From Eledone cirrhosa (taxonomy: Eukaryota), in the NCBI GenBank assembly GCA_964016885.1, contig OZ024743.1, forward strand, positions 225,556,001 through 225,620,000: a stretch of 64,000 nt of DNA. Direction: 5' to 3'. A program made the position numbers and the translations under genes. A model generated the notes under the pieces. The model saw nothing but the letters and a program-made list of their open reading frames with translations, searched no databases and was not told the origin of the DNA. Below are positions 1 to 64,000 of the stretch, in pieces; positions within the stretch are counted from its first letter, which is position 1; each line of letters begins with the position of its first letter.

Positions 1-34
1 AAGTCAAAAGCAGCACTTTTCTGTGAACTGTTAA

Positions 35-250
35 CCATTTAGCATTTAAACTGGCCATATCCGGCCAGAAATCTTTCCCTCTTTCTGTTCAAACAAGCTG
101 TAACCTGCCACTTATACTGATGTTAAGGTATTGTTCTCAAAATAAATAATATCAAAATCTCATAGATTCGATATTATGTGAGATATGCAAGATAAAGCCT
201 TTACCACGAAAATACAATAGTATACATAGAGTAATGTAAATGCTAAAGGA
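35..250 (+). mobile_element. piggyBac-type MITE (family A, ~220 bp)
   Basis: TIR consensus CCCTTTAGCATTTA...TAAATGCTAAAGGG (slightly decayed here), flanked by TTAA at 31-34 and 251-254. About 10 related copies in the window. Confidence 0.8.
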
Positions 251-279
251 TTAAGTTATGATTGCCTTTATAGCTGGAT

Positions 280-610
280 ATTATCATTGGCATCCGTCGG
301 TCTCAAAAGACCATGGATCTGCACCTGGAGAATTTTTCATCAGCTGCTGATGGTGGTGTAGTGTCTGGTGTGGCTGTACAGGCCCATACAGGAGTGGCAG
401 TCCTACATACAGCGATAGCATTTGAAGATGCTCTCCTCCAGTGTTACTGTGTTGTTCTTTTTTTTTTAGGATGCTTTTCCTCGGAGGCAAGTATTCCATT
501 TGATATATGCGGAGTGTACACTATTTTTTTTCCTGGTTGGATTCCTCTCCTGACTAGTTCCTTCCTCAGCTAAAATTCCTTCCCTGGGAGCCGAGTGCCT
601 TCCATTTGAA
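280..610 (-). mobile_element. RTE/BovB-type LINE 3' fragment
   Basis: Minus strand reads as a decayed C-terminal C2H2-like motif (...MGLYSHTRH) followed by an RTE-like 3' UTR (CCATGGTCTTTTGAGACCGACGGATGCCA). Confidence 0.55.
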
Positions 611-651
611 AATCAGTGCTCAACAACATAGAAACTTATGCAAACCCTTAA

Positions 652-873
652 CCCTTTAGCATTTATATTACTCTATATTTACAATTATATTTTCACGGTA
701 AAGGCTTTACCCTCACATAATTATCTCACATAATATTGAATCTATGAAATTTTGATATTATTTATTTTGAGAACAATACCTCAACATTAGTATGAGTGGC
801 AGATTACATCATGTTTGAACAGAAAGATGTGAGAGAAATCTGGCCAGATATGGCCAGTTTAAATGCTAAAGGG
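652..873 (-). mobile_element. piggyBac-type MITE (family A)
   Basis: Inverted copy of 35-250; TTAA at 648-651; CCCTTTAGCATTTA / TAAATGCTAAAGGG termini. Confidence 0.8.
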
Positions 874-1555
874 TAAAGCTTTACTGTATAATTTTTACCA
901 ACAAACCACCCTCTGTTTTTATATGTGTTATTACTCCAAAGTTTTCTCACTTCAAAGTTTCACAAAGAAAATATTTTCCTCGGGTCTTTAATAATCTTTA
1001 TATATTTACACAACTGTCTTACAAACTACTGATAATATTTGAGTTGGGTTGTTTATCGATTGTTAAAATAACCACTTTCACTAAGAGTGCAATTATCAGC
1101 TTTGCTTTCTTTTCTTTCTGTTATTGAGTAAATAGTAAAGCTATCATTCAGAAAGAAAAGATTTTATTTTAACATAAATTCATAATAGGTTAAGTGGTGC
1201 ATATACTAAATCAATGCAGGTAATTGGCTGTCATAAATGTCCAGCACATGTCTATATTTCTCTCTTTATTTTATCAAAGCCAGTATAGTTCTAGACAGGA
1301 GGAAATGTACCTCCATTGGCATAGTTGGTTGTTGTCATTGTGTTGCCCCAGGTAAGTACTGATTCAGCAGGCCTATGATCAAAAGAATTCAAACTGTCAC
1401 CGTCCTGTTATTTTTCTCTTGGGAGGGATGAGGCGGGGATGTAATGCGCCCTTGACTATATAATCCAATGTATCCTTCATTTTTCTATGATGGTAGAGGT
1501 GTGATTTGAGAGCTATTCAGCTGCTATTTCTTGCAAATCAAATGATTATGTAGAG

Positions 1556-1811
1556 TAGTGTTTCCCAACTTTTTCATGTTTTTTAAATATGTTCTCGCAC
1601 CCCTTAAAAAAGCAATAATTTATTTTAGGATAAAGAAGACGAATTATTACTAAATTTGAGCAACAAATTTATATAATCTATTTTTTTAATGATATGTAAA
1701 CAAAAATTAAATATGGAAAAGAAAAAATATTATAAATTAAAATTTGAATAATACTATTGATAAAAAACAAATACTGAAATGTTATCTCACACCTCTGGTT
1801 AGGAAACCCTG
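1556..1811. mobile_element. hAT (Charlie-like) MITE
   Basis: Imperfect TIRs TAGTGTTTCCCAAC / GTTAGGAAACCCTG with a perfect 8-bp TSD ATGTAGAG at 1548-1555 and 1812-1819. Confidence 0.75.
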
Positions 1812-2206
1812 ATGTAGAGGCTCTTCAGAACATAATGAAAGTAAATCCATATCAAAGTTAATGGGTGATGGATTTTAACTTGGGGTGATAGCTAGTTTCA
1901 CATATAGCTACATAAACAATAAGCTCCAACAACATGTAGCACATTTAACCCTTTCATTACCAACCTGCCAAAACTGACTCTGGTTCTATGAAACAAACCA
2001 CCCATTTTAAAGGATTCCTATTTAACTTCTTTAAATCTTCTAACGTAATTTTGTACAACAACCATTTGTTAAGTTACTATCTTAGAAATGAAATAATTTT
2101 AGTAAATCCCTCAAAATTCCTCATTAATTAATTGAAATAGAGTGTATTTCATTAGAAATATGGTCATGAAAATGTTAATAGTTCTATTCAGCGAAGATTG
2201 TCTTCA

Positions 2207-2438
2207 CTCTTTAGCATTTAAACCAGTTGTATCTGGCCAGAATTCTCTCACCTCCTTCTGTTCAAACAGGCCATAACTGGCTGCTCATGCTTATATTAAG
2301 GTATTGTTCTCAAAATAAATAATATCAAAATCTCGTAGATTCGATATTATGTGAGATAATTACGCGAAATAAAGTGTTTACCGTGAAAATACAATAGTAA
2401 ATATAGAGTAATGTAAATGCTAAAGGGTAAAGGGTTAA
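2207..2438 (+). mobile_element. piggyBac-type MITE (family A)
   Basis: Same internal sequence as 35-250, ending TAAATGCTAAAGGG. Confidence 0.75.
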
Positions 2439-3108
2439 ACATGATATCATACGATAAGAGTTGCAACACTCAAACATATTACATAGAAAAGATAATTAAT
2501 AATTTCTTCTTTGATTAGAAAGTTTTTGTTTTTTTAATTTTATTTCCTTGTTATTTCTGAGTTGGCCCACAATGTTCCAAAGTGAAGTAACACAACAATC
2601 AGTCATTGAAACTAGATCAGTGAACTAGGTTACCAGTAGTTTATTTGTGATACTTATATGAGAATGGCAATGCTGCATAGAAGTAAGATTTGGACAGTGT
2701 GCAGAAGACCTACAAATATTAGAAAGCAGGCAGACTAACAGGATAGGTAGATTTGTATGTAGTAGCTATACAGGGATAGCTAGTAGCAAAATCCTCAGTT
2801 GTATATATATATATATATATATATATATGTGAGTCCTGGGTTCAATTGGGGGTAACCACAGTAAGTAAGGTTCTCAATAGATTAGTAGAGTGTCTAAGGC
2901 AAAGTTTCAGAATAAGTATATCACTGTAAACTTTTCCATCAATTTTTTCAAATTTTGGTCTTAAACACTGATTATGCATTAGCAAACATTAAAAATAATA
3001 AAAAATTCTATTTCTTAAAGCTCCTCTCTTAAATATATATACACACATACACACACTATGCTTTCAGGGCAACCTCCTCCACTGTCAATTAACAGTTAGC
3101 AGAATTTA

Positions 3109-3190
3109 TCAACCACTTTTATATCCTTTACTATCCAGCAGTCTAAAGCTTTTGTGATTCTCGTAGCTGGAACCATGATGTAATATCCAC
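3109..3190 (-). CDS. candidate terminal coding exon of an unidentified host gene
   Basis: Acceptor tttcag|G. Phase-compatible with the 4477-4431 exon, giving ...RK-WILHHGSSYENHKSFRLLDSKGYKSG*. No recognised homology. Confidence 0.3.
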
Positions 3191-3754
3191 CTGAAATTTT
3201 GCACTTCAGAAAGACAGAATGAGTGAACAAAAGAATGTGGTAACCTTTAATTGATTGATTGTGCTGTTTATCACTATGAATACACATGCACACGCATGCA
3301 CACACATGTACATACGCACATATACACACACATGAAAACAGAAAAACTAATGAAAAGCATATCACCCTTGATTTATATTACAATAACCAATATTAGATAA
3401 TCTTGCAGCCGTGAAGTTTTGTTTAGCCCAAGGTGAGACCTTAGCGAGAAAGTATTCCAGCTGTGACTATCTTACTATTTTAGAGTTAATGCATAATTAT
3501 TAAAAAAATAGTAAACAATCAGATCCAATGTTGCAGATTTAAACATCAAATTTTATATGTAGACAAATGAAGTGAAGCCACTAAAAACTTAAAGATTATA
3601 TAACAGAGGAATGTGTGATAAGATATCAGTGAATTTGTCAGTCTTAACTAATATCTTCCAGATATTAGTGAGAATGACAAATTACAAGACCAATATGTGC
3701 AAGTATGATAATACAGTAATTTGAATTCCTGCCAATATTTAAACTTAAACTATT

Positions 3755-4080
3755 ATAAAGTAAGAGTGCTATGACAAAATACACCCAGTTCATGCTGTAA
3801 AGTAGTAGTGCTGCTGTCATGATAAAATGGACCCAGTCCATGCTGTAAAGTAGAAGTGCTGCTGTCATGATAAAATGGACCCAGTCCATGCTGTAAAGTA
3901 GTAGTGCTGCTGTCATGATAAAATGGACCCAGTCCATGCTGTAAAGTAGAAGTACTGCCGTCATGATAAAATGCATCCAGTACATACTGTAAAATAGAAG
4001 TACTACTGCCATGTTAAAATGCACCCAATACACTTTGTAAAGTGGTAATGCTGCTGCCATGATAAGATGCACCCTGTACA
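3755..4080. repeat. 48-bp minisatellite (~6-7 copies) inside a decayed SINE
   Basis: Unit ATGCTGTAAAGTAGTAGTGCTGCTGTCATGATAAAATGGACCCAGTCC, followed by a decayed GGAAGGGCATCCAG-type SINE body and a (GAT)n tail at ~4235. Confidence 0.8.
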
Positions 4081-4430
4081 CACAGTAAAGTGAGTAGCAT
4101 TAAGAAAGGTATCTAGATGTAGAAACCATGCCAAACTGGAATGTATGAACAGGTTGAGGTCATCTGACCTGTAATAGACTCAGATCATGACAGCCTAACT
4201 AACCCATTTCAGCATGGAGAATGGGCATATGACAATGATGATGATGATATATATTTCAGTAGTTCCAGGTGGATGAAATTAAGTAAACTAGCAAAATTTA
4301 AAGTCTGAAAAAAATTGAGTTAATAAACTAATTATAGTAAAACTATCAATACAGCTTTCTCTTATCTTGGCCATCTTCACCACATGTTCCCACCAATTAA
4401 TATTTACAATAGCAGAACTTTGGCACTTAC

Positions 4431-4477
4431 TTCCGAATTGCAGACTGCCTGTAGATAAACCATGAGTGAAAAATATC
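4431..4477 (-). CDS. candidate 47-nt internal exon
   Basis: tatacttttag|GATATT...CGGAA|gtaagt; open frame DIFHSWFIYRQSAIR(K). Confidence 0.35.
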
Positions 4478-5513
4478 CTAAAAGTATAGATGTTAAACAT
4501 ACGGTACTGTCCGCTCAACATGAAAACCATTAATAGGTTAACTTTTTCTCACTTGAAACTTTGTTTTACTTTGATTTGATTTATGCCCACAACAGAAAAT
4601 AGATGTAAAAATAGTAAATAGTTATATTGAGTAAGTAAGAATGTAAAGATTTTGAGGGTTACGACCTAACACTTTCCAGTCTACTTTCATTAGAGACATT
4701 ATGTCTATCGACAATAGACATTAAATTGACCTGTGTTATTTGATTTAAATATTAATCCACCTTAAATGCGTTTCTTTTGTCTTAAGTACTTTTTAAAAAA
4801 ATATAGCAGGATCTCTTCACCCCCATTCCTAAATAGTTAGAGATACACTTGTGTGTGGCCCCACTCATCCACATACACGCACCACAGATAGATAGAGAGA
4901 CAGACAGACAGAGTGGAGAGATATAGGAAGGAAGTAAGAAAAGTGAAAGGTTTATATTTCTTGAATGATAAACTTCAAGTAGGAAATATGATTTATTTTT
5001 TTAGAAAAAGAATATAATTAGAATTATCATTTTAAAAACGAAGCCCAATTGTGTCAAGATATGGTAATGTGAAGAAGTACTAATTACTAAATAGGAGACA
5101 ATGCAGCAAAAATGTCATGTCAAGTGGAACATTGTTAACAAGTGACTGCAGGCAAAGAGACAGCAAAGACTTATGATAGTGGCGAGCCCAAAAAGATATA
5201 TCCTCCTCTTATATTTCCTAATCAAATAATCACAACCAAGATAGCCAAATTCTCTGAAAGGAAACATTCAATCAGTGGTTCTCCAACAGGAAACATTTGG
5301 CTGCAAGGGAGTTATTTCAAATCTCAGAAGAGGAATTGGAGAAGAACCAAAAACTGGGAAAGAGAGTGCATTGTGTATGTATCAAATGAAATACCAGTAT
5401 ACTCAAGTATAAGGGTGATCACAAATTAAAAAGTTCACAAAAACTGCTCCTTAAGATTTAATCTTATTTGTGATTATACAATTACTGAGTTTTAAAAATC
5501 TTGCTCATGTTAA

Positions 5514-5722
5514 CCCTTTAGCATTTAAACCAACAGTATTTGGACAGAATTGTCTCACATCTTTCTTTTCAAACCTGACCATAACCTGCCACTCATACCA
5601 ATGTTTGGGTATTGTTCTTAAAATAAATAACACCAAAATCTCATAGATTTGATATTATGTGGGATAAAGCCTTTACTGTGAAAATACATTAGTAAATATA
5701 GAGTAATGTAAATGCTATAGTG
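5514..5722 (+). mobile_element. piggyBac-type MITE (family A)
   Basis: TTAA at 5510-5513 and 5723-5726; family A TIRs. Confidence 0.75.
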
Positions 5723-6077
5723 TTAATATGGTGCTCAGGTGAAAACTTACTAGATGAACCAGAGCATTAAACACTGTAGTCCTAAAAGGATGTGATTGTC
5801 AAAGTTGGGATAGCTATTCTACTTAGTTAAGGCTGACTTGTGACTAAACAATACTACCATCAAGTTAAAGTGTACATCTACATATGTATACGGAAGTACT
5901 AGTATGCATATAAATACACACATGTATACATATGTACATGTACCGAGTTTTTCACTAGACACTTTACAGTGAGTGTCCAGCTAGTCTGTATGTAAACAAA
6001 CAGACGAACCGGGTTTTAAAGTCATACGAGTTTTCAAGGAAACACACTTCCTCTATTCTCCAGAGAGCCAGACAGGA

Positions 6078-6120
6078 ATATTGGACTAGTTTCGATGTTA
6101 TTACATCTCATCAGCAATAT
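6078..6120 (-). ncRNA. type I hammerhead ribozyme, copy 1
   Basis: Minus-strand RNA: AUAUUG-CUGAUGA-GAUGU(AAUA)ACAUC-GAA-ACUAGU-C^CAAUAU. Full catalytic core, 5-bp stem II, palindromic ACUAGU stem III, GUC cleavage between 6084/6083. Confidence 0.88.
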
Positions 6121-6518
6121 ATACCTATCTTCCGGCTTCTCTGGAGTTTTCTATGAAAATCAGTAGTGGGCAGACTAATTTGCATAGAACGTGAGTCATT
6201 GTACGCACCGGTTCAGCGGAAACGATAAAAACAAATAACGAAACGAAATTAAATTTTGTTTCGCTTCTAACTCACTTTTGTATGACTGACGCTTAAACAA
6301 TTAAGTTAAAGTGTACATCTACATATGTATACGGAAGTACTAGTATGCATATAAATACACACATGTATACATATGTACATGTACCGAGTTTTTCACTAGA
6401 CACTTTACAGTGAGTGTCCAGCTAGTCTGTATGTAAACAAACAGACGAACCGGGTTTTAAAGTCATACGAGTTTTCAAGGAAACACACTTCCTCTATTCT
6501 CCAGAGAGCCAGACAGGA

Positions 6519-6561
6519 ATATTGGACTAGTTTCGATGTTATTACATCTCATCAGCAATAT
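6519..6561 (-). ncRNA. type I hammerhead ribozyme, copy 2
   Basis: Identical to copy 1, 441 nt away; cleavage 6525/6524. Confidence 0.88.
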
Positions 6562-6959
6562 ATACCTATCTTCCGGCTTCTCTGGAGTTTTCTATGAAAA
6601 TCAGTAGTGGGCAGACTAATTTGCATAGAACGTGAGTCATTGTACGCACCGGTTCAGCGGAAACGATAAAAACAAATAACGAAACGAAATTAAATTTTGT
6701 TTCGCTTCTAACTCACTTTTGTATGACTGACGCTTAAACAATTAAGTTAAAGTGTACATCTACATATGTATACGGAAGTACTAGTATGCATATAAATACA
6801 CACATGTATACATATGTACATGTACCGAGTTTTTCACTAGACACTTTACAGTGAGTGTCCAGCTAGTCTGTATGTAAACAAACAGACGAACCGGGTTTTA
6901 AAGTCATATGAGTTTTCAAGGAAACACACTTCCTCTATTCTCCAGAGAGCCAGACAGGA

Positions 6960-7002
6960 ATGTTGGACTAGTTTCGATGTTATTACATCTCATCAGCAAT
7001 AT
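6960..7002 (-). ncRNA. type I hammerhead ribozyme, copy 3
   Basis: Intact core; one substitution (6962) creates a mismatch in stem I; cleavage 6966/6965. Confidence 0.82.
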
Positions 7003-8689
7003 ATACCTATCTTCCGGCTTCTCTGGAGAATTCATCATAAAACTGCAACATTTGAGTGGATAAAATTTCAAACAGTTGGTTTATTGGCAATATTTAACCC
7101 TTTGACATCAAACGATCTGAAACTACCCATGCTTCTATGACACAAACCTTCCATCATAATTTTATGTAAGAACTTTTGTTAATTTATATTTCAAAAATAA
7201 AGATATCATAAATAAAGAGAATGTTAATTATATTAATTATAATAAAAATTTCATAAATACAGAGAATGTTAATTATATTACTAAATCCACCCAACTTCTA
7301 CATTACCTTATATACTCAAATATAAGTCGGACATCCCACCCACCCCATTTTATGTCTGAGAAATGAGCAAAAATTTAAACTCTGAAACCACTAATTAACT
7401 AATTATATTTGGATGGCATGGTTTTGAAATTCTCATGAATATAAAATATATCTATGAAGTTTTAATATTTTGATGTTTAAAATGTTTTAAGCATAATTTA
7501 GAATATAGTGTTTGTTTCACAACTTCATTCTGTAACGCTTCTTTTTTTTTTTTGCCATTTTATCTGTTTTATAATGTTTCAACAAGTTTCTCAAATGTTT
7601 GTTTACTTCCTGGCAGTCATATGCTAGGAGTACTTTGAAAGCAAGAGATCAAATAAGAGAACTTTGTATAGGGATTCATAGAGTAGAAGAATGAGGGAGA
7701 GAGAGCAAGTTAAAGAGAGGAGAGGCAGAGCAAGAAAAAGAGTGGACAAGAGGGAGAAGGGACAGAGAGTGAGAGCAATAAAACAAGCCAGAAGTAAGAT
7801 TTCAATCTTGCGTAAGATTGAAAGAAAAAGTATTATTATATCTGAGAAAAACGTGTGTGCATATAGGTATGTGCATGCATATATGTGTATGGAACATTTA
7901 TGTATTAAAAAGTTCAAATTATAAAAGTTTCTTGGCTTATATATGTGTGTATATGATTCTTTCAAAATTAAATCATAGTTTGTATCTGTCATTATAAGTA
8001 TGGTAATGAAAGGTTTAAGAATCTTATCAATGGTTCCATGTAGCTCCACTCAGTCTGAAGATACATATTAAACCTTATCATCTTGTTACCTAGCTTTCAT
8101 TTATCATAAAAACTGTTCAGAAACTTAATAAAATCAAGAAACAGAGAAATCAATTAGTCAATTAGAAGATATTGATCTACACTCAGTTGCTATAACTTTA
8201 TCCCCCATGTGTAGTCATATTTCCCAATAAAATATATGATAATAGTTTACACTCCTTTTTCTCAAATGTTCAATAGATGTTCATAATTGAATGATGATGA
8301 CAATTATAATAGTAGCCTACATTGACCAGCCAATTAAGCCCATAGATTGTGTTTCGATTTACACATCTTCACTGTTGTTATTTTCAATCAATTACAGGGA
8401 CCATATTTCTACAATGAATAGTTATTTGGCTAGAATTCTCTCTGAGGAATCAAAATAAATAATAGACTACGGTTTGTGGCCATATCAAGAGAATCATCTA
8501 ACTAAATAACAGTTCTTATTTAAACGTCATCTAGAAAACTGGAAAGACTCAAGACAGAAGAAATAACTGGAAAATAGCATGTATCTAAGCAATCAGATCA
8601 AATACTTTGAAGAAGGAAAAGAATTCTCTTTAGAGTAATTATAATTCTTCCTGCAAAAATAAGTAATCATCACCATCATCATCATCATG

Positions 8690-8990
8690 GTTTGACTTCA
8701 GTAACAAAGGTTTATGAAGTAGGCGCTGTCCACATTTATTGCAGGTGCTCTGATGGCTGATGAGACCAATATAGGACTGACAGACACAGAGGTAGCAAAA
8801 GAAATGCTGTCCTGCAACCAGTGTTGCTGTGACTCATTTCTTCCCCTGACTCCATTTGCCCTCAATATCAACCCTGTAGGCATTCTTGAAGGTGTATGGT
8901 GTGTCCCATGGTCACATAATTAGAGGCCACCTCAGATTACTTGTAATAGTCAATGTAACACACTTGAAGGGATTTCTTTATAAAGTCCTT
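8690..8990 (-). mobile_element. RTE/BovB-type LINE 3' fragment
   Basis: Minus strand encodes VCQSYIGLISHQSTC (BovB-type C-terminal motif); (GAT)n-like tail at ~8665-8690. Confidence 0.55.
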
Positions 8991-9029
8991 GCACTTTTTT
9001 TTTTTAGTAATATGACTATGATAACACCA

Positions 9030-9320
9030 CTGCTGAGTCACTCCAGATAGAGCTGCTACTTCTCCAAATTGAAAGATCACAGCTCCGATATTATGGACCT
9101 ATGTTTAGAATGTCTCAAGAAAGCATCACCGGACAGATTTTATGAGCAAAACCAACCTGCAGGAGACCGAGAGTTAGACCCTGAGCAAGATGGCTGTATA
9201 ACATCCATCATGTTGACTTGTCTCACTTGGAGATCCAGCCAGATCAATTGGAGATGGTTATTTCTGACAGGACCAGCTCCTAAAACTCTCACAGGAATAA
9301 GTGGGCAACAAAGAAGACTA
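9030..9320 (+). mobile_element. RTE-clade LINE 3' fragment (family B)
   Basis: Decayed RRPRGRP..W.DNI..L.W C-terminus. Related copies at 25060-25960, 37610-38400, 53040-53330, 59380-59690 and 60020-60180. Confidence 0.6.
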
Positions 9321-9824
9321 TAATAAACAGACAGACAAGTATTTACTCTTATAAGAGTAAATCTTATTATTTTTATAAAAGTACAAATTATCAATATTAT
9401 TTCCCCTTCCCCCATAATGTGCCTAAATAAGAAATCATTATTGAAGAACAGAACCATTTTGTATTAAATACAGAACCTGAACCATCATGACTACTTACCA
9501 AAAACACAAATAGAATTTTAGTATAGCTAGTTGTCAGTTGGAGAAGTTCAGTACATCATCCTCAGAGATGTTTCTGGGTAAAATTCATAACTGATCTAAA
9601 AGACATTTAGGAAAATGTCAACCTGACTTAGATGGACAAATGATGAGCTTTCATGTGATTAACTTGTTCATAATGGTTTAAATAGACAAATTCCAATCCA
9701 TTGCAAGAATAAGACAAAAAAAAAACATAGGTAAAAAACAGCAAATATAATAAAGAAGTGCTCACTTTCAACTAGAAGATAAAATATACCAACAGTTGAA
9801 AGACTTAACTACATTGACTGTAGT

Positions 9825-10140
9825 GAAGGTGCATGGCTTGGTGGTTAAGGTACTCAACTCACAATTGTAAGGTGATGAGCTCAATCACTAGAGGAACATT
9901 GTGTCCTTGAGTAAGACATTTTATTTCACATTGTTCCAGTCCACTCAGCTAGAAATGAATTCGTAGTACATGTCACACACTGTGTCTTGCTGAAACTCCC
10001 TGAAAACTATATTAAGGATACACATGTCCGAGGAATGTTCAGCCACCGGAAGGCTGTTCTATTTTTCAAATACCTGGAAGGCTGTTCTATTTTTCAAATA
10101 ACTGGGACACTCATTGTTGAAATGATAGAGGTCCAACAAC
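9825..10140 (+). mobile_element. tRNA-derived SINE (family 2)
   Basis: Decayed A-box (TGGCTTGGTGGTTAAGG) and B-box, then TGTGTCCTTGAGTAAGACA body. Related copies at 34690-35010, 49100-49190 and 55600-55720. Confidence 0.6.
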
Positions 10141-10341
10141 TGTTTTTCTAGGATGCTAGAGTTTTTACCTTTTGTTCAGATACATGCAATTTCAAGAATT
10201 AAGAATGGTGGTAGTGATGTTAATGACAGTTTCACTAAAAGCTCCATCTGCAGGCTCTTAAAGGGATTATTTCTTAACTATAAACGATAATGATATCAAT
10301 GGCAGCAGCAATTAAAATAATAATAATAATAATAATAATAA

Positions 10342-11150
10342 GAGATCCACAGACATGGAATTGGTTGAAAAGAGGAGACCTTAAAAAGGCTACAGAAGGA
10401 ATGTTAATGGCTGCGCAGGAGCAGGTCCTCAAAACGAAGTGGTTGAAACACCATATTTACAAGGAGGAGGCTAGCCCACTGTGCAGGATCTGTGGAGAGA
10501 GAGAGGAGACTGTGGCTCACATTGTATCCGAGTGTAAACACCTAGCCCAGACCCACTATAAGGGCTGGAGACATGATGTGATGGGCAGGGTGATCCACTG
10601 GCACCTGTGCAAAGTAAACAATTTACCACATTCTGAGAAATGGTATGAGCATAAGCCAGAGGCGGTGATAGAGAACAATCAGGTGAAGGTGCTGTGGTAT
10701 TTTAGGATACAGACGGACAAGAAACTGGAACACAATAGACCTGACCTGGTGGTTGTGGACAAAGAAAAAAGATTGTGCCTGATTGTGGATGTGGCCTGCC
10801 CATTCGACACGAGAGTGCAAGAGAAGGAGAGGGAGAAAATTAACCGATACCAGGACTTAAAGTGGGAGGTAAAAAGGATTTGGAACTGCCATGAAGTCAA
10901 AGTGATCCCGATTGTCATAGGCGCACTAGGGACTATCTCAAAAGGTTTCCAGGGATGGTTAAAGAAAATTGGCCCCTTCACGCTTTTTGGAACGCTTCAA
11001 AGGCATGCTTGCTGGGAACAGCAAGAACCCTCCGATACGTCCCGAATATCTGAGGCTGCAGGTAGTGGCTTGATATTCATTCCAACAAACTTTCCAGTTA
11101 ACTAACCAATGACTGAGACTCAAGGAGTAATAACAAATATAATAATAATA
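10342..11150 (+). mobile_element. R4/Dong-clade non-LTR retrotransposon, 5'-truncated (CCHC knuckle + restriction-like endonuclease)
   Basis: ORF 10290-11105 has CRICG..EETVAHIVSEC, RHD, RPDLVVVD..IVDV and K..RY motifs. Both ends abut (TAA)n. Confidence 0.85.
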
Positions 11151-12131
11151 ATAATAATGGTGAAGATGATGATGATGCTTGAGGAGGGTATGTAACAAAA
11201 AAGATGATGACGATTACGTCAATAAAATGAAAACAACAGTGATGACAATGGTGATGATGGGGACGTTGTGTAATCAATACTGTAACTAAGGAGTGTTTTG
11301 ACTAAAAAAAAAAAAATTAATCAAGGTCAAGTCAATAAAAAAAAATAAAAAAAAAGCAAAGATGCCAAACAAAAGAAGATTAATATCATCAGCTCCTTCA
11401 CTCCATCAGTGAGAGATCAGAAAAGTTTGCTGATTTTAAACTAATCTCTATAGATTGCTGAGTACCAGTTGACAGTCAGTCAGTCGGTTAAGTTAAGAGA
11501 GAGAAGACTGATTTCAACTATAATATAACTATAATATAAACATATGTGTAGGCATGGCTGCTTGGTTAAGGAGTTTGATTTGTAATCATATGATTTGGGG
11601 TTCAGTCACACAGTGTGGCACTTAGGGAAAGTATTTGCTACTATCACCATCATCATCCTTTTTACATCCATTTTTCCACACTTGCCTGGGTTAAATGGGT
11701 CCTTTTCAGCACAGCAGCTGTCCACATGCCACAATTCGTCATCTCCACTGTGAGTTTGAATGATTTGAGATCAGCTCTCACCACCTCTGCCCAAGTCTTC
11801 CTTAGCATTCCTCTACTACTACTACTAAATACATATATATATATAGTAATAATAATAAATGTGAAGATCCCGTTAAGGGTGAAAGCAGCGATTCTTTGCT
11901 TAAACTTTAATCTGTTATTTTAATAAATATATATATATCAGAGAGGGTGTGGTAAGATACCAGTTGGACCATAACCCACCAGAGTACTCGATACTTGGGT
12001 TAGTAGAATGGGTAATATGAAAAGATTCAGGACCCCGACGGCTGAACTCCGGCCATTTCGATAGCTAGAACTGAACTGTTCGGATATAGCTGTCGTAATG
12101 GCCAGAGCTCAGCTGTCAGGATCCTGAATCT

Positions 12132-12170
<39 letters not shown>

Positions 12171-12175
<5 letters not shown>

Positions 12176-12680
12176 ATACTTTGGGAGGGTCATGTTGCCA
12201 ATAAGAAACACACTCACCAGTTGCTTTCACTTCAATTTATTATAAATTAAATTTATAAATTTAAGAATTTATAAATTTCCGGTTGGTTGGTTGGTTCCAC
12301 AACCGGACGGTTGTTCATATATTGTCAAAGTTCTTTCGTCACACATTCTATGACCTCTTGTCACACACAAAAACAAGATGGCATAGGACAGAACAAAGGA
12401 GAGGCACAAAACAAAGAGAAGAATCCTCAGTCACTGAAGAGGTCACAGAATGTGTGACGAAAGAACTTTGATAATATATGAACAACCGTCCGGTTGTGGA
12501 ACCAACCAACCAACTGGAAATTTATAAATTCTTAAATTTATAAATTTAATTTATAATAAATTGGAGTGAAAACAACTGGTGCGTGTGTTTCTTATTGGCA
12601 ACATGACCCTCCCAAAGTATAATAATATCGGTTTCAACACTCGTTTTCAGATAAAGAATCTTGCTAAACAAATTCACAAA
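12171..12680 (+). mobile_element. non-autonomous Penelope-type element with inverted pLTR
   Basis: 12171-12358 is an ~190-bp inverted copy of 12437-12623. Flanked by (TA)n; carries a hammerhead at 12430-12472. Confidence 0.7.
12430..12472 (+). ncRNA. minimal type I hammerhead ribozyme (family 2)
   Basis: GUCA-CUGAAGA-G-GUCACA(GAAUG)UGUGAC-GAA-AGAACU-U^UGAU. Sister copies show stem III AGAGCU and palindromic AGCGCU. Confidence 0.6.
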
Positions 12681-13236
12681 TGATTATATATATATATATA
12701 TATATATCGTTTAACATCCATTTTCTATACTTGCATGGGTTAGATGATTGGTCACATTATGAGGCAAGTTAGGTCAGGTGACCATACCTTGCTCATATGG
12801 ATCTTTATCTTGGCTTGATTTCTAGAGCTGGATGCCCTTTCTCACACCAACCATATTCATACACACATACATATACACACACACACACATACATATATAC
12901 ACACACACATATATATATGATGGCTGCAAACTCTGCTAACACTATTGCAATTGCCTGTCAGATTACAGAAATGGTGCACCTTTAGGCTAGAGTCAGCCAC
13001 ACGAACCTGTAACTAATCCTGAACAAACAATGCCTGTGCTTTGAAGGTTTTTTAAGTGGGGAAAGGCCTTGCACTCGACTAATGCCACTCTCTGAGTATA
13101 GAAAACACTACCCGAAAAGGAGTAGTCAACATCATCGGATGCTTTCGAATCGCAGGTTTTTTTTTTTCAGAGTTTCCCTCTCTTAGAAAGGTGTTGTGAT
13201 ACACATATATATACACATAAATAATTACATATATAC

Positions 13237-13277
<41 letters not shown>

Positions 13278-13554
13278 TATATATTAGGAAAATAAGAAAA
13301 AAAGTAGAAAAGGAGGAGGAGGAGAATAATAATAATAAGAAGAAGGTGTGGTAGTAATAATCGGGGTATAGTAAATGAGGAAGGAAAAGATGGAGAAGGA
13401 GAAACAGAAGGAGATGATGGGGAGGTGTGGTAGTAATATTATTATTAGTAGTAGTAATAGTAATAGAAGCTGTTCATGGGACTGACCTTAATGGGAGAGT
13501 GACCTAAAATTGACCTGAAGTAGCTATTTTTCTGTATTCCGTATTCTAATTGGG

Positions 13555-14520
13555 ATCTATGATCGACGAAGACTGTTTTTGATTTGTCCTATATACTGCT
13601 CTCGACAGCCTGAGCAAGTTAATACATATATCAGGCTTTCTGATGCACATGTGAAATTGTTTTTCACCATAAAACATTGACCCTGTTTGAAGCAGAACTC
13701 TGATCCCTCTATTAGGTTGACCTTGAGTTGATTACGACGTTCTCGAAAGATATAGAAATTAGGTTTAATCAGGATAAATGTTCATATACGATTGTAAATC
13801 AGAGAACATTTTCAAACCAATCTAACAGCAATCTATTTCACTTATATCTGGGAGGACCGCAATAGTAACGTAGGGATATATGAAAACATATCCTGTGATG
13901 GTATTAGTAACAAGGAACTCAGTTTGACCACAGGTTGACCACAGTTGGGTCTTCCACTGTTGGTTTCCTTGTTATGGTTGACTGGATTTTGGCCAGTGTT
14001 AGGATATTTTTCATTGACTTGGGTTTTCTTTGGTTCTTTATGATGTGTGTTTGAAGGATTTGGTTCATTCTATGATCCCTTTTTAGTAAAGGAATGTTCT
14101 GGAGGATGGTGTTGAAGGCCCCATTGTTTAGGGAGTGGGTTGTGTATGGAGATATATGGCAGGGCTTTCAGTTTTTATTCATTCTTTAGTTTGGGGTGTG
14201 AGAAATGCACCTTTGATGAGTTGTAGTACACCTGAGCACTGTACACAATTTTCATTACTATTATTATCATTATATGATGCTTGTGAATAGCTTTTGGTGT
14301 CATTTGTTTTTTAGTGTATCCTGTTATTTTTTATTCATTTCTAGGGCATTTCATTTTCTTGAGCTTTGGACGGAAAGTGCACTTTGGGAAAACTACCTTC
14401 ATTGATCTGACCTATCAATAAGCAGTCTTTCTCTAATTAGTTGTCCTATAACTCTTTCCAACACTTTCATAACTTTGTCCATTAGTTTTATTCTTCTATA
14501 GTTGCTCATCTCTAGAGCAT
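13555..14520 (-). mobile_element. Penelope-like element relic (linker + GIY-YIG endonuclease)
   Basis: Minus strand: LPYISIHNP...KNQRKPKSMKNILT...GRPNCG and FTCASESLIYVLTCSGCREQYIGQ. Interrupted at ~13720-13920 by an RLE-LINE-like scrap (FSKDIEIRFNQDKC). Confidence 0.7.
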
Positions 14521-14599
14521 CACCTTCGCCCTTGTAGCAACACACACACACACATTATATATATAGAATGTTGAGAAGTGACACATTATATATATAGAA

Positions 14600-15625
14600 T
14601 GTTCAGAAGAGTCAGAACTGGATGGAAAAAGTTTCAGAGAGCTTATACCACTATTAGCCGCTAGAGGGTTCTCCCTAAAAATGAAAGGCAGGTTATACGA
14701 TGCCTGCATACGAACAGCAATGCTGCATGGCAGTGAGACCTGGGCATTGTGTGCAGAGGATATACGCAGACTAGAGAGGAACGAAGCTTGCATGCTCCGC
14801 TGGATGTGCAATAGTAATATACGTGAACGGCAAAGCATAAACGAACTAAGGAAAAAATTAGAAATAAGAGGGATCAGATGTTGTTTACTCGAGAGAAGGC
14901 TACGTTGGTACGGTCACGTGATGCGCATGAAAGACGACAGCTGTATAACAAAGTGCAGGGCAATAAAGATAGACGGTAGCCACGGAGTAGGCAGACCCAG
15001 AAAAACATGGGACGAGCTGATAAATTCCGACCTCACACGCTTACACCTCTCCAAGACAATGTCACTGGACCGAGACCTTTGGCGGTACTCAGTAATAGAG
15101 AAGACCCGCCTTACCTAAATACAAAGTAAAAACCTACTACAGTCAGTAGGCATCTCTATCAAAACACACCCCCGTCCCACCACCTCCACCCCACCCACAC
15201 CGCCCCTTTCAATTTAAAGTTATGTTGGTCCCACAACATCCAGGCCGAAACAAATGAGATCGTGTAGGTGTCACGACAAAAAACACACAGTCCACGCTGT
15301 AAATGTGGCCGTGTAGGCAACACGGTAAAAACCTCCCAGCCCCACACTGTAAATGTGGTTGGTGTTAGGAAGGGCATCCAGCTGTAGAAAACCCGCCAGA
15401 CAGTCCACGCTGTAATGTGGCCGTGTAGGCAACACGGTAAAAACCTCCCAGCCCCACACTGTAAATGTGGTTGGTGTTAGGAAGGGCATCCAACTGTAGA
15501 AAACCCGCCAGACAGTCCTATGCGAGCAAGACAACCACTCTTGCCTCAAGTGGGAAAACCCCCCCGTCCAAACCCATGCAAGCGTGGAACACGGACGCTA
15601 AACCTGATGATGATGATGATGATGA
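14600..15625 (+). mobile_element. RTE-clade LINE 3' fragment (family A) with 3' UTR and (GAT)n tail
   Basis: ORF 14681-15118 (KGRLYDAC..LHGSETW..RRLRWYGHVMR..GRPRKTW); ~113-bp duplication within the 3' UTR. Confidence 0.85.
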
Positions 15626-15714
15626 CACACGAGTTGATATATATTAGGAAAATAAGAAAAAAAGTAGAACATGCTAATAGGATTTTCTTATAGCATAATA
15701 GCAAAACATTTTTT

Positions 15715-15970
15715 TAGGACAAAGGAGAGACACAAAATGAAAACTTATTCACTGAGGAGGTCACAGAATGTGTGACAAAAGAGCTTTGACAATATATAAA
15801 CAACCATCTGGTTATCAAATCAACCAACCAAACAACCCAAAATTTATAATAAATTCAAGTGAAAACCAACAGGTGCTTGTGTTTTTATTGGCAGCATGAC
15901 GTTCCCAAAGTATAACAATATATGTTTCAACACACGTTTTCAGAAAAGAAATCTTGCAAAACAAATTCAA
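15715..15970 (+). mobile_element. hammerhead family-2 Penelope-type element, decayed copy
   Basis: Homologous to 12390-12680; core CTGAGGA...AAAA (GAAA mutated) at 15749-15790. Confidence 0.6.
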
Positions 15971-16009
15971 AAACATATATACATACAAATATACATATAA
16001 ACTATCCAT

Positions 16010-16330
16010 GGTTTTTGCCCACAACAAAAATCAAATTCACATCTCATAACAACATTACAGCACAATTATTTCACTTCAACTGTTCCTGCTCCCTTTAACA
16101 TCGCACCAAACACATAAAAACAGAAACAAATCCCATAAAATTAAAAATGTCTTTGGACAAATTCCTACAAGAAATTCCAGATAAAACCTTACACTTGTCT
16201 CCAAAAACAATAACTCTCTACTTGAGTGGGTCATGGTGCCCAAATCATAATTTGAAAGACTTTGTCAGGTGGTGCTTTTAATTAGACATATCCAGGGCCA
16301 ATACTGGCTGAAACCTATCAAGGTTATTAT
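16010..16330 (+). mobile_element. CR1-like LINE 3' fragment
   Basis: Decayed ...LDKFLQEIPD C-terminal motif. Confidence 0.45.
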
Positions 16331-16754
16331 TTATATTATTTAATGTCTAAATAATATTATTCTTTCTTTCCCATTACCTTATCGTGTTCCACATCACCCC
16401 CTTTTTTTTCTTTTTTCTTTTTACTTCAAAAACCTTGTTTGTAAATAATAATATTCTTTCTTTCCCATTTCCTTAACATGTTCAACATCACTTTATCTTC
16501 TCTCCAACATTTTATACCAATACAAATTTCCCCCTTTGATAATGCATAAAATGCTGAAACCGGTAATAGACAATTATTAAATATATAAATAAATAAATAA
16601 ATGCCATTGTTAATTAATAAATAAATTAACTAATACCTTAACACTTCACACAAAGTAAATTATTTTGTTTTAAACAATTTCTAACCCAGAAAAAAGAGAA
16701 AAAAATAAAGGGGGAAAAAAAAATTTTTCTTCCTAATAATCGTCTTTTTCTCCC

Positions 16755-16796
<42 letters not shown>

Positions 16797-19700
16797 GCTA
16801 TAAGCTTTTCTGGGTGGGAAATGACAATGGGCTGGGTGGAGTAGGAATCATGGTAGCAGAAAAGTGGGCAGATAAGATAATAGACGTAAATAGAGTGAAC
16901 GACAGAATAATTAAAATGAGACTTGTCCTCAATAGAACTATGGTGACAGTAATATCTGCGTACGCACCCCAATCCGGACTGCCCGGCACTATAAAAGACA
17001 GATTCTATGAGACACTGATGTTCACTACCTCCCAAATAACCGACAGTGACTATATAATTATTGCTGGTGACCTAAATGGTCACGTTGGACAACATTGTGA
17101 TGGCTATGACGGAATCCATGGAGGCTAAGGGTTTGGTACTAGAAATGAGGAAGGCTCCAGAATCCTGGAATTCTGTGACGCAAATAACCTAACTATCTGT
17201 AACACTAACTTAAAAAAACGAGACAATCACTTGATCACCTATACATCGGGGGAACACACAAGCCAGGTAGATTATATCCTTACCAGGAGACGTGACAGAG
17301 TGTCTGTTGTAAACACTAAATCCCTCCCCCATGAAGAATGCACGTCTCAACATAGACTCATAATTAGCGACCTCATAGTCAGGACGAGACGTATTCGACA
17401 ACAGAAGAGGACTATCCTCAGGAGAAAAATATGGAAATTAAAGGACCCCACAGCCAGTAATAAATTTAAAAGCATATTACTTGATGTTTTGATAGTAAGG
17501 AAGAGCAATTAGAGTCGTACAATATAGAGAAACAGTGGGAATTCCTGAAAGCTAACCTGCTGAAGGCGACAGATGAAACCTGTGGCTAGAGCAGGCCTAT
17601 AGGCAGGAGGAGAGTAACTTGGTGGTGGAACAGTAAGGTGGAGAGGTCAATCAAGGACAAAAAGCAGGCTTGGAAAGCATGGCAGGATGGGGGAAGTAGA
17701 GAAGACTATCAAGTGGCCAGGAGGGAAGCTAGAAGACAAGTGTACTTCACAAGAAGGGAAGAAGAGGAAAGAAAGTTCAAGCATGTTCTACAACGCGAGG
17801 ACCAAAAATGTGAGGTGTTCAGGATTGCTAGGCAATGTGTCAAGGAAAACAGTGATATTGTCGGGGAGAAGTGTGTCCTTAATGATGATGGTGTATTTGC
17901 CATCACTGAGGCTGATAAGAAGGTAGCTTGGAAGTGTCACTACGAAAGGCTACTAAATGAGGAGAATGAGGAGAATAATAAAACGTCGACCCAATAGAGG
18001 GACCAGCAGTGCAAGTTGAAGGTAGTGTAATAAGTAAGGCAATCAAAGACATGAAGATGGGCAAGGCGGCCGGGCCTTCAGAAATAGTTGCCGAAATACT
18101 GAAAGCATCTGGAACGGTGGGACACACTATGGTAACCCGGATAATAAACCAAGTCATACAGAATGGGGTCGTTCCGAAGGACTGGCACAGCAGCATCATC
18201 ATTAACTGCTACAAGGGTAAAGGTGATGCCCTAGATAGGGGAAACTATAGAGGCATTAAATTAATTGACCAGGTCATGAAGGTCACAGAAAAAGTAATAG
18301 CGCAACTAATCAGAGAGCGAATTGATCTAGACGAAATGCAGTTCGGGTTTGTGTCAGGTAAAAGTACAACAAACGCTCTTTTCATTGTACGACAACTACA
18401 GGAGCAGTACCTAGCTAAAAGTAAACCCCTATACTTAGCTTTTGTTGACTTGGAGAAAGCCTTTGACAGAGTACCCCGCTCGATTATCTGGTGGGCCCTT
18501 AGAAAACTAGGTGTTGATGAATGGCTTGTGAGAGCTATACAAGCCATGTATAAAGAAAAAGTCAGCAAGGTTAGAATTAACAACGAATATAGTGAAGAGT
18601 TTAGCGTAAAAGTTGGTGTTCATCAGGGCTCCGTCCTTAGCCCCCTACTATTTATTATTGCCCTTCAGGCTATAACAGAGGAGTTCAAGAGCGGCTGCCC
18701 ATGGGAACTCCTATATGCAGATGATCTAACGCTCATAGCTGAATCAATGGCTGAACTAGAGAAGAAATTCCAAACATGGAAGCATGGCCTAGAATCAAAA
18801 GGCCTTAAAGTTAACTTGTCTAAGACTAAAGTTCTAGTTTGTAGGAAGGAAAATAGGGCACCGGTCCCATCTGGGAAATGGCCATGCTCAGTGTGTAGGA
18901 AAGGAGTAGGGAGAAACTCCATTTTATGTCCCAAATGCAAAGTATGGGTACATAAAAGATGTAGTGGGATCACAGGTAAGCTAACTAAGAATATAGATTT
19001 TATATGTGGCCGGTGCTCTGGTGCAATAAGTAGCAGCAAGTGCCCACAAAATACTAACTCATTCCATTGCACAGATGGTTCTATAGAAATAGTGGACAGC
19101 TTCCGTTACCTGGGTGACAAAATCAGCAGTGGAGGAGGGTGCTCTGAAAGTACAGTAGCTAGAGTCAGAACGGGATGGAAAAGTTCAGAGAGCTTATACC
19201 ACTATTGGCCGCTAAAGGTTTCTCTCTAAAAATGAAAGGCTGGCTGTATGATGCCTGCATACGAACAGCAATGTTACATGGCAGTGAGACCTGGGCATTG
19301 TGTGCAGAGGATATACGCAGACTGGAGAGAAACGAAGCTTGCATGCTCTGCTGGATGTGTAATAGTAATATACGTGAATGGCAAAGCATAAACAAACTAA
19401 GGGAGAAATTAGAAATAAGAGGAATCAGATGTTGTTTACTCGAGAGAAGACTATGTTGGTATGGTCACGTGATGTGCATGAAAGACGACAGCTGTATAAA
19501 AAAGTGCAGGGCAATAAAAATAGACGGTAGCCACGGAATAGGCAGACCCAGAAAAACCTGGGACGACTTGATAAATTCCAACCTCAAACACTTACACCTC
19601 TCCAAGACAATGTCACTGGACCGAGATCTTTGGCGCTACACAGTAATAGAGAAGACCCGCCTTACCTAAATGCAAAGTGAAACCTACTACAGTCAGTAGG

Positions 19701-20762
19701 CACCTCTAACAAAATACACCCCTGTCACACTACCCCCACCCCATCCACACCACCCCTTTCAATGTAAAGTTATGTTGGTACCACAACATCCAGCCCAAAA
19801 CAAACGAGGTCGTGTAGGTGTCACGACAAAAAAACACACAGTTCACGCTGTAATGTGGCCATGTAGGTAACACGGTAAAAACCTCCCAGTTCCACATTGT
19901 AAATGTGGTTGGTGTTAGGAAGGGCATCCAGCCGTAGAAAACCCGCCAGACAGTCCTATGCGAGCAAGACAACCACTCTTCATTCGCATCATCAGTCTGG
20001 AACCCCTATCTTGCTCAGAACATTGACCTCCTGGAAACTGTTCAGAGACGTGCAACCAAGCGCATACCCTCCATCAGACACCTACCATTCTCTGAACGCC
20101 TTGCTTCCCTGGGCATGGATTCATTGAAGCTCCGACGTCTGGCAATGGACTTGGTAAATACCCACAAAGTTATTAACCATCTCGCCAATTGCAACCCTGA
20201 GCACCTTTTTGATCTCCATGTGTCTAACACACGTGGACATGCCTACAAAATCAGAAAACAGCACAGCTCCCATTACTTTCATAGACATTTTTTCACGCTC
20301 AGAGTTGCTGAAGCATGGAACAAACTGCCTGCGTCAATTGTTAGCTGCCGAGACACTGCATCCTTTAAGACACTCATGCTTCCCGAAATATGCCAAAACT
20401 ACACCTGATGTACCCCTTCCATACACATGCACACGTGTGTATCATGACTCGTGCACTGTTCATTTTCCTGATGTTTGTGCATTGCCCTATGTACTGTACA
20501 TGCACTTTTTGATGAGTTGTGGTGCACCTGGGCACTGTACACAATATTTCATTATTATTATTGTTATTATATCATGACTCATACCCTGTTCATTTTCCTG
20601 ACATTTGTACATTATTCTATGTACTATACATGCACCTTTGATGAGTTGTAGTGCACCTGAGCACTGTACACAATAATTTCATTATTATTAAGTGGGAAAA
20701 CTCCCGTCCAAACCCATGCGAGCATGGAATATGGACGTTAAACGATGATGATGATGATGATA
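16797..20762 (+). mobile_element. near full-length RTE-clade LINE (family A): APE endonuclease, RT, PHD-like finger; disrupted
   Basis: AYAPQ, GDLNGHVG, SQVDYIL and SQHRL (APE); QFGF, FVDLEKAFD, GVHQGSVLSPLLF and YADD (RT). Several stops and frameshifts. (GAT)n tail at 20743-20762; 3' UTR split by a CR1 insertion. Confidence 0.92.
19981..20690 (+). mobile_element. CR1-clade LINE 3' fragment nested in the RTE 3' UTR
   Basis: VWNP..LETVQRRATK..RLASLG..RR..TRGHAYK..FFTLRV..WNKLP; duplicated 3' UTR ending in (ATT)n. Confidence 0.85.
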
Positions 20763-21139
20763 TATATATTTGTGTGTGTATGTGTGTAACCACAGTAAGT
20801 AAGGTACTCGATACATTGAGTGTAAACATCAAATTTAATATAGAAATAGCTTCTACAGGACTAGAACTGTTTCATTCCCAAGAAATCATCAAGAAATCTT
20901 TTCTAGTGATTTCTTTCGAATTAAACATTTCTAGTCCTGTAGAAGCCATTTCTATATTAAATTTGATGTATACATATATATATATAACAAAGAGGGTGTG
21001 GTAAGATACCAGGTAGACCATAATGCACCAGAGTACTCAATACTTAGGGCAGTAGAGTGGGTGATAGGGAAAGAGTCAGGACCCCGGCTGAGTTTGGATC
21101 TAGCTGTCAAAATGGCTGTTGAGATCCTGACCCTTTTCA

Positions 21140-21410
21140 TCATTATCATCATCATCATCATCCCCGTTTTACGTCCGTTCTTCCACGCTAGCATGTGGGC
21201 AGTGTCTGGTCGGCTGACCATGCCTTGCTCATACAGGAACTGATTTGGCTTGATTTCTACAGCTGGATGCCCTTCCTAACACCAACTTCATTTACAGTGA
21301 GTGCTGAGTGCTTTTTCGTGGCGCCTACACGTCCACTTTACAGTGTGGGCTGGGTGCTTTTTTGCCGTGGCACCTCCACGACCACCTTGCGGAGGGGGGT
21401 GTGGGGGCAT
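21140..21410 (-). mobile_element. RTE-tailed SINE (family 3)
   Basis: Reverse complement of GGTGTTAGGAAGGGCATCCAGCTGTAGAAA with (GAT)n tail. Other copies at 39530-39810, 40750-40915, 56815-57080 and 27630-28010. Confidence 0.65.
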
Positions 21411-22459
21411 ATTGTCTATATGCTTCATATATATATATATATAATACTTATATATTTCCGATGGTCTTCTATGTCATATGCATCTAACTACTTCTGTCAT
21501 ATTATGTAGTTTCTATAATAAACAATATCACTTCAAGCTATAATAAAAACAAAATCATTGCTTCTTTATGAAAAATATCTGACTCTACTTTTTCTAATTT
21601 CTTGAGAGGTTCCCATTGTCTCTCTTTATCCAAGGGAGATAATTTATAGCTAGCACTCAAATGCAGTAGGTAGAGACAGTTATAAACAGCTGCTGATAAG
21701 TAAATGCATCAGAGCCTAGAAAATTATTAAAATTTATCCAGTAAGATACTGTTGAAATAGAAATGATGAGATACAACTGAGATTACCCTAAAATGGCATT
21801 AAATTTTGTTTTTGTGCCAGAAGCCAGAGCACACTACATCTGACGTCTGTAGGCTTACAAGAAGATAAAAATTATTCATATTCTCAACAAATGTTCGGTC
21901 CACCACTAATGCTAGACTCATGTGTAAAGGAAATGTTCATGCAGTATATTTACCAGTCAACAGTACATAACTTATCTAAACCCTAAATCAAGGGATACTT
22001 TGCTCTCTAAATGCTAAGTATTGTTCACTTTTCATTAAAAATATGTTAGATGTGGTGGATGTTGGTAAGTCTGGACCAACATTTACTAAAAGATTTTACA
22101 TGAAAGATGTTCTTCTGCCTGAGGGTGGGAGAACGGGAAAGCATCTTTACAAGCAGCTGCCTGTCCGAGATCAGCAACCCATTAAGTTCTGTAAAGGTAG
22201 AACTGGGAGTCTATGAGCCAAGTTTAGAATTTTAAATACTTTGTTAAAAACATAATATCATAATATACATACATTATTGGGTATCAATTCTTCTCTAAGT
22301 ATAACGTTACTCTCTTTTGTTTATTAACACCATATATCAATCTAGGAGAGGAGGTAATTGTAGCAGGTGGATTATAAAAGAATTCAGGAGTCCCAGTGGC
22401 TCAGTTGGTAAGTGTGTTGTAAGTTGAGCACTGTACACAATAATTTTCATTATTATATT

Positions 22460-22645
22460 GTGGTAGCAGTATCGGTAGAGGGTCGGACGCCATGCTTTGA
22501 CGTATAGAGTTACGGCCCTTGCCATTCTGAGTTCAAATCCCGCCGAGGTTAACTTTGCCTTTCATCCTTACGGGGTCGATAAAATAAAGTACCAGTAATG
22601 TACTGGGTAATTGCTGGCCTTGTGCCAATAGTAGAAACAATTATA
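22460..22645 (+). mobile_element. tRNA-derived SINE (family 1)
   Basis: A-box-like GCAGTATCGGTAGAG, B-box GAGTTCAAATCC, conserved TTGCCTTTCATCCTTACGGGGTCGATAAAATAAAGTACCAG core; >15 copies in the window. Confidence 0.8.
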
Positions 22646-22659
22646 TTTTTATTTAAGTA

Positions 22660-23200
22660 AAAGTGGTTCTTGATAGTGAAAAGGTTACAAATGGTTGCAG
22701 CAGATTATAGAAAACCTGCTATATATCATGGTTTAATTGATAATGCATCTGGTAAAAATATTGACAATGATTTCATGGGCTTTCATTTATCAAATGAAAA
22801 AAAAATATCGTTAATGAATTGCTTGAGTATGCAAAAAATGCTCCAGGACATGTTGCCAAGGATATAGCAAGTAATCTTAATAAAGAAAATCTCACTGAAT
22901 GGATGAATATCAATGTAACCATATCTTACATACTTGGAAACAATAGATAGTTTTGAAGACTAAAACATAGTAAGTGATGAAGATAAAACAAATGTAATTG
23001 AAAGGCTTTCTGATGACATACTGATAGATATGGTGCATGCAATAAACCAAAGACCAATCTACTACCTTTACAAAACAACAATAAATGAATTTGTATTAGT
23101 TGCATGAAAAAATACACAGGAAAACATCAGAACATATGAAGCAACTTGGATGAAATGTTTAAAAAGGTAACCAAAAAGAATGTGTTTCCTGCGGTTTTAT
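22660..23200 (+). mobile_element. Tigger/pogo transposase C-terminal relic
   Basis: Decayed NIDNDFMGF...NLTEWMNI segment resembling Tigger C-termini; many stops. Confidence 0.4.
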
Positions 23201-24611
23201 CTTTATGTACGCGGGTTGTCTTACCTACTATATCAGAAATACAAGAATCCAAAACACTAATCATGATACCATTAAGGCCAACAAGGAAGCCATCTAGGGC
23301 ACAGACCTCAGAGAGGTGTATTGCTGAACTCTAAAGGATCACAATATATCAGAATTTTCTGCAATCAATTATCATTAAATATCTTTGTCATGTGGAAATA
23401 TCCAAAGTAGTAGAGGAGTCGTACAGTGTTATGACAAGACACATGATTTGGCATAGATGAGTGGAGTGTATAGTGGAAAATGCAGGCTTAGTTATTTTTC
23501 TAGTGTAGTCAGAGCAAGAAATGTATAGGTTCATCAACCTAACAAAATGTAAGTTGAAATTATTTTATTTAAGAGAATGTTACACATACGTTGGAGAAAG
23601 GAGTACACATTGTAGGGTTAGCCAAGGGTTTTAAGTACCCAGGTGCCAGCTCTGCCAGACATCCCTCAACTTCAAGACCTTTGTGATTAGCTTTACAATT
23701 CCAGTAAAATTTTTAAATTTACCAATTTTAGAACAGCAGTGTTACAACATTCTTTGTAAGTACAGTAATTAATAATGGATCTCTCACAATGGGACAGCCT
23801 ATCCTACCCATGTTAGCATGAAAAATGGAGATTAAACGATGATGATAACATTCAATAATTATTTGACAATCTTGGTTAATTAACTGTGTTTCTATAATAC
23901 AGATACCTACACAGCACAATATCTTACACAGTGCTATATTAATAAACTTGTATCAACAACAACAAGCATTTTAAAGATCATTTTCTGTTAAAGCAGGGTT
24001 TAGCCTTGCAGGACCCATGACAAGCCTTTCTATTTTCCCTATTGTCTGCATCTTACTACCAACCTCCTGGCTTTCTTTTCCTTTTTCATCATCTTTAACC
24101 ATGTCTTCCACAGTCATTTCCATCACACCTTTCACCAAGTTACTTTCATCCTTCCTCAACATATGACCTAACCATCAAAAGGACCTCAAAATGAGTACTA
24201 ATAAAAACTGTATTATTTATACAAGTACTAACAGTCACTATGAAGAATCAAACTCCATGAAAAGTACAGAGTCTGATTCTTCATAGTGGCTGATGGCCAC
24301 TTTTTTCCACCTATAGAAGTATTTTTACCTGATTTTCTAACTATTTACAGTTATTTTCTTTGGGGATTTTTACAGTTTCAATGAATTTTAAATCTACCTA
24401 ATGCTCTGATAGTTTATTTTCAAAATGTTATTAATTTAAATTTAATATTTGTTTTATTAATCCGTTCTATACCAACCCCATCAAAGCCATCTCTAATTCT
24501 TTGAAACAAAACCACCCATTTGAAAGGATTGTTATTTAAATTTAAATCTTCCAAAATAATTTTATACCAGAACCATGTGTTAAGTTATGATCTTAGTAAA
24601 AAAATATTTAA

Positions 24612-24800
24612 TAACTGTTTCTACTTTTTGGCACAAGGCCAGCAATTACCCAGTGCATTACTGGTACTTTATTTTATCGACCCCGTAAGGATGAAAGGCA
24701 ACGTTAACCTCGGCGGGATTTGAACTCAGAATGGCAAGGGCCGTAACTCTATACGTCAAAGCATGGCGTCTGACCCTCTGCCGATACTGCCAATCCACCG
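24612..24800 (-). mobile_element. SINE family 1, inserted in a second piggyBac-like MITE
   Basis: Reverse complement of 22460-22645; flanks resemble the 1945-2180 MITE. Confidence 0.75.
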
Positions 24801-25564
24801 ATTTAAAATATTTAATAATGTTAGTAAATCCCACAAATTCTTCATTAATTATTGAAATAGAGTTTTGGTATGTATGTATGTATGTATGTGTGTATGTGTG
24901 TGTGTGTGTGTGTATCATTATAGATACAGTCACAAAAAGGTTAAAGTTCTAGTAGTCAATTGTGCTTTAATAATGGAAACTCCATTATCCAGAAAGATCC
25001 CGTGGTTCAATCTAGAGGTCAAAGATGCCATCCGAGCAAAGAAGGAGGCCTACAAACAAAGCTTGGCTTGGCTGTGAAGACTGAGACACTCATCCTCTCA
25101 AGGAAGCCTGTGCACTCTACATGTGCATTCTACATGTGAGTGGAGTTCCACTGAAGCAGGTGGAGAAGTTCAAGTCATTGGAGTTGTGTCCATGAATAAT
25201 GGAAGGCAGGAGACTGAATTAAGTGCAAGAATTGCATGAGCTGTTGCAGTAATGAACCAGCTTACGCATTCGGTAATCAGAAGAATGGAGAAAGGTGTTA
25301 AATCCAAACGCTTCAATTCAGTGTTTGTGCCTAATCTTGGGTAATGATTGAAAGAATATGATCATGAATACAAGTGGAAAAAATGCGGTAATGTTACTTG
25401 ATAGAGTGCGTAGCTCAGATAGTCGTACCAGGTAGAGCTGCTACCTCTCTGCATTGAGAGGTCACAGCTCTGATACTACAGGATGTGGTTAGAATGTCTC
25501 AGGAATCGCTGGACAGATTTTACTGGCAAAACCAACTGGCTGGAGACCCAGGGGTGGTGGTGGA

Positions 25565-26150
25565 AGACGAAGAAAAAGAAAAAGAAAAAGAAAAAAGAAG
25601 AAAAAGAAAAAGAAAAAGAAAAGAAAAAAAAAAGAAAAAGAAAAAGAAAAAGAAAAAGAAAAAGAAAAAGAAAAAGAAAAAGGAAAAAAAGGAAAACGAA
25701 AAAGACGAAAAAGAAGAAGAAAAAGAAGAAGAGAGTTGCTCCACATAGATCTGTTACTTCTCCAAATTGAGAGATCACAGTTATGATACTATGGGCATGT
25801 GGTTAGAATGTCTCTAGAAAAAATCTCTGGATAGTTTATATGGAAAACCAACTGCTAGGAGGCCCTAGTGTAGACCAGCCAACCATGAGCTAGGCTGGTC
25901 TCGCTTGAGGATTCACCTGGATCAGTTGGCTGGAGACAGTTGCTTCTGACTTGACCCTCCCAGGAAGAAGAAAAAGAAGAAAAAGAAAATGAAGAAAAAG
26001 AAAAAAAAGAAAAGACAAAGGAAGAAAAAGGAGAAAAATAAAAAGGAGAAAAGAAAAAGAAAAAGAAGAAAAAGAAGAAAAAGAAGAAGAAAAAGAAGAG
26101 GAAAAAGAAGAAAATGATGAAGAAGGAAAAGAAGAAAAAGAAGAAGTTAT
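25565..26150. repeat. purine-rich (AAAAGA/AAG)n low-complexity tracts
   Basis: Two A/G-only tracts at ~25565-25735 and ~25960-26145 within RTE family B debris. Confidence 0.9.
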
Positions 26151-28029
26151 CATAGTACCCACTAAGGAAAGCTATTCTATCAGAAGACAAATGTTCATTC
26201 ATCAGCACACTACAACTCCAAGCTTAACAAGTTCCTGCTCCCCTCCAATAAATAGTGTAACATCTCCATTTAAACTAGGGTTTCACGAAGTGGTCCTTAT
26301 AAGCACCTAGGAGTGAATAATATTTTGACAGGGATGAATAAAAGCTTAGGGGCTTAATATACTAGTTTGCATTTATTCATTCCATTATAACAGAACAAAA
26401 ATCGATGAATCATGTACACTTTGCAGAATGCTAAACATGAAAATTCCTGCTGAATGGATTATTTCTCCATTTGATATTAAAATAGAAAATGCAAATTAGG
26501 ACACCCTTCTTAAAGAATAATTTAAAATAACTTTCAATCTTGAAATCTATATTCACATTTAAAGGATGGTGTTACTAGATAAACAGAAAAAATGTAGCCA
26601 AATATCATATCACGCTTTGTGCAACTGGTATTAGCTTTTCCGAGTTCATATACAGTGCAACCTAGGTTTAGCCATTATACATTATTTACTCAGCAAACAG
26701 AGAAGCACCTTGGACATAAAATGTGGTGATTCATTGCTCAAACTCACAAACCTGCAACCTAATATTTATAATTTTCTCTGCACCCACTAAAGCCATCCTT
26801 CCAATTAAAAGATGATTCAATTATTAAAGGGACATTTGCATTTATAGTTTACTGATTCTTTTCCCATGTTACGGCCCCCATTAGTCACTAATGACCATAG
26901 TTTTGCATCTAGAAAGTTTCCCTCTGTGGCACAAGCCAGGCCAAGGTTCGTTTGTGAAAGACCAGCAGTCAGCCATGCATACCTGTCTCCTTTCTCTACA
27001 CCATCGATGTTGTCAAGGGAAAGGCAATGGCTGATACAGCTTGGCACCAGTGATGTCACAACTCATTTCTACAGCTGCGTGAACTGGAGTAACATGAAAT
27101 AAAGTGTCTTGCTTAAGGACACAATGCATCAACCTGTCTGAGAATCGAACTCACAACCTCTCATTTGCAAGTCCAATGTTCTAACCACTAAGTTGTATTA
27201 AGCACTGGTAAATTAGTTGTTTTGAAATATTATATTAATTTAATTTATTTGGAGGGAATATAAAATAAATTTTATTACAAGCCCTGATCTAAACCAACTT
27301 AATTCCCTATCACCTCTGACATCAACCATGTTTAGTTTATTATTTTATATCACAATTGTTGAATAATGGTTTCTGATTTAGGCACAAGGCCAGCAATATT
27401 GGGGGAGGGGTAAGTTGATTAAATTGACCCCAGTGCATTACTGGTACTTTATTTTATCGACCCCGGAAGGATGAATGGCATCAGCAGGATTTGAACTCAG
27501 AACATTAATGATCATAACTGGATGAAGTCACGATTCTGCCAATTCACCACCTTATAACACCATTTATAGGTTCACTGCATTTTTTAATGGCTAAAGTGAC
27601 AAGGGAGTGTCACCACACACACACATATAACTTACAGTACAGACTGCAAAGTTGTGGAGATAGTGCCATGATAAAACGCACAAACTATAAAGTAGTTGAC
27701 AATAGGAAGGGCACCTAGCCATAGAAATCCTGCCAAAATATGTAACATATAAGCATTATCTGACCATGTCTCATCACAGACTGAGACCACTTTACAGTCT
27801 GTAAAGTGGTGGTGCTAGTACCACAATATATTGCACTCAATACACTCTGTAAAGTAGTTGACAATAAGAAGAGCATCCAGCCATAGAACTCCTGCCAAAA
27901 TATGGAGCATATAGGCATTATCTGACCATATCTCATCACGGACTGTGATCACCTAGTCAACTCATGCCAGTACAGAAAATGGCCATAAAATTATGATAAT
28001 GATGATTATCATATATAAGGCCTAAATAA

Positions 28030-28835
28030 ACTTACCGAATAAAAAAGAGGACAGGAATCTGATACTGTGAGAGAAGTGGTCTTTTTTGATATGTTGAAAA
28101 GAAATGGGTAAAAATTCCCTAAGGTGCAAATAGTGTAATCTATGGATGCACAAGATATGTAGTAGGATTACAGGCAGGTTAACAGAGAAGACAGACTTAG
28201 TATATAGCAGATTCACAGGAGAAGTAAGCATTATGAGCCCACATGAAATAGATTCCCTCGATTGCTCAGGGGGTTCTTTAGAACTTAATAGCTTTTGTTA
28301 CCTAGGTGACCTTATGAGCAGTGAGGGTGGAGATTCTGAAAATTTGGTTGCTAGAATAAGAAAAGGCTGGAAGATGTTTATGGAACTAGTACCTCTACTG
28401 ACAGCAAAGGGCTTCTCTCTCAGAGTGAAGGGCAGGCTGTATGATGCCTGTGTGCAAACAGCAATGCTTCATGTCAATAAAACATGGACCATGACTACAG
28501 AAGATCTGTGAGTCTCCTCTGGTGGATGTGTAATGTTAATGTGATGAATAAAGTAACATAAGCAAGCGGGGCGAAAACAAAAATCGGTATAAGAGGAGTT
28601 GGATGTAATGTACAAGAAAGAAAACTGAGTTGGTATATGTGGTGCATATGAAAAATGACAGCTGCATGTAGGAGTGTAGAGAACTCTCAGTGGATCGGTT
28701 TCATGAAAGAGGTAGACCTGTGAAGACATGGGATGAAGTTATGATTACTGATCATAGGAGGCTGAGTCTCTTATCAAAATGGATAAATATTTGTGAAGAT
28801 TGGTGACATGCAGTACCGGAGAAGACTCATCTATG
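28030..28835 (+). mobile_element. older diverged RTE family A-like 3' fragment
   Basis: ORF 28146-28511 ...FCYLGD..ARIRKGWK..KGRLYDACV, with decayed PHD cysteines upstream. Confidence 0.75.
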
Positions 28836-31790
28836 AGCATAAAAAATTTGATCTGACCAATTCATGTCCCTTCTCCATCATTGTACCTTAGTAACCATCT
28901 CACCATCACTGTAAACTCTACTATCCAGGATCAACCCCACCTCATCTGAATCCTAATTCATCAATCATAACTCTTTTGTATGTGTTTGTATTACCACAGT
29001 ACCCACAACTCCTCTTAAATTCCATCATTTGGGTCATACAGCCATGATATATCATCCCACTTTGAATCCCACCATACCTGTCATACACCTATGACATACT
29101 TGTTATTCACCTTTTTGACTATTGTCACCTATCCATGATATGATGCTTACATCTTTCTGGCACACCACCATAGAGTAGAAAAGGCTCTTCAGTTGAGTCA
29201 GTGGCTGACTTGGTCTGTTATGATCCACCCAACCCTTGCTAGTAGGGAAGTCAGACATTAGATGATTATATATATATATGTATATATGACAGGCAGACAG
29301 ATAGATAGATAGAGATATGGGTTTCACACTGTTGCCATCTACCAAAATCCACTTACAAGTTATTGATCAGACATGTGCAACATATTCCATTGGCGGGCCA
29401 CTTTTGAACATTGGAACAACTATTAGGGCTATTAATATTTATTAAGCACTTTTCCAAAGATTCACCACAACTTCTTTCCATAACATGGAATTGGGAAATT
29501 ATAACACACATAACCCTATCAGTGAAGCCCTTTAGTATAGGTCAACTAACAGAAAATTGTATTACGGTTATGAAAAAAATTCTAAATAAGGCTAAAAGGT
29601 AAAAATTAAAAATGGTCATTGCAGGTCACTCTGACTGGTCTGGCGAGCCAGATTGTGGCCCACGGGCCGCCTGTTGCCCGCCCCTGTTATTGATTAACCT
29701 ACGGCTACAATAGAAAACATTTACTTAATATGTGATGTAATGAAATTGGAAATGCTTTTGCCTAATCCCTCCTTTCCAGAACTATCACCTCAGGAACTGT
29801 GCTCATATTTTCACTTTAACAGATAATCATTTACACATCTTCAAAGACAACAACCTCAGCAGCATGTGTGGTCACTAGATATATCAGGAAAATCTCCCTC
29901 AAATACCAACCTCATTTTACGAAAAGAAATATTACATTAGATAATATAGTCCTACATATCCTGAAAAAGACAGGATAGTTATGGCTGGAATATCTTTCAA
30001 CATAGGTCTGCCCAATCAGGTTTGATATGGTGTTTAACAACCCTAAACAACATGAGAAGGCATGTAAACACTATTGACACTGTATTCTAACTAAAAAGGT
30101 TAACCCTTTCATTACCATATTTCTCATGAAAGATACTGCCTATGATTTTCAAAAAATTTTGTAATTAGTTAAGAATTTAGATGGATTTAGTAATACAACT
30201 AACTTTCTTATTATTACATTGGTGTTTGGAACATAGCAAATGTTTTTATATGTATGAAATTATGATAGACAGTTTTTAGATTATAAGATAGAACTTAATG
30301 GAAATAATAACTATAAATAAATTACAAACTAAATTTTTTTTAATATATTAGTTTCTTTCTATCACCAATCTATATTCTATTTTTTCTCTTTTAGATTGAT
30401 ACTCATTATATATATGTCAGAACAAATAAACAAGTTGTACAAACAGATCTTATTCTCATTTATAGATAAATATAAACATTTTAAAACAAAAGAACCTAGA
30501 CAAGTTTGGTATGAAAAAGGTTAATGATAGGCAGAAAACACAGTGAGACAGAAATCAAACAATGACAATTGTTAACAAGATAACTCACGTGTTTACGGAG
30601 AGGGATGTAGAAAGTTGGGACATTCGTTAGATTTCAATAAGATACTGAGGATTGTGGGAAAAGCGGGAGGATCGAAACTAGTAAAAGTCATTCCTGTCGC
30701 CAGGATCGGGGTCAGGTGGATTAGAATTTTCTGGGTGGCACTCTAATTTGTAGTAATTCTAAGGCAGAGTTTCGAAATAAGCATATCATCATATTTTTTC
30801 TTCTAAATTTGAGAGTGCACCATTAAAAATAGGGGGACGTGGACAGTGCTATCCAGTGACCCTTTATTTCGCTACAGTCCTGGCAAGAATAAAGATAGTG
30901 ATGTATTTTTATTGGTTAATGGCGTTCAGTTTCTGTAAGAAACGGCTGCATAGTTAAGTTAAATCAGTCTCAGAGAGTAGGCTGTTCACATGGTCGCTTG
31001 ACTTGTGACAGCCGCAGCCTACCTCAAATGACACCTTTCCGTTTTAAAGACTGTCCAGTACAATGTAGCCCTATATACAATATGTTTTAAACAGAGACGA
31101 GATGATTAGGGCTTGAATGTCTTTTCTTTACAGACCTACTCGAATAGGGTTGACCTAGGGCTAGACAATATCATCAATAACAGGTATATATATATATTTT
31201 TAGTAACCCAAGAGATACCGACATATAGATTATTCCCCAACTTTGGTTAATAGCTAAGGAATTTAAGACTGTAGCTAACACTGAATAAGAATAAGGTCCC
31301 ATCAAGCTAAGACGAGCATGCCGTTGCAATCTTAGATTGAAGGCATTTCAACTCATTTATGTCGCTTATATTATTGTAAAAGGCATGCACATCATAACAT
31401 CTCATTTTCTTCATCGTCCACCGTCATGCTGAGTAAAAAGAACCAATTATTTCAGAGATTATCATCACATTTCCTCTAAATGTTACCTACATGTGTGACC
31501 AGTCATTTAGTCCGGATCATGACTTTGATTTCTTAAGTTTAAAAAAAAGAAAGAAATTATTATATATTTTATGAAATCACCTTTCTGAATGACACCAACT
31601 AAATGGGGCTAACGAAATAGCTATGGCTTGATGAGAAAACGAAACTAAAACATGCATGTAAATAAGGTGTTTTAGGGTGTGTTCAGAATTCGACGACACG
31701 AATGATGTTCTTTCTACGTCGGTTGAACATCAATAGTTTCTGAAATATAATTAAAAGTCTGACTTTAGGAAGAAAAGTTGATAAAGTTAC

Positions 31791-31949
31791 CTGTTCGATA
31801 TGTTCTATCGTGTTTTTGCTGCTGTTGTTTATATTTTCATATTGGCGGCTAACGTTGACTCTGTCGTCTGCCTGCCGACATTTAAACCAGTCCTTGTTAT
31901 GATAATAGAGGTAAGTCGCTACCAATGTATGTCCTAAAACAATACCCAT
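31791..31949 (-). CDS. candidate first coding exon of an unidentified host gene
   Basis: AAAATGG start context; 53 open codons MGIVLGHTLVATYLYYHNKDWFKC...EHIEQ ending at CAG|gtaact; non-repeat, CpG-retaining region. Confidence 0.3.
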
Positions 31950-32302
31950 TTTCGCTCAGTGCTTTTTTTTTTTAAGTTACTTCTGGTGCTGTCTTTATGT
32001 TTATGGTAGGATGTCTACCAAAAGAGATGGTGGGGTGGCAGCTGAGACAGAGAGATCAGTGTGGATATCAAGGCAATCTCACCTTCGGACACACCGACAT
32101 TGCCCCAACTACCGCCGACTCGAGTAGCAGAAGCATAGCAACAAATACTCTCACCCTCTCACTGCCACTCTTTTCCCCTCTCTTACTCTCTACTACTTCC
32201 TCACTCCTCATCATCTTAATACCATATATACATTTGTTGCTCACTCTTTCTCACTTTCACATTTATTATCCTCTAATCTCACTTTGAAGTACCTCTTTCC
32301 CT

Positions 32303-32341
<39 letters not shown>

Positions 32342-33764
32342 ATATTTATTATCCTCTAATCTCTATCTGACGCACCTCCTCCTTCTCTTTGTCTCTCTCA
32401 CTACATTTGTGTGTTTGCGTGTTATATATGTATATATTTATTTTTTCCTCTCTTTAACACACAACCTTCACAACTAGCCGACGAGGGAGCCCTTATGTAG
32501 TCGCACGATCTGCTAGAAATAGCAGCCGTCTCCTTCGATTTAAGAAAGAACACGTTAGATAATCTATTGCGACATAACCCCAAATAAGAAAAAAGGTGAA
32601 CTATGGGTGTAACTTAATCAGGGCTGGCATAGAGCTAAACAATAAGCTTCACTTTATTTTCTATCTATCTTACCCTAATTTATCCTAATGTATTACCTTC
32701 TCTTATTTTGTCTTTCTTTCAGATTCTGTTTAGATTGATTTTATTAGTCACTTATAACATTTTTTTAAATCGAATAACTGAAAGATTTGTGAAACTTTTG
32801 TCGATATCGACCCGTTCCTTCAAAATAATCAATTGGCGCCCTGCCAATAAATTAGCTAACCAAGACGAGACAGCTGGATATGGGTCCCAAACAAAACTGA
32901 TAAAATTAGCACATTTCATTGAGTTTCATTTTGTTGGGTTTTCCCCTCTTACTTTAATTCATTTTTATTTAATTACCTGCCATTTTATATACTTAAAGCA
33001 AAACACCCTCTCCCCCAGTTTAGAATTGTTCTCAAGAAGAATTAATGACATTCAGGCCTTTCCCTAGAAGGTAAGATATTGCCGTTGATCAGCCCTAACT
33101 GAGCAGCCCTATGATTAAAAACGTTTTAAGGGTGACTATACCATTAAAAAAAAATTGTTGATGAATGAAGTATCGACTACTAATCCAATTTACATTCCAT
33201 ATTTTTTTGTTATTCTCTAAGATGATAGGCTATCATGTGAGGAAGATTTAGTTGCTATTTCTAGCATGCCTAGCAGCATAAGTGAAACCAACATGTAAAA
33301 TTTATGCAACATAAGTCCATTTGACTGAGAAACGTTAGACCTTTTCTCTTCCTTATAGCAATACAGTAATTATTATATATTATATTTCACTCATCCTTAC
33401 TGATTCTTCATATAGACACAAGACCTCACATTTTGGAGGAAAGGTTTAATCAAATTGACAGAGTTGTTAGTGTGTTGGATTAAACACCTTGGTATTTGTC
33501 CTGGCTTTTTTGCATTCTGAGTTCAAATCCTGCCAAGGTCAACTTTTCCTTTCATCTTTTTGAGGTAAATAAATAAAGTACCAGTCTAGGGGCGATGGAT
33601 TGTCAGAACTATTAAAAGGTTGGACAAGTTGCTTTGCAGCATCTGATCTGGTTCTATGTGTTTTGAGTTCAAATTTTGCATTGTTTTGACAGGTAGTTGC
33701 AACCAGCAGATAGTATCAGCCATAGAAGCATAGTTTCTTTAGTCCAATCTGACAATCAGCTCCA

Positions 33765-34085
33765 TTGTTCTCAAAATAAATGTCATCAAAATCTCATAGA
33801 TTCGATTTTATGTGAGATAATTATGTGAATAAAGCCTTTACCACGAAAATACAATAGTAAATATAGAGTAATGTAAATACTAAAGGGTTAAACCAGCCAT
33901 ACCTGACCAGAATTCTCTCACCTTTTCGCTTTAAACTGGCTGTACTCATACTGATGTTAAGGTATTCTCAAAATATATAATATCAAAATCTCATGGATTC
34001 GATATTATGTGAGATAATTATGTGAGGTAAAGTCTTTACTGTGAAAATATAATAGTAAATATAGAGTAATGTAAATACTAAAGGG
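33765..34085 (+). mobile_element. two tandem piggyBac-type MITE family A copies (partial)
   Basis: Two 3' ends TAAATACTAAAGGG-TTAA at ~33890 and ~34089. Confidence 0.7.
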
Positions 34086-35624
34086 TTAACAGTACTGGTA
34101 CTTATTTTATTGACCCTGGAAGGATAAAAGGTAAATTTGACTTCAGCATGTAACTAAATACTGTAAGGTATTTTGTCTACAGCTCTACCAATTTTGCTAC
34201 TCTGTTGCTGCCTTTTGCATTCACCATTATTAAAAAAGGCGAAACATAGCATTAATTTAATTAATAATGGTAGGTAGGAGGAATTTATCACTGAATTGAA
34301 TTAAATTGCAGATGTGCAATTCATTAAAAATATATGTAGGTGGATGTGGGGGAAGAGAAGAAATTTTGATAAAATGAATATATATGTTAATTTGGAACAT
34401 ATGAGCAGTAAATACATTAAATTATTCAGGAAAACTTATTTGAGTGCAAGGAGACTTTACATGCACAGTAACCTTTTTTTTGTTTTATTCTGACTGATAC
34501 TATCAACTTGGGATCTGTGCCAGTCGAACAGCTCTGTTGCAGCTAGCACCACAATGCAAATAGGGAGTTGTTAGAGTGCCAACCTACCAAAGTACCAATT
34601 CTTTTTATCATTTCTTAAAATCCAATAAAAGGTATAACAGAGACACAGGGCATTCAATTGTCCACTCCGTTTCTTATACAGAATTTGATGAAGGTGCATG
34701 GCTTTGTGGTTAAGGTATTAAATTCATGATGACGAAGACATGAGTTTGATTCTGGGATCAAGCAACATGCTCTGTCTCTGAGCAAGACACTTTATTTTAC
34801 ATTGCTCCAGTTCACTCAGCTAGTTGTAGCTGTAATTCAAAGAGCCTACCTTATCACATGTGTCATTCTGAATCTCTCCTAAAAATGTTTTAGGGTACAC
34901 ATGTCTGTAGAATGCTCAGCCACTTTAATGTTAATTTCACAAGAAGGCTGTTCCATTGATCGGACAACTGGGTCACTCATTAGTGGAATCAATGGGGGTC
35001 TATTAACAACATAAAATTAACTGCTGCATCTGTTACACCTTGTACTCAATATAAATAGGAACCATGACAATGTCATTGCTGTACTCAATCAACCATTTAT
35101 TTTTTGGTAGTATTGATAGAGCATAAAGTTATGGCCTCTTAAGTCCTAAGTTCAAATCCTGCTGAGGTTAGCTTTGCCTTTCATTCTTACAGGATCGATA
35201 AACTAAAATACCAGTAATGCACTGAGGTTGATTTAATCAACTTTCCCTTCCCTTCAAATTGCTGACCTTGTGCCAAATGTAGAATCAATTATTGATTTAT
35301 CAGATGAACAAATGAAACATCCATGATCTTTTGCAGGCCTTCCTGGATTGATGAAATCATTGCAGTTGATATTCGATTTCAATTTCAGTCAACAAGCATT
35401 TGAAGGAGGGAAAAACAACTTAGTATTCTAGAAGTTTGCAGTTCTAGCAAGACATGATTAGGAAAAGTGTTAAGAAGACAGAACCAAGGAAGTGAAGTAA
35501 TGGCAAATCACGTTAGTATCTGCCATAATGTAATAATGATCAAGACAGTTGTATATAACAAGTATTTATTTATTCTACATTATACTTCTCTCTCTCACTC
35601 TGTCTCTCTCTTTCTCTCTCCCCT

Positions 35625-35655
<31 letters not shown>

Positions 35656-35898
35656 ATATAACAAGTATTTATTTATTCTACATTATACTTATCTCTCTCT
35701 CACTCTGTCTCTCTCTTCCCCTCTCTCCCCTCCCTCACCCCCTCTCTCTTTCTCTCTCTCTCTCTCACAATGAGTACAACTTTTACTGAATTTTTTTAAC
35801 AGTTTGAACAGAGTGAACATTTTAGGGTCTTAAAATATTGATGTACAGGTAATAGGTGTCAATTGAGTGAAACACATTTAAAATTAAATGAATTATAA

Positions 35899-37603
35899 CA
35901 CCGTGTAACAGAAAAAAATGTTTTCTCTGTTCCTGGCTTGTAATCACTTTTTTGTGTTGCTTAGGTCCCAAATAAATAAAAAAAGTGCTATTAAACAGTT
36001 CAAAGTTTGGGTTTGTAAAAATTCTAAGCTATTTACTAGAATTATTTGTATGCTGGATTTTATATTGTATATAAGTTTAATTTGCTTATGTTAAATAATT
36101 TTTTTTATATATGTTTCAGGTTAAATTAAAATTATAAAATAAAGATTAATACCTAAAGAAAATGATAAAAGTGCAATAAAGTATAAAATTGTTAAAAAGT
36201 GGATTAAAGAGATTTATTGATACTGGATTTTCGCAAGTTGTGTTTTAAGCATTCGTCTCCAGGATGAAGCAGTGGAACTTGGTCAAGGAGGAAGTGCATG
36301 TGACAAGTCAGAGAAGTCGACACGAACCTTTCTCAGGTTTTTACACTCTTAGGGATGGCCTCTGCTTCTGCCATGATGTGCCTGGACTGTTTGACGTTAT
36401 TGAGGTGCCGTTTGTGCCCAAGGAGTGGCGGCTATTTATAGACAGCTCCACCACAAGTTTGAACGCTGTCCTCCTCCACAATGAAAACAAGTTCCCGACA
36501 CTGCCCCTGGCTCATTCAGTCTGCCTGAAGGAAGATTACTACAGTGTGAAAGTCCTCTTGGAAGCTCTGCAATACAACCAGTACAATTGGGAAATCATTG
36601 GAGACTTCAAGATGGTGGCTTTCCTGCATGGACTCCAAGGAGGCTTTATCAAATTCCAATGCTTCCTTTGCCTTTGGGACAGCAGAGCCACCTCTGACCA
36701 CTACAAAAGAGAGAACTGGGTGCAGCAAACAGTAATGTCATGTGGGAGCCATTGGTTGATCCCAGGATTGTGCTCATGCCGCCACTGCACATTAAGTTGG
36801 GGTTGATGAAGCAGTTTGTGAAGGCTCTCAACCAAGAATCAGCCGCTTTTAAGTACCTTCTTGAGTTCTTCCCCAAGTTATCTAAGGCCAAAATCAAAGG
36901 TAGAATTTTTGTTGGACCTCAGATAAAGAAGGTGTTTGAGTCTACCGAGTTCTCCAATAAGCTCAATAGGATTGAGAACAGCATGGAACTGTTTCAAGGC
37001 AGTTGTTAAGGGCTTCCTTGGCAACTACAGATCTGAAAACTACCAGCAACTGGTGCAGGATCTGATAAAGGCTTTTGGCGCCATGGGATGCAGGATGTTG
37101 CTTAAACTTCATGTGCTGGACGCTCACCTGGAAAAATTCAAGGACAATATGGGTGCCTACTCAGAAGAACAAGGCGAACGATTCCACCAAGATGTGAAAG
37201 AGATAGAGCGGAGGTACCAGAGCCACTACAATGAAAATATGATGGGGGACTATATCTGGGGGCTAGTGCGGGAATGCGACCTGGACTACAACCGCAAATC
37301 CAGGAAATCCAGTCATTTCTGACGTGTATAAGTTGTTTTATAAGTGTTATTTGTTTTTACTTGTTAGCTTGTGATAAGCTTGTGTAATAAAATAAATATA
37401 TACTCTGTTGATTTAATTATATGAACTGATAAAGTTTTTAAAAATATGTTTTTTCTTGAAAAATATGAAAATTTCGAAATATCAAACTCCTGACGACAAA
37501 CCCAAACTTCTGATTAAATAATATTTTTTTTTTATAATAATGGGATATAACAAACCATGAAATGACACTTAGAACCGGGGAACAAAAAATATGTTACACG
37601 GTG
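35899..37603 (+). mobile_element. Chapaev3 (CMC superfamily) DNA transposon, internally deleted and frameshifted
   Basis: 12-bp TIR CACCGTGTAACA / TGTTACACGGTG; 3-bp TSD TAA (35896-98, 37604-06). Transposase motifs WRLFIDSS..LNAVLLHN, GDFKMV, CFLCLWDSR, PPLHIKLGLMKQFVKAL, SEEQGERFHQD. Confidence 0.85.
36264..37322 (+). pseudogene. Chapaev3 transposase catalytic region (3 frames)
   Basis: ORFs 36264-36806, 36740-37009 and 36936-37322 join through two frameshifts into one transposase; N-terminal zinc-finger region absent. Confidence 0.8.
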
Positions 37604-37609
37604 TAATAT

Positions 37610-38400
37610 AAACATTTCTCTGGTGAGATCTTCCAGTATGTAAAATCTCTAAGAATACTTCAACAGCAGTGATGCCACACCAAGGGTTGGCACAAACACC
37701 GAATTGAAGATAGCAAGTTTGGCTTTTATAACTAACCTTAACCCTAACCTCCCTTCTTCTGATTACTAAATGCTGAAGCCAGCACATTACTGCACCATCA
37801 TCTGAAATTGTTTGCACTTAATTCAGTCTTCTGCCATCCATCACTCATGGACACAGCCCCGAGAAACTTGAACTTCTCCACCTGCTTCAGTGGAACTCCA
37901 TGTAGAGTACACTGCATAGGTTTCCCTAAAGGGATGAGTGTCTCAGTCTTTGCACCACTGATTTTCATTCTTGCCATACAGCACTCAGCATCAAACCTAT
38001 CAAGTGCAAGTCGGAGATCACCTCCTGTCGAGTTATGTAGCACCATGTCGTCTGCAAATTCTAGCTAACTGATTTTATATCAGCCAGTCATGATACCACT
38101 TCCAACCCAGCTGTGCATGTCAATCCTGTTCATGAAAATAATAGTTTCTGATTTAGGCACAAGGCCAACAATTTGGGGGGAGTGGCAAATCGACCCAGTG
38201 TGTTACTGGTACTTTATTTTATCGACCCCGTAAGGATAAAAGGCAAAGCTAACATCGGCGGGATTTGAACTCTGAATGCAAAAAGGGGCGTAACTCTATG
38301 CCACAAAGCAAATAGGAGAGGTGACAGTACACACCCTTGGCAGAGTCTGACTTCCACATTGAATAGTTTCGATTTAGTACCATTTTTCCAAACATCTGCA
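37610..38400 (-). mobile_element. RTE family B RT fragment split by a family 1 SINE (38140-38305)
   Basis: VRLCQGCVLSPLLF, FADD-like segment, LKQVEKFKFLG on the minus strand. Confidence 0.7.
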
Positions 38401-38514
38401 TCCAAGGAATAGTCTATTATTCCTAATGTGATTTTACAGGGTTAGACTTTTGGGATTACTTTCATTTTACTTCACTTACTTCCCCAATGACATTGAGTTT
38501 TAATATACAGCAAA

Positions 38515-38655
38515 TTAAGGCTAAATGTTACTCTGGAGCTTTGCCTATTTATCACAGGGCTATCAGACAAGAACAGATAATAACAGCTCTTGTCTGATGA
38601 CTCTGTGATAAACAGGCAAAACTCCAGAGTAACAAGACCCACCATTTAGCCTTAA
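38515..38655. mobile_element. palindromic mini-element with two head-to-head decayed type I hammerheads (family 3)
   Basis: Plus strand 38588-38637: TCTTGT-CTGATGA-CTCTGTGATAAACAGGC-AAA-ACTCCAGAGT-A-ACAAGA; inverted copy at 38526-38572. Confidence 0.6.
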
Positions 38656-38700
38656 TATAATATGATATAATATAATATAATATATATATGCGTGTGTGTA

Positions 38701-38747
<47 letters not shown>

Positions 38748-38849
38748 ATAATAATAAATTTGAAGACTAAAATCCAAAGAGGGCTCGATATGGATAAATA
38801 TATATCAAATATATAAGAACCGTAGAGCAAATATTTATTAAAAAAACAT

Positions 38850-39130
38850 ATTAAAGTTTAAGCAAAGAATCGCTGCTTTCACCCTGAACGGGATCTTCTG
38901 AAACTAACAAAGTCAATCTGTGAACGCAGAAGTGAATATTTCAAAAAACGTTCCCTGGCAAAGAACGTTTTTTTTTCGTTCTTTGCCAGGGAACCAAAGT
39001 ATCGTCTTCCTGTCTTCCTCCGGTTGCAATGTTTTTTGAAATATTCACTTCTGCGTTCACAGATTGACTTTGTTAGTTTCAGAAGATCCCGTTAAGGGTG
39101 AAAGCAGCGATTCTTTGCTTAAACTTTAAT
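38850..39130. repeat. ~280-bp palindrome (arms ~90-100 bp) with nested hairpin; Penelope-like pLTR relic
   Basis: 38850-38950 is the reverse complement of ~39030-39130; the arm also occurs at 11860-11915; (TA)n flanks. Confidence 0.7.
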
Positions 39131-39148
39131 CTTTTATTTTAATATATC

Positions 39149-39228
<80 letters not shown>

Positions 39229-39230
<2 letters not shown>

Positions 39231-39498
39231 TTCGTTTTTTAATTTGTTTTGCAAGATTTCTTATCTGAAAATGTATGTTGAAAAAAACAAGATGGTGTAT
39301 GACAGAACAAAGGAGAGACACAAAATAAAAACCCAATCACTGAGGAGGTCACAGAATGTGTGATGAAAGCGCTTTTACTAGTATATAAATAACCATCCAG
39401 TTATCGAACCAACCAACCGGAAATTTATGATAAATTGAAGTGAAAACCAACAGGTGCGTGTGTTTTTATTGGTAGCATGACCCTCCCAAAGCATAACA
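39229..39498 (+). mobile_element. hammerhead family-2 Penelope-type element, third copy
   Basis: Short inverted end at 39229-39285; CTGAGGA-G-GTCACA..TGTGAT-GAA-AGCGCT-T at 39340-39375. Confidence 0.6.
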
Positions 39499-40319
39499 AG
39501 CCGAAGCTGAAGCATTAGAAAATATGCACCCACACCCTCCCACTGCAAAGTGATCGTGGAGGTACGACGGCAAAAAAGCACCCAGCCCACACTGTAAAGT
39601 GGACGTGTAGGCGTCACGGAAAAAAAGCACCCAGCACTCACTGTAAATGAGGTTGGTGTTAGGAAGGGCATCCAGCTGTATAAATCAAGCCGGAATTAGT
39701 TCCTGCATGAGCAAGACAAGGTCAGCCGACCGGACACTGCTCACAACAGGTCAACCCGTCTAACCTATGCTAATGTGGAAGAACGGGCTTAAAACGGTGA
39801 TGATGATATATATATATATAAGGAAAAGAATTTGAAAATGCAACTGGGGTCTTTTAAGAATATTTATTAACTTTACCGATTTCACAGTTCTTATGATTAT
39901 CCAAAGTAAAATTGAGATGCAGGGTTTGTGTTTCAGTCGAGGTGTGGCTCACTATGTGTGTGCTATATGTTTAAAATGCAATTTTGTTGATTGATGACAA
40001 TCATGTGATTACGTACAGTAATTTTGGTATTTACGATTTTATTGGTTGATGACAGTCATGTGATTAGGCATAGTAATTTTCTCGTCAAAAATGGATGGGT
40101 AGAAAGCTGAGAAGAAAACAAAATTGGAATGTTATGGTTCAGTGAATATAACTGATGTTGAAGTGCTAAGGAGGTGTCAAATTTCAGAATCCCTATTGTA
40201 GCAGACATGCAAACAAAGTTAGTTCTTATTTAACTTCTCTTTATTTTTTTTAAGCATTCATAAAATTCACAGCAGTCTTGAAAACAACTTACCTTTGATA
40301 ATAAGTCTGCTCAGTCAGG

Positions 40320-40700
40320 AACGTTTTATTAATAAAAAAAAAAAAATCTATTTCAAATAACAACAACATTACAAATATCAAAAAACAGGGGGTGAAAGGC
40401 AAGGGCTCTGGGGTCAAATAAGAATAGGGGGAACGGGGAGGGTGATGGGCTCTAGGCCTAGGGCACCCCGCGGACAAGATCTCAAAAGCATATCCGCGGA
40501 CAATGACCAGTGACACCCGCTGCAACAGCCACCCCACCTCGCGGGGCTCCTTCCTCAGACGGGTTGCTGACGTTCAAGTACGCCTGAGGTCTCAACGGGG
40601 ACCGGACAATCCCTAGTATTTGTTTGTCTTCCTTTCCTCTGCATTGCGGGACGCAGTACCAGGGTATATGGCCGGAGCGACTAAATTGGAGGTGGAGAAT
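40320..40700 (-). mobile_element. CRE-like RLE non-LTR retrotransposon 3' fragment
   Basis: GC-rich; minus strand AEERKTNKY and WLLQRVSLVIVRGYA, resembling the CRE-type QRxSxAxxRGNA C-terminus. Confidence 0.5.
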
Positions 40701-41261
40701 GTGTCACAACATGTGGCCTCCTTCGAATGTACAAAGAATTGGTTCATGTCTGTAAATGTGGTTGGCGCTAGGAAGGCCATTCAGACATAGAAAACCAGTC
40801 AGAAACAGTCCTATATGAACGAGACACGGTCACCCGACCCAACTTGCCTCTTATGGGGCAAACACGTCTAACCCATGCTAGCGTTGAAAATAGACGTTAA
40901 ACGATGATGATCATGGTGATGGCAGGGTAGTAAGAATGTGTGTGTCTGTTGTGGATACTGAATTATATTTGTGTGTATTGTGTGTATGTGTAGTTGTTGG
41001 AAATCAAAAATATTGTATTTGTATTCTGATAACACTCTTATGCTGTTTAGTATAAATAATGCTGTATCTAACTACAATAATGTATTAAACACATTTCAAA
41101 ATACTAACACTCTAATATCTAATTGCAATTGTAGGGTTCTTGACTTTCACCCACTTAGAAACAATGTTATACACAAGTGTGAAGTCTCAATATGCTAACT
41201 CTTGTAACTACATAGGAACAACTGCAAATAGCTTTAAAACACATTTTTATTCACATTTATT

Positions 41262-42285
41262 GTAGGAAAGGAGTAGGAAGAAATTCAATTTTATGTCCCA
41301 AATGCAAAGTATGGGTACATAAAAGATGTAGTGGGATCACAGGTAAACTATCTAAGAACGTAGACTTTATATGTGGCCGATGCTCAGGTGTAATAGGTAG
41401 CAAGTGTCCACAGGATACTAGCCGATTCTATTGCCCAGATGGTTCTAAAGAAATAGTAGACACTTTCCGTTACCTGGGTGACGAAATCAGCAGTGGTGGA
41501 GGGTGTTCTGAAAGTACAGTAGCCAGAGTCAGAACGGGATGGAAAAAGTTCAGAGAGCTTATACCGCTGTTGGCCACAAAAGGTTTCTCTCTAAAAATGA
41601 AAAGCAGATTGTATGATGCTTGTATACGAACAGCAATGCTACATGGCAGTGAGACATGGGCATTGCGTGCAGAGGACCTGCACCTGCACCTGCGTAGACT
41701 GGAAAGGAATGAAGCATGCATGCTCCATTGGATGTGTAATAGTAATATACGTGAACGGCAAAGCATAAATGAACTAAGTGAGAAATTAGGAATAAGAGGG
41801 ATCAGATGCTGTTTACTCGATAGAAGACTACGTTGGTATGGTCACGTGATGCGCATGAAAGACGACAGCTGTATAAAAAAAAGTGCAGGGCGATCAAAAT
41901 TGATGGTAGTTACGGAGTAGTTAGACCCAGAAAAACCTGGGACGATCTGATAAATTCCGACCTTACACACTTGCACCTCTCTAAGACAATGTCACTGGAC
42001 CGAGATCTTTGGCGCTACGCAGTAATACAGAAGACCTGCATTGCCTATGTACAAAGCGAAACCTACAGCCAGTAGGCACCTCTTAACCAAATATACACCC
42101 CAATCCACTACCTCTACCCTATCCTTCCACTCCCACCAACACCACCCTCTCTCTCTATAAAGTTGGTGCCACAATATCCAGTCCAAATAAATGAAATAAT
42201 GAGATCGAGATCGTGTAGGTGTCACGAGAAAAAAAACACACAGTCCACGCTGTAATGTGGTCGTGTAGGTAACACGGTAAAAAGT
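41262..42285 (+). mobile_element. RTE family A 3' fragment (with PHD-like finger)
   Basis: Closely homologous to 18895-19880; ORFs 41570-41920 and 41833-42075. Confidence 0.85.
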
Positions 42286-42295
42286 ATTATTAATT

Positions 42296-42525
42296 CTGCG
42301 GTGGATTGGCAGTATCGGTAGGAGTTAGACACCATGCTTTGCACCATAGAGTTATGGCCCTTTACGTTCTGAGTTTAAATTCCGCCGAGGTTAGCTTTGC
42401 TTTTCATCCTTACGGGGTCGATAAAATAAAGTACCAGTCATACACTGGACTCGATTAATTGACTTTCTATCCCCCCACCCAAAAAAATTTTTTGGCCTTG
42501 TGCCTAAATCAGAAACCATTATTAT
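42296..42525 (+). mobile_element. SINE family 1
   Basis: Full head, core and tail as at 22460. Confidence 0.75.
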
Positions 42526-44744
42526 TTCTGCAACACCTTATGGAAAGAGATAGAACTAAATGCAATCTTTGTCTGACTGAAGCGCTAGAAATAATTACTT
42601 TAAAAATTATACCCCTCACTTCGAAAAATGAATAATCCCTTCCTGTCCACATAGAACATTTCATTCTTTCTTTTACAAAAACTAACCCGGTATAATTATA
42701 TCCATGGCAATTATATCCATATTTTTATCAACACTTAGAAAATTAGTATCATATATCAATTATGCCATACCTTTATGTTAAACTTGTAAAATTCATATCT
42801 GTTACCCCTCTTCTTTAACTACTATGTTTAATGAACCATAATTTTTAATTCACACATACACACATACATGCGTACATGAATGTTCTAAAAGTTCTCCTTT
42901 TGCTCCCCTATTTATCATATAATTGTAACCCCATATGTTATATTCCCAGCCATATTCTTAAAGTAGTTTATTTCCTGTTGACAAAATTGTACTTAAAATT
43001 CTCGCGTTTTCAATCATAACTCTTAGTATGGTGATAACTCTCTCTACCTATCTATCTCTCACGCACGCACACACACACACACACTCTCTCTCTCTCTCTC
43101 TCTCGTTGTATTTCTCTCTCAATAACAACAATAACCATCACCACCTGTCATTATAGTGGAAGTCTTTTTTTAAGTCTGTGTGGCGTCTCTATGTTGAAGG
43201 ACATACAGAAACATTCACACATACACTCTCTCACACACACATACATTCTCTCACACACACATACACATACAAAAATCAGTATTCTTTTCGTTTGTTTGCA
43301 CGTTACGTTTTAGTTAATTCGAGAGAGAGGGAGGTGGAGTGAGTGAGAGATGGAGTATTATTTCCCTCTCTATATATACAGAGCATTATGAACTGACTGA
43401 CAGACACAGCTTTTATAGTATAGATTATAGATATTTTTTATTACCGTTTTATGCTTCCATAAATGTTAACGTTTTTTTTAAATATATCTTTATAACTTCC
43501 CTTACTAAATGATAAGAGACTTTATAATATCCATTAGTATAAATCTAGCTTTATTTTGGTGTGTATTATCATTTGTAATGATATATTATAGTCAGTAAAA
43601 TAGCTATAGTTACTTAAAGTAAGTATTTTATCATTTATAGATTTTGATTTTAATTACTATTTTAGGCTTCCATAATATTAACGTTTTTCCTACAATATTT
43701 AAACGCTATAAGTTACAGCTTCGCTTTCTTTTTCTAACACTGGGACTTTAAAACGTAAGGTAAATTATTTGTACTTAATTGATTTTAATGAGCCACTCTT
43801 GCAAGAATGTACTATTCATAACGGTTAGTCTAGCGAAACGTTCGTAAATTTATTAAAGGCTTTAATAATAATCCTTGTCTAAACTTTCGTTTTCTCATAT
43901 AGAATTATATATATATATATATACACATACACCTTACATACTCGTTGTAATGGTCGACCTCATGTAAATGTCGACCCCTTAGTTTTTGGCCAAAAAAGTC
44001 TGGAAATTTCCATAGTCCTGGTATAATAGTCAACCCAAGTATTTCACAGATAACGGGTCACATTTGTGGGTCAAGGAATCATCCTGCACCTAAAAATAAC
44101 ACTGCTACATGAATTTTAGGTAAAATTTATATTATTGCAAATACATGTCTGGAACTAAAAATATACAGTAATTATGAGATTGCACTAAGCTAGTCTATTA
44201 AGTTTGATGGAAATGAGTAAAAGAGCAAGTGTAAATATTTATAAGAGCTACACAGCCTTGTTTTAGGGTATTGTTATTTATTAGGACGTGTGTTTTGATA
44301 CATAGAATCGGTAATATTACTGTAATTTATTGTTTTTGTTTTTTATTTATTTAAAGATCAGATGGGCCTCTGTTACTGATACGGTGCTTTCGATTCTAGC
44401 TTATATATGTGTGTGTGTACATTAGAAGAAGAATTTAAGAATGAGATGAGATAAATTACATCAGTCATCTTCAGAGCTGGCACTACGTACTAGTCAAACT
44501 AAGCAATTGTTTAGAACAGAGATTGGCTAACTACTTGTTGAAGGTCAGATCTGGCTCATCGATTTTATTGAATATGTAATGTTTCATATAAACAAATTCT
44601 TTGTTTTCCTTATCAATCCCTGGTTAGTAAACAATCTTTAGTCGGAGTCACCAGCTAATAAGCTACTGAATTACATTTTTGCTAACAAATCGTTCATTAA
44701 TTGTGCTGCCATTTAGAAATATATTCTTACAAACAAGATAACTT

Positions 44745-47700
44745 TCTTTTTATTTGCTACCAGGGCATCAAAAAGTGGGACAAGTACAATGGGGGGGGGG
44801 GGGGGAGTTTACATAAAAAGGCGTCCTCAATAAGGAGGAGGAAATAACAAGATATAAAAAATAATATATAAAATATAACAAAAATAAATTTAATAACAAA
44901 ATCCTCAATAGGGAGGAGGCGCCTGGGGGGGGGGGGGTCACACACGCTCCCGAAAAAAGTGTGCAACCCTTCTCCTCAAGAGCACAGATCTTTCATCTCC
45001 TCACCTATAGTCTGATGTAGAGTGAAGGCCCATTCACACGGGCCATTCTCGCCACTTTCACCCATCTTTCATAAAAACGGCTGGGGTGCAGCACCTCTCT
45101 CTCCATCCTGATCCTTCTTCCGAAATGATATCGGAAGAAACAGACCAGTTGTTGGCCAGAGAGAAAGGTGTCTGACCCCAGTCCTTTCAGACGCGTCCAC
45201 CATACAACCTCTTTCGCCATGGCTATTACGCACAGAAACACCGCCTCTTCTTCGTTTTTGAAGAGGGGAGGCGGCTTGATCGTTACAATAGACTCGGTGG
45301 TCAACCGGATCGGTCCCACCCTTGACAGCAGTCGTTCGACATAGCCCCACAGATTGGCAATGCTCGAGCAGTGTACCAATGCGTGTGCAACGGTTTCCTC
45401 GTCGCACACGCATCTGGGACAGATCTTTTTTGAGGGGTCCCTACTCGGGCGCCCGTGTCTGTAGAGCCTTTCTCGAACGGGCAGAGCCCCTCGGTAGCAC
45501 TGCTAGGCCAGGGACCTCTGGAAGTTATCCATGGGTCCCGGGCTGAATGTCCTACCGAACAGGGTGGCCAGTTCGTCTTCCTCCATGCCTAGGGCTTCTC
45601 CGAGGGCGTCGTCGCACCTGCTAACCATCAGCCCTCTATAGAATGACGAGGTGGATTCTCCACCGACAGCCGGGTCCGCCTGCCAGAGAGCCGTGAGCGC
45701 CTGGGCACACTCGGTGTGCCAGGCGCCCAGTTTTCTCGGTCTTTGCTTGACGCAGGATTGCAGCTCGGTGAGTGAGACCAGTCTGGGAAAGGCTCGCCTC
45801 ACAAACGGGGCCCACACCTGGAGGTGCCGTAGCCTTAATGCGTGTTTACGCATCATCAGCCACGGCATCCCCAGCCCTCCTTTCGAAGGGTGTTGACAAC
45901 AGATGGATCTCCTCACCATAGGAGCCCGCTTCTTCCAAAGGAATTGGAAGAGTGCGCGCTCCATTTTGGCGATCTTTTCCCTTGGGCAAGACACGACGGT
46001 CAGGCGGTAGTAGATGACGGACGCTATATAAGTGTTCGCTACCTTCGCCCGACCTTTCAGGGACAGTTTGCACTCGGCCCACTTCTGAGTCAGTGCAAAC
46101 ACCCTGTTCGTTACCTCACCCCAGTTCTTCTCCACCTGGAGGTCTGGTCCGAACCAGACCCCGAGCAACTTCACCGGACCCTCCGTCCAGCACTCGACGA
46201 CGCCATCGGAGGGTATCGATTTGCTCCTCCACGTGCCGAGTTGCAGACCGATCGACTTGTCCCGGTTCAGCTTAGCCCCTGTAAACCTTTCGTACTCCTC
46301 CAGTAAGGTGCCGATCGCCCCGATTTCGGAGGCCGTCGACACCATTACTGTTACGTCATCGGCGTAGGCCGACACCGCTTTCCGCAATCCCGGTTCCAAC
46401 GGGATGCCCTGCAACAACTCCAACTTCCGCAGCAGTGGCTCTAGAGTCATTACATACAGAAGGGAGGAGAGAGGGTACCCTTGTCGGATGGACTGCGCGA
46501 TTTCGAACGGCTCCGAGAGGTAGCCGTTCACCTTGACCCTAGAGCAGATGCGGCTGCTGTGCATGGCAGTGATCCAACCCCTGTAAACGGGTCCGAAGAA
46601 TGCCGCCGCTAGCACCGCATCCAGGTAACCATGGTCGACCCTATCGAACGCCTTAGATTGATCAGGGCCCCACCAAAGCCGGGTTCGTTCCCAACCCTCT
46701 CTATGATGTATCGCATGAGGTGGGGGTTGTCGTGGTATGGACCTGGACGGGATAGCACATGTCTGCGCATCTCCCACCAGGTTGCCCACGACAAGCGTCA
46801 ACCTCTTCGCTAACACCCTGGCCAAAATCTGTAACTCTGTATTTAGCAGAGTTATGGGCCTGAAATTATTTATATCGTCCCCCTTGTTCTCGTTCTTCCT
46901 CACTAGCGTGACTACGCCCTTGGTCACAGAACAGGGAATTTTCCCGTTCTGTTGCCAGTTGCAGTCGACCGCCTCGTGGAGATCGGGGAACAAGTCCGGC
47001 ATAGCTAGATATAGTTCGTAAGGAAGACCATCGAGACCAGGGGATTTGCGTTTGCCGCATTGGCTCAGCACGTCCTCTATCCCAGCGGCTGAAATCGGCT
47101 CCTCGCAGGACTTCGCCTCCCTATCCGAGAGACGCGGCAGGCCGTCGAGGTATGGACCGAAGTTCACTTCCCCAACCGGTTCCCCGCCCCTTCCGAACAA
47201 TCTGGCAAAGTGCTTTTGTAAAGCCTCGCACATCTGCTTAGGTTCATGGATCACTCGTCCATCCTGGTCTCGCAAAGACCGGATAGTGGATCTACTCCCT
47301 CTTTTGGCTTCTGTCATGCGGGCCCAGCTAACAGCTTTGGTCCCCTCGTTTCCCAGAGCACGTATTTTGCTTCGGACGATGCAGTCTTCGTGTTTCGCGT
47401 CGAAGAACTGGCCCAGGGCCGTTCTCGATGCTAGCACTCTGGCCACGCCGCCGCTTCTAATTACCTCTTCTACACTATCTACCAACTCCCTTTCCTTCCT
47501 ATTTCTATTTGAGGCTAATTCCTTACTAAATTCTATAGAGACTACTCTAATCTCTCTTTTGAGAGATCTCCACCACCTGCTGTTGACGATGGCGCCCGTC
47601 AACCGCTCCTTAACTAAAGTGTTAATCCGGTCCCGGTAAGCCTTACTTGCCGGTAAGGACAAGTTGAGCTTCCAGTAACCTGGTCCCTGTCTATGCATTC

Positions 47701-48085
47701 TGTCCAGGTTGACCATGCAGGTCACTAACTTGTGGTCTGAATAGCCAATCATGAGCATTTTTGGACAACTTAAAAAGTCCTTATCCTTATTTCTAACTAA
47801 GAACCTATCTAGGTACGACCTAGATGATCCGCTGCGGTTTGCCCAAATCCAGGTTGGCGCAGTCGGAAAATCTAGTCGTAATCTATCGGCCAGGTCAAAT
47901 CGACCGATTAACCCTTTGAGGCTGTTACACTCCTCTCTATCGGGACAGGCCCCTACGTAGTCCCAATGTGCATCTAGGATACCATTCCAGTCCCCCACTA
48001 ATAGCAAGGAGCGGGACGTCCCTAGAAAAGTCTCCAGACGATGGAAGAAGTCCGGCCGCATTGACCCGAAAGGGCCGTAGATTCT
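44745..48085 (-). mobile_element. L1/Tx1-clade LINE ORF2, 5'-truncated within the endonuclease
   Basis: 852-aa ORF 48061-45503 with GDWN, YLDRF, SDHK, GPGYWKLN, KSPGLDGL, FRPITLLN, KAFDRV, RQGYPLS, YADD; C-terminal CxxC..H..C in 45409-45005; C-rich 3' UTR and AATAAA at ~44755. Confidence 0.9.
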
Positions 48086-48343
48086 TTCAAACAGGTACCA
48101 AACTGAAACGATGTTTTATTTCTGACATTATTATATTATACATTGAGACTATAATATTTGTTTTAAATGACTTTAAATAACATCAAGAAAGTCATATGGT
48201 GTTATCTGTTATAGGATTCGGCATGGTTATGTGTGGACTGTGGAGTGAAAATGTTAGGTCAATCCCTTTCTTACTGTGGTCAGAGCAAGAATTGTCAAGA
48301 ACGAAGTTCATCAATTAATCAAACTCTAAGTTTGTTTTATTTG

Positions 48344-48458
48344 GGAGAAGGGGACACATATTGTAAGGCAGCCTAAGGGTCATGAATAATAGGGTAATCT
48401 CGAGAAGGGGACACATATTGTAAGGCAGCCTAGGGGTCATGAATAATAGGGTAATCTC
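48344..48458. repeat. 57-bp direct tandem duplication
   Basis: GAGAAGGGGACACATATTGTAAGGCAGCCTA(A/G)GGGTCATGAATAATAGGGTAATCTC twice. Confidence 0.85.
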
Positions 48459-49456
48459 ATCCTGGGTTATCAAATTCTCTAGAATTAAACTGGAACAATA
48501 TGAAATAAAGTTTTGCTCAATGACAACACATCGCTGGAAATCGAACAGACAGCCAATATGCCAATCATGAGCCGAACACACTAGCCATGATGCCATGCGT
48601 CTTCACACATAAACGATACGATAAAGTTGAATACACTTTTGCACAGGTAGAAGCATATATATTAGTGGCAGTTTAAGGGAGGCAGTGGGGACTGATTATG
48701 CTGTAACCAAGAGCTCGCGATATTTTAACGGGCCAAAAATAATTTTTTTTTCTACCATAAATGATATATTAAAATCAGTTTGACGCATGAGCCTTGATGA
48801 AATTTTCCGCCAGGGGCCCTCATGCAAACTCATTCCATTCACCCCTAATAAGGTCCAATACATAAATGCATAGACACACATACACGCAAAGCAGTTAAAA
48901 TGAAATGGTATGGACACAGGATGGCTGCTGGAACTCTGAATTTTAATTTGCTACAGAAACAGGTTGTAGCATGACTAAATAACAATAAAATTGATTAGAA
49001 ACTAATTACAATGCAAACAATAATTATTTTTTAATCCATGGGTACCTGGATACTGTTGGATATGGGTGTGTAGCTCTACCTGTCGGTACATATATTGGTG
49101 AAGGTGTGGGGCTTAGTAGTTGGGGTATAGGTCTCGTGAGTTCGATTCTGGAAGTGAGTGACATGTTATGTTCTTGAATAAAATAATTTGTTTAATAATA
49201 AAAGATCGATAATTTTCAAAACGCCAGTACAAATGCGGTAGAAAAATAAGAAGGGTAAATTATGACACAAAGTAATGATTTACTTAGTGTATTTTAAAAT
49301 GATATTTCAGGGCTAATACACTCTTTTCAAATGCTGAGCTAAAACAGTTCAAAACAAAACGATGCATTCTTCCCTAACTGGTCACGTGTTTGAAATAGGC
49401 ATGTGCAGAGTCGCCACAGTAACCATTTTGCCTCGTGCATTTACGATCTATTATTT

Positions 49457-49645
49457 ATGGTGAATTGGCAGTATCGGTAGAGGGTTGGACGCCATGCTTT
49501 TTAGCATAGTTACGTCCCTTTACGGTCTGAGTTCAAATCCCCTCGAGGTTAACTTTGCCTTTCATCTTTACGGGGTCGATAAAATAAAGTACCAATAATA
49601 CACTGGGATAATTGCTGGCCTTGTGCCAAAAGTAGAACAATTATT
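49457..49645 (+). mobile_element. SINE family 1 inserted at the Penelope 3' end
   Basis: Family 1 head, core and tail. Confidence 0.75.
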
Positions 49646-51420
49646 TATATTTGATTTTTTTTGGCTGATGATAATGGTCTCTTTAATTCTTATATTGCTT
49701 ATATTCCTTTCTGTCACCTCTATATTGTCATCAATGTCCTGGCTTCGGTATTTGTCAAAATGTTTTTTAACACAAGATGCTCTTGTAGCCATATGCTTCT
49801 TGGTCCGTATCTGTAGTCTCCGGATGGTTCTTTCGATGTATGAGATGCTACATTGTTTTGCATGTGATCTTATAGACCACATATGCTCTCGTGCACACTT
49901 TTGCACTGTTGATGGGATAGTTAGGAAGTCTGCACGTATCGCTGTATATAGGTTGGTGTCTGAGGAAGCAGTCTGCTTAATGGGGGTCCCGAGTGCGCCA
50001 GCTGTATATTCAGTCCCTTCCTACGGAAAGCTTGTCTGATAGCAGCTGTCGCCTTCTCATTGAAATGTGGCAGCTTTATGTAGCATATGTTATCTTTGGG
50101 GGTACGTGTCCTCCTTGTCATTTTAAGTGTTGGTTCCTTGGCATTTAGGTGTTTGGTGAGAGAAGTAGGGTAGCCTTTTTCAGCAAGAACTCTCTGGAAT
50201 TCTATCATGCTGGTATGTCTGTCGCTACCTTGGCTGCATCTGCAGGTAGATCTCGTTCTATATCTAGGCCATTTTGGTTCTGTAGGGAAGGGCAGAGTCA
50301 TGGTGCTCAAAATTGCCTCTGCAAGCCTCCTTCTTGTAAACTTTGATGTATATATGGATCCCTCCTTTGTGACTCTTAGTGTCTGGGTGCTCAAACTCAA
50401 ATTTCATGTGTGCATCTACGTTTTCTAAGATGTTGTAAACCTTGACGGCTCCTTCACATGATGAAGTGAGAATAAGGATATCATCCACGTACCTGGAGAA
50501 GAACGAGCATGAGTGGCAGGTGGTAAGTGTTGTGCACTCCAACTGGTCATGTACATGATGGCCAGCAGGCCTGAAAAACTTGCCTCCATCGGAAGTCCTT
50601 AAATTTGTTTGTAGACAGAACCTTCAAACTAGAAAAAGATGTTGCACACAACAATAGAGAGCAGCTTGAGAATGTCATCAGCAGTGAGCCCAAAGCAATT
50701 GAGGTCGGTAGAGGCGATGATGTTGTCTGTAATTAAGTCGCTGGCTGGCGAGGCAGGGTCAGAGATGTAGTGGCAAACTACGTCTAAACTAAATGGATAT
50801 CTATTTTGTCGAAGTATGGTGGGTGTCAAGTTCTTTTAGCCTGTTGACTATTTCTTGTGAGCATCTATTTGTACGTGGTAAGTGTGAAGAAGAGGTTTGA
50901 GCAGTCTGGAGAGAAGCCAGGAAATTTTATAGAAAGGACCGTTTAGCCAGAAACAATGGGTCTAATTTTTAATTTGGGTCTTGTTTTATGTGTTTTGATG
51001 AGAAGGTAGAAGGTGGGGAGCTTAATGTTTCTGGTGATAAAGATGCATTTTATTCTACTAAGGAGGCTTCTGCAGTTACATATATTAGTCTAGCTGGTGT
51101 TAATGGTGACCTCTAGCTGGCTAGATTTGATGTTTTTGCTAACCTTACTATATAGAGTTGTGTTGTTAAGGTATTCTATTGCTAGTTGTATGTACATGTT
51201 CTGCTCAATGATGCAGAATTATCTCCCTTTGTTTCATGGGAGGTTTATTAATGTTTTTTAACTCAGTTCCCTTAAAGAGAGATTATGGAAGGGGGAAGAA
51301 TACTTCTGTAAGATCTTGAAGATGGAGTTCTTAAGTCTAGTTAGTTTGGCATTAAGTTCATGGTTGGTGGAAGAGGTTTGTGTGGGTATCTGGGTGGATT
51401 ATATAGAGAGAACCAAAGTT
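49646..51420 (-). mobile_element. Penelope-like retroelement (RT + GIY-YIG), decayed
   Basis: Minus strand: FYLLIKTHK, RPIV, FSLDV, GLPM, SRYVDDIL, GYP, then C..YIERTIRRLQIRTKKH (GIY-YIG); many frameshifts. Confidence 0.8.
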
Positions 51421-51769
51421 AGCATTGACTAACATAGTAGTAGTGGCAGTCATCATCATCGTCATTTTTACATCCGCTTTTCCATTCTTGCATGGTTTGG
51501 ATAGGTCCTTCTCAGCACAGCCTTTCTCCACTTGTCGTATTCCTTTGTCATCTCCTCTGCCAGTTCTGCGCTCTCACAACCTCTGCCCAGGTCTTCTTGG
51601 TCGTCCTCTTCTGTGGCTTTTCCATACTTGCATGTGTTAGGTGGGTTCTATCCAATACAACCTGCCTCCACTTGTGTTCCATTATCATCACTTTTTTGAA
51701 GTTTAGTATTTGGGGATCAGCTCTCATCACTTTTGCATAGGTCTTCCTCCATCTTCCTTGTGACTATAA

Positions 51770-52800
51770 AAACAACTGGCATGAAAAACTATACTGATGT
51801 TTTGGCCTGTTATGTAGACAGCAGAAAACTTCAGCCTTTATTGATGTTTACATGAAAAACTATGTTCAAGGAGATTATCCAGTCCAGTGTGCTTGTTTAT
51901 CTCCATCACAAGAAGTGGATAAACAAAGGTTGTCTAAATCTGTGGTTGGAAAAAGTATGGTAATGGCACCTTAACGATCTGTTAAAGAAATCAGCATTAA
52001 CTAAGGTTTCTGATTTAGGCACCTAGCCAACAATTAGAAGGAATTGGAAAATCAATTATATTGACCCCAGTACATCATTGATGCTTTATTTATCGACTCC
52101 AGAAAGATGAAAGGTGAAATTGATCTCAGCATAATTTGAACTCAGATCATAAAGAGCCATAACAAATACCACAAAGCATATATTTTGTCTGATGTTCAAA
52201 TGATTCTGCCAACCCCATATCCTTAACCATCATTAATAGTGAAACCAATTCCAAGCCCAAAAGACAGAAACAACAAAGAAAACTTTAACCCTTTAACATT
52301 TAAACCAGCCATATCCGGCCAGAATTCTCTCACCTCTTTCTCTTCAAACTGGCCATAACCGTCCACTCATACCAACGTTAAAGTATTGTTCTCAAAATAA
52401 ATAATATCAAAATCTCATAGATTCGGCATTATGTGAGATAATTATGTGAAGTAAAGCTTTACCCCCAAAATACAATAGTAAATATAACGTAAACACTAAA
52501 GGGTTAAACAAGAAGTTGTCTCTGGCAGGTTATTGTCATAGTTACAATCATTGGTTGTTACAATAAACAAACCATTTAAATGTTCTATGCATGAAGTGAA
52601 TGACTGCTGGGAATTAAGTAACCCCAACAGGACAACTGATATGACTTTATTGCACAGGTATATATATTAATAAGTAAGATCATAGGAATTTCTGAGACTA
52701 AAATAACAGCCAAAATGTAGAACCACTGTTGCGATGGATGTCACGGAAGAAGAATTTCTATGTGATAACTCAGAAACAGCTAGCAGTAGGGTCTGTTATG
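51770..52800 (+). mobile_element. pogo-family DDE transposase relic, interrupted by a SINE and a MITE
   Basis: Decayed KLQPLLMF...WINKGCLNLWLEKVW and LQSLVVTINKPFK segments. Confidence 0.5.
52289..52503 (+). mobile_element. piggyBac-type MITE (family A)
   Basis: TTAA at 52285-88 and 52504-07. Confidence 0.8.
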
Positions 52801-52820
52801 TTGATGAAAGCAATAATGTA

Positions 52821-53031
52821 TTTACATTACTCTATATATACTATTATATTTTCATGGTAAAGGCTTTATCTTACATATTTATCTCACATAATATCAAAAC
52901 TATGAGCTTTTGATATTATTTATTTTGAGAACAATACCTTAACGTAGGTATGAACGGCCGGTTACAGCCGGTTTGAACAGAAAGAGGTGAGAGAATTCTG
53001 ACCGGATATGACCGGTTTAAATGCTAAAGGG
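52821..53031 (-). mobile_element. piggyBac-type MITE (family A), one end clipped
   Basis: Inverted copy ending TAAATGCTAAAGGG-TTAA. Confidence 0.75.
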
Positions 53032-53733
53032 TTAATAGTCTCTCTTTTTTCTTGGCCCACTTATTCCTGCGAGGGTCATGGAGGCAGAGTCCTCAAACAC
53101 TCCTTCCAGTGGGTCCTGTCAGAAGCAACCATCTCCAACTGATCTGGCTGGATCCTCAAGCATAACCAGCCAAGCTCATGGATGTTATCCAACCACCATG
53201 CTTGGGGTCTACGGCTGGGTCTCCTGCTGATTGATTTTGCCAATAAAATCTGTCCAGCGATTCGTTTCCAAGATATTCTGACCACATATTCATAGTATTG
53301 AAGCTGTGATTTCTCAAAAAAGGCATATGACCGCATTCCTTGGGTCTGCTGTGAAAGGCTGTGCAGGAGTATGGGTTAATAGTCATTATATTCAATAGAC
53401 GTCAAAGACAATAAACTAAACAGTGTCTTTAGTTAGATGTGAAACTCACAACAAACATATTTCCCATTAACCCCTTTGATTCCAAACGAACTGAAATCAT
53501 CCCTGGTTCTGTGATAGAAAACTTTGTTTTAAAGTATTTTTATCTAAAAACCATCATAATTTTATGCAAAATCTTTCTTAAATTATGCTTCAAATGCAAG
53601 CCTAATAATGAAGAAATAAATTATTTTACTAAATTTCTCCAGATACATGTTTATTTTCAAAATTATTAAAATAAATCACTACTAATGTTATTCAACAATA
53701 TATCACAACAAAATAGATAAATGTTATGCTTAG

Positions 53734-53952
53734 CCCTTTAGCATTTAAACCAGCTGTATCCAGCCAGAATTCTCTCACCTCTTTCAATTCAAACCAGCTA
53801 TAATCAGCTGCTCATACTGACGTTAAGGTATTCTTCTCAATATAAATATCAAAGATATCATAGATTCAATATTATGTGAGATAATTATGTGAGGTAAAGC
53901 CTTTACTGTGAAAATACGATAGTAAATATAGAGTAATGTAGTTGCTAAAGGG
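53734..53952 (+). mobile_element. piggyBac-type MITE (family A)
   Basis: CCCTTTAGCATTTA...GCTAAAGGG-TTAA. Confidence 0.8.
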
Positions 53953-54016
53953 TTAAAGTGAAAAAGGGGAGGTAATACACTCTTTTTATTGATTCTTTCT
54001 CTCACATACACTGAAT

Positions 54017-54207
54017 ATAATTGTTTCTACTATTGGCACAAGGCCAGCAATTAACCAGTACATTACTGGTACTTTATTTTATCGACCCCGTAAGGATGAA
54101 AGACAAAGTTAATCTCGGCGGGATTTGAACTCAGAATGGCAAGGGCCGTAACTCTATGTGTCAAAGCATGGCGTCCGACCCTCTACCGATCGATACTGCC
54201 AATCCAG
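54017..54207 (-). mobile_element. SINE family 1
   Basis: Reverse complement of 22460-22645. Confidence 0.8.
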
Positions 54208-54819
54208 TAATAGCAGCGGAATCATTACCATCAGTAATAATTGTTTCTACTTTTGGCACAAGGCCAGCAATTATCCCAGTGAATATAATGGGATCAAGAA
54301 TGCACTAATGAGCGGTATGCAAAGATAGTCAGAACTTGGCGATACCTGTCAAACACCTGCCCTGATAGAATTGAGACAAATGAAGAAACCCTTTTTTTTC
54401 TGAATTGACACTTTATCTATTACACATTCTCTTTCTGAATTGAATGGTGGGCACTGCAGTGGAGCTGAGGGATCAATAATGGAGTATGCAGGTAATTGAA
54501 ACTTGCTATTACCTCTAAAAACACCTGATCAGGTAGTTAGAATGGAGACAAATCATGTGGACAGTTTGTAGTGTAGCTGTGTAGCAGATATTGTTAATCC
54601 ACAACTATTTTATTGGTAATTAGATATTTTTACAAAAACAAAACAACAACATATGTTCATAAATCGACAAAAACATTTTTTCCAAAATATACTTTGCTAA
54701 TTATAGGGTGCATCTTATCACTTGTAGGGCCTTATGAGCTGGGAAATACGATATATCGCTTTTGTGTGTGCATCTGTGTGTAGGTGGTAAATACTCAGGT
54801 TATGTATTTTCAGATCATT

Positions 54820-54975
54820 ACTGCCACCACCACCACAACCATCACCACCATCACCATCACCACCATCATCATCATCATCATCATCATCATCACCATCATC
54901 AATATGTTCTTTCTGTCTCATCCTGTCCTGTTCTGCAATATTATTATATCATCATCATCACCATCATCATCATTA
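54820..54975. repeat. (CAC/CAT)n trinucleotide microsatellite
   Basis: Direct inspection. Confidence 0.9.
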
Positions 54976-55774
54976 TTATTTTTGTTTATGTCTTGTTATT
55001 AATGTCTTTCATTATAAAAATGTATACAAAACCATTACAAATAACTGCCACCAACTCCCGCCAAATGTACTCATAAAAAATATAAAACTGAAAAATAAAG
55101 AAAAGAAAAAAAAACTCAAATAAATAAATAAATAAAATAAAGAAATCAGAGAAAATCATATTGATCGCTTGGACTTAATTTCGAGTGAACGCTGACGTCT
55201 TCATCACTACGGAAACAGGCGTGTTCCTGATTACCATTATTCTATTCAGGTACAGCAGTCAGTTGTGCGTGTGAATGTGTGAGTGTGAATGTGTCAGTGT
55301 GTGCATGTGAATGTGAGTGTGTGTATGTGAATGTGTCTGTGTGTTTGTGTGTATGAATGTGTGTGAGAGTGTGAATGTGTGTGGGTTTGTCAGACAGAGC
55401 AAGTGAGGGCACTCACCAACACATACATACATACACTCACTTGATTTTATTCTCAGATTTGGTACAGTACTATTTTCATCACATCAATATACCAAACAAC
55501 TCTACCCAATCAGTTAGTCAATAAACCACTGAAGTCAGTCACTTGACTTGCTGGAAATTGTAGCTAAGTTTTCTTCAAATCACACCACCATTGAATATAT
55601 GTGAAGACATGTGACTGAGGGGTTGGGGTGTTGGACTCATAATCATAAGGTCATGGGTTTGATTTCAGTACTGGGAGGAGCATTGTGTTCATGATCAAGA
55701 CATTTCATTTCACATTGCCATTTTATGACAGTACTAGGTCCCCTATCATTAAAACACCCTAAAATCCTCCTATT

Positions 55775-55993
55775 ACCCATTAACATTTAAACAAGCCATA
55801 TCCGGCCAGAATTCTCTCACCTCTTTCTGTTTAAACCGGCCATAACTGGCTGCTCATACTTATGTTAAGGTATTGTTCTCAAAATAAATAATATCAAAAT
55901 CTCATAGATTCGATATTATATAAGATAATTATGTGATATAAAGCCTTTACTGTGAAAATACAATAGTAAATATAGAGTAATGTGAACTAAAGG
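55775..55993 (+). mobile_element. piggyBac-type MITE (family A)
   Basis: Family A internal sequence. Confidence 0.7.
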
Positions 55994-56261
55994 GTTCATC
56001 AAGCTTAATCATAAAGTAAAGATGAGCCGTTGGGATTTGATCTTCACTAGTAGCCATTTAACTTCACATATGACATCTTTGGGAAACATGTAACTATTAC
56101 AACTTTGTTGTATTTCTTGTCTGACATGATGGCTTTATGGCTGGTCAGTAATAATTCTTTTTATCCTTCCGGCTGCCCACTCATTATCATTTATCTTATT
56201 CTTCAGCTCATGTTATTCAGCTATACAAAATGTCTTTTGTTAACTTTCCACCTGATGAACA

Positions 56262-56815
56262 GATACATACATAAATAAATAACACATATACATACATAAA
56301 TAAAAAACATACATACATACATAAATAAAAGCACACATACATACAAAAATACATAAAAGCACACACATACATACATACATACACACACATCGATCCAAAT
56401 ATTCGCACACACATACATGCATACATTCATACATGCATACAAACATACATACACTCATACATGCATAAAAGCCCTCATACATACACACATAATATCCATC
56501 CATACATTTATACATACATACACACATACATATCCATCCATACATACACACGTACATATCCATCCATACACACACACACATACATACATCCATACATTTA
56601 TACATACATACATCCACACATACACATCCATCCATACATTTATACATACATATCCATCTATACATACATACATACACACACACACATACATATCCATCCA
56701 TAGACACATATACATATCCATCCATCCATACATGTATACATACATACACATCCATATATACATACATACACACACACACACATACATATCCATCCATACA
56801 TTTATACATACATAT
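56262..56815. repeat. compound (CATA/CA/CATC)n microsatellite
   Basis: Direct inspection; source of the spurious MCV/HT-rich ORFs. Confidence 0.9.
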
Positions 56816-57081
56816 CATCATCATCATCATCTTCGTTTAACGTCCATCTTCCATGTTAGCATGGGTTTAGACGGGAATTGTCCTACTTGAGGCAAGATTG
56901 GTCGGGTGACAGTGTCTCGCTCATATAGGACTATCTGGCAGGTTTTCTACGGCTGGATGCCCTTCCTAACACCAACCACAACTACAGTGTGGAACTGGGA
57001 ACTTTTTACCGTGTTACCTACACGGCCACATTACAGTGTGGACTGTGTGTTTTTTTGTCGTGACACCTACACAATCTCGAT

Positions 57082-57114
<33 letters not shown>

Positions 57115-57764
57115 ATGCATATCCATCCATCCATACATACATACACACAGCCATCTATACCTATTTGCATACATACTCTCATTATAGCCAGGAAGAAAAT
57201 AAGCAAGAAGACATTAAAGAGAGGAATGAAAAGATAAAGAAATAAAGAAGATAAGAAGAAAAGAGTGAAAGTGTGCTGAAAGCTATTCAAGGCTGTAGTG
57301 TTTTTATAATACTGTATAATACCTTGTTCTTGGAGGAGTAATCGAAGTGCCTGAGGTTCTGTTATCAGAAAACCTTTTGTTCCTACAGTTTTCTGTTTTT
57401 CATTATTTCAGTTTGTTTTTCTGTCTATTGATAGGATTTGAATAGAAACAAACCCCAGATCAAAGTAAAAGAAAGCTTTATAAAATGACTTGTGATCCAT
57501 GATTAGAGCATAACTTGACCAAGTTAAGTGCAGTATTGAAGTATTGATAAGTTGCCAGTATTTCTATTATGTAAATCTCAATAATAGAGACAGACAATAT
57601 AAACCTAGGCTCTGTGAACATCATTGTAAAAGAAATAATGGATATATAAAAGGTAAGATTAAAGTAAGGATAGACAAATTAAGGTTTGATTTCTTCTTAT
57701 CGGAATTAGCACTGTGGATAATTGCATTGTGTCTAAGGTCCATCATTGGGTTATTATTATTATT

Positions 57765-58800
57765 AGCTTTGCCTTTATTCTTATAGGGTCAATAAAATAA
57801 AGTACCAGTCATGCACTAGGGTCGACTTAATCAACTTTCCCCTCCCCCTAAATTATTGGACTTGTGCCTATACTAGAAATCATTATTATTAGCTTTGCCT
57901 TTCATCCTTATGGTGTAGATAAAATAAAGCACCAGTAATGCACTAGGGTCGATTTAATTGACTTCCCCACCCCTTCAAATTTCTGATCTTGTAACTAAAG
58001 TAGAAACAATTATTATTATTGCTGTTTTTCCTTGTCCTTCAGTATTCTTTTCCATTGTAGCATAGAGTTGTGGCCCTTTACGTTCTGAGTTCAAATCTGC
58101 CGTGGTTAACTTTGCCTTTCATCCTTACGAGGTCTATAGAATAAAGCATCAGTAATGTACTGGAGTAATTGCTGGCCTTGTACCAAAAGTAGAAACATTA
58201 TATGCGGAGTGTTGTTCTGATACCTAGGGTAAATAAACTCACTGTATATGTTGGTAAGCTAGTTAACACACCAAATTGATTATAATTTTCAGAGAGATAG
58301 TGCTTTTCTCAATACATGTGCAATACCAGTTAAAACAATTTTTTGAACCTTTTGCAGAGAGGGTAAATCAGGGATCATTCTCAAATACTGTTCTGTTCCT
58401 AGTGCTACTGGTATTGTAACGGTCTTGAGGTGCCACATCTTTTTAATTTCAAAAGATCTTTATATTTACTTAGCTTGCCAAATTCTTTTGCCGTGATATT
58501 GTGATCACATGGGATGCTCATATCAATCAATAACCAAACCTTGCTATGTTGGTCTTTTACATAGAGCATCAGACTCTATGCTTTGCAGCATAGAGTTAGG
58601 CCCTTTACGTTCTGAGTTCAAATCCTGCTGAGGTTAGCTTTCCCTTTCATCCTTACAGGGTCGATAAAATAAAATACCAGTAATACACTGGGATAATTGC
58701 TGACCTTGTGCCATAAAATAAAGTACCAGTAGAACACTGCGGTCGATTTAGTCGACTTTCTCCTTCCCTTCAAATTGCTGGTCATGTGCCTAAATCTTGA
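57765..58800 (+). mobile_element. cluster of 5'-truncated family 1 SINE copies
   Basis: Repeated TTTGCCTTTCATCCTTA..GTCGATAAAATAAAG cores at ~57770, 57890, 58110 and 58640. Confidence 0.7.
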
Positions 58801-61414
58801 GTCCCTCAAGATTTAAATCCAACCCTGATGCTTGGATGTCACTATTTGTATCTGAGTTCTGGTCTTTGTGGCACTGACTCTTTAGTATGTCCTGGCAAAG
58901 TGACATATCATACAAAGCCTGCTCAGACTGACACAAATATCAAAGATATAATGAACAAGGATAGGAAAAAAACCCACTGCACTCTGATAGATAACTTGGT
59001 CACTATAACCACAATATTTCCTGAAAGGTGGTTGATTAACAAAGATCTTGAAACAGAAATAATGAAGATGAGGTGGGTTTGATTGTAAAAGCTATGCCAA
59101 TAATTATTGCAGTTTTAAGTATGTTAAATAGAACAAAAATGAAAGCATAAAAATCAGACCAGGGTTCAAAGATCTGTAAGATTCAAGTATTAACGTTATT
59201 CCAATTACCCACTAACATCACAGAGTGAGATTTTTTCTGGAATGTCTCTAGAAACTTGAAGAAATCTAGTTGTTCATTTTAAAACACTACCAACTTAATT
59301 GCTGCTCACATCAAAGATAGCTGACTTACTATTTAGTTCTAGTATAATTTTGTTTAACTCTAGATATGAGGGATACTTCTTTGCCCACTTATTCCAGCTG
59401 GAGGCCCAAGTGAGACCAGCTAAGCTCATGGATGTTATCCAACCATCCTGCTCGGGGTCTACCCCTGAGTCTCCTGCTATTTGGTTTTGCCTGTAAAATC
59501 TGTGCAGCGATTCTTTCCTGAGATATTCTAACCACATGTCCGTAGTATTGGAGATGTGATCTCTCAATTTGAAGAAGTAGTGGCTCTACCTGGAGTGACT
59601 CTCTGATCTCCAAGCTACACATTCTAATCAGTAACGTTACTCCAAAGACCATTTAGAGGAACCCCATTTTGGCCGCTTGTATTCATGGGGGATACAGATC
59701 TTGAAAATAAGATGGGATGGTTACTACTGGAAAGCCTCAGTCAGGGTTGATCCAATATTTTATGAGTGGAATTTATTACCTGGAAATTGTGTGGAAGCCC
59801 ATCATAAATATAATTTTTACTGGACTTCAAGAATAAAATAAAATCATGTACTTAAGTCTGAAAGAAAACATTCATTGTCCTTTTAGCAGAAAGGTTTGGT
59901 ATGTTAGTAGTTGCTATTTTAGTGGTTATGTAGTTGGTCATTGTGGTTGTTGAAGTTGTCATTAAGTTGTAGCGTGGGGCCCAAGTTGTTGACCTCCTCG
60001 CAGTCAGTCATGAAAACTGATTTCTTCTTCTTCACCCACTTACTCCTTAGAGGATCATGGGGGCAGAGTTCGCAAACACCCCTTCTGGCGGGTCCTATCA
60101 GAAGCAAACATCTCCCACAGATCCAGTTGGATCCCCAAGCGAGACCAGCCAAGCTCATGGATGTTATCAAACCATATTGCCAGCGGAGGTTGTTCCATTG
60201 TTCAGATAACTGGAACATAAGCCGTCGGAATTAATCGGCGCGAAATATTACTGCCCTGATGAGTTTGCTCCCCTGAATTTAAGTACGCATTTAAAAAAAA
60301 AAATGTATTTATTTTATATCTTTGTTCAGAAAATTTTGCCTTATAAATGTTTATGTTGATAAAACAAGTACCAATAATATATTGAACGAAATATAAAATT
60401 TACAATAATTTACGCATAGTGACTTGAGAAATGAATGCATAATGGATTATTCTCTTGAACAATAATAGCTCGTATTTTTAATATGGTTAGTTTTGAACAT
60501 ACATTAATCGTAAAAGTATCAATGTAGCATTGGTTATGAACAAATCAAAACACAGCCTCATGTACTTAGTCCTGCTGTAAAATAAGGCTCACATATGCTT
60601 TTTCTGTATCTTTAGTTTAGAATCGAGTTTCCTTTCATTTATGTGGAATTAGAAATTTGTGAAATATTACTTCCCCTGAAAAATGTTTGTTGTGAAAAAT
60701 TACTTCCCCTGACATTCAGTTTACTCTCAGGAATTTAAATATTTATTTTTGACGAGTTGATATATATACATAGTCACACACACACACATATATACATATA
60801 TGCACAATACACACACACACACACACATATACATATATGCACAATACACACACACACATATGTATATAAAATCACATTTGAGCTTTAAACTATTCTTTGC
60901 TTTATATGGTTATCAACTTGTCTATACTATTTTATATCATCATCATCGTTTTTACGTCCATTCTTCACAGCACGGCATCTCTCCACGTCTCGTTCCTTCG
61001 TCATCTCTTCTGCCAGTCATAGAGATTTGAGGTCAGCTCTTACAACCTCTGCCCAGGTCTTTCTTGGTCGTCTTCTACTGTGGTTTCCTATGTCTCTGTG
61101 TGTATGTGCCCATTCTGACTGTGGTGTGTTGCGAGGGAGCATGTGAGCTTGCTTCAGAGTATAAATGCATGCAGAAATTCTGCATACATAAGTCGGTTTG
61201 CAGTCCCTGTACATATGTTCACATCTCCATTTGTCAGGATCTGTTTTTATCATCACACTCACCAATTTGAAACAATTATCACCATTATTAATTCTTTTAA
61301 TTATTTTATTATCAGCTGCTGTTAATATTCACATAAAAAGCTCTAACTCAACCATCATTATTGCTTTCATCATTTATTACTACAACTACTATTATTATTA
61401 TCATTATTATTATT

Positions 61415-62040
61415 AGGTAGATTGGCAGTATCAGTAGCATGTTGTACGCCATCCTTTGGAGCATAGAGTTACGCCTTTTAACGGTCTGAGTTCAAATCCT
61501 GCCGAGGTTAGCTTTGTCTTTCATCCTTAAGGGGTTGATAAATAAAGCACCAGTAATGCACTGGTGCTGATTTAATCAATTTCCCCTTCCTCCCAAATCG
61601 CTGGCCTTGTGCCAAAAGTAGAAACAATTATTATTATTATCATCATTAAGTATGGCGGTGGATTGGCAGTATCGGTAGAGGGTCGGAAACCATGCTTTGA
61701 CGCATAGAGTTACGGCCCTTGCCATTCTGAGTTCAAATCCCGCCGAGGTTAACTTTGCCTTTTATCCTTACGGGGTCGATAAAATAAAGTACCAGTAATG
61801 TACTGGGTAATTGCTGGCCTTGTGCCAAAAGTAGAAACAATTATTATCATTAAGTGGATTGGCAGTATCGGTAGGTCATACACCATGCTTTGCAGCATAG
61901 AGTTACGCTTCTTTAGTCTGAGTTTTATTAGGTTAACTTTGCCTTTTATCCTTACGGGGTCAATAAAATAAAGCACCAGTAATGCACTGAGATAATTGCT
62001 GGCCTTGTGCCAAAAGTAGAAACAATTATTATTATTAATA
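61415..62040 (+). mobile_element. three head-to-tail family 1 SINEs
   Basis: Units at ~61415, 61653 and 61853, each ending GCCAAAAGTAGAAACAATTATT. Confidence 0.8.
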
Positions 62041-63277
62041 GGGCTAAACACAATGGATCATGCCATGCTGTTTTCGTCACTTGTTTTAAAATTTGGTTAT
62101 ATTTTTGTCAACAATTATCACACAATTTTGATACAATCGATTATATAAGGTTGTGTTCTATCCGCCGGAGAAATACTTTTTCTGTAATCATCGTGGAGTT
62201 CAAATCCCACCTCCTTCTGCCAGGCGTTATGACTGGCAGATAGTATCAGCAATGGAAAAAAACCAACAGGAAATATTATTTCCTTGGTCCAATCTGATTG
62301 TCTCATTTTCCTTAATCTAACCCCACATCCTGATTATTTCTATTTCAAGATCCTTGTTTATCAACTACCTTTATTGTGGTCAGAAGGGACCAAGGTATCT
62401 ATTAGAGTGCAGTGATATTTATTCCTGTTCTTGATCATTATATCTTTGATATCTTTGTCAGTTTGAGCAGGTTTGTTCCAGATTATTGCAAGTAGATCAT
62501 TATCATGCATTGTCACAGGTACATGTTTAGACTACTTATTGGATTTCATGTCAATGTATGAGCATGTATCCCAAATTGACATAGGTATAAACTTAGTTGT
62601 GCTGAGGTTATCTTTGCTTTTTATCCTTACGGTGTCGATAAAATAAAGCACCAGTTACTCTCCTAAAATTGGTGACCTTCTGCCTATAGTAGAAATCATT
62701 ATTTTGTTGATATCTAGAGCAGTGGATTGGAAGTATCAGTAGAGCGTCAGACACAATGCTTTGCAACATAGTTATGGCCTTTTACGTTCTAAGTTCAAAT
62801 CCCGCCAAGATTAGCTTTGTCTTTCATCCTTATAGGGTCAATAAAATAAAGCACCAGTAATGCTCTGGAGGCAATTTAACTGACTCTCCCCTCCCCTTCA
62901 AATTGCTGATATTTTGTTGATATCTTTGTCTGTCTGAGCAGGTTTGTTTCATATTATTGTAGGCAGACAGATCATTGGCATGTACCGTAGTTTTCTTGAT
63001 CTAGTTTGATGATCAGCTCCTTTCTTTTAGTTATGTAATGTTAGGAGACATGTTTACTTGAGTGTCTATGATGCCAGAAATCAAAGTAAATTACTTGATG
63101 GATTTTGTGACTACAGAAACACCCTGCTGAAATTTGAATACTAAAAACATTAAAAGAAATATTCACTGCTTTATGTAAAAATCAACAAGTATTTTATTAG
63201 TTTGCAGAAATGAGTTGAATTCTTCCCATAGGTATGGCATTGAGCAACTGCTTAAAAACAAAGAGATTTAACCCTTC

Positions 63278-63465
63278 CATTGGATTGGCAGTATCGGTAG
63301 AGGGTCTGACGTCATGCTTTGCACCAAAGCGTTACGGCCCTTTATGGTCTGAATTCAAATCCCGCCGAGGTTAACTTCGCCTTTCATCCTTACGGGGTCG
63401 ATAAAATAAAGTACCAGTAATACTGAGATAATTGCTGGCCTTGTGCCAAAAGTAGAAACAATTAT
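63278..63465 (+). mobile_element. SINE family 1 inserted near the start of a piggyBac-like MITE (63269-63855)
   Basis: TTAACCCTTCCATT precedes the SINE; MITE body resumes after it and ends AAAGGTTAA at ~63857. Confidence 0.7.
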
Positions 63466-64000
63466 ATTTCAAATGAAAGATACTGCCTATTATTTTCAAA
63501 TCACTTTGAAAATACAAACAAATTTGTTGGGATTTAGTAATATAACTAATTCTCTCATGATGAAGTTGTTGTTTGGAGCATAATTTAATAAAGGTTCTTG
63601 ATAAAAAGTTTTTATATAAATATAAACAATTAAAATAAATATTGTAAAACCAAGGGTGGTTTTATGAAGGTTAAATATGGGAGTCGTCAAAAGTGATTTG
63701 TTGAAAATATGCCGAGTGATAAGGGTCATCAATAAGTGATTTTTGATTATTATGCCATACTTAAAAAGTATAAAAATTCAATTTTAATTGATTTTATATA
63801 TATTTTTTGACTGCTAGTGAGCCAAGCACAAACATTAATTAGCATATTAAAGGTTAAAGACTGGACATTAATGCTGCTTTAATATGTGTGTGTGTGTGTG
63901 AAAGAGAGAGAGCGAGGTTGTAATTAAAGTGATGTGCCCTTTTTACTATATTGTCTCTGCTTGATAGCCAAGCACTTTACAGAGTCAGACCTGACAATCT

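Follow-up and report, generated by a model that had tools for sequence, protein, structure and literature searches.

Three head-to-tail repeats on the minus strand of a stretch of the Eledone cirrhosa genome (the window, 64,000 nt analysed at full length) each hold a putative hammerhead ribozyme. This raises the question of what kind of element they represent, what moved it, and which form of its RNA was copied.

A slightly damaged array in the window

An earlier reading, made from the sequence alone, had described at 5862 an array of nearly identical, CpG-rich 441-bp units devoid of open reading frames, and in these respects it holds up. TRF reports a tandem array at 5862-7028 with a period of 441, 2.6 copies and 99% matches; units 1 and 2 are identical, and unit 3 differs from them at 6909 and 6962. 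The longest stop-free frame is 65 codons, GC content is 37%, and CpG is undepleted (38 observed and 39.7 expected, an o/e of ~0.96 as against 0.47 for the whole window). The insertion extends 4 nt past the TRF array, to 7032, these last nucleotides (AATT) being family sequence. CATC is present on both flanks, and the target is not TA. The features of the locus are as follows.

5862..7032, minus strand: whole insertion, a 5'-truncated array made up of unit positions 182-470 followed by two rounds of 1-156 plus 186-470 (numbering of the 470-nt family unit)
6744..7032, minus strand: 5'-most partial unit, 289 nt, whose first bases, AATT, belong to the segment that the other two have lost, with private changes at 6909 and 6962
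6303..6743, minus strand: middle 441-nt unit, with a private 29-nt deletion (junction 6588/6587)
5862..6302, minus strand: 441-nt unit at the 3' end, with the same sequence as the middle one, ending at about family site 1 (position 470/1), outside (TA)n
6666..6743 (second copy 6225-6302), minus strand: family 'tail' (unit 1-78), between two putative reverse-transcription start sites
6313..6384 (also 5872-5943 and 6754-6825), unstranded: AT-rich imperfect palindrome of each unit; in sister family B it is purely (TA)n
6940..7028, minus strand: hammerhead hairpin 3, core 6996-6966, predicted cut 6966/6965, A-C mismatch in stem I
6499..6587, minus strand: hammerhead hairpin 2, core 6555-6525, predicted cut 6525/6524
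6058..6146, minus strand: hammerhead hairpin 1, core 6114-6084, predicted cut 6084/6083
5858..5861, plus strand: CATC, 4-bp direct repeat (left copy) that may be a target-site duplication
7033..7036, plus strand: CATC, right copy of the 4-bp direct repeat

The 441-bp period is peculiar to this locus. Copies across the E. cirrhosa genome have a unit of 469-471 bp, and the 441 nt once taken for the family monomer result from a private 29-bp deletion whose junction has two exact matches in the 3.0 Gb genome, both in the window. The missing 29 nt correspond to a hairpin of the family unit, and the breakpoint coincides with the base of the hammerhead stem. The idea that the array ends exactly at this stem base was therefore right about the breakpoint, but it is the locus-private deletion that places it there, and the element itself reaches 7032. 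The copy starts at unit position 182, within the segment deleted from the other two units, and its template thus likely carried a normal unit; a 441-nt circle as the template of this copy was rejected on the same ground. Units 1 and 2 both carry the deletion and a rare change at unit position 46, and one of the two private changes of unit 3 breaks a stem I pair. In the simplest history, a partial dimer would have inserted at a non-TA site, the 29-nt hairpin would then have been lost, and one 441-bp period would have been duplicated. The window locus is one slightly damaged, atypical copy of an abundant 470-base repeat.

Within the tail segment (unit 1-78) of the window copy lie a hairpin and the sole T5 run of the unit. 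We also note that the non-TA 3' flank (5841-5861) contains an 8-nt match to the family site-1 sequence, 9 nt from the junction, possibly reflecting microhomology-aided priming.

Predicted type I hammerheads

The three type I hammerhead cores are on the minus strand, with CUGAUGA starting at 6996, 6555 and 6114 and predicted cuts after 6966, 6525 and 6084, exactly as first proposed. All of them match Rfam Hammerhead_HH9 (E-values of 6e-6, 6e-6 and 1e-4), although at 30-34 bits they fall under the 52-bit gathering score. That each unit has a complete hammerhead is correct as regards the three cores but needs qualification for the third, which reads CAACAU and so has an A-C mismatch in inner stem I (6962). 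The long stem I and the palindromic stem III were both correctly recognized: the former has 19 predicted outer and six inner base pairs, and the latter consists of two pairs around UA within ACUAGU.

Motifs with a short palindromic stem III have been described as requiring a dimer (PMC4209133) and, by analogy, cleavage here would likely occur only as a double hammerhead, which might release unit-length RNA that could circularise. In a preprint on Xenopus retrozymes, one of the nine dimers tested cleaved (10.64898/2026.07.22.740005). The predicted energies are -74.6 kcal/mol for the double hammerhead, -74.0 for two monomers and -77.4 for the minimum-energy dimer; as modelled, nearest-neighbour energies neither favour nor exclude a dimer-dependent double hammerhead. 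The predicted minimum-energy fold of the monomer pairs GCUG with UAGU, hiding the core, and the natural 470-nt cut-to-cut monomer is predicted to be strongly structured (z -9.3).

Stems I and II covary, as had been anticipated: among 16 hand-picked hammerheads, which amount to about three related subfamilies and hence to a few independent events, 7 of 15 pairs are changed on both sides and 94.6% of cells are paired, compared with 31-48% in slid controls. The count of both-side-changed pairs does not exceed what shuffling gives (182 of 500). In 10 of the 16 rows, moreover, one pair of stem II is not formed. When a flank-only pattern was used, the core was kept in 97 of the first 100 matches, many from shared arrays; core invariance is partly built in by how the hammerheads were picked. 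An apparently lower mutation rate of the core (0.42% versus 1.15%) was rejected because most loci had been chosen by the core. Rfam matches to miRNA families are far under threshold and have their source in the AT palindromes of the units.

A young, dispersed family

The exact 31-nt core occurs 1,463 times in the genome and never in the reversed control, and is thus not a chance motif. The flank-only pattern has 9,076 matches (control, 0), and cores with an ACUAGU stem III number 40,405 as against 19 in the reversed control, implying ~40,000 hammerheads or, by estimate, roughly 19 Mb if each represents one unit. When the best 40 of 1,076 candidates from the animal's own genome were examined, they gave 142 DNA matches on many chromosomes. 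Copies of the family found in the window (family A) are young, with a median divergence of 2.1% from the column majority, subfamily differences included, in agreement with the dispersed young arrays that had been predicted. Two sister families are colinear with family A, C at ~89% and B at 62-65% identity, and across the sister families the cut triplet is GUC, GUU or GUA.

There are arrays of between 15 and more than 37 units, and the long ones show higher-order repeats, which indicate growth after insertion. One array of at least 37 units with higher-order repeat structure (G000:C1:95620987-95639300) is a retrozyme turning into satellite DNA; another, at C1:5738326-5752444, has ~31 units. No open reading frame belonging to the repeat was found within arrays at 60 loci. 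As to features of a tRNA-derived SINE, four loci yielded no tRNAs, and there was no match to a Pol III B-box. The word 'ribozyme' has no match in the main text of an O. vulgaris repeat annotation.

Two fixed end sites within the unit

To the 33 chromosome-1 loci taken in positional order from the exact-core list we added 27 best-hit loci, giving 60 mapped loci; L087 and L103, complex or cut off, were omitted from the end counts. The 52 arms of the chromosome-1 loci have their 3' ends at unit 73-79 (27 arms, site 2) or unit 1-10 (22 arms, site 1), with three elsewhere, and 44 of the 49 on-site ends are followed by TA-rich DNA. Head-to-head two-arm copies account for 21 of these 33 loci: 18 combine site 1 with site 2 and three have one off-site end. 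All 18 classable copies therefore have one end of each type (P ~3e-6 if sites were drawn independently), as do 28 of the 29 classable two-arm copies among all 60 loci. The 5' ends of arms, by contrast with these fixed 3' ends, are uniform over the unit (chi-square P 0.73). Sites 1 and 2 are 68-74 nt apart in family A, and sister family B has two equivalent end sites ~59 nt apart.

This anatomy is the one seen in Penelope-like elements (PLEs), for which partial tandems, an inverted 5'-truncated arm, a tail at one end and a microsatellite bias have been described (PMC8557442). In vitro, the tail of a Penelope-like element is set by two neighbouring internal sites from which its reverse transcriptase (RT) starts; the enzyme uses unprocessed RNA, and the hammerhead is dispensable (PMC11167929). 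The two fixed internal ends and the one-of-each inverted arms constitute this Penelope-like 'tail' signature, and Penelope-type mobilisation, suggested at the outset, gains support from the one-end tail, the inverted 5'-truncated arms and the (TA)n targets. At one locus (L018), ~20 nt of the left flank are the reverse complement of sequence past the right-hand TA tract, an inverted target duplication.

The RNA template

Linear monomers released by cutting do not usually serve as template, since 45 of the 52 arms cross the predicted cut by more than 10 nt and 5' ends do not pile up there, a single one of 52 lying within 5 nt of the cut (1.2 expected). The arm 3' ends, moreover, lie 170-245 nt upstream of the cut. 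The strict form of the cycle first put forward, in which ribozyme-cut linear unit monomers are themselves reverse-transcribed, is on these counts, and on the uniformity of the 5' ends, highly improbable, even though every unit has an intact core, the stems covary, and monomers and circles have been shown for coral, mussel and axolotl retrozymes (PMC7229834). It is largely ruled out unless the RT jumps precisely between monomers; its circular form survives.

Units and both arms of a locus are mostly of one haplotype: 12 rare alleles are common to all copies across inverted arms and 114 are restricted to one arm, and divergence is 1.2% within arms, 2.7% between arms (raised by one compound locus) and 4.1% between loci. 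Some loci, L013 among them, mix subfamilies between adjacent units, which is unlike the product of a single circle. The haplotype data are compatible with a circle, and also with an uncut multimer whose source array is homogeneous; we lean only slightly towards an uncut read-through multimer over a re-closed circle.

Candidate helper elements

The genome is rich in elements that combine RT and GIY-YIG, as seen from 10,596 GIY-YIG candidates, the best 150 of which were scored, and from Pfam matches. Three PLE families of 713, 714 and 719 aa carry the Hydra-clade motifs RWK/RWR, DKT/NKT, CxCX5C, CxxC and CxH. The 713-aa Hydra-type family follows the one-of-each end rule in 16 of 17 inverted pairs and has a tail of 91 nt. 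In the 714-aa Hydra-type family the ORFs are intact (best copies 98-100% identical), the pLTR holds a hammerhead-like motif, and two end sites flanked by TA lie ~66-73 nt apart, a spacing that is the closest match to the 68-74 nt of the retrozyme.

Further observations concern these elements. The Hydra-clade-like PLE families with intact ORFs, three in number, are found at L155-L190 (e.g., G000:C516:18221-20320), and copies of the 714-aa family (L171-L182) have a second, diverged hammerhead-like segment ~400 nt past the stop codon. A first look at the 713-aa RT gave 39,526 candidates, far above the 'small number' of families reported outside cnidarians.

Among the matches listed for 73 PLE loci, no sequence homology between the unit and PLEs was found apart from TA-like stretches and retrozymes inserted separately; for the 713-aa family, the comparison with family A consisted of reading two of its 16 loci by eye. 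The Neptune-like, Hydra-like (713, 714 and 719 aa) and GC-rich Neptune-like families were each rejected as parent, as none shares the unit sequence.

At 2 of 14 extended 5' junctions, a retrozyme arm and a Neptune-like PLE truncated at its 5' end stand back to back, and the outer end of each is in TA. These retrozyme/PLE fusions (L192 2356-4336 and L191 2520-4989) are possible chimeric insertions. In L192 the PLE arm is 0.4% and the retrozyme arm 0.7% from column majorities (the comparators being best hits), ages compatible with a single event; in L191 the PLE arm is 3-5% from the closest relatives compared and the retrozyme arm 0.7%, which favours sequential insertion. One could imagine circular RNA being copied by a Penelope-like RT dimer, with the two ends of a single cut (TA)n target primed at two different sites and the L192 and L191 junctions as single chimeric events that name the helper. 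We regard this as rather unlikely; if true, the genome itself would directly prove the life cycle proposed for retrozymes, and would do so for a superfamily that counts ~40,000 ribozymes.

Other features of the window

A short inverted two-arm remnant of the ends of the 713-aa Hydra-type element lies in TA at 38742-39147, with one site-1 and one site-2 end, and a related piece lies near 11863. Further hammerhead-like cores at 12434, 30645 and 39340 (plus strand) probably derive from other PLE-type repeats; several more minimal-hammerhead repeat families occur in PLE flanks. At 49640-51015 (minus strand) is a decayed PLE RT/GIY-YIG fragment, with ~38-47% identity to the L061 element. Elsewhere in the window, the long open frames are presumably transposon remnants or simple repeats, and no host gene or promoter was found in the 64 kb.

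A model for mobilisation and its alternatives

The repeat is very probably a non-coding 470-nt non-LTR retrozyme with a predicted type I hammerhead, likely moved in trans by a Penelope-like RT/GIY-YIG protein. This reading follows from the fixed 3' ends at unit 1-10 and 73-79, the (TA)n targets, the random 5' truncation, the inverted arms, the lack of an ORF and the covarying stems. The helper protein would cut (TA)n, and both DNA ends would prime cDNA at the two internal sites of an RNA that runs uninterrupted through the ribozyme, be it an uncut read-through multimer or a re-closed circle. The two cDNAs would then join at their truncated ends, and some arrays may grow later by unequal exchange.

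The end architecture is identical to that of autonomous elements, and the unit might therefore be the pLTR of an autonomous Penelope-like element yet to be found, the arrays being truncation products followed by local amplification, of which the higher-order repeats of long arrays are an instance. An origin of retrozymes from pLTRs has been argued for Xenopus (10.64898/2026.07.22.740005), and there is room for a rare parent, the best 40 of 1,076 DNA-search candidates having been scored. Yet units are joined head to tail, and at none of the 60 family loci does an ORF lie between or behind same-strand units; an ORF with RT and GIY-YIG flanked in sense by the unit was likewise found at 0 of the 60 loci examined. 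The PLE matches near family loci belong to neighbouring elements, of which two abut the family copy in the inverted orientation, and we consider such a parent improbable. Least probable of all is that a satellite or a helitron/MITE-type DNA repeat spreads at the DNA level and carries the ribozyme as a passenger, or that the window locus is an assembly artefact. In favour of these explanations are the higher-order structure of arrays that hold 15 to more than 37 units, and the identity of window units 1 and 2; against the former, terminal repeats are absent, and the fixed 3' ends, random 5' ends and inversions are marks of retrotransposition, while an artefact is at odds with the differences in unit 3 and the 4-bp repeat on the flanks.

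Relationship to known systems

Metazoan non-LTR retrozymes have already been described (PMC7229834; bioRxiv 10.64898/2026.07.22.740005), and judged by its sequence the family conforms to their definition. Two or more successive units of its tandem non-coding repeats each hold a type I hammerhead, it has no coding capacity, no LTR and a low GC content (37%), and it is a dispersed multicopy family with marks of retrotransposition. The one-end tail, the inverted 5'-truncated arm and the microsatellite target are those expected of PLE-mobilised copies. The proposal of a retrozyme-type family is thus upheld by non-coding tandem units, dispersed copies, covarying stems and the lack of an ORF of its own. 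It is likely a new family within a known class: no cephalopod retrozyme appeared in the literature searched, an entry in the supplements of PMC7229834 or the preprint, or in Repbase/Dfam, being possible.

The family resembles the retrozymes of Cervera & de la Pena 2020 (PMC7229834) and of Li, Clavereau & Pollet 2026 (the preprint) in its head-to-tail non-coding units of <45% GC, one type I hammerhead per unit, thousands of dispersed copies and co-resident PLEs, and its 470-nt unit falls in the 51-972 bp range of the preprint. Unlike those retrozymes, in so far as the two sources describe them, it ends at two fixed internal positions, targets (TA)n and has inverted arms. Self-cleavage and RNA circles are predictions for the Eledone family. 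The core and topology align over the full model of Rfam Hammerhead_HH9 (RF02275, clan CL00010), but the window cores stay below its gathering score (30-34 versus 52 bits) and have a stem III of only 2 bp.

Compared with the hammerheads of EN+ PLE pLTRs (PMC4209133; PMC8557442), the family shares the short stem III with a palindromic loop predicted to need a dimer, as well as the partial tandems, inverted 5'-truncated arm and one-end tail of EN+ PLEs (PMC8557442). Its (TA)n bias is as in Neptune, Hydra and Naiad PLEs (PMC8557442). It differs from EN+ PLE pLTRs as described there in lacking an ORF and in having a tail of ~70 nt rather than 30-40, and none of the co-resident PLEs examined is homologous to it in sequence. 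Poseidon PAc of Anolis (PMC11167929) is autonomous, with its start sites in the ORF, whereas the repeat here is non-coding; PAc is reported to show no strand difference in start site in vitro, whereas two-arm copies of the family almost always have one of each.

The mover of animal retrozymes and its RNA template have so far been argued from co-occurrence and pLTR similarity. Here, a young family with a clean Penelope two-start-site signature lies beside intact, near-identical Hydra- and Neptune-type ORFs, and its significance comes from this clean mobilisation footprint and the testable helpers, not from the window locus. It makes testable which protein starts cDNA at unit ~1-10 and ~78, and whether a circle or an uncut multimer is preferred.
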